Shown here one piece after another: positions 1 to 64,000 of a stretch of DNA of 64,000 nucleotides. The stretch covers positions 1,170,916 to 1,234,915 of the forward strand of contig CAJFCJ010000020.1 of NCBI GenBank assembly GCA_904063045.1, written 5' to 3'. How positions within the stretch are numbered: position 1 is the stretch's first letter; each line of letters begins with the position of its first letter. The stretch is from Dimorphilus gyrociliatus (Eukaryota; Animalia; Annelida). The notes under the pieces were generated by a model. That model was given only the letters and a program-made list of their open reading frames with translations. It was not told the DNA's origin and made no database searches. The position numbers were made by a program, and so were the translations under genes.

Positions 1-409
1 AAATTTCGTATGGCATAATTTTTGTGTTTTATCACTCTAATTTCATCTCTTTTCTTCTCACAATCAATCTCTAAAGTATCATTTTCCGGAACCTAAAAGA
101 AGTTCAGAATGAGAATGATGGAGATAAATTTAAGCTATACCCTCTAAACCTGTATAGCTTCGAAGTAATGAGTACAACATCTCATATAATATTTTGTTCC
201 ACAGCAATACGTTGACCCGCATTCTTCTGCCTTTTTAAAGTGACCAGTTTCATTACAGTGGGATGGGCATCGGTTAGATGGAACGTAGCCTCCTTTAAAT
301 TGAATTTTTCCTTCAAGCAACTATGATCATGCGATATTTATGAAACATTACCGTCTAGTAAAGTTACCAAGAATATGAAAATAACACTGGAAGAAAAGTA
401 GATTTTCAT
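1..409 (-). CDS. Shisa-like cysteine-rich secreted/membrane protein, 5' part (runs off window start)
   Basis: Spliced by eye: ATG 409, exon 1 signal-like MKIYFSSSVIFIFLVTLLD, 41-nt intron, exon 2 ...RCPSHCNETGHFKKAEECGSTYCCGTKYYMRCC (C..C...G....C...YCCG...RCC resembles the Shisa Cys pattern), intron, exon 3 VPENDTLEIDCEKK... open to position 1. Confidence 0.5.
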
Positions 410-827
410 GAAGATAATCTCGATCGTAATACCTTTAATGATTGAGCAAAAACTCGAATATAAAACCGCTTTATATGAAAAAGTAAAACCGATTATCTAA
501 TGGTTGATTAGACGTAATCTGTTTGCACAGAAACGGTATTGAAAAGACAAGAATACAAAACGGCTATAAAATACAAAGAATTTGTAACAATTAAGGAATT
601 CAAAACACTTATCATGACCTAATTTTTATATAACTTTTTTAGTATTTAAAAGTTTTAAAATTATTAGATTCTAATTACTGAATTTTCGTTATATTGAATA
701 ACATATAAAACTTTTAATGATGTCATTCTTGAATGAAAATTACACCTATTTTTTACAAAATTTTCGTAAATAAAAGAACATTTCTTCATGGGTCTGAAAA
801 TTTCAAAATATTTTATTTATTACAATA

Positions 828-2436
828 ATGCCAATCTTTAGAGGGGCTGCTTGCCAAACTATGGTAAACTCAAAGAAAAAGACTTCTTTTAAAAGAGTTC
901 ATAAAGGTCTACTTCAAACTGCTATAAATATCTGCAGACGGAAATTCTATGATAATGGACAGGATGAATTATTGGAAGCTGATATTAAAAAAATTAATGA
1001 TACTGATTTATATTCGAAAGACACTATAAACTCTTATACAGCCTACTTAAGAAAATTACAGGTATTATCTCCATCAAAAGGTAATGATTTAAGGCTTGCT
1101 CGCAGATTTAATTTTGACGAATATGCTGCTACAAGTGGAGGTAATACTAAAGAATTGTTCCTATTGGACGAAGCGCCCGAAATATCTTATGACGAAATTA
1201 TCGACTGTGATGACTATTTTGTTGAAAATGTTCTTGTTAGAGAAATGGCTGGACGATTTGTTGAATCTATATGGTTTCGTTTATTAGTTATGTTGTTGAT
1301 AGTTGTCAACTCGTTAATTATAGGCCTACAAGCGTCCGGATTAGAGGTATATCATATAACCGTTTATTTCTTTAAATTAGGTTAGATTATCAAAAACAAA
1401 ACAAAAAAAAATATAACAGAAATATTCTTCGAAAACTTTTGAAATATTCGATAGGATTGTTATTTCGGTATTTATATTTGAAATACTGATAAAATGGTAT
1501 CATAATTTTGCTGTTTTCTGGAAAATTGGATGGAATGTTTTAGATTTTATAATAACATTTTGTCTATTGATATCAGTAGGACAATTTATCAACTCACCAA
1601 GACTTTTAAGAGTTCTTCGTATAATTAGGGCATTTAGATCGTTACGTAGTATTGACGCTTTGGCTGGATTATCTGCCGTTGTATATACAATTCTAGTTTC
1701 TATACCGCAGATGTTCCAAATAGTAATTATCCTACTAATTATAATAGTTATGTACGGAGTTATGGGTACGATAATGTTTAGGGATATGTCACCTGACTAT
1801 TTCGATAATTTAGGGACTTCACTATTTTCACTATTTATTTGTATCAATCAAGATGGTTGGTTAGCAATTGTAGATCAAATAAAGAACTCTCGTATTGATA
1901 TTCATATGAACTGGACTAAATATATTGCCTATATTTATTTGGGTTCAGTGATTGTTGTTGGCGCATTTATGATTAGTAACCTAATAATTGCAGTATTGAT
2001 AACAAATATTGAAGAAGTAATGAGTAGTACAGAGACGGTTAAGCATGAGGCGGAAATATTGAAACTATCAGAGGAAGTCAAAGATCAGTTGAAAGATGTA
2101 CAGAAGGAAAACGATATGAAACTAATAAACGTAGAGGATTTTATAGCTGATGTGAAATATTCCGAACAGAATGCAAACGAAACAGGAGTATTTCTAAATA
2201 ATCTATCGTCGGATAATCTTGCGAATTATATGTTCTTGTTAGATTGCTTAGAGAATTCATTGAGTGAATATAAAGTAATTAAAGAAGATATTGGAAAACT
2301 TTATCATGTAATGAATTCTTTAAATACAAATTCGATGAAACAAAGGCAATCGGACTACTTTACTCCAGACTTTAATCAGCTTTTAAAGAATATATATACA
2401 ATGGATTCCCTCCAATTAGCAGACTATCTGACTTGA
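828..2436 (+). CDS. CATSPER4: CatSper-family cation channel alpha subunit, CatSper4-like; exons 828-1346, 1420-2436
   Basis: 6-TM single-domain channel; KWYHNFAVFWKIGWNVLDFII and pore LFICINQDGW match CatSper4 (FWKDGWNILNFII / LFICITQDGW); Arg-periodic S4; C-terminal coiled coil; 73-nt GT-AG intron keeps frame. Confidence 0.8.
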
Positions 2437-3085
2437 GATAAGCCGATAGTCTCTCACAAAAAAAGTCAGTTTTTTATTTGTATCTTATGAAAGTGCGCAA
2501 TTTAAATAAAAGCCTAGTTAACGGTGTCCCTTTTTTTACACATCAACAATCTTGCATTTTTTCTCTTTGGCAACAAACAGCACTTTCGATTTCTAATTTT
2601 CTATTTAGTTAAGGAACCCCATCTAGCAGCAGTTAAAAAGAAAGCGTTTCCACCTAGTGGTCTGTTATTACCTCTTGCTTTAATTAGTTTTCTATTAGTT
2701 AACCTAATCGAAAAAAAATCTGTATTTACTTTTACCAAATACATAAGCATTTTACAAGATCCATCGAGTGTTTTGTATACTCTGCCTATAAATATATAGA
2801 CTTTATTTATTTATATAATCTTCACTGTGAAAGAAATAGAAATTACTCATACTGTAGTGTGATGCCAAGTTTATGGCTATTTAATGATAATATAAAAATA
2901 AACTATTAAAGAAAAGAAGAGGGTTTTTGAGAACTAAAATATTGCAAATATTCACTCTTCTCCTAATTGTTTAGCTGAAAAGAAAAGGCAAAATATGAGT
3001 TAAAATTTGGTTCAAATGATGTCAGCCTAAAAATATATCGCTTTCTAACTTATAATACTTTTTTTCAAGTGTCTAGAAGTATAGA

Positions 3086-5048
3086 CTAAACCCATTCTGG
3101 TTGCCATCCCATTCTCTCTCTAACCGACACTCGTAATCTTTCGAAACTTGTCTGAAATCTTTTCTTGACTACAGTAATCCAGTCCGATACTCTTTTTAGA
3201 GCATTCCCAAACCTTGAACGAATTTCATCGTCGGAAGAATCGTGAAAATTTACGGCTATTTGAAAGAGATTATTTAAAGCTGTAGATATAGATTCGTAAT
3301 CGTGAGCTGAACATTCAACGTAGCTAATAACACCATCTTTTCCAACTAATTTTCCTATAATATGCCTTTGATGAGTTTCAAATTCCTCCGTGTCTAAGCC
3401 ATAATACTGACAGTAACGCTCAACAGCAGATTCGTCCTTTCTTAAATCAGTTTTTAATCCTAGGATCATACATGCAGCTCGAGAATTGTAACAACGCAAA
3501 TCTGGCAACCATTTTTGGACAATTTGAGTAATAGAAGTTGGATTTGTTAAGTCGATACACAAAGCTACAGCAATAGCTTTTTCGTAAATAAATGGCCTTA
3601 ACGCAGAATAACGATCGCCTCCACCCTTTTTTTTAAAATAGAATAAAGAAACTTCAATTAACAGATGAAATCCCTTAAAACTACTAGAAATTAAAGTACT
3701 CTACCATGTCAATAATACGTAGTCGTCTTTCAATATCGTAAATCGTTGTCTCAACAGTCATTTCGTCGTAGACGGTTGGAATGTAGATTTGGTCAAAAGT
3801 ATCGTAGAAGAACCTTTGTAACAGACTAGACTTCCCAGTCTGGCAATCACCCAATAACAAGCAAGTTGGTATCTTGTCTATTTTCTCTTTCGACATGCTT
3901 AGTTGGTGAACTAAATTCTCTATTTTCGTGTTCTGCCTTTGCTTCATTTCACTTAATTCTATTTGAGCTTGTTCATACATCTGCCATAAGGGAAAAGATA
4001 AGTGATGACCTAAAGCTTGATTAAATCAATTCTACTACTGTAAATTAATCAAAAGATACTATGATATTCAAGCTTAAAGGTCAGAGAGAAAAACATCATA
4101 ACATGGATAGAACATCAATTGAAATAAAATACCTGAGAATACTTGCATGTTGTTTGGTAGATTGTAAATAATTTTTAATTTGATAAACGTTAATTAATCA
4201 AACTAACCCTCAATTCATCATGTTCTTCATATAGAGTACGAACTTTTTCCCTTAATTCGCGCAATTCCTGCTGCATATCATTTTCGATCTGTGAAACAAT
4301 ATTAAGAAACAAGGCAAACTTTCAATACTTAGTTTTATTACAATTTTCTCAAATGAATACGCCAAGACAAACATGCGTAAAAGCTTTGTAAAAGTTTATC
4401 AAAATCTTATGCTATCACCCCCGTGTAGTTATAATTTACAAACTAAACATTCTTTCTTTTCATACTATTCTTCATTATTGTTAGTGATGGGTTTCGAAGA
4501 GTGAGAAATGGGGGAGGGGTTAACAAAAAGGGTGGAATAAATGAGAATGTTTAAGGCTAACACTTTTAATGTGCTTCATCTAACGAAAACAGACATTTCC
4601 CACTCTAAGGCATCAAACGATAAACAAAAGGAGATAAGGAGGGAATGCTCTTTCATATCATTACCTGGCAGAACTTTCTTAATTCGCTGGAAACTTCTTT
4701 AATTGATCTTTTCTTCTCCTCATCTTTAATCATGTCCATAAACGACTTTTCATCCATACTTTCGACTGAATTCCAATCTCTTTCAATTAGGGCAGCCAGG
4801 TCAGGATGATTCCTATCTAAAATATCGCTTAAAACAGAGGGTGGGAAGCCTTTCTGTCTTACGGCCAATATTAAGGATCGACATCTCTCGGCTCTTGTAG
4901 TATTCTTCTTAATAATCATGTCAAATTCATAAGCAGTTAATATGTCATCTTTAAAGAGAGCTTGTTTTAATTCAACAATATCAACGAATTGTAATAATTC
5001 TGAAGTAAACTTTTGATATATATAAGCCGATTTAGGGCTGAATTCCAT
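3086..5048 (-). CDS. CARD/death-fold + coiled-coil + atypical Rho-family GTPase fusion (~426 aa); exons 5048-4665, 4288-4208, 3980-3705, 3625-3086
   Basis: All junctions GT-AG, phase 0. N-terminal helical segment with CARD-like pattern (L..L....ILT..EFD.I....TR.ER.R.LI..V..KG); G1 GDCQTGKS, effector YIPTVYD, G3 DMGGGDRY, G4 LKTDLR, G5 ECSA. Confidence 0.75.
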
Positions 5049-5459
5049 TTTTCTTATTGTTAGGACTGTATATGTAGTAGGCGGATGGTGCAGTTATTTT
5101 GTTTTGTATACCACGCACTGGATCTTTGTATATGCAAACTCGTTTAGATTTTAACGATCAGTCAGTAACGCCATCTTCTGCTTTCTCAACCCGGAAGAAG
5201 TTAGCAGGTTTTTTCGTTTATTTTACTTGGAAATTCTAGCTGTAAAACAGCTACTCTGCCACCTATTTTCTATATATTCGTATGTATACAGAAGGTATTC
5301 TAATATACCCATCTGTCTATTCACAACTGCGGTAAACAGAACTTCTATACATTAAAGTATTAAATTTCAGCGTTTAATTGAAAAACATCATTACTAAATC
5401 TTTATTCAATGTAATTTGTAATTAGAAATATTAATTGCTTTACAAAATTCTGTTAAATA

Positions 5460-7862
5460 TCAGTTTGTTGTAACTCGGTCCATCACGTGACCTTTAATAG
5501 CTTCCTTAGCCGATAAGCCTATACCATAAACTTGAATAAGATTACCATGAATTCTTAAAAAGAAAGAAGAAAAAAATTACTACTTCCTCTCAGAGATTAT
5601 TTATGTAACTCTTTCTACATACTTTACATCAACTATTGGATGAGTGATACGAAAGGCGTCACCATCAACATTTATATAATCTAAAAATTCAGTGAGACCA
5701 TCCTCTTCTGGTGTTAAATGCATTCTAAATGCTTCAATATCGTGACTTTCAATGAAAGGAAAATCGTACTGGAAAGAAAGAATTGAAAGGTAAAGATTAA
5801 ACGACATAATAAATAGTATAGGTAAACTAACGGTAGTCGATTTAAAGCCGGACATTCTGTATATGTGCTTTAGTTGTTGAATTCTACTGCACTTTCTCGT
5901 CAGGTGGAGAAAGGCTATTGGCTCTCCATGCGCCGTCTCCAATTCCTTATGACCAAATATATCTCTAGCTGCCATCTCTATATTAATAAATTCTCCAGAA
6001 ACTTTCAACCAGTCTACGTTCAAAGTAAAAGTGAAATAGTTTGTTGAATATCTTCAATAAAGCAATTAGCATATTTACCTTTACTGTTAACCGGTAAAAC
6101 TTCAAGAGCAGCGGGAAAAATACGATGATTCATTATGGTCTTGAAAACTTTTGAAAATGTAAAATTAAACAATTTTTGTTTTTTTAAAAAAAAAAAAACT
6201 GCCAAGTAATAATTAATTACGAGAAAACGGATATCTTGCCTCGCCCATCCACAAGTTGTTTTCACATTCCAAAACTGAGTCGGAATAAAAGCCATGACCG
6301 CATATTAAATTACCGCAAGTTATTAACTTTCCATCATTATGAACTGTATACGATTTCATTGAAAATGAATGTCCTGTTAAAGAAAATAAAACAATTAAAA
6401 GATTAAAACAATATTTTATATTTATAAAATTATTTTTAACCTTTAATTATATGAAGTGCAGCTGTAACGGGGTCATCTGTACCAATAGCCATTCTGACAG
6501 AGCCTTGTTTAGTTCCTATAGAATAGAAAGAAAATAAGGTTAAGTACACTTTTAAACAACTTATCGCTTTGTTTTTACTTATTATTTCGTCTTACTAAAG
6601 ATAAACTTGAATTATTTAGGGCAGTTTGAAAGGAGATAAAAAAAGATATAGCACGTGTTTTAAAGGTTCTATCATTAATGATATAATGAAAGAATGTAAG
6701 GAAAAATATTTTGTGCATTATTTATATTACTAAAGATTCCTACAAGAGAAAAATTCACCCCGTATTAGTTTATACAGTAAACATTTCACACCTGTTGGAA
6801 TTATTCCAACTTTAACCTTTGATTGGACGAATTCAACGTCGGAATGGTGCTCATTCCTGTTCGAAAGAATCATGGCTTTGCTGATTAAACCATTACAGCA
6901 TTCTGTAAAAGAACCGTCACCTCCAGCAGATACAACTCTGTGAATAAAATACAGTAAAATAGGTGTTGATCTGGCTTATCCTTTTATTAGAGTAAAAGTC
7001 AATTACCCGTCTACTGCATCCAGATTGTAAACTTGTAGCATCTTTCTAGCATGACCTCGATATCTTGTAACTATTAATTTACATATACATTTTAAACATA
7101 TTGAACCAAAAAGTTATTATTTTTAGTATGTATAACATACTGTTAGCGGTTGTAAAGGAAATTTTTATCGTTCTATGATGAATAGAATGTAAAGGTAAGC
7201 TTTTTTCGGCCAGTTCCCTAATCCAAACCTCTCCCCCCTGCCCTTTACTTCCACCTTTTAGCAAAACTTACCGATTACATCTGCATTAATGGATGCCAAG
7301 CGGAAGAGTGGTGCGACAAGTTTCTCATAAACCCTTATACCTGCTCCTTTACCACCTAAAGGGTTTATAAAAACTAACAGATTCTTAGGTCTTATACCAG
7401 AATTTTTTTTCTTTACAATGTTATGTAAAGAATCAACCCAAAGTTTACAAACATCTGAGGAATGACAGGAAAATTGCACATGAGCTACATCCCATTTATG
7501 TATTTTTTCATCCAAATGAACGATATAGTGTAATATGAATTTGGTTACATCAATTCTGTCAGCTGATAAAATATTTTCAATAATAACTTTCCTAAAATGA
7601 ATACAAAGTGAATAAATAAAAGACATTTTGAAAAAAGTAACAAAAACAAAGGTTGTAAAGAGAATAAATCTTTTTTTCTTTGTTATAATAATTAAAAAAT
7701 ATATATGATTGTTTTATGCATTTACTTATATACTCTAATTAATACTCACTCGCCAATCTCTTCTCCTTCGTGATCCGATCTCCAAAAGATTCTACTCTCG
7801 TTTAGATCAACGTCAAAAGATTTTCCATGAATGTCAAAGTTATTTGATAAGATGCTCTCCAT
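5460..7862 (-). CDS. CERK: Ceramide kinase-like protein (PH-like N-terminus + DAGK catalytic domain), divergent, multi-exon
   Basis: RPKNLLVFINPLGGKGAGIRVYEKLVAPLF, GGDG, GIIPTG, GFYSD...WMGEARY, RKCSR, NVDGD; ATG 7862, TGA 5460-5462. Confidence 0.82.
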
Positions 7863-8320
7863 TTTTATACTAGCAACAAATACTTTGCATGCTTCTTAAA
7901 TATAGAAGGTAATTTTCTATCTTCATTCCAACGGAACGCCATCTCGTAACAGTTGGTTCTACTACTTTTTTTTCATGTTTGCATTGTGGCTAACCCTTTC
8001 TTAAGTGTTTTTCTTTTTTTTAGACATAATCTATTTTATCTTGTAAAATTTATCATAACCTGATTTCTTCCAGTTTCGTTCTGTTTATTTTGAGGGTCTT
8101 GCAAAAAAAAAAATACGAGAATAAAAAATACGATCAAAGCAAATGTTAACTGACTTATTCAACTTATATTATTGGAAATACAATCTATTTGTAGAGTATG
8201 TATCGTATAGGCCTTTTAAAAGAAGATATCTACAAGAGTTAGTACCAGCATCAAAAAATTGCAAACGGCGATACGTAAACTCTCGATTACATTAGTCCTC
8301 CAAAGCCCATCCCCGTTCTG

Positions 8321-8394
8321 GGCCCGTTAGCTCAGTTGGTTAGAGCGCCGTGCTGATAACGCGGAGGTCGTGGGTTCGACCCCCATGCGGGCCA
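8321..8394 (+). tRNA. tRNA-Ile, anticodon GAT
   Basis: Acceptor GGCCCGT/GCGGGCC+A, D stem GCTC/GAGC, anticodon stem CCGTG/CGCGG with loop CTGATAA, T arm GTGGG-TTCGACC-CCCAT; T5 Pol III terminator at about 8402. Confidence 0.93.
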
Positions 8395-8936
8395 GATACC
8401 CTTTTTACCCGTAAACTTTTAATATATAGCAATGCAAAAATCTGCTCTCACTCTATCCCAGACTTCTCTAGCTTTTTTTTTATTATTAAAGAAAATACTC
8501 TAATAAATGGCGTTTTAAAAAAATAACACATTTTCTCCTGTATTCAAACCACAATATAGGCATATACTGTATAACCAAAATGTTATTTGGAATTGCTTTG
8601 TCTGTCCAGAAAGTAAACCATGTTTTTAAATAATAAATTTAAAAGGAATGCGTAGAAGCAGTCTATATGACATCTGTCTATTTTAAAAATCCAGGATTTC
8701 TTATTTTGACTTTTTATTGCATCACGTTGATGTAAGCAAACTTAGCTTTGAATTTCATAGTTCAAAATCATAAATAGTTATTTCCATAGACAGAAAATCA
8801 TTAAAATAATCATTTGATCATATTTATATAGAATCACAATCTCAAAAAATGTTTAGGTTGATTGGATACAATGACGAATACATATTCTAATATAAAATAA
8901 GATACTAATAGTAATAGCGTATAGGATGCATGGGAT

Positions 8937-9860
8937 TTAGACATCTTCAATGAGTTTGTTATGAAGGGTCATTAAATCTTTGAAATATTTGACTGTTTTT
9001 ACTTTCAATTCTAGTGTAGCATCTTCATCTGCAACAAAAATTGTCTTTGGATGCTGTTGGAAGGCCGAAACAGTCCACATATGATTAACACCTTCTTCAA
9101 TAGCTTTATGTAACGCTAGAGCTTTGTGGCTTCCAGTTATGAGAATCATAACTTCTCTAGCATCCATTACTGTTCCCACTCCAACTGTGAGAGCCATATG
9201 AGGTACTTTGGATATATCACCTTGGAAAAATCTCGCATTTGCCTGAATAGTGTCGAGAGCAAGAGTTTTCACCCTCGTTCTATATTGAGAGCATAGCTAT
9301 TACTTGATGAATATTGGCGAAAAGTTTTATTTACTGACCTTGATACCAGACTTGATCCTGGTTCGTTAAAAGCAATGTGACCATCTGGACCAATTCCACC
9401 AACGAATAGTTCTACCCCTCCGGCTTCCAGAATTTTTACTTCAAAAGCTTCGCATTCCTTAACTAAATCTGCTGCATTACCGTCTAGAATATGAGCATTA
9501 TTCGGATCAATATCAATGTGTTTGAAGAAATTGTCCCACATGAAAGAGTGATAACTTTCTGGATGGTCGCGAGGTAGACCCACATATTCATCCATATTGA
9601 AGGTTTTAACATACTTGAAAGATAATTGCCCAGCCTTATGGTATTCTATCAACTTTCTATAAGTACCCAGGGGAGTACTACCTATTAAAGGGCCAATTAA
9701 ACCTTAAAATATATTATATTTTTTACGTTAGCCTACCCGTGGGTAATCCCAAAGTAAAGTAGCGTTTTTCATTCGGTTTAAAATCATTTATTCGCTTTTT
9801 AATGTATTTGGCCGCCCATTCGCTGGCCTTATCATAATTATTCAGGATGACTAGCCTCAT
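8937..9860 (-). CDS. GNPDA: Glucosamine-6-phosphate deaminase (3 exons)
   Basis: MRLVIL...[43 protein letters not shown]..., [12 protein letters not shown]. Confidence 0.97.
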
Positions 9861-9960
9861 GATAGCTATAGGTAAGAAAAAACATTCAATTGAGCTTCAT
9901 TTTATTGATCTATGATAGAAGAATAAAAAAAAATCAAACAAGTTAATAAAAACAAATAGG

Positions 9961-10962
9961 TTATTGCCCCATTTTTATTTCTGATACTCCTTGTTCGAGA
10001 TCTTTTTTAATTTTCGTTGCTTTATCCTTGTACTCTTGACTTCTCTCTTGATTTTTTTCAACACCATCTCCCTTTTTATACATAATACTAACATTCGCAC
10101 ATGATTGAAAATGGCCTTTTTTTAGATACAGAACAATCATAACTTACTGATTCATTGTCAATTTTTGCCGAAAAGTGCTTAAAAAAGTTTTTGTATATGA
10201 ATAGTTACGCTATGAGTCGTTAAATACTTTAGAGGTGATTGAACTGTACCTAAATTGCAAGCTTTAAGTGCGTAATCAAAAGCTTTAGTTAAATTTTGTG
10301 GCATATTCCCAAATTTTTCCGATAAAAAATAAGCAGAAGCTAAATAGCAGGCATCAGGATCCTTCATAGAGCAGGCTTTGTCAAAGCAATTTAAAGCTTC
10401 TTGCTGATTAGATTCAACGCCATGGCCTTTCCTATACATAAGTCCTTTATGATAACAACTATGTCTATTGTTTGATGAACATCCTTTAAAAAACAACGAA
10501 AACGCCTTCTTCAAATCCTTATCTCCTGCCTTTCCTATAAGATTATAATTTCCAGCCTATTTTTTGCATGGATAAATTAATACAGAGATTATTACAATAG
10601 GTCTCCATACATTTAATTACTTTTTAAGCAGACGAAAAAATATTATAATAAAAAATGTAATAATCTAAATATTCAATTATCCATGCCTTATAGCATGATA
10701 AACCATGATTCGCTTCTTCGCAATTTTCCTCAAATATTTTTCTGGCCGAAGCAAAATCATGTTTAAAAGCCTCATATAGATCTGCCAATCTATGGCAGCC
10801 ATCTGCTTGTTTCTCATGATGGCATTGAAATTTGTATTCAATTTCTATAATTTTTAAGTACTCTTGAGCTTGTTTTTCATCTTTCAAATCAAACATCCCA
10901 GATAATCCTGAACCTTCACTATCCATGCGAGGAGCGTTTGGTCTAGTTGCTTCCTCACTCAT
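9961..10962 (-). CDS. COA7: Cytochrome c oxidase assembly factor 7 (Sel1-repeat); exons 10962-10687, 10556-10250, 10115-9961
   Basis: GMFDLKDEKQAQEYL..IEIEYKFQCHHEKQADGCHRLAD matches the COA7 N-terminus; Sel1 repeats SCYKAG, SCYHKG, ACYLAS, SCANVS; first intron is GC-AG. Confidence 0.9.
10557..10686 (-). mobile_element. Intron bounded by 31-bp imperfect terminal inverted repeats (Introner/MITE-like), GC donor
   Basis: Intron 5' end GCATGGATAATTGAATATTTAGATTATTACA (10686-10656) vs plus strand 10566-10596 GCATGGATAAATTAATACAGAGATTATTACA: 26/31 identical, ungapped; right arm ends 9 nt before the AG. No clear TSD. Confidence 0.6.
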
Positions 10963-11349
10963 GTTTACTGTTCTTAAAAGAAACAATTTATTTACCTAAA
11001 TAATTGACTCAAGTATTTTTTTCCTTTTCAATGTCGAATCTATGTTGCAAGACGCCCATTCAATTTCAACTTCGCATGTATTTTTTCGGCTAGTCTGGTA
11101 CTCTATCCTGTTCAGCATATCCTTTTTATGAATGAGAAATGCTATGTTAATGATACTAAACAGGAATACGTAACCTTATATCAAGATCTCGGGTTGTTAA
11201 TATGTCTATGAAAAATTCTCTTACTCTGTCACTCAATTTTACTTTTCACATAATTTCATTATATTTTCTTTCACATTAAGAAATACTGTAGTACGAAAAA
11301 AACCACCAGTTTATATTGGTCTTAGTTAAAAGAAACCGGTATAGCTAGA

Positions 11350-12080
11350 ATGGCAGACGAGAGAACAAAAAAAACTTTAGCTCAAATTCCCCTTTTGAAA
11401 ACGAAAGCCAGTCCTAGAGATGGAGACTTGTGGAGGCAACGATTGAAAGAAGAATATCAAGCGTTGATTGAAGTGAGTTTTTAACATTTTATGACTATTT
11501 ACCTACCCATATGCTCTGAGCAATATTACAAGAAATTAGCAACTATAATACAAACGTGTCTGATAAAATAGATCAAACAGTCATAATAAAACAATACTAT
11601 CTTAAATGTTTGAAAACATGAAAAAGTCATTATTCCTATATGCAAAATAAACTAATCAAATATAAATATATTCATTTAAAGTAATTATTAATTTTTCTGT
11701 TTCAGTATGTAAACAAAAACAAGCAAGAGGACAATCACTGGTTCATGCTAGAATCTAATGAAATTGGTACTAGGTGGTTTGGAAAGTGCTGGTATATTCA
11801 CGAAATGTTGCGTTATGAATTTGATGTGGAGTTTGACATTCCTGTAACTTATCCAAGTACTGCTCCAGAAATAGCTATACCTGAATTAGATGGTAAAACA
11901 GCTAAGATGTACAGAGGAGGAAAAATCTGTTTAACAGATCACTTCAAGCCTTTATGGGCAAGAAATGTTCCTAAATTTGGAATAGCTCATGCTATGGCTT
12001 TAGGATTGGGACCTTGGCTGGCTGTAGAAATACCAGATTTAATTGAGAAGAAAATTATAGAACATAAAGAAAAAAACTAG
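11350..12080 (+). CDS. UFC1: Ufm1-conjugating enzyme 1 (exons 11350-11472, 11706-12080)
   Basis: [28 protein letters not shown]; [38 protein letters not shown]. Confidence 0.98.
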
Positions 12081-12240
12081 CATAAAAAATTAAAAAAACT
12101 TTTTTGAAATGGTTACTTGTTCAATTAAAAAATAAATAAATGAATATATTTGAAGTAATTTATTTCATGATGTATCATTTTTTAATAAAAAATAAAAAGG
12201 GGAAAAATTCCTGAAAGCTTCGATATTTCATTCTAAATGT

Positions 12241-12277
12241 ACTAGCGACATCTAGCGGTATTAAGACGCGCATGCGC
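12241..12277. promoter_or_regulatory. CTCF-like site plus NRF1-like palindrome upstream of SMC4
   Basis: GCGACATCTAGCGG (reverse complement CCGCTAGATGTCGC, close to CCRCYAGATGGCGC) at 12245-12258; GCGCATGCGC at 12268-12277. Confidence 0.5.
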
Positions 12278-12587
12278 ACTTCGACTTTTTTGAATAATAA
12301 CGGCGCTTCCATCCCACAGCCATTTCCGCTCTAAGTTTGTAATATTTTTCATAATTAGTATTTTTATAACACAATTATTGATCTGTAATTTAAAACCTCC
12401 TAATAAAAAATCATTGAAGTTAAACTTTTACCCAATCAATCTAGTTGATTTGCTTAATACTAAAAATTGATATATTTTCGCGCGGTGCTTTATGATTGTA
12501 ACTGATTCTCGTGATATTCTTAGTTGTGTATGCTATTAATTTAAGATGTAGTTACAAATATTACTTGGGTACTCTTCTATAGTAAGA

Positions 12588-15500
12588 ATGCCTTCGGACG
12601 ATGAAATTTCCAGCCGAAGGTCACCAAGCCGAAGAAGTGGGGAGTTGGACTACATGGATAGCGCAAAGTATATGCCCAAACTTGATGAAAATGGAAAATA
12701 TTGTACGTATTAATTAAAAAGGAATTCACACCATATATTGTATTTTATTTGCAGTTTATGACAAACTCGTAGCACCAGTTTTAGTTCGTTCTGTTGCTTC
12801 CTATGATGAGGGAGAACCCAGAATTGTCATCGATAGAATTATTCTGCGGAATTTTAAATCATTTCATGGTGAAAAAGTAGTTGGACCATTTAATTCGGTA
12901 TATTTTATAATAGTTATAAATATATTATCTAATATAGCTATTTCGTACAGCATATGTCTTGTATTATCGGAGCGAATGGTTCAGGAAAATCTAACACAAT
13001 AGACTCTTTGCTGTTTGTATTCGGATTCAGAGCAACAAAAACCAGAGCTAAAAATTTAGCTAGTTTAATTCATCAAAGTGCTCTTTATCCAGATGAAACT
13101 GAATGTTCAGTAACAATCAATTTCAAAAAAATCGTCGATATCTCAGTAAGTTAAAAGAAGAGTAAATCCTCAAAAATATCTTTTAACATTAAGATTTTCC
13201 TTTAGTACGAAGAATGGGAAACTGTTCCAAATTCTGATTTTAACATAACGAGGAAAGCGTTTTACACTGACGAAAGGAGGACCCAGTGTAAAAGCCAATA
13301 TTTCTATAACGGTATCCTAATTCAAGAATCATTGAGTCTTTGAGACATTCATTTGTAAATTTGTTTAGGGAACCCTGCAAATTATACCGAAATCACAAAG
13401 GCATTAAAAAGTTTTGGAATAGATCTGGAACATAATAGATTTCTTATCTTACAAGTAAGTTCACTAAAAGCTTAAAATTAAAAGTTATAAAGAAATCGTT
13501 CTTTAGGGAGAAGTTGAACAAATTGCACTTATGAAACACAAAAGTCAAAAAGAAGGGGAGGAGGGAATGTTAGAATATCTAGAAGATATTATTGGTTCGA
13601 ACCGTTACATCGAACTGACAGAAACCACGCTCAAGAGGAGAATGGTTATGGAACGTATGAGAGAACAAATGTCGGTTCAAGTTAAGAGTGCACATGAAGA
13701 AGTTGAACTTTTACAAAAAGATCGCGATGAAGCAATTCATTACTATAATATATGCAATGACTTAGTTCGACTTGATCATAAGAGATGCTGCGTTAAAATG
13801 TATAAGAAATTTTATATAGTATTTTTAAGTGCATATAATTTTACCTAAACTTTGTTGTCATCTCTTATCAGATATGCACTGAGCGCAAATCTCTCTACCG
13901 CAAATGCTGATCATCAGAAAAAGATGGAAGAGGAAGAAGCTTTCAAGAAAAAATTTCAAGAACTTTCAAACGCACTCAAAGAAAATGTCAGTGTGTTTGA
14001 AGAGATAAAAACGTACGTTTCAGATATAAATATATAAATGACGTATTCTAAACATTTTCCTCTTATCAGAAAATTGTCAGAAAAAAAAACCGAGAAGAAA
14101 AAGATTGAACAAGAATTTCAACAATTGGAAAAGCAATATGATACTATGAGAGAACAAAGGAAACATTACAAACAAGAACAGGCTAAGATGGAAAATGATT
14201 TGGAGAAAGACAAGCAGCAATTATCAAAGGTTACAGAGTCGCTACCTAGCTTCAGTCCAAAAATTACTGAGAAAAAGAACAAGAAAGAAAATATTGAAGA
14301 AAAGATCCAGTCAATCCAATCAAAAATTGATAAAGAAAATTCGAAAAATAAAAATGATTCTGAGGTAAGCGCGAATACAAACGAAAAGTTTTAATAGTTA
14401 ACTTATTTAATTTACAGATGAAAAAATTACAAGAATCACTTACGAAGAAGGAAGAGATACTTATAGAGAAAGAAAGGAAAATCACGAAATTTGAGGCAGA
14501 TTGGCGTGAGACTGAAAGTAAGATTCATGTTATGCAAAAAGACGAGGGAACTTGTAGAAAAGAGTTTGAGCAATTAAAAGAATCCTGCTTAAAGAATGAA
14601 GAACAAATTGAATTGTGTGAAAAAAAAGTTGAAGAATTCAGACCTAATTACGAGAGTATGAAGGCTGAATTTCAAAAAGATTCAAAGGAACTTCAAAATA
14701 TTCAAAATGCCAAAGTTAAATTAGAAGAAAAGGTTGTTAAATTGCATAAATTTTTAATGCGTAATATTTTTCCTTACGTTTTGTAAATGATAGATCTTAA
14801 AATTGAGGGATACAGTTGATTCTGCAAGCTCTAAGCAGAGAGCAGCTAAACAAAAAGATATCGTCAAGAGGCTTTTTGAAGAGCAAAGAAATGGTAGAGT
14901 ATCTGGCTTCTTGGGAAGAGTAGGAGATCTGGGAGGAATTGATCAGAAATATGATGTCGCGATATCAACAGCCTGCGGTGGTATGCTCGATAGGTTACTC
15001 TTTGAAACGGAAAAGGATGTCCTTGCATGCATTGCTTTTCTAAAGAAGTACAATCTGGGAAGGTATAACTTCTTATCTCTGGATAGTCAAAAGAGTCGTT
15101 GGGGACAACGGTGCAGAGAGCCATTTAAAGGGTATATTGAAGTCAAATGTTTTCTTTATTACTTACACTAATCTTAACCCGTTCATCAGACCAGACAGCA
15201 ATTTTCCAAGATTATTCGATCTAATTACTCCAATTGATGATAAATATAAACCCGTTTTCTATGCTGCAACTCATGATAGAATTGTTGCAAAAAACTTAGA
15301 CGAAGGAAAGGTTGTGGCCTTCAAAAGTTCTCGTCGATATGATGTTGCTTGTCTAACAGGCGAGCTTATTCATAGCTCCGGTAAATTTATTAAAAAGAGA
15401 TCTTAAGCTGCTTTACTTTTATTGTTTTTTTTCTCAGGTAGTATTCGCGCTGGTAGAAATTGTGGAAGAAGAGGAGCTATGGGAGAGCAGGGTATAAGTT

Positions 15501-17792
15501 CCGATGCGTCTGTTGACGTTGAAAGTATACGTGAAAGTTTAAAAGAGGTACATTACGAATTATCTATTTTTCTTCCTTTATCAGCTGTTTTAACTATACT
15601 ATATAATAGGCTGAAGAAGAGCGAAGAAACAATGCTATTCGAGAGCAACATTTAGAAGAGTCTATAAGAAGAAGACAAAATGATATGAAGAAATTAAGCC
15701 AAGAAATGTCTCGATTAACTTCCGAGCTTAATGTTATTATACAGACTAGCATAAGAATTGATTTCATTTAACATGTTTTTTAAACACATTATAGAGACAC
15801 GAAAAGATGAAAACGCTGTTGAGTGGTCAACTTACTGAGAAAGAAAAGAGATTAGAGGAGGCAACCCCTGACGAAGTTGAATTAAAAAAGCTAATGAAAG
15901 TTCGTGACAAGCAGAAAGCTGGTTTGTTATTTAACTTTTAACGAGAAATGTTAATTTTTAATTGATTCATTAAAATTGTCAGAATACGAGAGCTCGAAAG
16001 GTGAAAATAGTGGATTGAGAGAGGAAGTTGAACTGTAAGTTTGTAAATAAGAAAAACAGAAAGATACTTAAAATGTGAAATTTTATTAAATATTTTAGAA
16101 TTAAGAAAGATATTGACGAAAAAATGAATGGAGCTGCTAGAAAACTTCAAAAAGATTTGAATGAATTAAAGAAAGAATTAAAAAATATGAAAGATTCTAT
16201 CGATGTCTTAACGAAAGAAAAAAATAAAAATGAACGGTAGGTGTTACCGTTAACTCAACAAAGATAAAATAATTTAATAATTGATTATTATTTATTTAAG
16301 CTTGAGAGACAAATTAACTAAAACAACGAAAGCGCTTGAAGAAAGAATTGAAGAGTGTCGTGTAAGAAATGCTGAAATATCTGCAAAAGGAAAAGATATA
16401 GCTAACGAATGCTCTGGTTACAACGAAAGAATAAATGAATTAACGGTTCGATTTATTTTTTTAAAATTTACAATAAAACTATGATCATCCTATTATTGAC
16501 ATACTTTCATTTTACAGGAGGAAATTGAAGCAATGGAAGTTGAATATAAAAAACAAGAAAGCACAGAATCAGAGTTAAAGAAAGATTATAACGAACGTCG
16601 TATTAAACTAACAGAGATTGCCGAAATGTGTAAAAAGGCCCTCGATAAAGTCAAAAGTATCAAGAATTCAATAAAGCACTACGAAGAAGAGGTTCATATT
16701 TTCAAATTTACTTTTTCTAAGGTCTTGAGTAAACAATTATTTGTATTGCAAATAACAAATTAGAAAGAGGGACTAACTTTAGGAAAGTTACCTGATGATG
16801 AAATAGAACCCGCTTTCGAAGAGATCTCCGAGGAGGAATTGGATAGTTTAAAAGTAGAGGAAGAATTGGATGACATAAAAGTTTGCTTTCCAGTCAATTT
16901 TAAAAGCAAAATACGTATATTTACTTCGTTATATTTTTAGAATCAAAAAGAAAGCTTAGAAGTAGAGAAAGACAAATTAGACGGCCGTATAAACTTCCAG
17001 TCAATTCATAAGTATAAAGAAAAGAATACTGAATATAAAAAGATGCAAGCTCAACTTGATAATGTGGTGGACGTTCTGAACGAGCAGACTGAAGCGTTTG
17101 AAGAATTAAAAACAAAGCGACTCGACGAATTTTTGGTATTTAACCGTATATATGAATAGTAACGACCTAATTACACTATTTTCATTTTATTAGAATGGTA
17201 TCAGATGTATAAGTAACCACTTGAAACAAATGTATAAACTAATAACAAATGGCGGTGATGCTGATTTGGAATGTTCGGAGGATGATCCTTTTGTAGATGG
17301 TGTTAAATTCAAGTAAGTGGACAATTGCATATTCTTCTTAATAAATAGTACATTAAAAAATACATTTTATTTAATAGCGTGCGACCACCAAATAAAGCGT
17401 GGAAAGAAATTCTAAACTTATCTGGCGGGGAAAAAACTCTCAGTTCACTCGCTTTAGTATTTGCTTTACATATTTATCTACCAACACCGCTTTATTTTAT
17501 GGATGAAGTTGATGCTGCCCTGGATTATAAGAATGTGTCCATTATAGCAAACTACATTAGGAAGAGAACGAAAAATGCTCAATTTATCGTCATAACACTC
17601 AGACCCGAACATTTCGAACTAGCTGACAGATTAGTTGGAATTTACAAACGTAAGGACATCTCGAAGTCAGTTTCTATGAATCCAAGAGCAATAGAAAGGG
17701 CTGTTGGCGCTCAGCCTCCACCGGCTCTGAGACTTACAGTGAGTTCTTCAGCTAAATCCTCTCAACCACTTTCTCAGTTTTTGCTTCGATAG
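12588..17792 (+). CDS. SMC4: Condensin subunit SMC4, about 20 short introns
   Basis: LRNFKSF, Walker A GANGSGKSN, Q-loop FLILQGEVEQI, hinge GRVGDLGGIDQKYDVAISTAC, signature LSGGEKTLSSLALVFAL, Walker B FMDEVDAALD. Confidence 0.93.
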
Positions 17793-17890
17793 TGTTTTCT
17801 ATTATGTATTGTATTAAATGTATAAATAGACTAAGCTGTTCATAACTATACAAACTTACAGTAATCATTACATACTTTTATCACGAATGT

Positions 17891-18865
17891 TCAATGATTT
17901 AGACATAACTTCTGCATAAAATCAATATACTCGACCATTTCTGATCCAACTTTATCATATGTCAATCCAAATTTATCAAGAGAGGAACTTTCAACACCAT
18001 CGTCCTTACCCTTATATTCTTCCATAAAATTGGTTAGATTTTCCATATCGTCCACAGATATGTTCTCTTCTAGTTTCTTGTATATTTCTTGAATAGTCCC
18101 GTTTGTATCGCAATTTTTTAAATTTTCGTAATCAACGTCAATAAATCGATTTGCTAAACCTTGATCTTCAAGGAATCGCCGATTTCTTAACCCTATTCTT
18201 GAATAATCAGAAAAATGTGCTAAAACGCTCCTACCGATATGATCACTATTAATCATCCAGTCTTCTTTAAGAAAAATTTCAAGTTCTAAACAAAGCGATA
18301 AAATGCATTGATAAACATTTCTATGTATAAGTATAAAATGAGCATCGGGAAATAGTTTAACTAATATTGGTAAATAGAGAAGATGTATTGAACTGGAAGC
18401 AACAAATCTCTTTGTTCTATCTTGATCATTCCTTAGAATCATTTGTATAATTTGTTTATAATAATTATAAATATCAAACTGGTATGGTTTATCATTTAGA
18501 GTGGCTTTCATAAATTTCTTGTAAGTCAACATGTCACTAGGCGAAAAGGCGTAGACGTATTCAAAAATTAAACCCAAATGCTCAAAGATCAAGTGACATT
18601 CTTCTGGCTTATCGGCTCTCATATTCTTCATTTGACAATAATTTGAGCTTATACAAGATTTATAACAAATAATTAGCCTATTTAATTCATGATAAACTGG
18701 ATCTTTGTCTATTGCTAGACTTGTTATTTCACTATAATTTCTCAATTCATAGGCTAAAGGGACACGAAATTTCGCATTCAAACCAAATATATTATGTAAG
18801 AGGGTCGTATCAGCTTTCGGTAAACCAATAATAAATACTGGTTTTACTATTGGAATCTGTAAAGA
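17891..18865 (-). CDS. Sulfotransferase (Sulfotransfer_3/Stf-like family); 5' end unresolved
   Basis: IVKPVFIIGLPKADTTLLHNI..RVPLAYE, PEEC, SSIHLLYL..L..LFPDAHFILIHRN....ILS, FIDVDYENL; one long exon beginning at the acceptor TTACAG near 18857. Confidence 0.72.
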   Translation of the reverse strand, partial: SLQIPIVKPVFIIGLPKADTTLLHNIFGLNAKFRVPLAYELRNYSEITSLAIDKDPVYHELNRLIICYKSCISSNYCQMKNMRADKPEECHLIFEHLGLIFEYVYAFSPSDMLTYKKFMKATLNDKPYQFDIYNYYKQIIQMILRNDQDRTKRFVASSSIHLLYLPILVKLFPDAHFILIHRNVYQCILSLCLELEIFLKEDWMINSDHIGRSVLAHFSDYSRIGLRNRRFLEDQGLANRFIDVDYENLKNCDTNGTIQEIYKKLEENISVDDMENLTNFMEEYKGKDDGVESSSLDKFGLTYDKVGSEMVEYIDFMQKLCLNH

Positions 18866-19340
18866 CAAAAATATACATATACATATATATTTGAAAAAGA
18901 CAAACTATACAAACTTTGTAATATATTACTGATTTAATACGATAATTATACGTCTTTACGAATAAACCCAATATTTAAATAATAACTTTTTCAAGTATCA
19001 ACGATGAATAGTTACTATTTTCCCGCTTTTTTAAATAAAAGTATAAATAAGCTATTCGAAGACTTTCAGATATTCAATATAATATGATTGAGTGAGTCGT
19101 TTAATACGCCCTGCGTTAAGGCCCAAACCTTTCTTATATTCCATTTATTCAAGGCTGTTTAGCATATTGAATATAGTTGAAAAGGTGTCCGAAGGTGCGT
19201 ATAGCAGTTGCCATCGGGCGTGTCTTCCGCCTTGAAAAACCCTACTCTAAAACTTTCTCAACTCATTTCGACTTTATCTACAATTTAACATTGTTTTTCT
19301 TCTCAATTAAATAAAGGGAGAAGGATAAAAGAATAAAAAA

Positions 19341-22300
19341 ATGGCGTTAAAAATTATATGTATTATCTCCATGCTGTCAGTTTATTTATGTTTAGTTCAA
19401 TCAGCGAAAATAAGTGAACATGAATTCGGTTGTCAAATAAGGAAAGAAAAAACTATGACAACAAGAGTGGAGAATGATTTTAAGGATGAGATAGATAATT
19501 GGCAAGCCATCTTACTATTAATATTTTATGGAATTTTCGGTATATTTATCTGTCTAATCTACAAAATATTTAGGTTAGTAATATTTCGTATATTAATATA
19601 AATATGTATCTAGTTAGGTATGTATTTATATAGATATTAATGATAGATATGCTAATTAGTTGATAAATATGTTTGTCAATAGCTTTTCATACTTCGTTAG
19701 TAATGCGGTTAGGGAAAGGAAGAATAACTTTTTATTGATACTATATCATTCTTACTCTATTTAAGCTTTAGTTATAAAATTAACAAGTAATTAAGTTAAA
19801 AATTTATAACAATTAGTAATATTTCTAAATGGAAAATCTATCATAATATATGGTCTGGTATCAATTAAGGTTGTATACATGTGGGCGGTGGTCTTTACCC
19901 CCCTCCCCTCCCCGCCTTATTCTTATTACTCATACTACAAAAATTTTTCCTAGAACTTCCGTTAAATTAAATAATATTATGAAACAACGATTCCTTTGAT
20001 TATTTTACAATAGATACTTAATTAATTAACAAGCTTATCTATGTACATTAATTTTTCAGAACTTATATATATTTTGATGCGTATCTCCTTGACACTTATT
20101 TCGATGCTGGAGGCGATATGAACATCGGTTTAGTTGCTATTGGAGTTATTGCAAGATTATTACTCCCAACATCTTTTACGAAGGCAGCTGCGGACACAGC
20201 TACGGTAAATAATTCAACAAGCCTACAATCCAGACTTTTTGTTAATTAGTTGTATTTATTTTATAATTTTTTATATAGTACGGTATTGCTGGTCAATTCT
20301 GGCATGCTGTTGGTTCTACAATCGGTGTATTTCTATTTGCCATAGTAGTTGCAGAGATTAGAATAAAGGCTCCAGGAGCTAAAACCTTCTTACAGGTAAA
20401 ATGAATCAATTTACAGTATATCTAATGATGAAAATATTGAAATGTTAACGGATAGTAATGCCTAAATATCTTTAAAAGGTTATCAAAAAAAGATTCGGAA
20501 CTCCAGCCCATATAACACTAATGATTTTTGCTGTTTTGGCTAATGTTCTTATTATGGGAGCAGTCTGCAAAGAAGGAATGGGAATTATCGGTGCTCAAAG
20601 TGACGGTAAATTTATAAATAATTTAATAATTGGATAAAATTGAAGATATAATAATTATAAACATGATCTAGGATTAACGGGATATCCAATAGCAGTGATT
20701 GTTGCTATAGTCGTTGCACTAATAACTATCTTTGGCGGTGTTGGTGGAACTTTCTACTTGGCTTATTTCTCTGTTGGATTATTCTTTATTTTACAATTTA
20801 TTTTGTACACTAATCTTTTCTACCATAAGTTGGATAAGAACGGCTTTTCACACTCCGGAGATAGAGAGAGTAAGATTTAAAATTATAATACAGTATCTAA
20901 ATAATCTCTTTTACCCAATTAAACAATATAGAAATATACAATTTAACGAATTCAATAAGAGTAGCTGAAAATGTATCGAAGAATAGAGAATGTTCCTATT
21001 TGACATTTATTACTCCCGATGCTGTTTATGTCGGAGCTGTTGAAATTTTAAGTAAGTACATAAAAAACGCATAAAAAATATACAAAAAGTAGGAAAGATA
21101 CTAAGAACCCCCGCCAATGATAATAACAAGAAAAACTCTACAATTTTTTCCTATCTTACAGCTTCAATAGCGTTAATATTCGTTAACCAGAGCTTTTGGC
21201 AGGCGGGTATCTCTGCTAAACCACAACAAGGTAAGACATATTTTACTGTACTTTCTATTTTCAATATTAAAATACTACCTCTTTTCACTTTACAAAATAA
21301 CAATATTTCACATATTTATTGTATAAATAGGCGTATGGAGTTTTATTTTGGGCGGACTTTGTTATTTCCCCATTCCATTCATGACCGGATTAACTTTTGG
21401 AGTTCATTACTTAGCTTCAGAAGGTAAAATACTAAGTACTTCGGATATTAGAGATGGTTTTCTCGGAGCCTATTCTGCTCATAAGATGCTCAATAACACT
21501 GGAGACTTTATATTCTTTGTAATGACAATGCTATCTGTTACCTACATCTGTGCTACTCAAATCCTCAGTTTGTCATCGATAATTTGCTACGATTTCTACA
21601 TGACGTATATAGCTTCTTTTAAATCACGTAAAACGAACGAAGATCAATCAGTAAGGCTTTTCTAAGATGATAAATAACCTTTTTTCCGTCTGAAATCATA
21701 AATTATATAAGCACTTATCAACAGATGAAAACAAGAAATGTGATAAAGAACGAAGAATTTACTCATTATGACAAACGATGCGTAACAGTCAAGCACGTTG
21801 TTGTACTTAGCTGCTCAATTTGTCTTCTAATAGTCTCTCTAATTTTAAATGCTATTGAAGTGGATCTACCCTGGATGCTTCAATTTACAGCCTTGATAAC
21901 AGGGTCTTGCGTCATTCCCATAGCTCTTTCTATAACTTGGCATAGAATTACTGGTAGTGGAGTTATTTCTGGCGTATTTGGTGGATTGGTCATAGGCATT
22001 GCTGTTTGGTTGGGTTACGCGGCGGGTGAAGGAAATTCAGAGAAGGGATTTAATTTCAGAGACGATACCGGTCATCCCATAAGTATGACAATAGGTTTAG
22101 TAACAACGATTATCAGTGGAGGAATCATATGCGTCGCTGTCAGTTTACCTTGCGGTGGATGTGATAAGAATTTATCTGAGGAGCAAACTTGGGAGAAAAC
22201 ACGTCAGGTATGTTTCCTAATTAGTTAAATTTTTTAATTTTATTATTGTTAGTTAGCTATAAAAATAAATCCGTTTATAGTTGGATAATCCTATAATGCC

Positions 22301-23245
22301 ATGGTCAGTAAAGTATGCTCCAAATATCAAGAAAGCTCAATTAGGAAGACAAAATAGACCTCATTTCTTCACCGTCAGAAGAACTTTTAAGTGGAGTGAG
22401 TACATTTCCTACATTCTCGGAGTCTTCCTAACTGTTATGGCTGTACTTGTTTGGCCAGCTGGTAAATATTATCAATATAATCAGATATCTTTTAATGTTC
22501 TAATTCAATGTTTCCTTCTCCTTCCAGCTATGCTTACTGCTAGAGTTTTCAGCTTCAATGTTTTTGAAAACTGGCTTTGTCTTGGACTGATTTGGGGTAT
22601 AATAGCCCTGATTTTCATTCTTCTGGTACCTCTACTATGGGAGATTTTATTGGTATGTTCCACAATCCGTTTAACACTCTCCAAAATTTGGCTATATTTT
22701 CTTTTAAAATAGCTCTGCAGACAAGCCTACTACAATCGTAAATGGGAGGATGACGACAAGAAACAATTGCAAGATACAGAAGCACAATCTACTCGTACTC
22801 CATCCGATATTGATGCAGACTCCAACAAAAACGTACCTGTTCAAACCAACTTGAATAATGACAACACAACGCTTTCTACTAAAAGGCAAAGTAAAACTGA
22901 GGTGGGCAAATGCTTAAAATATTTTAAAATACGAATTTAAGTCTATCTAGTATTTATATTATTTACTTAACAATTGTAAATAATCTCTAGATATATAAGG
23001 AAAAGACGGAAATCTCTGAAGTAAAACAAACAAGAACCTCCTTTATTGGCGAAGTCAATCAAGGATTTGCCGCTGAACAAACCGAATCAGAAATAGCCTC
23101 AAGAACATCTACACTAGGTTTGGTTCAAAAAAAATATGTGTATAAAGTATTAATTATCACTAAAACTTCGATTTTAGGTCGAGAGTCAGCAACCGGAACT
23201 GGTACAAAGGGACAAAGATGGAGAACATTTATTCATTTAAATTAA
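19341..23245 (+). CDS. DUR3-like sodium:solute symporter-family transporter with N-terminal signal peptide, multi-exon
   Basis: YFDAGGD, YGIAGQFWHAVG, EIRIKAPGAKTFLQVIKKRFG..AH, FGGVGGTFY, VIPIALSITW, WSEYI..LG...V..VLVWP all align to DUR3-type SSS transporters; final exon 23178-23245. Confidence 0.85.
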
Positions 23246-23580
23246 ACTATATATATATATTTATACTATCTTCATGTAATTTATAATTATATGCTATTTT
23301 ACTACCAGCTTTATAAGAGTTTTTACTGCTTTTCTATCAAAAAAAAAATATTATCTACAATAGCATTAAAAGAGTAAAAAGATAAAAAGTGTTTGATCCA
23401 CCAAGCAATCAACATATCAATCGTCTTAAATTAATGTTCTTTTTTTGCTTTTTTTAATGAAATGAGATTGATTTTGTTCAAATTTTTAAAATAGTTTTTG
23501 AATATAACTTTGGGTACTTGTATATATACTAAATAAACTGTAATATATGTACTGTATAGACTTATTTTTTGTTTATACAG

Positions 23581-24433
23581 TTAGAAAAGTAACATACTTT
23601 GACTCATTATCTTTTTTAAATATACTTGTATAGAATTTTCCTTAAAATACTTGAAAGTTTTGTCTTACCTTAAAAATAGAAGGATCTTCAAGTATTAACT
23701 TATTCATTAATAAACGTTGTTTAATTACTCTTCTTATATTATATTTTATTCCTTCTCGAAATCTTACTGGTGCTTTACTTTTAACTAGTCGAATTTCATT
23801 TATAATTTTCTTTTGATTTTCCAAAAAAACATCCGAATTCGCACCTTTTTGATCCTAAATTTTGAAGAAATAATTTAATATTCTTAATATTTAACTATAT
23901 TTATCTATTTATTTGACTTGAAAATAATCAACACGTGCTAAATCGATAGATTTATCAACTTTATAAAAGTTTTGCAAGTTATTTGTTTACGAGTTTTTTA
24001 AAGCAGACCTATGTATTGAAATCGATACCTTTTTATCGAATGACGATAGAATATCGTCCCAAGTTAAAGGATTGATTATTAGTCCGAATTGTTCACAAAA
24101 TCTCCCAAACCAATTAATAACAGATAGTTTTATCTTTATAAGCAAAATTTTCCAAAATGACAACTCTATATCCATTTCAGAGCTTTTGATCTGCCAAGAG
24201 AGTAGTTGTAGAGATAATCATATAGCCGTAGTCCTACTGTCAAGATACGAGACAATAACAGACAATAATAATAGTAAAATTATCCAATTTCTTTCCTTAA
24301 GGCAAAATACTCATACCCAAATTTTAAAATTTATGAAACCTGGTGAATTTAAGCGCCATCTAGTTTGATATTGTAATAATTTACGTTTAATAAAGTACTC
24401 TTGAAGTCGTTTGGTAGTAATAATAATGTCATT
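23581..24433 (-). CDS. Putative orphan multi-exon gene (~170 aa; start not found)
   Basis: Four phase-0 GT-AG-joined open segments: NDIIITTKRLQEYF...INFKIW | IKSSEMDIELSFW...SFDKK | DQKGANSD...DPSIFK | IMSQSMLLF*; no recognisable domain. Confidence 0.35.
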
Positions 24434-24761
24434 CTAACAAAAAAGATGAAGAGTGTATGTTGAGGACTCAACTAACTTAAACAATTCCATTTGTATTTAT
24501 ATCTAAATATGTTTATATTCTATATAATATTCTATATTATTTCTGAGAAATGTTGTAGAAGAGATTTTTTCAAGACAACTATAAAGCTATTTTCAACCTA
24601 TATCTCTGACAGTATTTAGTTTTTAATAAAATTAGAAGTTCCCGCCGATTGTCCCTACCAGTTTTCACAAAATGGTTACAAAAGCGAAATATTCGAAATA
24701 ACTAATATGAAAGACTGAATAATTATTTTTTGAGCAACTTCACTAATCATATAATGCTAGT

Positions 24762-25773
24762 ATGTTTATTTTAGTTGTATTAAAAGATACTATAAAAATA
24801 CAACCTTGGAATTTTGGAAAAAAGAGGACAGGTGTAATATTAGATGCTCTAAATAATAAATTATCAAACAAGGTACTAATATTCGTTTTGTTTATAAAAA
24901 TCGGACGTTTGATTTACTTTTATAATCTATATTTATGTTGTTAATAGGTTATCAATGATGTTGGAATGTGCTTAACTGTTTGGGATCTTCTAAAAATCGA
25001 CGATAGCTGTATTCTTCCAGGAGATGGCGCAACGCACACGAATGGTTGTGTACTAAAATTTAATTTATATTTAAAACTCAAAATCAACATTCTATTTTTA
25101 GTGTCCTTCAGAGCTGTGGTACTTCGACCATTTGTTGATGAAATATTAGTTGGAAAAATAAAGTCCTGTAGCAAAGAAAGCGTTCAAGGTAACAATACTT
25201 AAGTTTACGACTAATCAACAAACTTTACTTCGTTTATTCCCAGTTAGTGTTGGTTGTTTTGACGATATATTCATACCACCAGAGAATTTACAAGAAAATT
25301 CCAAATTGTGAGTTGCCAATAGTAAATAAGGATCCTAAGAAGGAAATCCATTTAATAATTCAAAAGCTTTCATTAATACCCAAATCATGTTGTTGTTAGT
25401 GACAGCAGAGAACAAGTGTGGATTTGGCAGTATGAAGATGGAGGACAAGCACATGATTTATTTATGGATGTTGGAGAACAAATTCGGTATACATAATTTA
25501 ATACAAGTATTTTTATCGATAGAAGAAATAAATATCCATTTTCAATTCTCATAGATTTAGAGTAATTAGTGAGAAATTCGTAGATCTCTCTCCTAGCGGA
25601 CCACAATATAATGAAAAAGAAAGAGTGGAAAACGATTCAAGAGTACCGTATGAAATTATAGTAAGTCTAATAGCTTAAAAGCATCCTAAATATAAAATAT
25701 CAAACCGTTGCTCTTTCAGGGATCTATTTGTGAACCGGGTTTAGGATTATTATCATGGTGGAATGCCGCATAG
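24762..25773 (+). CDS. POLR3H: RNA polymerase III subunit RPC8/RPC25, multi-exon
   Basis: [27 protein letters not shown]-like [46 protein letters not shown]. Confidence 0.95.
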
Positions 25774-26436
25774 ACAATCCTTTGAATCCTTTTTAACTCT
25801 CTTCTATTTTTGTTTCATTATTTACTTCTTTGTTTACAAAAAACACTTATATTTTTTTATGCTTATTAAACAAACAAAAAATGAAAGCTTTTTATTTCTA
25901 AACAAACTCAAAACTATTCAATAATAAAGTAAGATACTTCTTCAATGAAGACTTAACAACCAGTTTTCCTAGTATTACATTTGATCTGAAATACTTATAT
26001 GAACTGTTTTATTTTTTAACAAGAAACATATTGGATTCGATAAGGTTTTATTTATCGCAAAAAAAGAAGTAGTATTATCAGAATGAAACAATACATTGAA
26101 ATATTTAAACCAACTATTTTTTTACTATTTATACTATTGTTAATTGTTTAAACAAATGGGATTTATGCATATGAAATTTCTTTTTTTGTAAACAAGTAAA
26201 GAGTAATATTTGTGCTACACCCACGTCAAAACATTCTAAAAGGCGGGCTTTTACTATAGAATATACTTCTCTTGTATATTAGGCTTTATAATTACTTATA
26301 CTTGAAATCAATGGCAGTTTTGATAGCAATTAAATACATATATAGATCTTTGATATTTTAATAAATACTAACAGCTTGATATGTTGTAGCATACACATAA
26401 ATAATTAGTCGGCGGAAGAATACACGCGTAAACAAA

Positions 26437-28419
26437 ATGGCGTCGTCGGGGGACATGTGCACTGATGTAACTACAATGTCGGAAAAAGAACAAAATTGTC
26501 CCACAGAAGGAATATGTCAGCAAGATGAAGGAATGGATATCGATGCAGAAGAGACTAAGAAAACACTCACTGAAATTCAAATTGAGAAAATACGTTCAGA
26601 ATTATCTATTTTGGACGATAGATTTCCGCTGGCGAAGCAACTTTTAGAAAAAGGTAATATATTCCTCTAAAACATTTAATTTAGTAGAAATAGAAAACTT
26701 ATTGTCTATTACAAAACATAAAAGAACGTAGACATTATTTAATTTATACAGAGTCAAATATTGTATAATAACTATAAAACTTGTATTACCTAATTATGAA
26801 GTAGCATCTGCACTAATTTTTCGAATGTTTCTTTCCTGTAAAAGCTTTTTGAAATAAATTCACTTTAAACATTATTTAAAAATTTCATGCACTTAAAGGA
26901 TTCTTCTTTAATTATTCAAAATATACAAAACATTACCCTAAATGATATAATTAAATTTTTAATGATAATTTTATCAAGGATATAACGTGGAATGTTTGTC
27001 TTGATATTCCCAATCTAATCTAGTAAAAAAAAGAACGTGTAAAAGTTTTTACCTTAGACTAAGGTTTTTCATAATTCTAGTCTAATTACACATTATTTTA
27101 CTGATGTCAGATTGAAGCCTTGACCTCTTTTTAGAGCTTTGGTGTTTTCTTTTTTCAAAAGAAGCAGAGATGACGATTGCTATGTTATTTATAAGCAATT
27201 TGACTAATTCTTGTCATCATTTATTAAGTGAATAGCCCTTAGAAATTAATTAAAGACAAATTAAATTGACTCTGTTTATGTTAAATATCTGAAATAAGAT
27301 ATACTGTATATTATATATATATATATATATATAGATTATAAATATATATGCAAATTAATACTTGAAAAAGATCACATTGATTGATTAGTCGTTGAATTTA
27401 ATGGAAATGTATTCAAACAGAAATTAAAATACTTACGGAAGGCAATAATTTTGTTGAACTGCACAACGATAAACCGCATGATCACTCTGTTTGTATTATA
27501 GTACCAATTAAGGAAAATCCTGAGGTATGTTATATTTGGATGTTGTAAGAAAACAGCTGTAAAGTGTCATATAAAAAAGTACTTAGAGAGAATTGATAAG
27601 ATGATGATATTTGACCGAAATATTGACTGAGTAATAAAATTATATTTATTATGATATTCCTAACAATAATAAAAAAAAGATTTACAATATTCGATCATTT
27701 GTTACATACTGTTTGAATATCGTATTGTCTTTTATACAGTTTCCATACATTGGTAATCTACTTGGTAAAAGGGGGAATACTCTTCAAGAAATTCAGCGCC
27801 AGACCGGTACAAAAATTACTATTTTAGGAGAAGGATCAATTAAAGATAAAGAAAAGGTTTTTGTCAAATGCAATCAACTTCTTTCTATGAAAATTACGGA
27901 ATTTTACAGGAGGAATTATTCAAGAAGCAAGGAAACTCTGACAAACTCCTGGGCCCTCTTCATTTAGAAGTCAGATGCTTAGATCTCGCTGAAAACGCAT
28001 ATAGACGAATCTCAATGGCCATAAACATTCTTAAACACTTCCTTCATCCGGCTACCTGCAAACGAACACAGGCAAATCTCTTTGCCGGGAAAGACCCATT
28101 ACTGCCATCTTGTACACCACCTTCTACTCCTTCAAGATCACAAGCTCGCGGTTTCGGTCCTCGAGCTCACAACACTAGGGGGAGAGGGTGTAACGGACCC
28201 AATCCACTAGCTTTTATATCAGCTGTTCTGCAAGCGGCAGCACCCTCAGGCTCACAATTCTATGGTGGAAACAACGAAAATGGTGGCTGTTGGCCTAATG
28301 AACAAGACACTTCCATTGATGTAAGAAGAGGAGGTAGACCTGGTCGCAGCCATCCTTACACAAGAGGTAGAGGATTTGAAGGAAGGGCAAGTTTCAACCC
28401 TGTTTCAAAGCCTTTTTAA
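26437..28419 (+). CDS. STAR-family KH-domain RNA-binding protein, KHDRBS/Sam68-like
   Basis: Qua1-like LSILDDRFPLAKQLLEKE, VPIKENPEFPYIGNLLGKRGNTLQEIQRQTGTKITILGEGSIKDKEKEE, LHLEV, RG/RGG-rich C-terminus. Confidence 0.85.
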
Positions 28420-29099
28420 TGTGTTTTTTTTTATCAACAAGTCAGGATTTAGCCAATGTTTTACTTTAACTCGTCTTTTATTTTACTCAACTTGCTCAAA
28501 TGCTTTTCTTCATGATTTGTGTGCCATACATCTCCATCTCTTTCCAATTTGAACAAACCTACTTCACTAAACCAATTTGAAAACTTCGCTCTTAAAAATA
28601 AGAAAAAAATATCAAGTTTTTTCCACCCTTTTACACTTTAACTATTCAATTTCTTAAGCATTTAGACTAAATGAAGTTTTAACAGTTTTAGCACTAATTA
28701 ACTTGATCTTTATCCATATATTTATTCTTGTAATGAGCTAAACATCGATTCAATTTAATCAATTATCTTTAAGATAAAAAAAGAAAATTTAGAGTGCTGT
28801 AAAGCCTGACTTGCATTGTTATTCTTGTTGAAAAAATTTGTTCATTCATGTTTCCGTTTTATAATGGTTTTTTTAGTTTTCACTCTTCCGAGATGAAATT
28901 GAGTGCCATGTGCGTGTGAAGAATTAAAATGTTTTTGTTTTTGAAAAGTTTCCTACACAGGCCAAAAAAAAAAAGAAAAAAACATCTTGAAAAAATTGCT
29001 AATAAAACACAAAAAAAACCTTTGCCAGATTAATTCATTTAAACGTTTTAATTTCTGTCATAGTTTAACTTTAAAAAACTATTTTCTTATCAATTTATC

Positions 29100-31897
29100 A
29101 TGAATAATCTACAAATTAATTATCTAATTAGTACTTTATTTCTATATTTTTATCAAAATACTTCGCTTACAACTAATTTCGATAAATTAAATTATTCCCA
29201 AAGAGTAATTCATAGAAAATATTTACTTTACAAAAGATATTTGTATAGAAATATAGTACCACTTCCAATATCAGTTATCTTTTCAGCTTTCAGCAGGTTT
29301 GTATAAAGTTCCCTTGTTATTTTTGCACTTTTGATGATACATTTTCTAATTATCTCAGAAAATTTCACCTTTTGTTAAGAAGAGAAGATTGCGTATCGGA
29401 TTTTGAGATTAATTCAGTACATGAAAATTCTTTAGATTATTCAATTCAATTTAAAGGTTATGATAAAAATTCTGTATCATCAGTTTATGGAAATTTACAT
29501 AGTGGTATATTTTTGGGAAGAATTTCCTATCTAAATGAAACATTCTTTGTTGATGATACGAAGTCTAGTAAAAGTTTTCATTCCATCGTTTATTCAAATA
29601 AATATTTAGATAATCAAAATATCTTTACAAATATTGTTAAACAAGCAAATTGTTCATTCTCAAAAGCAAGAATAAAAAGATCTATAAACAAATCGAATAG
29701 AAAACTTCTAATAAATACAAATATATGCTATATAAAGATAATTAGTGATCATCATGTTTTTAATTATATACTGAAGAAAACTGGAAAGAAATCTGTAAGT
29801 TTATCAGATATCTGATCACTAATTTATGTTGATTTGCTTTGTTAACAATAGAAGGGCCGTAGAGATGTTATTTCCTATATTCATGGTTATCTGAGGAGGG
29901 TAGTCGATATGGTAAACTCTATGTTTGGATCAATAAAATTCAAAATGGGCTTATCCACAGTAAATTATATAAAGATAAAAGCTCTAATTAATGTTATCAC
30001 CCCAGATATGTGTAAAAATCCTAAAATTTTGCAATCTATCTGTACGAATGACGTCAATTCAGGTGTTTCGTTGAGAAAGTTCTCCTTAATTGACTTTTCC
30101 CAATTTTGTCTTGGAATTCTATTTACTTATAAACAAATGGACGCAAATGGAATAGCATATACAGGGATAGAGAGATAAAAATCGGTTAAACTAAGATAAC
30201 TATTCACTTTTAATTAATGTTTTATAACATTTTTATCTTAGAATTATTGAAATATCGATTTTTTTTCTCAATAAAAAAAGGTTATGTAAATTCTTCAGGC
30301 GGAATATGTAGTTTACCATTACTAAAACAAAATAGACAGACTCAATCCACTAATACAGCTGTAATCAGTCGTAATGTTAGAGGAGAGATTGTTGAAGAAA
30401 TATATAATTTTATAACCTTTGGTCATGAAATTGGTCATACTTTTGGTGCTATTCATGATAATTCAGTGAATTGTAAAAGTAACATGTATATTATGTCCCA
30501 AACTGCTGTGGATGGTAAAATACCCTCTCATTCTAAATTCTCAGAGTGTAGTGAAAAGAGTATAAGCGATTTAGTTAATTACGTTCTCAATTTAAAAGAT
30601 AATCAGAGTAATAAATATCGAGAATATTGTTTTAAATCTTCAAACTTTTCGTTTTGTGGGAATAAAATAATTGATGAAGGAGAAGAATGCGATTGTGGAG
30701 ATTATGCTGAATGTCAAGAGTCTGGTGATATTAATTGTTGCTTTCCTAAAACTAGACATAGAAATCGGGCGATATTTAACCATCAACATGACCACTTTGC
30801 TTGCAAAAAGAAATCTGGAGCATTTTGCAGTGGTTCGGAAGGCCCTTGCTGTAATATACGTAATTGTACGTTAAAAACAAATTTAGACATATGTGCAGAT
30901 GAAACTGACTGCCTGTTTTCCTCTTATTGCAAGTAAACTAATTGTTTATAAATGATAAGATATAATTATTTAATTTATATAATTTCAATTGTTTAGCGAA
31001 ACTAGTCCTAAGTGCCCAAAGCGCAAGCCTAAGCCAGACTATAAGACACTTTGTGGTGAAGATAAGAAGAGAGTTTGCAAGAATGGTGCATGTATAGAAT
31101 CCATTTGCTTTTATTTTGATTCTGTTCCTTGTAGCTTAGACGAGGAATTAGAAAATGTACGAAGCGTGCAGCGAAAGTGCGTAATATCCTGTTTGAGAGG
31201 GAAGAATAAATGTCGAATACTTTACAACTGGCAAATGAGCAATGTTACTTACAGATCGAAAGCAAATGACTTTTCCCCACAATTTCTTCCTGTGGGTGCT
31301 GCATGTGATAATAGAAAAGGGTTTTGCGACAGTTTACATAGGTGTAGAAAAGTTTTTGTTGATGGTCCACTACAACAAATAAGCTCTTATATATTTGGTT
31401 CTGGCCTACATAGTTTAAAAGCTTTTATGAAGCAGAGATGGTACATTTTATTCATCATAGGCCTTTTACCGACTGTCTTTTTCAGTGCGACCTTGGTATT
31501 TTGCGATAATCGAATAGGTTTATTAGATGACTTAGCTTTAAATATCGCCTTTACAAATTCTAGTTTATCCATTAGCAGTAGTTTAAGAACTTTTGGTTTG
31601 TAAATTTTTTTTAAAAAAAACTTCCCATTTAAATAATCTAAATGAAAAGTTTCAGTAGAACGTTTAAAAAATGCTGAATTAAAAAGTCTATCACAGAGAG
31701 ATATTTCAATAGAAGAAATCATGTTTTCTGCTCCCGAATTAGCCGAAATGGCATCAAAGAAATACGATATTAAAAGGGCAGCTCTAATAACAGATTACCT
31801 AGAAAAAGTTATAAGTAAAAGAGTTCATAGAAGTATATCAAATCACAAATCTTGTCTAGGTATAGATAGTTCATATTCCAGTTACGATAGTAATTAA
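29100..31897 (+). CDS. Divergent ADAM10/Kuzbanian-like metalloprotease
   Basis: Prodomain with Cys and furin site RIKR; HEIGHTFGAIHD zinc motif, Met-turn YIMS; disintegrin CGNKIIDEGEECDCG; Cys-rich domain GFCD..H.CR.V..DGPL; TM WYILFIIGLL; last exon 31656-31897 in frame. Confidence 0.85.
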
Positions 31898-32232
31898 AAT
31901 GATTACATAAAAAATATATTTGTTATGATATTGAATTAATAATAAACAAATTGAATATTCATATGATAAAATATCTTGATCAATGTATTAGCAAATCGTT
32001 TAAATAGAGACAGTGGTTATTAAAAGCATGTCTAGTGATGATAGTTTACTATAAGTTAGTTATTTTCCAATTATGAAATCGTAATGATCACAGTCTCCCT
32101 TGTGGATTTTAGTAGTACCCGGCATCTAGGTGGCGTTCTATGACTTCATACGCATCCGGCGCTTAAATAAAGCCGGCAGCCATCTTGAAAATACTGATTA
32201 TCGCTGAAACTACCGGGGAAAAAATAGAAAGA

Positions 32233-34266
32233 ATGGCTAAAGCCGATGAAGATGCTATTAAGATGTTCGTCGGTCAAATACCGCGAGCGTATTCAGAGGA
32301 GGAAGTAAGAAAACTATTTGAACCTTTTGGGCCGATCTTTCAATTAAGCGTGCTACGGGACAAGCAGACGAACGTCAGCAAAGGCTGCTGCTTCGTTACA
32401 TTTTTCAGTAGAAAATCTGCTCTGGACGCACAAAATGCTTTGCACAATGTGAAGACGCTACCGGGTATGGTTCACCCAATACAGATGAAGCCCGCCGATT
32501 CCGAAAAAAGGTAGGTTTTTTTGTTACATAATACGCTGTCCACAGTGTCAGAAAAATAGTTACGGTACACTCCGTCACCAAACGATCTAGCTAATTAATT
32601 TGCAGAAAATTTACTACTAGGCTATCGTAACATCTTCCATTATATTACACAAATATAGGTGCTCTTTAATTGTGAATTATATAAACTAACAGTTCTCAAG
32701 CATTAATTGACTGAGCAGTTGATATTAAACAGCTTGATACGAACTAAATAACATACTTAATTCTATGCAATGTAATTCTCTTACTTGTCAAATCATACAG
32801 GAACGCAGAAGAGAGGAAATTATTTGTGGGAATGCTTTCCAAAAAGATGAATGAAGCTGATGTTAGAGATATGTTCAAACTCTATGGTACTATCGAAGAA
32901 TGCACAGTCCTGCGTGAGGGGGCTGGTGTTAGTAAGGGCTGTGCATTCGTACTATTTACAACGAAAACATCAGCCTATTCGGCTATGAGAGCGTTGCACA
33001 ATAGTCAAACAATGGAAGGTTGTAGAGCACCTTTGGTTGTCAAACTTGCCGATACACAGAAAGAGAAGGAAGCGAAGAAGGCTGCAGCACAGGCCGCCGC
33101 TGCCGCGAACGTCTACCCTCAGCAACCTCATAGTAACCCAATGAATAATGCACCCAGCATGATGGGACAAATGCAGAATGTAAATCCACAATATATACAA
33201 CAAATTCAACAATTATTAAATGTACTTCAGCAACCTCAACAAATCGGACCGCAACAAACTCAACAGATCAACAATCTTCAGCAAATCATCCAAGCTGCTG
33301 CTTCTTTAGCTAATAATCCGGCGATAATGACCGCTCTGTCACAGTTGGGAGTAATGGGTATGCAAATTTAACTTGTATTGCTATTAAAATGTAGCGCAAA
33401 AATTTCTCTAGCTTGATAAGTAAATAGATTTTCTAGAAGATAGACCATGCTTATTTTTAATTCGCTTGGCTAAAAAAATGTGAAAAGAATTAAATAACCA
33501 ACCATAAATCAAAAATAAAACAATTTAATTATAGCGAGCTTTAATAGCATTAGGTGCTTTAGTATATTCTTAATGTATATTCTAATCATTGCTTTGTTTA
33601 AATGTCTTTTTTTCAAGTCATAAGTTTATCCGTATATTTATTACTAATCAGCAAAATTTACATTTTAGGCGCATTTTGAACAATGTATACATTTGTGTTT
33701 ATTGTCATCTTGCTTTAGGTAACACGAATGAAGTAATAGGAGGGGGAGTCGATATGTCAACGCTATTAAATGGGGCTAATCAGCAGCAGAGTAATCCTGC
33801 TACGCAGCAACAACAACAAAATCTTTTGGGTATGATCTCTCAGATGTTAACTGGAGCTGGAGGACAGGTAAATCCTACTGGAAATGATGCTTTAAGTCAA
33901 GCGTATTCGGGTATGCAACAATATGCTGCTGCTCAACAACAGTACACGCAGCAACAGCCCCCCCAACAAAATGGAGGCTACAGACAATCAGAGGGACCAG
34001 AGGGCGCAAATTTGTTCATTTACCATCTACCAGTTGAATTTACGGATTCTGATCTCTTGCAGACATTTTCACCATTTGGTAATGTTGTATCAGCGAAAGT
34101 CTTTATCGACAAACAGACGAACTTAAGTAAATGTTTTGGCTTTGTTAGCTATGATAATCCTATGTCGGCTCAAGCAGCAATTCATTCAATGAATGGTTTT
34201 CAAATTGGTCAGAAACGACTTAAAGTGCAACTAAAGAGGCCAAAGAACGATGGAAAACCCTATTAA
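32233..34266 (+). CDS. CELF: CELF/Bruno-like RNA-binding protein (3 RRMs; CELF1/2 type)
   Basis: [80 protein letters not shown]. Confidence 0.95.
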
Positions 34267-34380
34267 AAAGTTTTTGTTGTTATTTTTTTTCCTTTTTTTA
34301 GACACGTAAAAAGATCATCCTTTTTTGTACAGGGTATGTGTGGTTGTGTGTATTTTTTTCTTGCATATTATATATTATAC

Positions 34381-34412
<32 letters not shown>

Positions 34413-34759
34413 GGCTATATATATATATTCATTAGTGATTAGTAAAGTAAACTTCGTTCTTCCACGACGTGTTCTTTATATATACAGTTAAACTTCCACG
34501 ACCGTGTTCCGTTCTCTTTATATTTATCTATTTGATATTAGAGGTCGGTGAAAAAGGGGAAATAGGCGAAAATTTAAAAAACCCAAATACACCGGCCTCT
34601 AACCTTTTGGTTTTTGGTCCAGTAAGTTCAGCCAAACATATTTAGTATTTTGGCTATGTGCTATAAGACTAGTGCATACATTCGTTATTGGCTCGTTCAA
34701 CTAAAGAGTTCAAGTATGATTGACAAACACTTTTGATCAAAAACTGCAGTTTTTTCTCT

Positions 34760-35180
34760 AAACGTTTGTCAAGGCGTTTCTCTAAAAAGACAGTTCCGTT
34801 CTCTATTTATCAAAAGGTGCTTTTTATATTCTTTTTTTATTCCGTCCGAATTTGTTGCCTTTTAAGCATCTGATTCACAATTTGCTTCATTTCTCTTACA
34901 AACTTTCAAACGTTATAAGACGAGTCAAGTTTTTTTTTACATATGGTTACGAATTACATATTTTTATGTATATCTATCTCTCTATGACTATGAACGTTCG
35001 TTCAAACGTTTTCCAAACGACAGTTCAATATTTTATCAAACAGGTGCTTTTTTATATTCGAACTGTGAGAATCTCGTGCTGTTTTGCACATATTTATTCC
35101 GTCCAAAATTATGTTGGCTTTTAAAGAGCCTCGTCAGAAATTTGCTTCTATAGTAACGTTTTATAAAGCGTTCAATCGTT
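34760..35180. repeat. Degenerate direct repeat, about 230-bp period, two copies (third partial near 34490-34520)
   Basis: Collinear shared blocks GACAGTTC, TTTATCAAA(C)AGGTGCTTTTTATATTC, TTATTCCGTCC, GTTG.CTTTTAA, AATTTGCTTC, CGTTATA.GA at about 34788-34920 and 35017-35188. Confidence 0.65.
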
Positions 35181-36281
35181 ATAGGATAAAAATGAAATTT
35201 TAAATCTTTTATCATACTAAAATTATATATTTTTTGTACCTCTTGAAATATTTTTGCGATTCCAACTGCTGGCAGTTAAAAACGCAAACGTTAAAGATTT
35301 TTTGTATATAATGACGTGTTTACAGTGAGAAACACGACATTAAAAAAATTATGGACAAAAGTTGAAAACCAATGAAATGTAACTGAGTGTATTGGACAGA
35401 TATTTTTTAGATGTTAGGAGTGAGCCGTCTGCTAATTACAAGCTGACTCAACCTAGAGATTAATCAGGAATAACCTAAAACAAGTGCACTTACAGTTTAC
35501 TCTTTGATGTACATTTTCAGTCATCCATTTACAGAAGATTTCCTCATAATATTCAATACAAATTTATTCAATGGTTATTCAATGGAAACACTTGGAAAAG
35601 GGGAAAAGTTGTTTATCAAGTTATAATTCTGAGTGAGCATTAAATACAATACATTTAATCTATCTCTGAAAAAATTTGTTGTCGAAATAAATCATTGTTC
35701 ACATGCAAAATTGTACTTTATATGTTTTACTACCTATTTCTTAGGAGAGGTAAAACAAGGTTAATGCCAAGCAAATAGAAAACTATTCTTATTAAATATT
35801 AATTATCATATTTTGGTTCATTTAGCACAGAATAATACATTAAAAAGCAAAAATATTATCCGAAACGCCTTATCTAACATTTCAAAAAGTTAGTTAGATA
35901 AAGAATATTGCTGCAATTGTAAAAGAATAAAAAAGAAAAGAATGTATACTGTATATATACTGTATATTAGTATATACGGTATATAGATTGCGCATTTTGT
36001 CACTTTAGAAAAGGTGAAGAGTGCACTTGGTAAAATAGAACAAAAAAACGTTCGATACTGAAATGAATGTTGAAAAAACCTATCAATATTTACTAAAGTA
36101 AAAAAAAAAAAAGGGGGAAATATTCTGTCATTTGCACGCTTATTTCCTCAAAAGACTAGAATATAGATATATAGATTATTTAATTAAATATTTCTAATTC
36201 AATGCTTTTTATCAAAACGTATGAAAATGTAAAAAAAGAAAAAGAGATAAAAAAATAGCCTAAGTATAAAATCTAAGTTAC

Positions 36282-37643
36282 TCAAACAATTGATGGTGGA
36301 ATTTCATCAAAATGTTGTAGAGGCGTCATCCTTGTAGAAGAAAGTGATGAAAATCCGTTTGAGTTTGAAAGTTCGGTAGAAAAAACACCAGATGAAGTTG
36401 GTGTTGTTGGAGAGACTAACGAGTTAATTATAGAAATCCGATAATTAATCAAACGCCCCCAAAAAAATAAAAAACGAAATATTTACTTACCAGTGAGTTG
36501 AAGAGAATTTGATATATTGTCTTCTTGAGGCCTCTGACGCTTTGCTTTTAAGAAGCACATGATTGTGAGAGCAATTATCGAGATAACAAGCACAATTGTT
36601 ACACATATAATGAGTGGGAGTAAGATCTTTTCGGAGCTACTAGTTGACCTTTCTGTTGATATAGCCGCTATAAAATGGAATATTAAACAATCATAGAAAA
36701 AAGATAAGGATATGGATTGGGATAATTTAAACCAGATGGAAACGTGACTTACCAAGTGTAACTTTATAAACAGAGCCATTATGATCCATCGGTAATCTTT
36801 CAAATCGGTAAAATCCCTCATCGGAACTTTCAAAGTTTTCTAAATTGAACGTAATCCTATTACCCTCAGTTATAATCTTAATTCTCTGCTCCTTAGGCGT
36901 CTTCCAAATAGTAACTTCCTGACTAACAATAGAAGCAAGGGTCAATTCATCCGCACCAACGGAATCAACTTTAAACCAGATAATAGTATCATACTTTGTC
37001 AAATCGACATCCGTTTTTAAAATTAGGCTAGTTCCTTCTTTTATCCGAATATATTGAATTTCTGAAAAGATAAATATATCTATAGTTTACAATATCTCCA
37101 AATAAACAATCTGTAAAGTTTTTATGTAGCAAGTGCTACGCGACTGATGCGTTTTAATTGAAAAATAATTTAAAGTCAATTCCGCCGGATGGTCACTAAA
37201 AATTTATTTATTGAGCCTTTCTGTTAAGTAAAAAATATGCAATATTTATATATTATTAATAATTTTCTCAATCTATTTGCTTGTAATTTTTCATAAATAT
37301 TCTTCTTCTTCTCTTCCTTGTCTCTTTCTCGTTCGTTTTTTGCTTATTTATAGGTTATTTTTTATTTTATACATCTATCTCTTTCCTTTTATAAATGTCT
37401 TTGCTCTTATTGTATAAAACTACAGTAATTCCTAGATGAGAAGAACGCAATAGAAACAAAAACCCAAATCAATTTTTTAAAAGTACAAAAGTATTAAATT
37501 CATTTCCATTACATTCATGCAATAATTCTAGTTTAATACTATTAGAAAATAGACAATAATGCTGATATCTTACCTCTTATTGCAGTAGAGTTGCAGAATA
37601 AGGTAGAGAATAGAAAATATATTTTTATAAATTCAAAAATCAT
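36282..37643 (-). CDS. Type I membrane protein with a single cysteine-free V-type Ig-like domain (4 exons, phase-1 junctions)
   Basis: Signal MIFEFIKIYFLFSTLFCNSTAIR; EGTSLIL..D.......IIWFK...RIKI.....ITF.LENFESSDEGFYRF; TM ILLPLIICVTIVLVISIIALTIMCFL; Ser/Thr tail ending PPSIV*. Confidence 0.72.
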
Positions 37644-38399
37644 GGGTTCATATCAATTATATTTTTTTATGTTGAAGGATACTATGGAACAACTCAATTT
37701 TATATACCTACTTGTAAAAATGCTGATTGGGTATTCGCCTATTTAATATTTATAAGTACGTTGTTGGGTCATAAAGCAATTTTTTGTTGTATAATATACA
37801 TCGTCGATTTAACAAACATTAAAGACTTTTTTTATATAAAATCTATTGTTTTCTATTAGTTTCTTTACGTATCAATAGATTGATATATAATCAAATAATC
37901 AACAATTAATTACCTAAGTCAATCCTTTATTTATTTAGTATTAAATGAAAATAGCCCGTTAGAGAACTACAGCTTAAAAGTGTAGGATAAATGCAAAAAA
38001 AAGAGAGAGGAAATGAAAGACAAGTTGATTAAACGTATAAAAAATAAATTGTAACAAATATTAATTGTTTCATTAATAAGTCTAATCGTAAAAAACGATG
38101 TTATTAATGAACTGTTCTATGGATAATTAGTCATTTTTTATGATTTTCCCCTTTTCCCTCTTCCCTTTTATTCTTCTTTATTTACTCTTTTGTTATTATT
38201 CCAACTATTTGCTTGAATATAACACCTTTCCTTTCATTCAAGGTTATTGTGTAACTGTAATTTTTATTGTTTCTACATTTACTTGTTCAATTTTTATGTA
38301 AGGGGATTGAATAATGAACGGCTATAACACGAATTGTCGCTTACATATATGCATACCTTTCAGATTATAATCCCTTAATAAACGAAGTTAAAATAACCG

Positions 38400-38471
38400 A
38401 GCAGAGTGGCGCAGTGGAAGCGTGCTGGGCCCATAACCCAGAGGTCCGTGGATCGAAACCACGCTCTGCTA
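38400..38471 (+). tRNA. Initiator tRNA-Met (CAT)
   Basis: AGCAGAG acceptor with A1:U72, GGG/CCC anticodon stem, GATCGAAA T-loop; T10 terminator at 38481. Confidence 0.97.
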
Positions 38472-39052
38472 CGAGGTGTATTTTTTTTTTCTTCATATTG
38501 TGTTTTTTATAGCAAGAATAAAACATTGTTAATATTTCAAACCAACCATAAAACACTAATTTTATTAGTATAAGTAAGAAGAATAACAAAATAATTTATT
38601 TTTACAAGACACTAGCGACATCTATAGTTTTTCCACAAAATAGTAACTATAACAAATTCTACTAAAAGCAAGATACATATAAAACATTCCGCATTTTTCA
38701 AATACAATAATTAACATAAAATGAACAAATTAGGCGTATACTTGTCAATTTTATCAAAAAAATAAGTTTTTAACCAATTTTTCATACAAATAGCCTGTGT
38801 AAACTTCTCTTTTTATATATAGGGACTTAAAAAAAGACTTATAAATGTAGGAATGTTTGAAATTGTAGTTCTTAATATAATTAGTTATTGAAATATTCTA
38901 TAAATGTAGATTATAAATGGATTTGGATTAGGATATTTTTTATTTTAGGTAGAGAATGAAGTAGAATACAACTATTCAATTCATTCAATTAGATTCACTT
39001 TTATTGTAGAGTATGGGAATTTTTTTATACATAGGTATATAGAAAAAACATA

Positions 39053-39389
39053 AGAGAGAGAGAGAGAGAGAGACTAATCCATTTTTTCATTATTCCTGCC
39101 CAAGGTAGGGCAGTTGCTTCCTAGAAATACAAAATTGGAAAGGCGTTTCCTGTATTACTCTTTTAATTCTTTATCCAATAACACAAAGCTAACAACTTGT
39201 CCAAATAATGAAAATTTTTTAATGATATAAGTATCTTTATGTTGGAATCGATTATGAATTTGATTAAAATAAAATATAAATTCAGTAAAACATAGGCCTA
39301 ATTAGGAAGAAAAAACCTAATAGATTTCTAATAAAAACATATAACAAAACAACATAAACAATGGAGAGAGAGAGAGAGAGAGAGAGAGA
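39053..39389. repeat. Two (GA)n microsatellites (39053-39072, 39364-39389)
   Basis: About 10 and 13 GA units read directly. Confidence 0.9.
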
Positions 39390-39809
39390 AACTGGCTGTT
39401 GATCTCTTGTTATTTAATTTAATTATTAGTTTCATCTTAAATATCAACAAATGTCAATACAGAGTAGAGATTTAATACTATAGACATTTTTTTAAGGAAA
39501 GGTACAATCTACATAGGCTTCAGTTTGTCGGTAAATTGTCCGTAAATTGCATTATATAATGTGCATATTCATCTGTAATATGTGAATTATTGATGTATCA
39601 ATTTTTTATGAACTCTTAATATACTCATTAACATAATGGAGAAAAATACTTTTCGTTTTAAATTTTATTTCAAGATAAATAAATACGGAGAAATTCTTCA
39701 CACAACAACGCCATTGACTATATTGACAACGACAATAAAACATTTAATCTATTAATTTTCTAGTCTAAACCTGTCCAGTCGCTGTTTTTTAATAGTTTTA
39801 TTGAACTGT

Positions 39810-42048
39810 ATGAATAACATGGCCGATAGAGAGATCGCAAGAAAGAATTTCTTACAGCGAAGGCATAAGTCCTGGTCAGAGAAAGTGATAAAGAGTGACG
39901 CATTCGCAAAGTTCCGGAGTAAGGAAATGGGTGATATTCCGGAAAAGGACTGCACTCCAATGGAAGAATTTAAAAATGAAATTGATCTACAGGAAGATGA
40001 GCTTCCTTCAGCCATTCAACAAAAGCGGGAAATCGAAACAATTGATAATGAAAGCACTTGTTCATATGCGGGTAAACAATCTTAATATCCTTCTGTTTAA
40101 GATTAACTAAAAATGTATTAAACAATTAATGAAGTCATCTAAGAGAAGTGAAAGATTAAAATCAAAATATCTTCTTATATAAAATCGTTAGAATCAAAAC
40201 AACGTCTAATGATATAATATCTATTTTTTCGTTAATTATTCATAATTATTTTAACTATTAGAGAACATGTTTTGATTTATAAAGTAAAATTTCTTATGTG
40301 GCAAACACTGTAAAGGAATTTTGTTTGTTCACCTTACCGCTACTTGAAGAAAATATTTTAAACATGTTTGATATGCTGTATACAGACAGTATTTCTTTAT
40401 AGAGATATTGTCTTGAAATAGATCATTACGTGCCTATATTTATCTATAGTAATCTCTTTTCAAGTTTAATTTTTTTCTTTTCTTCTCTTCAGTTACTTTT
40501 TGACTAAAGTTAGGAGGATGAAAAGGAGGTCAATAACTGTTATCGTCTTATTAAATGATTTGCTATATACTCCTTTTCTTATCTTAAATAAATGTATTTG
40601 ATTTACTTGATTCATTTTTCTAACTATGTAAATAATCTTGATAACAAAGTTAAATAGACTTTATCCTCTTTTCTAGTTTCTCGGTCTTGGTATAAGAAAT
40701 GGGAAGATTATGTTGGAATATCGTCAAATTACGATCCTTCAATTCAATATCCGATTCCTGGACCAATTTGCATGGATATTCATAACGAAAGTAATAATGA
40801 GTTTATTAGCGAGGAGGCGTGGAAAATGTTTGTTAAATGGTACGGCGTAAACAAATTACATCATTTGGACAGGAAACATTTATATTTCAAGGATGAGAAG
40901 GTGTTTGATGTTTGTATTCTAACACCTTTCTCTGGAATTACTGAACACAGAGTAAAGAAGTTTAATAGGTTTGAATTTATTGAATTTTCATCGATTAAAT
41001 GTGAACAATCCTACTTATGAACTTTAGATTCGAAGAGATTGGCTGGGTAGAACTTCAAATGAGACAGATGTTTCAAGTTCTTGAAACTAAGGAGACCCGA
41101 TTATGGATAAGTGAAAAAGGGCAAATGCCCAAATTCAGGCAATTATTGACAAGATCCAGGTATAATTTTTAATAAAATTATTATAAAAACATTTAACAAA
41201 GCCAAATCGAACTCTTTAGAATGTTGAATGATTGCATTGTTAGAGATAAAACGTACATATTGGCAATTGAAGAATTGAATGAAAATCGTTGGACAACAGG
41301 AGAACCGGGAGCCCCTAAGGGCTCTCTAGAGAAATATTCGGATCTTGTGCAATTTAAATTTCCTAGTACTAATGCGTTTGAAAGTGAAATTAATAAACTT
41401 TTAAAGAATCTTTCTGCTGAAATGGCGGAATCTATTAGAAAGAGTACGGAACAGGTTGTTAAAAACTCTCAACAACTTATGGAAAGGAAAGAAGTTAACT
41501 TGGATGAAAAACTGAAGAAAGTTCTTAACAAAATGGAAGAATACGAACAGAAATTATCTGAAATTAAGAAACAAAAAGTCGATATAGACGAAAGGGAACA
41601 GAAGTTAAGTAAAAAATTAAAAGAATTGGAACAAAGGGAAAGTACAATCGATTTTAGAGAAAATAAATTTGAAAAGGAGAAAGAAGAGATTATAAATTTA
41701 AATAAAATTCTTGAATCAAAGGTAAAGTTAGAAGTAGGAGGACAATCTTTTTCAACTTCCCTTAATACTCTAACAAAAGAAGAGGATTCACTATTAGCAA
41801 CGATGTTTAGTGGATGTCATAAATTGCAACCGGATCAAGATGGAGTCTACTTCATAGATAGGGACGGAGTTCATTTCCGTTATATCCTAAATTACTTAAG
41901 AGATTCAACAATAGATCTTGGAACATTACCACAAGATATTTCTGTATTAAGACAAATATTAAGTGAAGTGAAATACTACAAGTTATCAAACTTTGCGGAT
42001 AGGTTGGAAAAGTTTATCAATTCATTCCCACATTCAGCAAAATCTTGA
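39810..42048 (+). CDS. DUSP + USP4/15-type UBL + coiled-coil + KCTD-type BTB (T1) protein; exons about 39810-40072, 40677-40968, 41028-41159, 41220-42048
   Basis: DUSP: YAVSRSWYKKWEDYVG..PGPI..EEAWKMFVKWYG; UBL: ELQMRQMF..KETRLW..LAIEELNE; BTB: VKLEVGGQSFSTSLNTLTK..DSLLATMFSG..YFIDRDGVHFRYILNYLRD; all junction phases compatible. Confidence 0.8.
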
Positions 42049-42536
42049 ATCACTTTTCTTTTTTTCCCTTTGATCACCAAAAACTCATTAACTGGTGTTA
42101 ATTACTATTTTCCCCCCTTTTTTTGGGATTTTATTGTCTAGTGATCGTATTCTGCAGGTTATTGGTTTTTTTTCTATATATATATATACTGTATATTCCT
42201 TATTTGGCAATAGCTATTCATAATTATACAGTTTTTATCAAATTAAGTTTATATTTGTCCAAAATAAACGACTGATTAGTAATAAAAAGAATCTACACTT
42301 GAGAGACTTTATTCTTATACTTTATAAATATCTTCTTTGGGAATGCTTAATCTACAGTAAAAGATTTTAGCGATATTTAAGATTGATCACTAATCATTTA
42401 AATATACCATAGCGCCATCTATAAAGGAAACAAGAAATTGAAGTAAGGATTTCCCACTAGGAAACCCCCTTCGAAAGCATGCTTGTGTACAAATTTTTTA
42501 AATTCTTATGTTCTTAAATAACGTTCTACTCTAATA

Positions 42537-43304
42537 ATGGAAAAAGAAAGAGAGCCTGGTTCGGCTCGTTTTGGAAATTTTATCAACTATTATTCATTCA
42601 ATCCACCATCTGAAAGGCTTAAATTAATAGAGAAAGATTTCTTAAAAGATTTCATATTTAATGAAGGAAAAACGATATATATTTTAGACATTGGTTGTAA
42701 TACAGGCGTATGTTGCTTATTTTCATTATTATATTCTTAAAATATCTTTAGTAATTATAATCTCTTTTATCTTTAGGATTTAACTAGAGAATTCTATAAG
42801 AACTACTGCCAAGAATATCAATGCAAAATTCTTGGTATAGACCTGGATGAGACTCTGATAGAAAGAGCAAAATCAAGTGCTGAAAATGGAGAGAATATGG
42901 ACTTTCAAACAATAAATATTATATCTGAATACGATAGACTATTATCCTATATGAAGGAGAAGAATATTAATAAATTCGATCTTATCAACTGTTTTTCCGT
43001 ACTTATGTGGATTCATCTAAATCATGGTGATGAAATACTTCAAATTTTTCTTCGGAATATTTCTCTTTTATCAGATAATATTCTCATCGAAATTCAACCT
43101 TGGAAGTGCTACAGAAACGCTCGTAGAAGAATGAAGAAATTAGATTGCAATAACTTCTCACAATTTGATAAATTACAATTAAAAAATCCAGATAAGAATA
43201 TATCAGATATTCTTCTGTGTGAAAATATAAATTTTATTAAAAAAAAGTGCCTAGGCGTTACACAATGGGGACGAAAACTAGTTCATTTTCAAAAAAATTC
43301 ATAA
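42537..43304 (+). CDS. BCDIN3D: RNA 5'-monophosphate methyltransferase BCDIN3D (2 exons)
   Basis: PGSARFGNFINYYSFNPP, LDIGCNTGDLT, LGIDLD, CFSVLMWIHLNHGD, EIQPWKCYRNARRR. Confidence 0.93.
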
Positions 43305-43629
43305 AGCTTATCAAAATATGCCTTGTAGTCTTTTTTTCTTGTTGTTTTGTTTGTAATTTAAATTCAATATATTTCGATATTAGAGTTAAGCTTAATCATA
43401 TCCTCGAAAACATATGATAATGACTAGTAAATCAATTATTCAGAATTTTGATGGTCAGATTTCAAATCAGACGAAGGTACATCAGCTGATTTCTGATTTA
43501 CCTATAATCTCTCATTAGTGATAATATCCAGTACGTCAGAAGGCATTATCTAAAGGAAATGTCAGATAATAAAGCATTCAAAAGTGGAGATTTCTGGTGG
43601 CTAACTTAGTTTAACGAGAAGCTTAGAAG

Positions 43630-45791
43630 ATGAAAATACCATTGTCTTTCATTATTATTGTATTTTTATTTAGTGTAGTTATTAATGGAGATTCAACTTC
43701 CTCCGATACTGTTGTAGCAACAAAGAGTGGTCTATTGAGAGGATCTGTAAAGTTAACTTCTAAAAATGAAAAATATTCAGAGTTTGTCGGAATTCCCTAT
43801 GGTAAATCTCCAACTGGTAAACTTAGATTTGCCAAGTCAGAACCACCTGAAAGATGGAATGGCATCAGAAATGCAACGGAATTCGGTCCACATTGCCCTC
43901 AACTTATTGCAATGTTATATCCTTTAATTGGTTATAGTGACGAAGTTAGTGAAGATTGTTTATCGATGAACATTTGGATTCCCGGAGAGGTTGATTCGAC
44001 AAAAAATCTTCCCGTCATGATGTATTTGTATGGCGGTGCTTTTTTACTAGGAATGGGTCAAATGTATCCCGGGCAAGACTTGGCTATTAATGGGAATGTA
44101 ATCGTCTTAAATATTAATTACAGGTTAGATTTAAATTACATTGTACAATGCATTTGTAATATTTTTCGATTGACAACTTATGTCTAATTTCATTAGGGTA
44201 AGTTCCTTAGGATTTCTTTCAACGATGGATTCTGCAGCTAAAGGCAACTGGGCTCTATGGGACATGAAACTGGCTTTAGAATGGATTAAAGATAATATAA
44301 AAGGTTTTGGAGGTAATCCAGATCAAGTTACTGTATTCGGCGAATCTGCTGGAGGTTCTGCTACTAGTCTACTGTCTCTTTCTCAGCAAACGAACTCTCT
44401 CTTTAAATCAGCTATCGCTCATAGTGGATCTGCTTCCGTTGAGCGTGACATGACTGAACTAACTCGACGACTAGCCGAAAGCTTCGGTTGCGATGATGAC
44501 GATAATGTGCAAATGATTGACTGTTTAAGGTAATTAAAATTTACAACTTACAGCATAAAACGATTGCATTATTCAAATCATTTGATAATTTAGAGAGGAG
44601 GATGCTGAAGACTTGGATTTATGGAGTTTAATTACTATGGGTGGAAGTGGCAGTTGGAGACCAGTTGTTGATGGTGAATTTTTAACCAAACATCCAAGCG
44701 AGTTATGGTCGGAAGGAGCCGCGAAATCAGTAAGATTTATGACCGGTAATTTGCATCATGACATGGCTGGCTTAATTATTTTAAATCCAGTTGGTTAGTA
44801 ATTAATACAATAGAATTGTTGTCATATTTTAAAAAAAAATTAAAAAAAACCAGGTTTACCCTACGGAGACGCTCTTAGCATAACGTCTACAAAGAATGGA
44901 ACTATAGCCTTCGTGAATGGTCTTTGTTCAAGTGCAAAAAACTCATCAGATGTATGCAAGGAGGTTTGGAAAAGATATCCTGGCATGGATGACGATGATA
45001 TGGCAAAAAGAACACTGGCAACTATTTACTTGGCAACAGATTGGGTATTTGGCAGCGGATCAAACTTTGAAGCACGAGCTCATTCAATGCACTCTGATGT
45101 AGGATCTTATATGTTTAACTTACAGCATGACATGTCATTTTTGGAATATCCAAATTATATAAATGGCTCTCACTTGGATGATTGCTATCCTCTGTTTGGA
45201 GAGCCTTTCCTCCTTGATATGAGACATTCTTTCTTGGAACAACAAGAGTGGAGTGAAGGAGACAAGCAATATACGAAAAATCTTAGATCTTATTGGTTAA
45301 ATTTTGTTAAAACTGGGTTAGCATATTCAATAACCTTTTCCAATTAGCACTGAGTAATCTAAATGAATAATTTTAGAAATCCAAATGAAGGACCTCATAG
45401 CGTACCTGCTAATTGGCCTACATACAATAAAAGTGAGAATTTGATCTTGAGAATAACCCAACATATGAGTCAATCGAGCGTTGAGCAGCTGGATGATAAG
45501 AAATTAGATAATTACAATTTCTTTAATAATATACAAAGAAACATAAAGTCTGAGAATGAAAACCAATCAAAATGTAATTATATAAATATTTCATTAATTT
45601 TTTCTATTGTTTTATCTTTGTTTGCAGTCGACCTCATGGAAGCCATATCTCAATTTCTTGAGAAGATGGAACCTCTTTTCCAGCAGTTTCCCAGTTTTGA
45701 GAAACGTGTATTAAACAAGATAAATAAAACGATCTCAAGAGTGATTAAAAATCGTATGAGAAAACACCTTAAACGTCCTAAGAAGCAATAA
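43630..45791 (+). CDS. Secreted type-B carboxylesterase/lipase (cholinesterase-like fold)
   Basis: Signal peptide; FVGIPYG.SP.G.LRF, SEDCL..NIW, YGGAF, GNWALWD, FGESAGG nucleophile, acid residue Asp (TGNLHHD), His in GSHLDD. Confidence 0.92.
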
Positions 45792-45858
45792 ATAATAAGT
45801 TTATAACAAATTTGAGAAAACTGTACTGTTAAGCTTTCAATATATAATACATTTTCCT

Positions 45859-47020
45859 CTATACTGATTCCTTGTCTGAATTTGAATTTTGCCTTTGTTC
45901 TGAATCTTCGTCGGCGGAACTATCAATTTGGGGATCTGCAGCAATTTTTGCGCCTCTCTTTCTATCCTTCAGATTACTTTTAAGCTTTGAACTTCTGTCA
46001 TCTTCCACTTCGATACGATTTGTTTTTAAGATAGATTTTTTCCTCGCCGGCTGTTCTTGATTACCCTTTTCTGGCGGTTTTTGTACGATCGGCAATTGCA
46101 TCATTGAAGTCCCCGGCATATTTACAAGACCTCCACCTTGCGATCCTAGTAGTAACTGTAATTGGAGTAAATGGGGATCTAACTGTGAAACTCCAAAGTG
46201 GGAGAAACTAGGGTTAGGATATTGTGGCATCATACCAGGCATACCCATAAAATTCATTTGACTTGCTTGTTGTTGTATTGACATTTGATTTTGCAACAAA
46301 TTTGACATACTCATCAAACTTTTTGCCAACAAATTTTCACCAGAATTTGATCGATGCATCTGGTTTATCTCCTCTATCTTCTTCCTCTTTGCCGACATTT
46401 TTACATTCATCATGGTATTTTTCCTTACTTTCTCATCTTCCAGCTCTTCTGATGTCTTTCGTACATTTTGCATTGATCTAGTTTGTGCAATTGGCTGCTG
46501 CTTCTGCGGTTGCTGATTCGGTTGCTGTTGTTTTGGCTGTTGTGGAGTCTTATTATCCTCTACTCTTGTAACAGAAGGAGCCGTCTGAGAGACAGAAGCA
46601 CGAGACGAAGTAGGAGTTTGCGACGATTGAATATTAATTTGTTGATTAACTTCATTGTCATTATTTAAAAGAAATTTTAACCAATTCTTTTTATATCCAA
46701 TATAAACAAGTAAACTAGAAAGGTGGGCTCACAAAGACAAATGAAAATACTAGTTATGTTTGTATAAATCATTATTAACAAGTATCTTGACATTGTGAAT
46801 CCACCTTATTAAACCAATTACTGAAAAAACTGATGCTATAATAAGAACAATCCCAAACATACTCTGTTCTTCATTCTCAGAATTATCAATAATATAAGAC
46901 GTTGTTCGAGGAAATCTATCAGCAAAAGTCTGTCTCCTAATAGTGGTGATTGTTGTTGTTGTTGTTGTTTTTGTTGTTGTTGTTGTTGATGTTGATACAT
47001 TGTTATGATTTTCATTTAAT
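45859..47020 (-). CDS. Single-pass membrane protein with Thr-rich stalk and Q/M-rich disordered cytoplasmic tail; 5' exons unresolved
   Basis: STSTTTTTKTTTTTTITT stalk; spliced TM FGIVLIIASVFSVIGLIS|LLVYIGYKKNW; frame continuous into the 204-aa ORF ending at 45859. Confidence 0.55.
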
Positions 47021-47941
47021 CTATAATTTTTCCATATTAATAAAAATCTAATACTCAAATATATTTAGTTTAAAAAGTTTAATAAACATGCAAACTAACA
47101 TGTCACTGGTAGAAAATGTCGTTATTCTCATTATATATAGCTATATCTATTCTTTATCATTCTTTAATTGATAATTGATTAATAGCTTCTTCTTTTTCCA
47201 ATAATTTGTTTGTTCGAATTATTTTCTCTTAATGTTTTAAATTGATAAAAATATCATTCAAATTTATAGCATGACTTATATTTTTAGGGAGAAAAGTTTT
47301 TTTTTTATTATATAGGACTATACCACCATTGATTTACTTTTAGAATAGTTAATTTATTTGTTAAATAAATCAATTGAAATTTATAAAATATTTCATTCTA
47401 TTTAAGCGTCGGAATACATCGAAAAACAAGTGGAAAGTTTTATGTCATTTCATCATTGCTCCAACTATAGTTTTTAAAATGGGTATGGCTAAATTTGACA
47501 TGTATTGACTATTATATGTTGCATTTATTCGATTTAAGAAAACAACCAAATAGATGGATTTTTTTTTTGTGAAAGAAATATTTAAAATTTAATTAATCAA
47601 TTTTGTGAATTGTATAACCACACTACATAGTAATCATTAACTATAATTTTCGTTGAATCTTTTATTAAAATTAGCCAATTAACTACAATAAAATAATATA
47701 AATTTAAAGAGATAAAGTAAAAGATAAAATTGACAGATTTTTTATAACATTATCTTTGTAGATTGGCTTTAATATCAATTAAAATCTATTAAAAGGTTGA
47801 AAATTTTTAGATCAACTTTCAGTTTTACTTTTAAAGTTTTAATCCTTTGGTGTTTTAGTCATATCCAAGTTGTCAACAATTCGGTCGTACAATTTTCTAA
47901 CCTTTTTTCGCAAAAACCTTTATTATATAGATTATAACCAA

Positions 47942-48951
47942 ATGGTACGCATTTACTTTTGGCTGAACAATTGCATTGATATCTTTAACTGCTTAATTTT
48001 CTTTTATAGTCCGTAGGACAAATTGTAAACCTTTTGAAGATGAAAGTGAGAATTGTACCGGCAATGGAAGTTGGGAAAAACTATATGTATTTACTAATTG
48101 ATCAGGCTTCAAAGACAGCTGCTGCAATTGATCCAGTTGTTCCAAATAAGATAGAAGAAGCCGCTGCTGAAGAAAAAGTAAAAATAACCCATCTATTGAC
48201 AACCCATCATCATGCAGATCATAGTGCTGGTAATGAAAGAATGTCTAAATTATTTCCTGGTCTAGAGATTGTTGGAGGTGATGATCGAATTCCAGCAATG
48301 ACTAAAAAAGTTTGTATTAATATTTAGCTAAAAATAGTTTATTATAAATAGTTATAATTTGATTTTGCGAATAGGTTGGAAATGGTGACATTTTCAATTT
48401 GGGAAATCTTAAAGTGACCTGTCTACATACTCCGTGTCATACCAAAGGTCATATTTGCTATTTCGTTTCAAGCGATTCAAGTGTCGAAAAAGGAGAAAAT
48501 GTTGTGTTCACTGGCGATACTTTATTCAGTGGGGGCTGCGGTCATTTTTTTGAAGGTACCCCTGACCAGATGTATAGAGCTTTGATAGAAGTGCTAGGAT
48601 CTCTACCAGACGAGACAAAAGTCTTCGTTGGTCATGAATATACTGTCAATAATTTGAAGTACGCCGCTCACGTTGAACCAAATAATAAGAAAATTGCCGA
48701 GAAGCTCCTCTGGGCTCAGAAACTCCAAGCTGAGGATAAATTTACTATGCCTTCTTCCATCGGTGAGGAAAAGCTTATAAATCCATTTATGAGAGTTAGG
48801 TAAATACGCTTCTATTAATTCTAGAAATGATCTGCCATATTGTTATTTTGATAATTTCAGAGAAGAGAGACTTAAAAAGTATACCAATGAAACAGACCCT
48901 ATTAAAGTTATGGGCAAGCTGAGACAAATGAAAAATGAATTTAAACTCTAA
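47942..48951 (+). CDS. HAGH: Hydroxyacylglutathione hydrolase (glyoxalase II)
   Basis: [62 protein letters not shown]; ATG|GTACGC first junction inferred. Confidence 0.95.
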
Positions 48952-49354
48952 GTTAATGAATACCAGTTGAATAAATTTAAAAAGTGAAATAAACTCAAGC
49001 TTATAATCATATGTATTTTGGTTAAGTACAAACTCAAGAGTTTCAGTTTAAATAGTTGCAGAAACATGTAGGACATATCTTTTAACAAAGTTTGAATATA
49101 AAATATCTAATATACAAGGTTGTTTTACAATATCAAGCAAAACTTTCCACTGGATGAAATGCTAATTTAGCGTAAAAAGAGAAGAAAACGTTAACTCAAG
49201 AATTCTCCTTATCGACATGAATTTTTAGTTTTTAAAAACAAGAGTAACAATGGGTTATTGAATTATTATTATTTACATTCTATACCCCTTGGTACCTATA
49301 TTTATGTAAAGTTTACAGATAGCTACAGATAGGTTCTCAGTGGTTAGATTTTTA

Positions 49355-52300
49355 TCAACGTCTAAGCCCTTCATCGTAACGTCTGCTCCTTATTTTGCGA
49401 TCGTCTGCATATTTCCTTTCTTCGGATCTTTTCCTGCGATAATTTCTTCTATCCTGATCTGAATCATTGTCACTATCGTTTCTTTTTCTATTTTCTTTAT
49501 CATGTTTATCATTTCGTCGACTATAACTATCTTTCCTCGGTTTATCCTCATCAGATGAGTATTTTCTAGCTTTCTCTTGATAATTACTCCTTCTATCAGA
49601 ACTTTCACCTTTTCTATCTCTGTCATCGTCGGAATCATATCTCCGCCTCTCTCGTCTTTCAAGTCTACGACTTTCCGACTTTTTACTTTCTGGTTCTTTG
49701 TCTTCACTATCATCACTATCATACCTTCTATTTTTTCTTGTATCTTTCTGCTCGTATCTTCGACTCTCTCGTCTTTCTTCTTCACGATCACTATCATCTC
49801 TTCTTCGTCCGTTGTCTTTATACTGCCGATCACGTCTTCTATCAGTTTGCCCACTTCTATTTTCTCTTCGAGCTTCTTCACTATCACGTCGCTTATTGTC
49901 TCTATTGCTGATGTCATATCCTCTGCGATCTGTTCGGTCATTTCTATCATATTTTCCATCTTCATCTGTATCACTATCTCTTCGCTTGCTTTCTTTACTG
50001 CAGTGCTCATTTCGTTTTCGGTCTGTTCGTTCATTTCTTTGATTTCTTCTATCTTCATCTGTATCACTATCTCTTCGCTTGTTTTCTTTACTATAATGCT
50101 CATATCGTTTTCGATCTGTTCGTTCATTTCTCTGATTTCTTCTATCTTCATCTGTATCGCTATCTCTTCGCCTGTTGTCTCTGCTGTAATGTTCGTGGTG
50201 TTTGCGATCTGTCCTTTCACTTCTATCAAATGTTCGATCATCGTTGGAATCGCTATCATATCTCTTTCTCTCAACATCTTTATCACGACGATCACTTCTT
50301 TGATTATTAGTCCTACTTTCTCGTCGGTTATTATCTTCTCGGTCAGATTGGTCGGAGTCGACATGTCTTCTTCGCTGTTTGTCTTTTTCCACGTACTTTC
50401 GTTTTTCTGACTTGGTATTTCTTCGATCATTTTCATCATCACTTTCGTTTCTCTTTTTGAAAGATTGTCTATCGAGCTCGTATCTCTTATCCCTTCTAGT
50501 ATTCTTTCGTTCTTCATCGACTTGTTTCTTAGTAGACCCTTTGCTCTCTTTATCATATTTGCCGCCATCGTACTTATCTCTCCCATTATCATCAGAATCA
50601 CTGTCATAATCATCTTTTCGCCTGTCGTATTTTTTAAGTTCAACCCGTCCTCTTCGAAGTTCGTTTTTCGGTTCGTCTGATTCATCCTCACTTTCAAATT
50701 TTAATTTGCTGTGATCTTTGTCTACTAATTGACCTTGATCCGAGTAATTTCTTCTATGACGTTCCCCTCCTTCATCACTGTCTCGCCTACGCCTGTCAGT
50801 ATCTCGACTAGGTTTTCTCTGTCGTTTATCATGTGAATATCTCCTTTTGTCAACTTGCTCATCTTCACTGTCGCTGTACTGTTTAGTAGCCATTGCCCTT
50901 CTCTGACGGTAGGCAGATTTCTCAGGTCGATCTTCTTTCTGACGCGATTTGATGTTTTCCTTCCGGAGCGAGCTTTTACGATTCTTCTTAGTTTTACGTT
51001 TTGCGCCAGATGACGATGATGACGATGATGACGATGATGACGATGATGATGATGACGACGATGACGACGACGATGATGATGATGATGATGATGATGAGTC
51101 AGATGATGAAGAATCCGAGTCTGAAGATATAGGTGTTAAAACTCGAGGTTGCATTTTGGGCATTTTTTTCAAAAACTCTCTTAATTCGTCAGTAAGGCCT
51201 CCTAAACCAATAGATGTAAAAAAATTGATTGCGAATCGTGTATTTCTTGGATTATCTTTTGGGAAGATTCCCTCAAAACTGTTTGACAGAGTTTCGTCGT
51301 GGAGTCTGGTTAATAGCTTAGGCAAGCCCATATGCTCAGCAAGGTCTTGAAAAAGTATTTTAATGAAGATTCTGCTTGAAGATGTTGTATCATCTTCATT
51401 TAGCCTTATAATTGAGAAAATTTCGAAAGATATCGCATCACTAAAAAACAAATGAGAAAAAAAACGGCCAACATTCCTCAACTTTGTTATTTCCAATCTG
51501 TGAATGGTTCCGTATTGCTCTTTAAACAATTCTTGAAAATGACCCACATACTCTTGTTTCAACATACAAAAACGCTGCCCCAACAAACCAAAAAACTTTT
51601 CATATGTTCGTTGCTGAGCGCAGCAATCAAGTATCATGCCGGCAACTTCTTTTTCCTGACCTGGTTTTAACTCCATTTTTAATAACTTATGTGCGCATTC
51701 TTCAAAGTCAAGAGAACTTTGAATTGTTAGGTAAATGGTTTTTCGTAATTCCACCAAGTTAGTTTCAGTTTGATCCAAAATTTGTGCTTCTTCTTTTTCT
51801 TCTTCTGATTTCTCAGATCCAGATCCAGATCCAGATTCATCTCCCGATCCGGAATCAGATGAAGACTCATCCAAAATTTCGCGACTGAGTGCCTTATATT
51901 TTTCTTCATTTATCGTATACTCAGAATCAAATTTAAAAACATTCAACATCTCTTCTCCTTCTATATTACTTTCTAGAGTCATCATGTGTGTGAACTGATC
52001 TTCTTCTTGAACTTGATCAAGATCTTCTTGTATAGCAGGATGGTCTTTGAAACCATCCTTACGAGTGGCAAACATTACCTCAATCATATATTGAATTCTT
52101 TGCTCAACTTGACCTTCATGTAAAACGTACCGAAGACGTTCAAATACTGCATGAGTTCCACGAGGAGACACTTCGGTGAGTTTTGCACCGCATTCACGTA
52201 AAAATCCCACTGCTACTTCAACGCTATCATTTGTTGGAGTTTCAAGAAGTAGAGTTAATACTTCTAAGGCCAGGATTTCGTGCGCCACCTGCTGATTTAC

Positions 52301-52970
52301 AAGATGAGCAATAAAATTCAATCCTGAAAGGCACATGGTTTTATTATTCCTTCGAAAACCTTTTCTAAATTGAATCAAGAGACGCTTCAGCAGTAGCTCT
52401 CCTATCTGAGGAAATTTTGTATTAACAACTGAAACTAATGCAGCATAGACATTTGTAAAAGTTGGAGAAGCAGTTTGTGCTTGGATTATTGATTTTACAA
52501 AAAGACCTCTTCCTCTAATTATATTTTCTTGAAACAATTCTCTGACAATTTGGCCAAGATTTGATGTGTTTACTTTGTTAATTAATCCATTAATTGATTT
52601 CTTAAGAGCCTCCCATGCTAGCCTTTGATAAGACTCTGATTCTTTATCGGTTATTTTTTCCTGCATCATTCTCAACTTAGCAGGTGGAATGTAGGCTCCT
52701 CCGGTTTTGGTATAAATAGAATCAGACTTTCCTTTTTCATTTTGCCTGCTTGTGTCTTTCTCGGCAGATGCGCCATCAACGTTCGCATTATCGCTCGGCT
52801 TTTTAACTCGATCAAACTTAGGTCTTTTAGCATCAGGCTCATCCTCACTTTGAGGTCTCTCCTGCTTTTCACTACAATAAAACATAATAATCGTGAAAAA
52901 AAATTATAAAATATATGAGTACTATTGATTGTTCAGTTATAAACGTTATAAATTCGTACCTGTCAGACAT
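49355..52970 (-). CDS. CWC22: Pre-mRNA splicing factor CWC22 (MIF4G + MA3) with long RD/RE/RS tail; exons 52970-52960, 52871-49355
   Basis: [69 protein letters not shown]. Confidence 0.97.
49870..50255 (-). repeat. Coding minisatellite, 93-bp (31-aa) unit x4 in the CWC22 tail
   Basis: TTCATCTGTATC recurs at 49961, 50054, 50147 (period 93), degenerate copy at 50240; unit [31 protein letters not shown]. Confidence 0.85.
51009..51095 (-). repeat. (TCA/TCG)n poly-Ser tract, about 29 codons, in CWC22
   Basis: GAT/GAC triplet run on the plus strand. Confidence 0.9.
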
Positions 52971-53551
52971 CTTGATATAGCCTTGCCTGCGAATGTATGT
53001 TTTACCAAACTGATTAAAAACGTTACTTCTCAAATTTTTTCTTTCTAGAGATAATTAAGATATTTCTATTCATAGATAAAATGTATTTAATAATTTTTAT
53101 CATTTTAATTCTAAGAACTTTGTTATTAAATCTTCTACAAATTGAAAATATTATATTTCCCAAAACTTTTTCTAGTAAATTGTTGATAAATATATTAAAA
53201 CTCTTAAATTGAGATACTAGACGTTTTAATTATTTTTTATCGTGAATATCTTTATTAAAGTTGAGTTTAAAAGTTTTAATTAGTCAATTAAACTCGAATT
53301 GTAAAATTTTCATATAAAAACAATGTTAATAAAATGTAACTTAATAGGACAGAAAATTTTTGTTTTAATCGAATTCATATTTAATTTTTTTTCTCAGGAA
53401 TTTTTTGCACAAAATTCTTTAGTTTAAAATATCATTGATTTTTTTGTTGTGGAACATCCGCACTGTCGAATTCCTAAAGTTTGAACTACTCAGACGGTTT
53501 TTGACAAAATAGTTAATTTTACTTAGTTACTTTCTCTTACTATCAGCCAAG

Positions 53552-56500
53552 ATGAGTGAGATGAAGGTAATTCTTCTTATATTTACTAAAACTATAATAA
53601 TACAGCTTACAAATAACTACAATTTGCGAAAATTTGCCTATTTATAACTAGTTCTTTTTATTCGAGTCGACGGCGTCGTTAGATACAGAAATTTTTTACA
53701 AGTTATATTTATTTTCATTTACTTTTGTAGAAAGTATTCTCAGTGCCTAATAGTATTCATGGCCAATCTTCGATCTACTTCTGCTGGCAAAAGAAACTTG
53801 GAAACTACCTGGCAACAACTAGGTAAAACAAATTCATTTGATATTGAATAGTTAGTAAAAATTCCTTTCTAGTTTCGACAACATTGTCAGAATCTATGAT
53901 CGACATGGAGATCTACTTCAAGACCCTAGTTTGCCCGGTATGTGTTCTGGATTGGGATGGGACAAGGATGGCGACAATCTTGCAATGATATCTGACAAGA
54001 GTGGAATTATATTTTTATGGAGTACAAATTCATCCAAAATCCAACAAATCGACAGTGGTTTTAGGTAAAATTGTATTCTTAATGAGTGAATTTTTCATCA
54101 AATGTTTTCTACAACAGAGACACATTGACCGTGCTTTCGTGGGCTAAAAATAGTCATCTACTCGGTATAGGAACGCAAAAAGGGAATCTCCTTATTTATA
54201 ATCCAACAACTTCTAAGTAAGCACACACTCTCTAACTTGATAACTCTGAAATTGTACGTTTTTAAAGGAAAATTCCAATCCTTGGCAAGCACACGAGAAG
54301 TATTACGTGCGGTTGCTGGTCCAGAGAAAACCTACTTGCCCTTGGATCAGACGACAAAACAATAACAGTATCAAATACTGAGGGAGATACTATCCATCAA
54401 ACATCATTACGCGCATCTCCAACGGATATTCAATTCTCCGAAATGAAGTTAAATGAGAGAAGCGCCACGGGTGATAACACGGTAATGAAAACTTTTGTTG
54501 TTTTTGTTCGTTTTGTTAATTTAACAAAATACTTTTCTAGATTAGCTGCATTGTTGGAAAAAAGTCCTTGTTGCTACTAAATATGGATGATCCAGAAAAT
54601 CCTGTTGAATTGGCTTTTCAAGGCCGTTACGGACAGATTGTAGAATATAAATGGTATGGTGATGGGTATATCTTAATAGGTTTTTCAAACGGCTTCATAA
54701 TATCAATATCAACCCACTCGTCAGAAATTGGTCAAGAGTTATTCCAAGTAAGCTTTATTAGTGCATTAATACAATTGAAAAAATGTTTCGTTCAATTGTA
54801 GGCTAGAAATCATAAAGATCAGTTAACCTGCTTAACAGTATCCTATGTTACCCTGAAAGCAGCATCTGGTGGGGATAACGTTGTCAAAGTTTATGAGATG
54901 ACTGATATGAAAGAAATCAGTGCAATTATAAACTTGGAGGAAAGGCCTGATTCAATCAATTGGACAGATGATGGGCAATTACTAGCTGTTTCAACGGTTA
55001 AAGGAAATTTAAATGTTTATTTGTCTAAATTACCCCAACTAGGAGCAGCTTATCAAACAAGACTAGCATATTTAACCTCTCTCCTGGAGGTTACAGTTCA
55101 AGATGATGTGAATCAAGATGGTTCTCAGCTATTAAATGTTGATATAGAGCCATCTTTTCTAGGCATAGGACCATTTCACGTTGCTGTGGGAATGAATAAT
55201 AGAGCTTGGTTCTATATAATGGCAGATTCAGGTACGTTTTCCCTATTGTTTGTAATAAAAATAGAAAATTTCTGGCGGCATCCACTTCTTTCAATTGGTT
55301 TATTATTTAAAAACAAAAGATGGTAGATTATCATGAATATTGCCGAAAAGTATTGGCATAAGTTGACATTTTACAATGTTTTTGATCTTTGTAATACTTT
55401 CACTGTGTTCCTAAATCATATTTTTCGCATCTTTAATATTTATTGATAGTCTTATTTGTCATAATATTATTGGAACTCGTCAGAAACTTTATTCAAACAA
55501 CAAACACGCAATAATATAATATTTATTTATAATATCTAAGCCATTTTTCTTTAAATTCACGAATCTTCCACTATAAACAGTCTTAAGATTCGGTAAATTA
55601 TGTTCACTTTAAGTGTTTTATCTGTTACTTTGTCACAAAATCTGTACAGGAGAAGCTATGAATGTTCCATCACAGTATTACAGTGAATCGAGTACGTCGT
55701 ATTCCTTTTTAGCATGGCTTAAATGATTATTTTTTTCTTCTTTTGAAGATTGATCTTTATGAAAAATTTGATTTCTGTAAAGCTTATCCTATTCATTGCT
55801 TGTCGTAATTTATAATTATATATATGTAGATATATATATATATATATATATTTATTCTGTATATAATTCTAGATATCTCTTTTTATATTATTCTATGTGT
55901 TATCTAGGTCCAGAGAAAGTGAGAGATCGCGAATATTTGGGAACCGTTCAAGTTTGTAAATTAAACGCAGACTATTGTGCAGTAAGATTTGAAAACAGAG
56001 TCCAACTGCATGTAATTGAAGAAGAAGGAAATAATCCCGAAAGAGAGAGTCGCCTATTCCCAGAGAATGAATCAGACTGCAAAGTTACTTGCCACGATCT
56101 GACACCCGAATTTTTAATTTTTGCAACTAATGTAAGTTTTCAAGAAGATTTATCAAACTTGCTAAACAATTTTCTTTATAATTAGACTGGAGGTATTTTC
56201 TATTTTTATCTGGAAGATTGGCAATATGTCAACGAATTTAAGCACATCACTGGCATAACCTATTTAACATCTGACCCTTACGGCACTCGATTAGTTTTCA
56301 TTGACGATAAAGCCGATGCTTTTGTTTATAATCCTGTAAACGACGAACAGGTTGCCGTGCCTCAGTTCTCTGCCAAGACTACTGGCATTCTTTGGGATCA
56401 GTGGCAATTAGACAAGGGAGTTTTTGTATCCTGGGACGAAGAGTTCATCTATACGTATCTCTATAGTCGAGATTCAATCAAAGGCCCTGATTGTAAACTG

Positions 56501-59500
56501 ATCGGAACTACCAAGTTGCCTTTTGGACATATTCCACTGTTATTAGTTAATGGTGACATTTATTTGCACACAACAAGTGGCAAGGTAATCACGAGTACGC
56601 TAGATACTCACGTTTCGGAAGATGAAGGTGAGTTATTTATGAATTTTAAAGAAAGTTTTTTAATAGAGAATAAATTAAACTATCAATAGTCCAAACGGAA
56701 GAACAGAAAATAGAAGCTATGAGAAAATGTATCCAATTAGGCAGATATAAATCAGCCATTACCTATGCAACATCATTAGATAAGAAAGAATTTTGGAAAG
56801 AAATTGGAGATCACTGTTTGACTTATTTAGATGTTGAAACTGCAACAAGAGCTTTTAGGCAAATGGGAGACGTCGGTATGGTCCTCTCACTAGAGGATAT
56901 AAAAGGAATTGACGATAAGAATCTCCTCTCCGGTTACATATCAATGTATTTAAATGAGTTTGATATGGCCCAAGAGTTATTCATCAATTCAGAGAAGCCA
57001 TCTGCTGCTTTAGAAATGAGACGAGATTTAATGCACTGGGATGCTGCTTTGCAGTTAGCAAAAGCTCTAGCTCCTGATCAGATCCCTTATATATCGAAAG
57101 AGTACGCACAGCAATTAGAGTTCACAGGAGATTACATGAACGCCCTCTCCCATTATGAAAAAGGAATAATTAAAGATAGTTCTTTAAGAGAACATAATGA
57201 GCAATGCGCTGCTGGTATTGCAAGAATGTCCATAAGAATGGGCGACATAAGAAGGGGAGTAGGTATGGCGGCTAAAATGCCGAGTCGGGTTTTGAAAAAA
57301 GATTGTGCTGCTATATTAGAAAGTATGAAGCAATGGAGCGAAGCAGCAGTTTTGTACGAAAAGGGTGGATTTTTTGATAAAGCCGCTTCTGTTTACATAA
57401 GATCGAAAAATTGGACCAAAGTAGGTGAATTATTACCGAATGTCACTTCCCCTAAAATACATGGCCAATACGCAAGAGCTAAGGAGGCAGAGGGTATACA
57501 TAAATACCATTAATTATTTTTCCTCATTTCCATAGTTTGTTATTCAATAGGACGTTACAAAGAGGCGGTTCAGGCTTATACGACAGCCAAAGAATGGGAT
57601 GACGTTATTAGATTACAATTGGACCATTTACATAACCCGGAAGAAGCCGTCAGAATTGTACGCCATAGTCAATCAACAGATGGAGCAAAAATGGTTGCTA
57701 ATTTCTTCCAGAAGTTAAACGACTACGGATCGGCTATCCAATTTTTGGTTATATCCAGACATAACGATGAAGCATTCCAACTTGCTCAAGCTCATGACAA
57801 AATGGAAGTTTATGCAGATATCATAGGTGAAGATGCAACTCCTCAAGACTACCAGTCTATTGCCTTATTTTTTGAGAATAGAAAGAATCACTTCCTGGCA
57901 GGGAAATTCTTTCTCTATGCTGGACAGTACCAGAGGGTATGATTATTTTAATTTTAAGTTCTATTTTTATATTTTAAAGATCATTTGTCTATGTCGTTTT
58001 ATATATTGTTTTCTACGGCTCCTTTCCTTTAGATACACTATAAATCTTCATTAAATGTTAATTTAGGCTTTGAAGCATCTTTTGTCGTGTAACGAAACTA
58101 AAGACGGTGCACCAATAAATCTAGCTATCGACGTAATAGGAAGAGCTCAAGATGAACAACTAACAAGACAATTAATCGACTTCTTAATGGGAGATTTAGA
58201 CGGCGAGCCGAAGGTTTTAAAAAAGCTACAACATTCGCCTATTTTCTTTCAGAGATTTAACAATTTTTCACTTCAAATTTGATGTTTTTTTTGTTTCACG
58301 TTTGTTTGCTTTTTCTGCTAATCCTAATCAAAAAACTGTCATCATGCTTTTTCTCTCAAATTAATTAGGCTTTATCTCATCTCTTCAAATGTGAAACGGT
58401 TGAAGACGCTAATTTGGTTCCTCTAATAATAGAAACAGCTTCTAAGAGTCAAGATGATATAATAATTCACAATGTGATTGAATATTTAATGGGAGAGTTG
58501 ACTGGACTTCCAAAGGTTGACTTTAAATAATGATAATTTTATAAGCAGAAGTATATTATTATTAAAAGAAAAGTCATTAAATTACGTTACTCCTGTCGCT
58601 TAAGAATATGAAATTATAAAGATTAAAACAAAGAGAAAATAATTATATAATATATGTTTAAGCATTCTATTAATTCATAGTTAGAATAGTTATTTGATAA
58701 ACTATACTAGATTTCTCTCTCACTGCTAAAAAAAAACTAAGAAGAGCGCTTGAACTAATTCTTTTAAAACTGCTTAAAATTTTTAACCTAGAAATATTCT
58801 TTCTTTGTTTCCATAAAAATTTACCTAATTTTTTATCCACAGGATGCAAAATATTTATTCAGATTGTATATGGCCTTGAATCAATTTGAAGAGGCAGCCA
58901 GAACTGCTATAATAATCGCTAGAGAAGAACAAATTGGCGGTAAAATTTTAATGAATTTAATAAGTTATTTATTTTTTTGTTTTAATCGCTTTCTAATATT
59001 GTATAGGTAATTATAAAAACGCTCACGATGTCCTATTTAGTATGTATCAAGAATTAAAGAAAAACAAAATCAAAATACCCGCAGAGATGGCCAATAATCT
59101 CATGATATTACATAGTTACATTCTTGTCAGGGTAAACGATTATATCTTGGTCGTTAGTAAAATAAACGAATAATGAATAAATTATTCAAATTAGATTCAC
59201 GTGAAAAAGGGAGACCATTTGAAAGGAGCTCGCCTACTTATTCGTGTGGCCAATAATATAAGCAAATTTCCTTCTCACGTTGTGCCTATCTTAACATCTA
59301 CTGTAATAGAGTGTCAAAGAAGCGGGCTAAAGAATTCAGCTTTTAGCTATGCCGCTATGCTTTACAGACCCGAATATCGAGATAAGATTGATGTAAAATA
59401 TAAGAAGAAGATTGAAGGGATTGTTAGAAAATCTGATAAGACAGAAGAAGACGAAACTACTTCATCGTGTCCATTTTGCGAATTTCAATTGCCAGACATG

Positions 59501-59880
59501 GAGTTGATGTGTCCAGAATGTAAGAATACAATTCCCTATTGTATAATTTCAGGTAAAATCCTTTAATACCTTTCAATTTAAATTGATGGTAAATTCAATG
59601 AATAATAAATTTATAGGAAAACACTTGATTAAATCGGATTTATGCGCCTGTCCTGTATGTGATTTTCCTGCAATAGAAACCGAGTTTAGGAGGTAAGTAG
59701 TTTAATAACATCTAAAATTTCCATCATCGAGTCTATCAATTTTAAACTGTAAACTTTTCAATTTCTAGTATCCTAGAGATGGAAGATCGTTGTCCAATGT
59801 GCTCGGAGCCGGTTCTTGCTGAGAACTTGCGAAAAGTTACGGAGCACGATAAATATTTGAATAGAAACCTAGACTCTTAA
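53552..59880 (+). CDS. WDR19: WD repeat protein 19 / IFT144 (IFT-A core), many short introns
   Basis: [17 protein letters not shown]...[84 protein letters not shown]-terminal CPFC/CPEC zinc knuckles. Confidence 0.97.
55650..55691 (+). other. Candidate 42-nt symmetric (phase 1-1) cassette exon inside the WDR19 intron
   Basis: TGTACAG|GAGAAGCTATG...GAATCGA|GTACGT; no stop; encodes (G)[13 protein letters not shown](S). Confidence 0.55.
58067..58515 (+). other. Tandem duplicated 147-nt WDR19 exons (58067-58213 and 58369-58515), candidate mutually exclusive pair
   Basis: Both TAG|GCT...AAG|GT, phase 0, 49 aa, 18/49 identical. Confidence 0.8.
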
Positions 59881-61040
59881 AACAAAAATAGAACAATATT
59901 CGTTCATTCATATCGTTTTTAATCGTTTCCGTCCGATTAAAATAAAATTATGTAATCAATGTCACAGTAAATGGTATATTAATAAAATTATATTACAACA
60001 TAAGGTTACAATATCTATTGGACTAATGGAAATGGTCAATCAGTGAGCTAATGCTTCAATATCTTTCATTTTATTTATCTTAAATCTGAAATTGATTAGG
60101 CCTTTGATCCTTTAGTATACGTTACCGTTCTGCTTGGGGTAGTTTGGAGTAAATATTTTGTAAATCAAACTCCGTCGCTTTGACTTACCTTCTTAACTTA
60201 TTTGTTTAGTTACTGAATGTTTAACTCATTAAGATCTCTTTTTACATTTCTTTTAATTAAATTGGCAGTTGACAATAATAATACGTCTTATACAATGTGA
60301 AATTGGGCTCATGGTTCATGAGAGAACATTTGAAAAGGGAAAGGTCGGTTTTTTGTTAACTAATTGCTCTTTATTCATCCGTCATGTAATTTTTTTTGAG
60401 GGGATGTGGGCGTAGAGGAGGGAAGTGGATAAATCCTAACTATACCTGAGGAGCAACCACTTGGTTAAAGATTTGAGCAGGCTGCTGCTCATTACCGCTC
60501 CACTGCAGGGATGTAGGATAACAGTAGAGATGGTCAGATTACTATGGCATAGCAGAAATCGCAATCCTCAGAAAGCATAATGATAAAGATCAATTTGGAT
60601 AATTTAAAGTCAATAAGTTTACGTCTAAGGGTGTAAAACGACACTAAATATACGAGGTTAGCTTAAATTAGGTATATTTCTAAGAGTAAACAAGTGCTGG
60701 GTGTACATTTTCAGATTGATGAGACAAAGCTCGATAGAATTTTAAATAGGTTGGAATTCTGCGCTCCCCAATAGATGTCAGTACTATCTCGGGATCATTT
60801 TTTATTTCAAGAAGAGTTTATCGGCTAGTATGTAGCTTAAGGATAAAAAAATTCGTAAATTTATTTTATCATATCATTATTATCTATAAGACAAATAGAA
60901 ATTTTTTATTGGCCACTATTGACCAGTATTGTGAACAATAACTGATAAAATAGTTGATCCCCCAACATGGCTGTCTCGGATACAGCTTGTCCGCATCACA
61001 ACGGTTTTATCGGCTACAGAGCACGGATCTAACCATAGAG

Positions 61041-64000
61041 ATGAAAATTTATGGTTGCATTTGGTTCGTCATACTATTGGTGACTTGCCGGTCGCAGTTA
61101 ACTGGATTAAACTTTTTTATAACAAAAGAAGAGTGGAATCGAACAGTCGGTAATTGTCTTTTTATTTTAGATGCAAGGCGGCAAAGGAAAATTCTTTCTA
61201 GCAAACTTGAACCTTTACTCTATAAACTGTGTTTAAAAAAATAGATTACTCGTCAAACTATATAAGGACGCATTGTAAAGTGGTTGAATATTTATGAATA
61301 ATATTTACAATTTGATAAAAATGAGAATTGTGTCGATAAGCGAACAAATGTTTAAATATTTGTTCTTGCCTTTTTGATTGATATACAATCAGTCGTTTTC
61401 AGTCTATTCGCCCACATTTGCATAGAAGAGTTATTTTAAAATTGTTTTTTTTTGCCAACTTTACATATTGTTGAAGGATGTGAAAGAGGCGCAATTGTCT
61501 GCAGTATAAAAAACATAACCGCCAACACTAAGAATTTATGTATATATATATATATATATAGCTTTGTATAAAACACGTAATTCTCTCACTCATTCACTCT
61601 GACCGCTAAACGCTCTTCTTATTTTTTTCAATTTCCGACTGCTGCAAGATAAAACAGCTTACAAAGGATCATTGTTTCCGTAGTATACAAAAAAAGAATT
61701 CTTTGGAGTAGGATTAGTTGTTGAATTACAGATACGTCATTATATAGAAATTAGTAGATTTTGATCTAACTATTAATAGAAAGACTCTAGATTAAACATG
61801 ACTATAAAATCACGCTCAGAAAGGCATCGCCAGAAGACGCTATTCAATACAATAATACGATAATTCGATAATTTCTTTTAAATATTGTACTGAGTTTATA
61901 AAGATATCAATAATTTGTGAATGAAGTCCAGATACTTGAAAAGGCGGTTATGGCATTGATGAATTGCCATTGACAGGCTTTTAAAATATTGAATCTGATA
62001 GAATTTTTTTTTAAAAGAAAAAATAATATATAGTATACTAAGTACCAAAATTTACCAACTAATAACTACTAATAGCCGTTAACACTCCTAAAAAAAAGGT
62101 TAATTCACTAATTCGACTGATAGATTGAGGTATTCGCACTATTCTATCAGGGGTTATGAGGTCGTCACGTGTTCTCATTAATCCTATGCTATTGCTTCAA
62201 AGGCGCAAAAATTTTCTTTCTACTACCTACTTAACACTGTTAGGAACCGTTCCCCTTTTGCAAAGGGACTATTTACACAATTGTTACAACCCGCTGCGAT
62301 CCACTTTAGCCGTCTACGAGCGCACGTGTTCCTAACGGAGACCGTCTCTTTATTTAAATAATAAACAGACGACGGCTATTAATCAAAATCACGCCTCGCC
62401 AATAATTGTGTAAAATTGTGTATTGAATTACTCTAGGGAACGTTTGCTGTTCACCGACCTTTGACTTGAAACCCGTATCATTAGAGAAGCAAGGCGTGAA
62501 TGATTATGATTGATATTCATTATTAATCTTCTAACAGGAGCGTTTCACGATCTCTTCTACGTCGCCAACGGGACAAAGAAGGATTATTCTCTCCGCTTCC
62601 AAGTTCCTATACAATATGAAACCAGAAGGCTTAACTTTTATTGGCAAAATACGGGCCGTCAAGTAAGTGTATTGAGTTTATCCCCAATTCATTTAATTTC
62701 CGGCTCCCTTCTTTACGAAGTATCAGAGTTAATTTCATCGGCTTTTACAAGTTTAAAAATCCAAAGCAGCTGCATAATTGACACTTCACTGACTTGTGTC
62801 GGACAGATCTTGTCCGAACAAAATTCTTTCCAGATATTTACCAACTTGTTGCTATGATATATGCGAATTTAACAAGTGTTCTTTTTTCTCTCTTTCAATT
62901 TAGGATATTTTCTACGAGTTAGATACTAGAATTCCGAGAGGACCCAATCATGGATTGAATATACTTTACGATAAATCTCTGAGATCCGGAGTTGTTCCGC
63001 GCAAGCTTTCCGGTATGTCACGCTTCTCCCTTTATTCTTTTATTTGTAATATAAACAATACCATTTTGTTCCCAACAGCCTTCGCCATTGATCCATTGTG
63101 CACCGGAAAGGAACAGCGATCAATAATTTTCCATATTTCCGTCAATTTTACTCAACGAAATAAAACAACTCAATTGATTTTGAAACGTTCAAAGAATTGT
63201 AAATACGGTTTACCCCAGGAGCGAAGGTCAATTGATGCTTTTGATGTTCACAAAACTAAAAATAAAGGAAGAGAAAAACAAAAAATATGGTTCTATTCTG
63301 GAGCAGGGCTTTTCTGTGGTTTAGTTATAATAGTGGCAACAGTGATAGCTGTTTGCTTCGCTAGGTCGCGCAGGCCAAAGAAAAAGCAAACTTTTGCTGA
63401 TAGAGCAAGGTAAAGCTTATATGTAATCGCTTAAAGACTTACTAAATCAACTATTCTTACAGTGAGAACGGATCAAAATACTCGCAAGCACTATTGCAAA
63501 ATAATACATCAGACTCTTCTCATAGTCATGCGAGTACTGGCTATAGCTTGCAATTATCTCCAACCCAAGTCCGAGCCGCTCTTTCTGAATTGATGATCGA
63601 TAAATCTCGTCTGACATTAACACAAGTACTGATGGAAGGCACTTTCGGTCGTGTTTCCCACGGTCTTATAAGCGTTCATTGCGAAACGGATGAAATGGGC
63701 TTTATCATGGTAAAGAGCATGACAGAGGCTGCTGAATCGGATCAAGTTGAAACCTTCCTAAGGGATGCTTGCTTATTGAGGAACGTTTTGCATGAGAACA
63801 TTCAAAAATTGGCTGGGGTATCCTTAGATCCTCCGATGCTAGTCTACGCTCGCTCAACTCATACTCAAAATCTAAAGACCTATCTTCTCGATAGAAAAAC
63901 TATGGTTCTCAGCACACCAGAAGTTGTGTATATAGCTCTACAAATAGCCAGAGGGGCTATGCACCTACACAAAATGGGCATTATCCACAAAGATGTAGCG
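61041..64000 (+). CDS. RYK: RYK/Derailed-type receptor tyrosine (pseudo)kinase, truncated by window end
   Basis: Signal peptide, WIF domain (LNFFI..EE..R..G, L.YVANG, LNF.W, C.G, LILKR.KNC), TM, kinase MEGTFGRV.HG, LQIARGAMHLHKMGIIHKDVA. Confidence 0.9.

Follow-up and report, generated by a model that had tools for sequence, protein, structure and literature searches.

The annelid Dimorphilus gyrociliatus carries a genuine, expressed, single-copy gene of four exons and 426 codons on the minus strand of the window (the whole 64,000-nt stretch of contig CAJFCJ010000020.1 analyzed here), whose predicted product links an N-terminal CARD and a coiled coil with a divergent G domain of the Rho family. 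It is this combination that seems to be new, the constituent parts being of known kinds, an atypical Rho and a death-fold adaptor.

Gene structure, transcript and distribution

Evidence for expression comes from one RNA run (X1), in which a single RNA-derived contig of 1363 nt aligns in four blocks (3068–3624, 3704–3980, 4208–4288, and 4665–5112), covers all four exons, and has joints coinciding with all three predicted introns. The sequence-only reading had joined these exons into one transcript, and the spliced contig bears this out. As read from the sequence, phase 0 is maintained throughout all exons, every intron is bounded by GT..AG, and the ATG at 5048–5046 is the first start downstream of an in-frame stop (Table 1). 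No paralogues of the exons were found within the window when each exon was used separately as a tblastn query. A low-depth contig of 260 nt was also observed inside intron 1 (4360–4619), and is probably unspliced RNA. An intron position in common with the RhoA-like paralogues of this genome was considered and rejected, since the paralogue intron lies ~9 codons upstream of the one here.

Table 1. Positions within the window of the gene's exons, introns, untranslated regions and predicted protein features
Feature	Positions	Strand	Remarks
5' UTR, to contig end	5049..5112	-	RNA contig stops at 5112
Exon 1, 128 codons	4665..5048	-	Predicted CARD and start of helical/coiled-coil linker
Predicted CARD, residues ~5–96	4761..5036	-	Death-fold six-helix bundle; from profile, ESM and structure models
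Intron 1, 376 nt	4289..4664	-	Contig joint 4288/4665
Exon 2, 27 codons	4208..4288	-	Predicted coiled-coil segment
Intron 2, 227 nt	3981..4207	-	Contig joint 3980/4208
Exon 3, 92 codons	3705..3980	-	End of coiled coil (3980–3873) and N-terminal third of G domain, beta1 to beta3
P-loop GDCQTGKS	3828..3851	-	Cys codon 3845–3843 at Ras G12/RhoA G14 position
Switch I YIPTVYD	3765..3785	-	Rho-type, Thr kept; aligns with TC10 YVPTVFD
Intron 3, 79 nt	3626..3704	-	Contig joint 3624/3704 ('cut +1'); interrupts DxxG motif as DM/GG
Exon 4, 179 codons and TAG	3086..3625	-	Remaining G domain with Rho insert, and C-terminal tail
Gly codon at catalytic Gln position	3617..3619	-	Ras Q61/RhoA Q63 position; DM/GGGDRY at exon 3/4 junction
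G4 motif LKTD	3446..3457	-	Asn of NKxD replaced by Leu; Asp kept
Candidate basic amphipathic helix	3152..3229	-	Exon 4 residues ~133–158, charge +4, hydrophobic moment 0.5–0.56
C-terminal E-W-V	3089..3097	-	Protein ends QPEWV
3' UTR, to contig end	3068..3085	-	From RNA contig

A syntenic orthologue in one relative keeps all four exons and their splice sites with a dN/dS ratio of 0.055 (for exon 1, 87.5% identity and a ratio of 0.047), and judged by these ratios the gene is under strong purifying selection. When 1.84 billion proteins were searched exhaustively by HMMER, with exon 4 as the query, no orthologue was found besides that of the relative, whose fragment (P0001) alone scored below 1e-30. 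Pfam scanning of 20 proteins, namely P0001, the exon 1 match P0151, and 18 longer exon 4 matches, revealed no CARD in any of the latter, which comprised tandem Rho artefacts, kinase-Rho fusions, RhoU-like proteins and similar sequences. A word-based search with exon 1 (among entries of 70–224 aa) recovered only P0151, the exon 1 ORF of the relative, and exon 4 had no match in the JGI metagenomes. The gene looks restricted to one lineage. No CARD-Rho or CARD-small-GTPase architecture was found in the literature or databases searched, consistent with the earlier statement that no characterized CARD-Rho protein was known.

Predicted domains of the protein

Structure models and searches were performed exon by exon rather than on the joined protein. 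For exon 1, whose death-fold-like N-terminus the sequence-only reading took for a CARD, four independent kinds of evidence (Pfam profile, ESM features, profile–profile alignment, and structure models) identify the predicted fold as a CARD. The Pfam CARD profile scores 19.9 bits (E 7.8e-4) against exon 1 and 21.3 bits (E 2.8e-4) against that of the orthologue, both under the gathering cut-off of 23.9. Profile–profile alignment by hhalign with ten established CARDs from this genome, all above Pfam's cut-off, gave a probability of 89.5% and E of 2e-6 over 70 columns. All ten best ESM matches carrying a family assignment are CARDs, with a top score of 0.93 and 204 of 256 features shared between exon 1 and the best CARD match. 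A single-sequence structure model contains six helices, and 18 of its 19 top rows in VIA are solved CARDs (the other being a de novo design) at Z-scores of 6.3–7.8, a range (<8) that can also arise from common helical arrangements. An alignment-based model (pLDDT 83.5), built on an alignment that included true CARDs, superimposes on the caspase-9 and Apaf-1 CARDs with TM-scores of 0.77–0.85 and rmsd of 1.8–2.0 Å. CARDs lead both the Foldseek and VIA lists, at Foldseek E-values that are modest (0.03–0.3) and with death domains scoring just slightly below them. A phmmer search of the PDB with exon 1 gave no match at E <= 10, and a profile of all CARDs in the genome searched against the PDB simply re-finds CARDs, providing no independent support for exon 1.

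The ~95 residues following the predicted CARD show a heptad pattern free of Pro and Gly, in agreement with the coiled coil proposed earlier for this linker. Hydrophobic residues occupy 17 of 27 a/d positions, compared with 12 of 69 at other positions, and for exon 2, also devoid of Pro and Gly, the a/d count is 6 of 8. The exon 1 model additionally includes a helix at residues 100–127.

By sequence comparison exons 3 and 4 together encode a divergent Rho-family G domain. The Pfam Ras profile aligns at positions 2–54 in exon 3 (E 2.5e-8) and 57–158 in exon 4 (E 2.4e-10), both above the Pfam cut-off, and therefore the halves of one G domain abut across intron 3. When exon 4 is compared with the PDB, RhoD is the best match (E 2.5e-16), Rac and RhoU are also among the best solved matches, and 60 of 60 among the matches listed belong to the Rho family. 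Exon 3 alone is ambiguous, matching TC10 first and then Rab6 and RhoE, with Rab6 scoring about as well as Rho. The Rho insert is present, as the alignment with RhoD passes through KTDLRKD...GL with one single-residue gap, and then two small gaps accommodating 5 extra residues; correspondingly, 121 residues of exon 4 cover 102 Ras-profile positions. G1, the switch I Thr, and DxxG are likewise found, while G4 deviates from [NT]KxD and G5 reads SAH instead of SAK. At 23–30%, sequence identity to ordinary Rho proteins is low.

The Rho-type switch I and the two substitutions highlighted in the sequence-only reading, Cys at the G12 equivalent and Gly at the Q61 equivalent, were all confirmed, and these two non-canonical residues are those by which an atypical Rho is recognized. 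Both are kept in the orthologue, as is the Leu of LKTD, and the P-loop is identical in the two species, with an unusual Cys, Gln, and Thr in place of the Gly, Ala, and Cys/Val of Rho. At G5 the orthologue differs, having SAK.

The predicted absence of prenylation also held, as the final 55 residues contain no Cys and so no CAAX box. A basic amphipathic helix had been proposed instead, preceding an EWV end, and its candidate segment indeed displays a hydrophobic moment of 0.45–0.56 and a net charge of +3 to +5 in 18-residue windows. Within this tail VKKRFQTSFER and MGWQPEWV are invariant between the gene and its orthologue, and the EWV end fits the pattern of a putative class III PDZ ligand.

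Nucleotide state and mode of action

The reading we favor, to which we assign roughly even chances, is that the CARD and coiled coil carry a non-cycling, probably GTP-loaded, effector-binding Rho module whose activity is set by assembly. The G domain would stand outside the normal GEF/GAP cycle because the Gly and catalytic Gln needed for hydrolysis are missing, and would therefore constitute a constitutive effector-binding module in the manner of Rnd, RhoH, and RhoBTB. Atypical Rho proteins with hydrolysis-preventing substitutions are constitutively GTP-bound, and control is expected to come from expression, localization, or partners and not from a GEF/GAP cycle (PMC4974793). The 'GTP-locked' state predicted earlier is an analogy with these proteins drawn from two residues. 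Activity would be controlled by the place of assembly and by partners, with the coiled coil rendering the protein oligomeric and the CARD docking by CARD–CARD contact to another CARD protein of the worm (a CARD-caspase, Roc-COR-CARD, or others), the genome encoding 13 or so CARD proteins as potential partners. The basic amphipathic tail or the EWV end may stand in for prenylation, targeting the protein to a membrane or a partner. The suggestion that the protein may be a scaffold tying death-fold signalling to cytoskeletal or immune effectors is plausible.

A serious rival, although we consider it unlikely, arises because the NKxD asparagine is missing as well, namely a pseudoGTPase scaffold that has lost both nucleotide binding and hydrolysis and presents a fixed interaction surface on the CARD and coiled coil. 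Substitutions of this asparagine in Ras and Rab proteins reduce nucleotide affinity. With Leu in its place in both species, nucleotide binding by the G domain may therefore be weak or absent, and the conserved LKTD points to this as much as the two substitutions point to a GTP-locked state. The SAH at G5, the unusual P-loop, and the low identity to ordinary Rho proteins point in the same direction. Against this, the domain retains the Lys and Ser of GxxxxGKS, the switch I Thr, the Asp and Gly of DxxG, and the Asp by which G4 specifies guanine, under dN/dS ratios of ~0.05–0.07 that would be expected if nucleotide and Mg2+ were still bound, and the G5 motif of the relative is canonical.

It is rather improbable that the protein is instead a working switch, in which hydrolysis takes place in trans, by dimerization (the coiled coil bringing two G domains together, as happens in dimerization-activated GTPases), or with the aid of an unusual GAP, so that CARD assembly is nucleotide-gated as in an NTPase-driven signalosome. 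The position of the coiled coil immediately upstream of the G domain would suit such an arrangement, and the pairing of a CARD or other death fold with a switch NTPase is a recurrent design, exemplified by Roc-COR-CARD in this genome and by known death-fold fusions of AP-GTPase, AIG, and GBP (PMC8195603). An NB-ARC (Apaf-1-type) domain was not detected in this genome, a vacancy that would favor the idea, but at least 100 NACHT matches could supply the NTPase role. Moreover, the sequence offers no candidate catalytic residue, and dimer-dependent hydrolysis is not known in Rho-family proteins.

An artefact (two adjacent genes, a chimeric assembly, or a generic helical bundle in exon 1) is suggested by the sub-threshold Pfam CARD score and by VIA Z-scores attainable from common helical arrangements, but is highly improbable and largely refuted by the one spliced contig linking all exons, by conservation of these exons and their splice sites in the relative, and by four independent kinds of evidence specific to CARD.

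Relation to known systems and biological meaning

The nearest counterparts of the G domain are Rnd1-3, RhoH, and RhoBTB1/2, in which a Rho-type G domain is likewise substituted at both hydrolysis positions. RhoBTB shares with this protein the presence of extra domains and the absence of a CAAX box, but its BTB domains are C-terminal whereas the CARD and coiled coil here are N-terminal. Rnd and RhoH are prenylated, which this protein cannot be, and unlike all three groups it additionally lacks the NKxD asparagine. Orthology to any of them was rejected, the best solved matches being to other Rho proteins.

For the N-terminal half, CARD9 and CARD10/11/14 similarly possess an N-terminal CARD with a coiled coil immediately after it, and the CARD-CC family (forming the CARD-CC/Bcl10/paracaspase complex) has been reported in annelids and molluscs (PMC5978004). 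Their coiled coil is considerably longer (~300 residues, versus ~95 here), however, and none of the described CARD-CC proteins has a C-terminal Rho G domain. Structural matches of exon 1 include the CARDs of CARMA1 and CARD9, which are not preferred over those of Apaf-1, caspase-9, and CARD8, the latter matching at least equally.

A GTP-binding domain and a death fold coexist in one chain in DAPK1 (Roc-COR with a death domain), in invertebrate Roc-COR-CARD proteins, and in AIG/GBP-death-fold proteins, including the zebrafish GBP-NLRP1-like CARD (PDB 4irl). While Roc, AIG, and GBP fusions have been described, no fusion of a CARD or death fold to a Rho appeared in the literature searched. In Roc-COR-CARD the CARD is C-terminal, as opposed to the N-terminal CARD, Rho-type G domain with Rho insert, and absence of COR in this protein. 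The closest CARD paralogue by phmmer is the Roc-COR-CARD protein of the genome (E 1.7e-4 in a database of 194 ORFs), a link that is weak since BLASTP between the two was not significant. Derivation of the G domain as a degenerate Roc from this paralogue was also considered and rejected (BLASTP E 0.95 and 0.66), as was membership in the ROCO family, there being no COR match and Ras outscoring Roc in both halves of the G domain.

A bolder proposal, which we regard as distinctly improbable, is that of a small-GTPase-based CARD nucleator, in which Rho-like domains oligomerized by the coiled coil would gate, through their nucleotide or partner state, the CARD-driven assembly and activation of the worm's CARD-caspase, either functionally replacing an Apaf-1-type apoptosome where NB-ARC is undetected or coupling cytoskeletal Rho effectors directly to a death-fold signalosome. 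The apparent restriction to one lineage limits the general reach of the finding. The compact genome also encodes CARD-TPR, CARD-Bcl-2, and Roc-COR-CARD proteins and many NACHT genes, with no detectable NB-ARC, a pattern suggestive of rewiring among the adaptors of cell death and immunity, to which this gene adds. Both Rho GTPases and death-fold adaptors rank among the best-studied animal signalling modules, and they are normally linked only via intermediates. A natural fusion of the two, conserved and expressed, would offer a direct way to study the wiring of death-fold assemblies to Rho-type effector surfaces, especially useful as its Rho part looks non-cycling and non-prenylated.

Gene structure, transcript and neighbourhood

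The four-exon minus-strand gene proposed from the sequence is transcribed as a single unit. A 1363-nt contig from X1, the sole public run containing this stretch (kept as contigs), maps to 3068–3624, 3704–3980, 4208–4288 and 4665–5112, and bears all three predicted splice joints exactly, reaching 64 nt into the 5′ UTR and 18 nt into the 3′ UTR. X1 evidently derives from RNA: the introns left out of its contigs have CT..AC ends on the plus strand. All three introns are GT..AG, and the predicted product has 426 residues (homology searches and folds were run per exon, residue numbers of the spliced protein being arithmetic from exon lengths). The upstream neighbour gene (5378 onward) is found on contigs separate from this spliced transcript, and the locus is therefore not two separate genes joined by the model.

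Another RNA contig, of 260 nt and low depth (5.2), lies entirely within intron 1 (4360–4619) and probably represents unspliced precursor RNA, an independent small transcript being also conceivable. The upstream neighbour (window 5378–7301+, minus strand) has introns of 63–73 nt, a product whose sole match, to CERK_C, is faint (E 0.0035), and RNA contigs that join 7070 alternatively to 7141 or to 7272, suggesting a skipped cassette exon within 7070–7301. Introns of 63–79 nt fit the compact genome published for Dimorphilus gyrociliatus (PMC7854359).

Features of the CARD-Rho gene (exons read from the sequence) and of two other CARD loci of the genome
Feature	Position	Strand	Description
Exon 1	5048–4665	−	ATG, 128 codons, phase 0
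Exon 2	4288–4208	−	27 codons, phase 0
Exon 3	3980–3705	−	92 codons, phase 0
Exon 4	3625–3086	−	179 codons + TAG, phase 0
Roc-COR-CARD ORF	L023:123-2669 = G000:C19:2213122-2215668	+	single 849-residue ORF
Domains of the 849-residue ORF			Roc 116–228, COR-A 335–454, COR-B 492–595, C-terminal CARD 650–721
Possible CARD-Bcl-2 fusion	L014:946-1779, G000:C1 ~2,785,000	−	one 278-residue open frame

The N-terminal CARD and its linker

Exon 1, in which a death fold had been suspected, encodes a CARD, on which Pfam, profile-profile comparison, ESM features and structure models agree. The Pfam CARD profile matches it over positions 18–82/83 of 85, the scores for the window (E 7.8e-4, 19.9 bits) and for P0151, the exon-1 ORF of the orthologue in a relative (E 2.8e-4, 21.3 bits), both lying under the cut-off of 23.9 bits. 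Comparison of a profile of these two orthologous sequences with one of ten same-genome CARDs above that cut-off gave a probability of 89.5% (E 2e-6, 70 columns), and in ESM features the ten best family-bearing matches were all CARD clusters (top 0.93, 204 of 256 features in common). An AlphaFold model computed without alignment (pLDDT 64) showed six helices followed by a long helix at 100–127, and its top Foldseek matches were almost all CARDs, with E-values for exon-1 models never under 0.03. VIA-align placed solved CARDs in 18 of 19 top rows, the other being a de novo designed protein, with death domains just beneath (81–91 residues aligned, Z 6.3–7.8, values under 8 not being decisive for helical bundles). 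An alignment-based model reached pLDDT 83.5 and superposed on the caspase-9 and Apaf-1 CARDs with TM 0.77–0.85 and rmsd 1.8–2.0 Å, this model depending on the CARD assumption through its input, the orthologue and the genome's CARDs. These comparisons placed exon 1 in no particular CARD subfamily.

The linker, comprising the exon-1 tail (residues 96–128), the whole of exon 2 and the opening 36 residues of exon 3, is devoid of Pro and Gly, is 33–52% charged, and has hydrophobic residues at 17/27 a/d heptad positions, as against 12/69 elsewhere. These features are consistent with the coiled coil anticipated between CARD and G domain, of ~95 residues.

The genome holds at least 13 CARD loci above the Pfam cut-off, including a CARD-caspase, a CARD-TPR protein and an open frame combining a CARD (CARD/CARD_2, 10–93) with a Bcl-2-family match (208–276) that, at 28.4 bits, falls below the 31.4 cut-off. 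The only one that phmmer links to exon 1 is the CARD of the Roc-COR-CARD protein (E 1.7e-4 in a set of 194 ORFs; 29% identity over 98 residues), a link that BLASTP failed to confirm. Six-frame searching of the whole genome at E <= 0.01 detected no NB-ARC (Apaf-1-type) domain. NACHT matches above cut-off number at least 100, many of them situated on small contigs, which for a genome of 78 Mb is a large expansion of NLR type.

The G domain, its tail and their conservation

Exons 3 and 4 match Pfam Ras positions 2–54 (E 2.5e-8) and 57–158 (E 2.4e-10), respectively, so that intron 3 splits a single G domain within its DxxG motif. Sequence comparison identifies it as a divergent Rho-type domain, as originally read. 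For exon 4 all 60 listed matches among solved structures belong to the Rho family, RhoD being best (E 2.5e-16), followed by Rac1, RhoU, TC10 and Cdc42; the RhoD alignment spans the Rho-insert region (KTDLRKDESAVERYCQYYGL versus KTDLRKDKSLVNKL-RRNGL), with one 1-residue gap within that region and two small ones after it, totalling 5 extra residues. Exon 3 discriminates less well: its best solved structure is TC10, owing to YIPTVYD versus YVPTVFD, with RhoE and Rho6 ranking after Rab6. Specifically, GKSSLLQRFFYDTFDQIY (window 3786–3839, exon 3) is at least as similar to Rab6 (GKTSLITRFMYDSFDNTY) as to any Rho, but YIPTVYD and the C-terminal half are Rho-like, and the N-terminal half therefore looks mosaic. 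Language-model features fall in Ras-family clusters, one RhoE cluster among them, and identity to the genome's own ordinary Rho paralogues is 23–30%. Sequence comparison found no specific relation to the Roc domain of the Roc-COR-CARD protein. Elsewhere in the genome lies another divergent Rho-like open frame (L008, G000:C7:416681-416872, +), with HETAGEDKY in place of WDTAGQEDY and a poly-Lys tail end without an obvious CAAX box.

The motifs first noted were all correct: in G1 (GDCQTGKS) a Cys occupies the position equivalent to G12, and in G3 DMGG precedes a Gly at that of Q61. The Thr of switch I is retained and G5 reads SAH. Cys is absent from the last 55 residues, which therefore lack a CAAX box, and the tail described as basic and amphipathic is so at exon-4 residues ~133–158 (hydrophobic moment 0.45–0.56, net charge +3 to +5), the chain ending in EWV.

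The 77.9-Mb genome carries one copy of the gene. When 1.84 billion representative proteins were searched exhaustively by HMMER with exon 4, one match fell below 1e-30: P0001, a 127-residue ORF fragment of the relative (83% identity), the next best having 81 bits and 26% identity. Pfam was scanned for 20 matches in all, namely P0001, the exon-1 match P0151 and 18 proteins of greater length; none of these 18, which are tandem-Rho, kinase-Rho, RhoU-like or low-complexity fusions, had a CARD. A word search with exon 1 found the relative alone, full-length kin falling outside its length range, and a metagenome scan with exon 4 gave no match; by the exhaustive exon-4 search the gene appears confined to this lineage. 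In the relative, P0001 sits on a pair of identical Logan contigs (L009, L010), which share the window's gene order, with an ion-channel gene downstream, and ~75% nucleotide identity across ~8 kb. All four exons, their lengths and the GT..AG sites are kept, with amino-acid identity of 81–88%, dN 0.074, dS ~1.35 and dN/dS 0.055 (0.047 for the CARD exon), rates by which the protein is strongly constrained. The relative has GDCQTGKS, DMGGG, LKTD and the C-terminal MGWQPEWV exactly as here, with SAK for G5.

Related architectures and a possible mode of action

The gene is real, and its combination of domains is undescribed in the literature and databases searched; as the sequence-only reading had supposed, no CARD-Rho protein was found in the full-text literature searched. 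The CARD9/CARMA family has the same CARD-coiled-coil front end (PMC5978004), with no demonstrable kinship. DAPK1 is a parallel death-fold-GTPase fusion, as are the death-fold fusions to Roc-COR, AIG and GBP of marine invertebrates (PMC8195603, PMC9334734) and the zebrafish GBP-NLRP1-like CARD (PDB 4irl), but all these employ other GTPase classes. The protein probably works like the atypical Rho proteins Rnd, RhoH and RhoBTB, to none of which it is orthologous.

The architecture first read stands as observed, from RNA contig and domain matches, and its interpretation is partly supported. What matters here is a change additional to the motifs noted earlier: G4 is LKTD, retaining the Asp and replacing the asparagine of NKxD by Leu. 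Ras and Rab proteins bind nucleotide less tightly when this asparagine is substituted, and the main rival interpretation is accordingly a nucleotide-free pseudoGTPase, to which this motif would point. A second rival would have the G domain act as a dimerisation-dependent switch gating CARD assembly.

The favoured reading starts from the loss of the Gly and catalytic Gln on which hydrolysis depends. Rnd, RhoH and RhoBTB share such replacements and stay constitutively GTP-bound (PMC4974793), arguing for a non-cycling G domain. By this analogy it is probably a constitutive interaction module rather than a cycling switch. In a protein built around such a module the coiled coil would mediate oligomerisation, and the basic amphipathic tail or the E-x-V end, which fits the pattern of class III PDZ ligands, may take the place of prenylation in localisation, while the CARD would bring the protein to homotypic CARD assemblies or allow it to nucleate them.

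Follow-up and report, generated by a model that had tools for sequence, protein, structure and literature searches.

A GC-AG intron with a long terminal helix in the COA7 gene of Dimorphilus gyrociliatus

Introduction

Typical GC donors of U2-type introns are compensated by a near-perfect match to the remainder of the consensus, as in AAG/GCAAGT (a slash marks a splice junction throughout). In certain yeast introns, pairing takes place between the regions of the 5' splice site and the branchpoint. Introns of the (AC)m-(GT)n type in zebrafish are bridged by RNA structure and are spliced without U2AF2 (Lin et al. 2016, PMC4691745). The nonconventional introns of euglenids carry a short pairing between positions +4 to +6 and positions -8 to -6, and both of their borders are non-canonical (PMC11282704; PMC12501133).

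Introners are found in Micromonas, Aureococcus, dinoflagellates and fungi, where they form families of similar copies that are usually flanked by TSDs (reviewed in PMC11282704). The tunicate Fritillaria borealis has non-canonical introns derived from MITEs, and these are summarised in the same review as being mostly AG-AC or AG-AT, with TSDs and in repeated families (Henriet et al. 2019, summarised in PMC11282704). The paper that describes the genome of Dimorphilus gyrociliatus makes no mention of non-canonical splice sites or hairpins (PMC7854359). Here we describe an intron in the COA7 gene of this worm that begins with GC and whose two ends are complementary over 31 nucleotides.

Results

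The COA7 gene and its exons

The window, by which we mean the whole stretch of 64,000 nucleotides that was analysed, corresponds to C20:1170916-1234915 of the D. gyrociliatus assembly (77.9 Mb, 349 contigs), an AT-rich genome with a GC content of ~31%. The COA7 gene model consists of the following parts, given in window coordinates.

10687..10962, minus strand: exon 1, with the ATG at 10962, 92 codons and the C-terminal end GLSCYK
10557..10686, minus strand: intron 1, 130 nt, phase 0, AAG/GCATGG ... AAAAAATAG/GCT
10250..10556, minus strand: exon 2, 307 nt, beginning AGNYNLIGK; Pfam Sel1, E 6e-13
10116..10249, minus strand: intron 2, 134 nt, GT-AG, phase 1, GTACAG...CTAAAAAAAG
9961..10115, minus strand: exon 3, including the TAA stop codon

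The exons were searched one at a time as separate queries. A profile search returned 182 COA7 relatives. Named orthologues establish the identity of the gene, with annelids among the best named matches, and exon 1 shares 46-61% identity with COA7 orthologues, whether named or unnamed. Sel1 repeats are recognised by Pfam in both exon 2 and exon 3. The full-length COA7 protein of the genome itself is not among the 120 of 182 profile-search matches listed. When exon 2 was compared with protein representatives, long multi-repeat Sel1 proteins dominated and no COA7 orthologue appeared, and a word search with this exon produced no candidate.

A genome search found exon 1 of COA7 to be single-copy in the 78 Mb. 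Because exon 1 exists only once and this housekeeping gene is conserved, COA7 must be expressed through the interruption that follows this exon. Upstream, COA7 stands head to head with a UFC1-like gene on the plus strand, with ~390 nt between the two start codons (window 10962-11351). Directly downstream of COA7, an ORF resembling glucosamine-6-phosphate isomerase starts at 9860, also on the minus strand.

The splice junction of intron 1

Every frame-keeping combination of GT or GC with AG, and of AT with AC, was enumerated. The junction between the GC at 10686 and the AG at 10557 is the sole one that is collinear with COA7 orthologues in a gap-free alignment, wherein the end of exon 1 corresponds to orthologue residue 73 (vertebrates) or 76 and the second residue of exon 2 corresponds to residue 75 or 78. 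A reading of this DNA made earlier from the sequence only had named the GC donor as the one junction that restores SCYK/AGNY, and the enumeration agrees. It also stated that there is no GT donor in frame, which is incorrect in that form, since one is present within exon 1.

10702..10703, minus strand: competing in-frame GT dinucleotide, ATG/GTTTAT

This GT at 10703 is in frame with the AG acceptors at 10535, 10526 and 10484, and each of these pairs would remove at least 12 conserved residues including LSCYK.

The sequence AGGC is present at both junctions of intron 1 (window 10557-10562 and 10685-10690, minus strand). Thus, an identical mRNA results from five placements of the boundaries (AG..AT, GG..TA, GC..AG, CA..GG and AT..GC), of which GC..AG is the one chosen by convention. 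With these boundaries, which restore both the frame and the collinearity with orthologues, the intron resembles those of the U2-type GC-AG class. The rest of its donor is not close to the consensus: AAG/GCATGG matches at G+1, A+3 and G+5 and is mismatched at +2, +4 and +6. This GC donor is weak and, unlike ordinary GC donors, uncompensated. We rejected a U12-type intron, as the donor GCATGG is not of the /ATCCTT type and there is no TCCTTAAC branch site near the 3' end.

The 13 nucleotides that precede the AG of intron 1 are 38% pyrimidine and 54% A. The absence of a polypyrimidine tract, which the earlier reading had also noted, is therefore literally true, but it is not extreme, because 61 candidate introns taken from the window, a crude and noisy sample, place its pyrimidine content at the 28th percentile. 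The clear GT-AG introns of the window are mostly 50-75 nt long and have T-rich tails. Intron 2 of COA7 also has an A-rich tail, and in its MFE structure the first 6 nt pair with a segment that ends 10 nt before the AG (6+5 bp of end pairing). Taken as a whole, the fold of intron 2 does not reach significance (z -0.87).

A helix formed by the two ends of intron 1

The predicted RNA structure of intron 1 can be divided into four segments.

10656..10686, minus strand: 5' arm, 31 nt, containing the GC donor itself (inverted-repeat search)
10597..10655, minus strand: apical segment between the arms, 59 nt, AT-rich and weakly structured (MFE and centroid)
10566..10596, minus strand: 3' arm, 31 nt (inverted-repeat search and fold)
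10557..10565, minus strand: unpaired A-rich tail of 9 nt, AAAAAATAG, closing with the acceptor AG (fold)

The arms are 84% complementary over their 31 nt without a gap, with Watson-Crick pairs at 26 of the 31 positions and one additional G-U pair. Pairing begins at the very first base of the intron (10686) and stops at 10566, 9 nt short of the AG, and both the extent of the match and the position of the tail are as originally described. The outer stem is a perfect 10 bp and encloses the 5' splice site. Folding against shuffled controls gave -31.7 kcal/mol for the intron RNA (z = -5.4), and none of 200 shuffles was as stable. The end-pairing score is 20.5, a value that did not occur once when the intron was shuffled 200,000 times. 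Complementarity at the opposite ends is thus beyond chance, as in introns that are bridged by structure.

Extending the folded sequence by 60 nt of exon at either end leaves the helix intact in both the MFE and the centroid structure, and the sense RNA is ~8 kcal/mol more stable than the antisense RNA (-31.7 vs -23.9). The two arms are the top inverted repeat of the 64-kb window once low-complexity repeats are set aside, and intron 1 ranks first among the ORF-bridging hairpin candidates of the 264 kb covered by the window and L013-L032. The 3' arm contains an unpaired AAU internal loop located 20-22 nt upstream of the acceptor, which is a possible branch site.

We regard it as exceedingly improbable that the complementarity of the ends arose by chance, or that the interruption is an assembly error or a disrupted gene and not an intron. 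The sequence is AT-rich and the maximum score among window-wide shuffles, 19.5, comes close to the observed 20.5, but shuffling of the intron itself never reproduced the observed pairing. Moreover, the boundaries were set independently by protein collinearity, COA7 is present once in the genome, and a related lineage is interrupted at the same codon, again with a GC start (see below).

Stems over 5' splice sites usually inhibit the binding or access of U1. One could therefore imagine that the helix acts as a brake, which hides the weak GC donor, and perhaps the AG too, and thereby lowers or regulates COA7 splicing via intron retention. The location of the 5' splice site within the perfect 10-bp outer stem would suit such a function, as would an extended fold that pairs sequence around both junctions, wherein CUAU in exon 1 pairs with AUAG at the 3' end of the intron. 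The extension of the helix into the exons is not significant, however (z -1.34), and efficient removal of the intron is expected from a conserved, single-copy gene. We therefore consider a brake improbable.

Mirtron hairpins are of pre-miRNA size, about 60-100 nt, with a small loop. If intron 1 were the precursor of a 3'-tailed mirtron-like RNA, trimming and dicing of its hairpin would follow splicing and debranching and would release small RNAs. The geometry would fit, as the hairpin starts from nucleotide 1, has a stem of ~26 bp and ends with a short 3' tail. Yet the hairpin measures 121 nt, far above the usual size of a pre-miRNA, its apical region alone accounts for 59 nt and there is no match in Rfam, all of which makes this a very improbable explanation.

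Position and age of the intron

For comparison we used four metagenomic COA7 loci of invertebrates (L009-L012) and human COA7. Three of these loci contain introns close to the site of interest.

L010:1684-1806, L011:505-624 and L012:785-907: metagenomic invertebrate COA7 genes that have in common phase-0 introns after FQ/C and NCxxNK/

In L010, L011 and L012, a phase-0 GT intron follows NCxxNK, which is 7 codons upstream of the intron-1 site, and another follows residue 46. In L009 (L009:2-631), no intron interrupts the coding sequence between residue 38 and the stop codon. There is no intron at the SCYK/AGNY codon in L009-L012 or in human COA7, and none at the site of intron 2 in L009, L011 or human. 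Exon 2 of human COA7 is 141 bp long and ends at c.287, such that the human introns follow c.146 and c.287. The site of intron 1 falls between c.219 and c.220 in the numbering of the 231-residue vertebrate protein, far from either human intron, provided that the turtle and frog proteins on which this numbering is based align collinearly with human COA7. The positions given for the human introns in the sequence-only reading (c.106 and c.247) were thus mistaken, although its point that they differ from the position of intron 1 stands.

By these comparisons, both COA7 introns of the worm are lineage-specific. The positions of COA7 introns also differ among L010-L012, L009, which is intronless over the same span, and human. 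From the sequences compared, COA7 intron positions appear to be unusually variable among animals.

There is one related lineage that bears on the age of intron 1. It is represented by P0151, a Logan-derived ORF that is 78% identical over exon 1. P0151 reads GLSCYK, then Ala-Trp (GCN TGG), then 11 unrelated residues before a stop. This reading implies that the related lineage is interrupted at the same codon and that its interruption likewise starts with GC.TGG; the GC is thus not an assembly error. Back-translation of the P0151 read-through gives an inferred sequence for the first 42 nt of that lineage's intron. It aligns with the first 40 nt of intron 1 with one gap and would fit a conserved 5' arm carrying one indel, but past the first 6 nt the similarity exceeds that of shuffles only marginally (p ~0.04).

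On these comparisons, intron 1 appears to be older than the split from the P0151 lineage, at 78% identity of exon 1. The intron is thus not very young, and the proposal of a recent gain holds in a relative sense: the position is lineage-specific relative to human and L009-L012, but it is shared with a lineage that is only 78% identical in exon 1. The retention of 84% complementarity across a protein divergence of 22% argues for selection on the pairing, and this is our own estimate.

Is the intron a transposon relic?

The sequence-only reading had interpreted intron 1 as an Introner-like, non-autonomous DNA transposon. In this scenario the helix is a functionless relic: an element bearing TIRs, or the last member of an Introner-like family that has since died out, landed in the exon and contributed the GC donor, and the helix is the decaying pair of TIRs. 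Several features are consistent with such an origin. The intron has terminal inverted repeats of 31 nt that begin exactly at its first base, and its position is absent from the outgroups (L009-L012 and human), being shared with a single related lineage. The element itself supplies the 5' GC or GT in the introners of Micromonas (PMC11282704), and MITEs with mariner-type TIRs as well as MULEs have been reported in the genome of this worm (PMC7854359).

The family of copies that defines Introners is absent, however. A BLAST search with the 130-nt intron against the whole 78-Mb genome returned only the intron itself, and neither 31-nt arm recurs in the genome at up to 3 mismatches. A genome-wide search for the two 10-nt termini, placed 40-400 nt apart with up to 2 mismatches, recovered only tandem arrays and coincidences. 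This pattern gave 63 hits versus 13 in the control, with the surplus coming from tandem arrays on C7, C98, C112, C198 and C268. The array at C7:3466589-3493028 has a period of ~1.65 kb, and a unit of ~6-10 kb recurs on the four small contigs C98, C112, C198 and C268; these arrays are unrelated to the intron. One further hit, L005, was rejected as a second copy of the termini since its resemblance is coincidental and lies at the ATG of a gene for a small membrane protein.

As noted from the beginning, there is no clean TSD, and only AGGC is common to both junctions. This repeat would fit an insertion, as would the resemblance of the start of the intron (GCATGGATAATT) to the start of exon 2 (GCTGGAAATT), with an anchored p of ~0.006 obtained post hoc. 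No such similarity links the upstream sides (p 0.69). In addition, the 9 extra nucleotides that follow the right arm make the element asymmetric about the junctions. Templating from the flanks by fold-back repair was not supported: in local alignments of the intron with the neighbouring 400 nt to the left and to the right, the scores are 14-15, and the null mean is 15.9.

The age of the interruption also weighs against decay from an inert repeat, since it predates the 22% amino-acid divergence of exon 1 and an unconstrained repeat would be expected, by our estimate, to have fallen well below 84% complementarity. Within the 78-Mb genome, intron 1 is thus a unique sequence that belongs to no Introner or MITE family. 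A transposon origin is possible, its positive support being limited to the inverted repeat itself, and we consider it unlikely, though by no means negligible, that the helix is a functionless relic of this kind. The intron may have arisen from an old transposon or by a fold-back repair insertion. The case illustrates that terminal inverted repeats by themselves are not sufficient to call an Introner.

Other hairpin-ended candidates

Across the 264 kb that comprise the window and L013-L032, hairpin-anchored intron candidates are no commoner than in shuffled sequence, and no second case was verified. Several individual candidates can be described.

In the window, a 30-nt imperfect inverted repeat (54003-54289, plus strand) surrounds 287 nt between two exons of WDR19 (IFT144). 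The Pfam profile of WDR19 jumps here from position 60 to 122, which means that a small exon must lie within the 287 nt. This hairpin was therefore rejected as a single intron, as it spans a hidden exon and the repeat would pair across that exon.

A candidate GC-AG intron of 207 nt is located at L030:5561-5767 (minus strand), between an exon encoding a CFA20 domain and a 1441-codon WD40 ORF (WDR90-like). Its ends pair over 12 bp without a mismatch (GCATATCTTTAT / ATAAAGATATGC), and a tail of 10 nt follows. There are also three GT-AG intron candidates, all on the minus strand, that extend from L026:9742 to L027:393 and over L019:7289-7598 and L028:8934-9511. They carry the strong donors GTAAGT, GTATGT and GTATTG. 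The first 11-20 nt of each pair with a segment that ends 8-16 nt before the AG, and one of them has an A-rich tail (AAACAAATAG).

Discussion

A possible role for the helix in splicing

We favour the view, with a probability of roughly 0.55, that intron 1 is a genuine U2-type GC-AG intron of COA7 that was gained in the lineage of the worm, and that it has a weak donor and a terminal helix that probably helps to pair its splice sites. The removal of the intron from the RNA is something we infer. A structural role of the helix in splicing is the best-supported, albeit unproven, reading of this locus, and it agrees with the alternative offered in the sequence-only reading, a structure-dependent intron.

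The helix of ~26 bp sets the 5' splice site beside the region of the branch site and the 3' splice site. In this arrangement, the 5' splice site is one stem away from the unpaired AAU loop and 9 nt from the acceptor. By defining the ends that are to be joined, the helix might make a poor GC donor usable over the GT decoy that lies 17 nt upstream. Precedents for such a role are the (AC)m-(GT)n introns of zebrafish and the end-paired introns of euglenids. The helix would then need to open, or to be passed on, upon binding of U1/U6 and U2. The burial of the donor in a 10-bp stem is a difficulty for this helper role because the stem must open for U1/U6.

A broader proposal is one that we hold with rather less than even confidence. 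The worm might possess a distinct class of spliceosomal introns in which a long end-to-end helix, and not a GT together with a pyrimidine tract, specifies the ends to be joined. At positions gained anew, such a helix would allow GC, GG or GA to serve as donors. In that case, the COA7 intron would be a clean single-copy member of this class, whose helix has been under selection since before the split from the related lineage.

If the helix does direct splicing, this intron would show that, in an animal, RNA structure can stand in for the canonical splice signals of introns gained anew. Such a case would bear on how new introns become spliceable and on how non-GT donors are tolerated. The locus is a compact and easily tested case: the intron has only 130 nt, it lies in a single-copy housekeeping gene, its outer stem of 10 bp is perfect, and the in-frame GT decoy precedes the donor by 17 nt.

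Comparison with known systems

With ordinary U2-type GC-AG introns, intron 1 shares the GC..AG boundaries as well as G+1, A+3 and G+5. It differs in that its donor, GCATGG, lacks the compensation that is typical of AAG/GCAAGT. The 3'-tailed mirtrons likewise have a hairpin that starts at the first nucleotide of the intron, and a few unpaired nucleotides separate this hairpin from the AG. The apical region in COA7 is much larger, however, such that the hairpin is not compact, and it has no match in Rfam.

Introners resemble the COA7 intron in the terminal inverted repeats at their ends, in an element-borne donor that can be GC and in occupying a new position. They differ from it as families of copies with the usual TSDs, which often supply one of the splice sites, whereas the COA7 intron is unique and has no clean TSD. 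The introns of Fritillaria, insofar as they are described in the review that summarises them, share with the COA7 intron an animal genome, a non-GT donor, species-specific positions and inverted-repeat ends. The COA7 intron is instead GC-AG and single-copy, although AG..AT is among its five equivalent placements.

Nonconventional introns of euglenids are similar in their end-to-end pairing, the absence of a pyrimidine tract and their insertion at new positions. Their consensus is different and their pairing is short, whereas the COA7 intron pairs with 31 nt per arm and has a normal AG acceptor. The structure-bridged introns of zebrafish and yeast are similar in another respect, in that complementary segments at opposite ends join the splice sites and can replace recognition of the pyrimidine tract by U2AF2. 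In those introns the pairing involves simple repeats or internal segments and the splice signals are single-stranded, whereas the COA7 helix consists of unique sequence and includes the 5' splice site.

What the first reader, a model, noticed from the sequence alone, without database searches (positions are those of the whole stretch)
58067..58515. Duplicated, diverged exon pair in WDR19/IFT144 (candidate mutually exclusive splicing of an IFT-A core subunit)
Seen: two 147-nt phase-0 exons encode [49 protein letters not shown] and [49 protein letters not shown] (18/49 identical, many conservative changes, no stops, intact splice sites). Both precede [12 protein letters not shown]. Known: this segment is single in human WDR19 (from memory) and lies in the C-terminal helical/TPR region. 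Inference: deep divergence with an intact frame implies selection, possibly cilium-type-specific (motile, sensory, sperm) IFT-A isoforms. Since 147 is divisible by 3 and the spacer is 155 nt, co-inclusion is not excluded.
Basis: partly seen in the sequence, partly recalled or inferred. Interest (0 to 1): 0.74.

Follow-up and report, generated by a model that had tools for sequence, protein, structure and literature searches.

The report
Swappable exon pair in IFT144 gene
A tiny marine worm's gene for IFT144, a core part of the machinery that builds cilia, holds two diverged copies of one exon; RNA shows each copy spliced in on its own, so two protein versions are made, and the same exon is doubled in several other invertebrates, which no paper I could find describes.

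Summary
Exons A (58067-58213) and B (58369-58515) are each 147 nt, phase 0, with AG/GT sites. They are 18/49 identical, and both align without gaps to human WDR19 residues 1039-1087.

RNA-derived contigs identical to the window show all four either/or junctions: upstream>A, upstream>B, A>downstream and B>downstream. Their depths are comparable. No A>B junction and no double-skip junction was listed. So mutually exclusive use is supported at contig level.

A contig also runs unspliced from A through the 155-nt spacer into B, in this species and in a ~91%-identical relative. The spacer has an in-frame stop.

Synonymous sites between A and B are saturated (dS about 1.8). The relative keeps both exons free of indels, while the spacer has four.

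The same exon is tandemly doubled, with intact splice sites, in at least six other unnamed animal contigs. Whether the window's pair comes from the same old duplication is unresolved.

From a structure predicted on a related protein, the exon encodes one helical hairpin plus a conserved loop. In human numbering it ends 16 residues before the deltaC truncation point and lies N-terminal to the IFT88-binding cleft.

What each isoform does, and which cilia use it, is untested. This is a new member of a known kind.

The parts
57551..57936 (+). Constitutive upstream exon of WDR19/IFT144. It ends on a full codon (..CAG AGG|gtatga) and donates to either A or B.
   Evidence: Joints 57493>57551, 57936>58067 and 57936>58369 in RNA contigs; sequence.
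57937..58066 (+). Intron from the upstream exon to A, 130 nt. No unspliced contig was seen over it.
   Evidence: the depth in bin 57984-58090 is fully accounted for by exon A's 25 nt (my arithmetic).
58067..58213 (+). Exon A, 147 nt / 49 aa, phase 0. This is the canonical-like version. Its donor GTTTTA is weak.
   Evidence: 41.9 bits to human WDR19 1039-1087; joined to both flanking exons; 59% identical to the first copy of L032.
58214..58368 (+). Spacer intron between A and B, 155 nt. It has an in-frame TGA at 58280-58282. It is found unspliced in RNA contigs of two species. No A>B splice was seen.
   Evidence: record 15 in X6, 58185-58397; record 9 in X3, upstream-exon tail + A + intron + start of B; read-through translation.
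58369..58515 (+). Exon B, 147 nt / 49 aa, phase 0. This is the diverged version. It differs from A at positions that are nearly invariant elsewhere: A20I, L32I, D45T. Its donor GTTGAC is weak.
   Evidence: 27 bits to human WDR19 1039-1087; joined to both flanking exons; conserved columns.
58516..58842 (+). Intron from B to the downstream exon, 327 nt. A low-depth unspliced contig covers it. In the relative it aligns only over its last ~95 nt.
   Evidence: record 17 in X6; record 11 and loose ends in X3.
58843..58939 (+). Constitutive downstream exon (starts [12 protein letters not shown]). It accepts from either A or B.
   Evidence: Joints 58213>58843, 58515>58843 and 58939>59007.
53750..59880 (+). 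Approximate span of the whole WDR19/IFT144 gene in the window: beta-propellers, TPR-like solenoid, C-terminal zinc fingers. The ends were not mapped precisely.
   Evidence: spliced RNA contigs of 3.2 kb and 0.8 kb.

Best explanation
A and B are tandem duplicates of one WDR19/IFT144 exon, and they are spliced in an either/or fashion. The worm therefore makes two IFT144 isoforms of equal length that differ only in 49 residues. By the fold predicted for a related protein, these residues form the end of one helix, one complete helical hairpin of the C-terminal TPR-like solenoid, and the conserved loop G-x-x-D/T-G-x-P-K. In human numbering this is 1039-1087. It ends 16 residues before the deltaC truncation point (1103) and lies N-terminal to the IFT88-binding cleft (Y1157-E1200). 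It also lies within the TPR arm that the neighbouring complex's IFT140 wraps in assembled trains.

Shown here: both exons are real, expressed, joined to the same two flanking exons, and under long-term coding constraint.

Inferred: the middle intron is not removed. Transcripts in which both exons were chosen keep it and run into a stop codon. That would enforce exclusivity even though 147 is divisible by 3. My probability for this step is about 0.4.

Inferred and untested: the two hairpins tune a contact of IFT-A (lateral polymerisation or IFT-B tethering) in different cilia, stages or sexes.
For: run X6 (10 of 10 contigs at least 99% identical to the window; constitutive introns have zero depth, so the run is RNA-derived). 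Junction depths are: upstream>A 274, upstream>B 188, A>downstream 144, B>downstream 167. All have GT..AG ends. No A>B joint and no double-skip joint is listed. The short sides of the junction contigs (24-27 nt) are what I would expect if the contigs come from a 31-letter-word graph (the k is my assumption from the run index's 31-letter words) that branches at an alternative exon, because A and B share their first 5 and last 3 nucleotides.

One search, run X3 (a relative about 91% identical). It has a contig of upstream-exon tail + A + spacer + start of B, a B>downstream joint (depth 86), no indels in either exon, and four indels in the 155-nt spacer.

dS about 1.8 (saturated) and dN about 0.66 between A and B, with both frames open in 34-41% GC sequence.

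both exons align without gaps to human WDR19 1039-1087.

the same exon is tandemly doubled with intact AG/GT sites and phase 0 in L003, L004/L006, L009, L012, L030 and L032/L033.

in a model of a related C-terminal fragment (pLDDT 87), the exon covers H183-195 (part), H199-212, H215-226 and loop 227-235.

Structural context comes from 10.1101/2022.08.09.503213, PMC10191852 and PMC10066299.
Against: All RNA evidence is from assembled contigs, which drop rare variants and give one depth per contig. Only one run is of the same species. The junction contigs have fewer than 31 nt on one side, below the tool's own bridging rule. In X3 the A>downstream and upstream>B joints were not listed. Minor co-inclusion or double skipping therefore cannot be excluded. 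No known exclusivity mechanism was demonstrated. There is no information on tissue, stage or sex. The exon's partners within IFT-A were not computed, only read from papers on the human and Chlamydomonas complexes. B departs from residues that are nearly invariant elsewhere, which could also mean partly relaxed constraint.
Confidence: 0.85

Rival explanations
1. The exclusion is leaky. A and B behave as two independently regulated cassette exons. Besides A-only and B-only mRNAs, there are real A+B mRNAs (a 49-residue in-frame repeat gain) or mRNAs with neither exon, at levels too low for contigs to show.
For: 147 is divisible by 3, so neither co-inclusion nor double skipping would break the frame. 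The 155-nt spacer is long enough to be spliced in a gene whose other introns are 57-76 nt. Contigs drop rare variants (caveat stated).
Against: No A>B joint and no 57936>58843 joint is listed, although four other joints at this site are. What is seen between A and B is the unspliced spacer.
Confidence: 0.1
2. Exon B is a decaying relic that is spliced in only as noise or as a non-productive form. Only the A isoform is functional.
For: B is the less canonical copy (27 against 41.9 bits to human). It changes residues that are nearly invariant in other animals. It sits on a long branch in the trees.
Against: The contig depths of the B junctions equal or exceed those of A in two runs. B's frame is open although synonymous sites are saturated. 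The relative has no indels in B, against four in the adjacent spacer. Second copies are also kept in many other animals.
Confidence: 0.04
3. Both exons are constitutive, and the gene has simply gained a repeat unit.
For: Both exons are in frame and have intact splice sites.
Against: Direct upstream>B and A>downstream joints exist, and no A>B joint is seen. The depths of A and B add up to roughly the depth of the flanking exons rather than each equalling it (a rough measure only).
Confidence: 0.01

Closest known systems
Human WDR19/IFT144 (PDB 8FGW chain C, 8BBF chain A), residues 1039-1087
   Same: This is the orthologous gene (E 1.8e-104 on one exon). Each of the two exons aligns without gaps to the same 49 residues. 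The exon borders are kept in many animals: single-exon ORF fragments read Q|AL.H...PK|V.
   Different: The human protein has one copy of this segment. Here there are two alternative copies. I did not examine any human genomic sequence.
Mutually exclusive exon pairs made by tandem exon duplication, for example ATE1 exons 7a/7b (PMC7797038), sodium-channel exons 5a/5b (PMC12772994), and surveys of human tandem-duplicated exon substitutions (PMC9741552, PMC5740500)
   Same: The exons are adjacent, homologous, of the same length and phase, and each is joined to the same flanking exons. The duplication is old, and both versions are expressed at comparable levels.
   Different: No competing RNA structure was found here. 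The host gene is an IFT-A core subunit, and I found no description of such a pair in that gene.
Tandem pairs of the same WDR19 exon in unnamed animal contigs L003, L004/L006, L009, L012, L030, L032/L033
   Same: The same exon is doubled, with the same borders and phase, intact AG/GT sites and spacers of 238-989 nt. The first copy resembles A (up to 59% identical).
   Different: In those contigs the first and second copies differ at fully diagnostic columns, for example position 2 is L in first copies and V/M in second copies. B does not follow these columns consistently. The organisms are unidentified, and no RNA was examined for them.
Either/or exon pairs in the IP3-receptor gene of the same genome (earlier notes s1-080423 and s1-081886)
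   Same: Same genome, same kind of event, on the same contig about 33 kb beyond the window.
   Different: A different gene. I did not re-test those notes.

Membership tests
WDR19 / IFT144 orthologue | Two N-terminal WDR19-type beta-propellers | tested here: met
   Pfam Beta-prop_WDR19_2nd E 8e-21 and Beta-prop_WDR19_1st E 1.7e-5 on one exon.
WDR19 / IFT144 orthologue | TPR-like solenoid whose best match is IFT144 rather than IFT121, IFT122 or IFT140 | tested here: met
   Human WDR19 E 1.8e-104 and Chlamydomonas IFT144 E 8e-62, against IFT121/122/140 at E 1e-11 or weaker.
WDR19 / IFT144 orthologue | C-terminal IFT144 zinc finger | tested here: met
   Pfam Zf_IFT144_1st E 1.1e-13 over the full profile length.
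Mutually exclusive exon pair from tandem exon duplication | Adjacent exons that are homologous and share length and phase | tested here: met
   147 nt each, phase 0, 37% amino-acid identity, E 3e-13.
Mutually exclusive exon pair from tandem exon duplication | Each exon is spliced to both common flanking exons | tested here: met
   Four joints in X6 contigs. The sides are 24-27 nt, as I would expect from branching in a graph of 31-letter words (assumed k).
Mutually exclusive exon pair from tandem exon duplication | The two exons are not spliced to each other, and are not both skipped | tested here: inconclusive
   No such joint is listed in the contigs of four runs, but contigs cannot show the absence of rare forms. 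Raw reads are needed.
Mutually exclusive exon pair from tandem exon duplication | Both copies kept by selection | tested here: met
   dS is saturated with open frames. In a ~91%-identical relative both exons are indel-free while the spacer has four indels. dN/dS between species could not be computed.
Known exclusivity mechanism: steric hindrance | The spacer is too short for a spliceosome (about 60 nt or less from donor to branch point) | tested here: not met
   The spacer is 155 nt. Constitutive introns of this gene are 57-76 nt.
Known exclusivity mechanism: U2/U12 incompatibility | One of the introns has a U12-type donor (G/ATATCCTT) | tested here: not met
   The donors are GTATGA, GTTTTA and GTTGAC. 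The U12 consensus is from my own knowledge.
Known exclusivity mechanism: frame-shift plus NMD | Exon length not divisible by 3 | tested here: not met
   147 = 3 x 49. However, the retained spacer carries an in-frame TGA at 58280-58282.
Known exclusivity mechanism: competing RNA structures (docking and selector sites) | Intron-intron complementarity beyond chance, conserved with covariation | tested here: inconclusive
   The best duplexes between the three introns are no better than dinucleotide shuffles (z from -0.8 to +1.0). The spacer fold has z 0.46. No relative's intron sequence was available to test covariation.

The most novel reading that the evidence does not exclude
The either/or exon in IFT144 is an ancient feature shared by many invertebrate phyla and absent from the vertebrate protein. 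It would define two flavours of IFT-A train that differ in one TPR hairpin next to the IFT88 cleft and the IFT140 interface, with each flavour serving a different class of cilium (for example motile bands or sperm versus sensory cilia). On this reading, exclusivity is enforced by a spacer intron that cannot be spliced and so acts as a built-in poison sequence.
Probability: 0.25. Interest if true: 0.72.

Novelty: new member of a known kind. Interest (0 to 1): 0.55.

Why it matters
In the structural papers read here, the IFT-A core is described as one fixed six-protein complex. How one machine serves very different cilia is, to my knowledge, an open question. Here there is a conserved, roughly equally used pair of alternative hairpins in IFT144, and two structural facts frame it. 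In human numbering the pair ends 16 residues before the deltaC truncation point, a truncation that breaks IFT-A/IFT-B contact. It also lies inside the arm that joins neighbouring IFT-A complexes. Together this gives a concrete, testable handle on isoform-specific trains. The worm is small, has several cilium types and strong sexual dimorphism, and other invertebrates seem to carry the same device. The finding also offers a possible example of exclusivity enforced by a retained, stop-bearing spacer when the exon length is divisible by three.

Tried and rejected
1. Docking/selector RNA pairing. RNAduplex between the three introns scored no better than dinucleotide shuffles. The inverted repeats are A/T-rich and unremarkable. 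The spacer fold has z 0.46.

2. A hidden small RNA in the long introns. Rfam found nothing at E up to 1.

3. The idea that a weak GTY donor marks the second copy. Single-copy contigs have GTY donors too, so it is not diagnostic.

4. Word search with exon B. It found no short fragments.

5. Profile search of 1.84 billion representatives with A+B. No protein with two stretches turned up, so no gene model with both exons is among the best 150. The hits were mostly single-exon ORF fragments. The two-stretch hit P0087 is a split fragment, and P0053 is an unrelated repeat protein.

6. Trees of the 49 columns. They cannot say whether the window's pair shares its origin with the other pairs. A+B as sisters is not rejected (p 0.16-0.19). 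All second copies including B as one clade fits equally well (p 0.48). Columns that are diagnostic elsewhere are mixed in B.

7. First attempt at the metagenome scan. It failed because the exon alignment was too variable. The downstream-exon profile worked.

8. One hit, P0119, looks mammalian. I did not fetch or pursue it.

9. Tissue, sex or raw-read junction counts could not be obtained, and the relative's exon sequences could not be extracted for dN/dS.

Full report
OBSERVATION.
- Both stretches are 147 nt. Both are preceded by ttag and followed by gt, and both open with GCT and close with AAG.
- BLASTP of the two 49-residue peptides gives 18 identities, 29 positives, no gaps and E 3e-13. 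At the nucleotide level they are 51% identical.
- The upstream exon ends at 57936 on a complete codon. The downstream exon begins at 58843 with [12 protein letters not shown].

THE GENE.
- A 259-residue exon at 56719-57495 matches human WDR19 at E 1.8e-104. It matches Chlamydomonas, Tetrahymena and trypanosomatid IFT144 at E 1e-50 to 1e-62, and other IFT-A subunits far more weakly.
- Pfam finds both WDR19 beta-propellers and the first IFT144 zinc finger.
- Each alternative exon aligns without gaps to the same human residues, 1039-1087, as a single stretch. A scores 41.9 bits and B 27 bits. So the human protein has one copy, and A is the more canonical version.
- The whole genome (77.9 Mb, 349 contigs) holds only these two copies. 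No other exon of the gene is duplicated.
- Notes by other agents name the genome as Dimorphilus gyrociliatus. I did not verify the name.

RNA EVIDENCE. I could run one search for sequencing runs and one laying of reads.

Run X6:
- All ten contigs laid are at least 99% identical to the window. Constitutive introns have zero depth, so the material is RNA.
- It contains contigs for all four either/or junctions: 57936>58067 (depth 274), 57936>58369 (188), 58213>58843 (144) and 58515>58843 (167). All have GT..AG ends.
- No A>B junction and no junction skipping both exons is listed.
- The junction contigs have only 24-27 nt on their short side, below the tool's 31-nt rule of thumb. These lengths are what I would expect if the contigs come from a graph of 31-letter words (the k is my assumption, taken from the run index's 31-letter words) that branches at an alternative exon. 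A and B share their first five and last three nucleotides, so the unique paths begin 25 nt before the exon and end 27 nt after it. I therefore read them as real alternative junctions.
- Using contig depths only as a rough guide, entry into the downstream exon is about 44% from A, 51% from B and 6% unspliced.

Run X3:
- This is a relative about 91% identical, and its contigs are also spliced.
- One contig runs from the last 24 nt of the upstream exon through A and the whole spacer into B (depth 41.5). There is also a B>downstream junction (depth 86).
- The other two junctions were not listed, which contigs cannot prove absent.
- In X3 neither exon has an indel, while the 155-nt spacer has four.

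SELECTION AND AGE.
- Between A and B, synonymous sites are saturated (pS 0.68, dS about 1.8) and dN is about 0.66. Both frames are open in AT-rich sequence.
- B changes several positions that are nearly invariant in 22 aligned versions of this exon: A20I, L32I and D45T. So it is either specialised or partly relaxed. Its expression level and its conservation in the relative argue for specialisation.

OTHER ANIMALS.
- A profile of A+B searched against 1.84 billion representative proteins gave 287 hits. Most were single-exon ORF fragments from genomic contigs, reading Q|AL.H...PK|V. This shows that the exon's borders are widely conserved.
- Fetching the contigs behind some hits, and scanning metagenome contigs with the conserved downstream exon, revealed that the same exon is tandemly doubled in six further lineages:

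| Contig(s) |
|---|
| L003 |
| L004 and L006 (a 625-kb contig with the full gene context) |
| L009 |
| L012 |
| L030 |
| L032/L033 |

- All of these have AG/GT sites, phase 0, lengths of 147-153 nt and spacers of 238-989 nt.
- In L012 the next exon is doubled as well.
- Intronless protist-like contigs have one copy, as do a vertebrate-like contig (in which the exon is split by an extra intron) and some short contigs.
- Among the other pairs, first and second copies are separated by fully diagnostic columns, for example L against V/M at position 2. The second copies of four lineages form a clade with 90/85 support. So that duplication predates those lineages.
- For the window, A is clearly first-copy-like (59% identical to the first copy of L032). 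B is mixed: its start is first-like and its last helix is second-like (H34, V36, E38, Y39).
- AU tests do not reject either scenario. A+B as sisters gives p 0.16-0.19. B placed with all second copies gives p 0.48.
- The organisms behind these contigs are unnamed.

WHAT THE EXON ENCODES.
- An AlphaFold2 model of a related 433-residue C-terminal fragment was built with 19 sequences (pLDDT 87).
- It puts exon positions 1-10 at the end of one helix. Positions 14-27 and 30-41 form a helical hairpin. Positions 42-49 lie in a loop that leads into the DAKYLF helix.
- The first helix of the hairpin is where A and B differ most (2 of 14 identical).
- From the literature:
  - In trains, the IFT140 TPR of the neighbouring complex wraps the IFT144 TPR, and the IFT172 C-terminus docks at the IFT144 C-terminus (PMC10191852).
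  - In the free complex, TPR17-18 and the zinc domain touch IFT121 (PMC10066299).
- The alternative hairpin therefore lies in or next to surfaces used for polymerisation and tethering. Which partner it touches was not computed.

HOW EXCLUSIVITY MIGHT WORK.
- The known mechanisms do not fit:
  - The spacer is 155 nt, while the gene's other introns are 57-76 nt, so steric hindrance is unlikely.
  - The donors are not U12-type.
  - The exon length is divisible by three.
  - No intron-intron pairing beats shuffled controls.
- What the RNA does show is the unspliced spacer. In X6 it has depth 57, against 0 for the upstream>A intron and 19 for the B>downstream intron. In X3 the spacer sits inside a contig whose upstream junction is already spliced.
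- My inference, at about 0.4 probability, is that the spacer is not removed when both exons are chosen. Such transcripts hit the in-frame TGA at 58280-58282 and are non-productive.
- Both alternative exons have weak GTT donors, while constitutive donors in this gene begin GTA. This is usual for regulated exons.

COMPARISON AND NOVELTY.
- Either/or exon pairs made by tandem duplication are a well-known kind (PMC9741552, PMC5740500, PMC7797038).
- Full-text searches found no paper that describes one in WDR19/IFT144 or in any IFT gene.
- The scan's own notes held nothing on this gene.
- I file it as a new member of a known kind. Its interest is raised somewhat by the host gene and by its recurrence in other invertebrates.

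LIMITS.
No full-length isoform was searched or folded.
- The RNA evidence is at contig level only.
- Tissue, stage and sex specificity remain untested.

Noticed in passing
window 58214-58368: The spacer between A and B is present unspliced in RNA contigs of two species, at a sizeable depth (57 in X6, 41.5 in X3). Constitutive introns and the upstream>A intron have none. The spacer aligns to the relative over its full length, whereas most of the B>downstream intron does not. This suggests a detained or unspliceable intron.
   Followed up: partly
L012:1342-1437 and L012:2195-2290: In one unnamed metagenome animal, the exon after the pair (starts [12 protein letters not shown]) is also tandemly duplicated, with intact AG/GT sites. 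That would be a second candidate either/or pair in the same gene.
   Followed up: partly
window 57937-58842 against 57494-57550, 58940-59006, 59131-59194, 59551-59615: The introns around the alternative exons are 130, 155 and 327 nt. The gene's constitutive introns are 57-76 nt. So long introns flag regulated exons in this compact genome.
   Followed up: partly
window 49355-52885 (-): A single 1176-codon open frame with MIF4G and MA3 domains. It is followed by a long serine run and R/D/E/S-rich repeats.
   Followed up: partly
L016:513-742 and L010:576-653: In vertebrate-like contigs, the 49-residue exon is split by an extra intron after residue 24 and is present once.
   Followed up: no
window 57057-57937 and 59204-59900 (runs X1, X2): A marine metatranscriptome and a coral metatranscriptome hold spliced fragments of this gene at 95-100% identity. 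So this worm or a near relative lives in those samples.
   Followed up: no
L032 and L033: Two contigs of more than 1 Mb from one sample carry the same WDR19 exon pair with identical peptides but different spacer lengths (989 against 1133 nt). They may be two haplotypes. A reverse-transcriptase ORF lies upstream.
   Followed up: no
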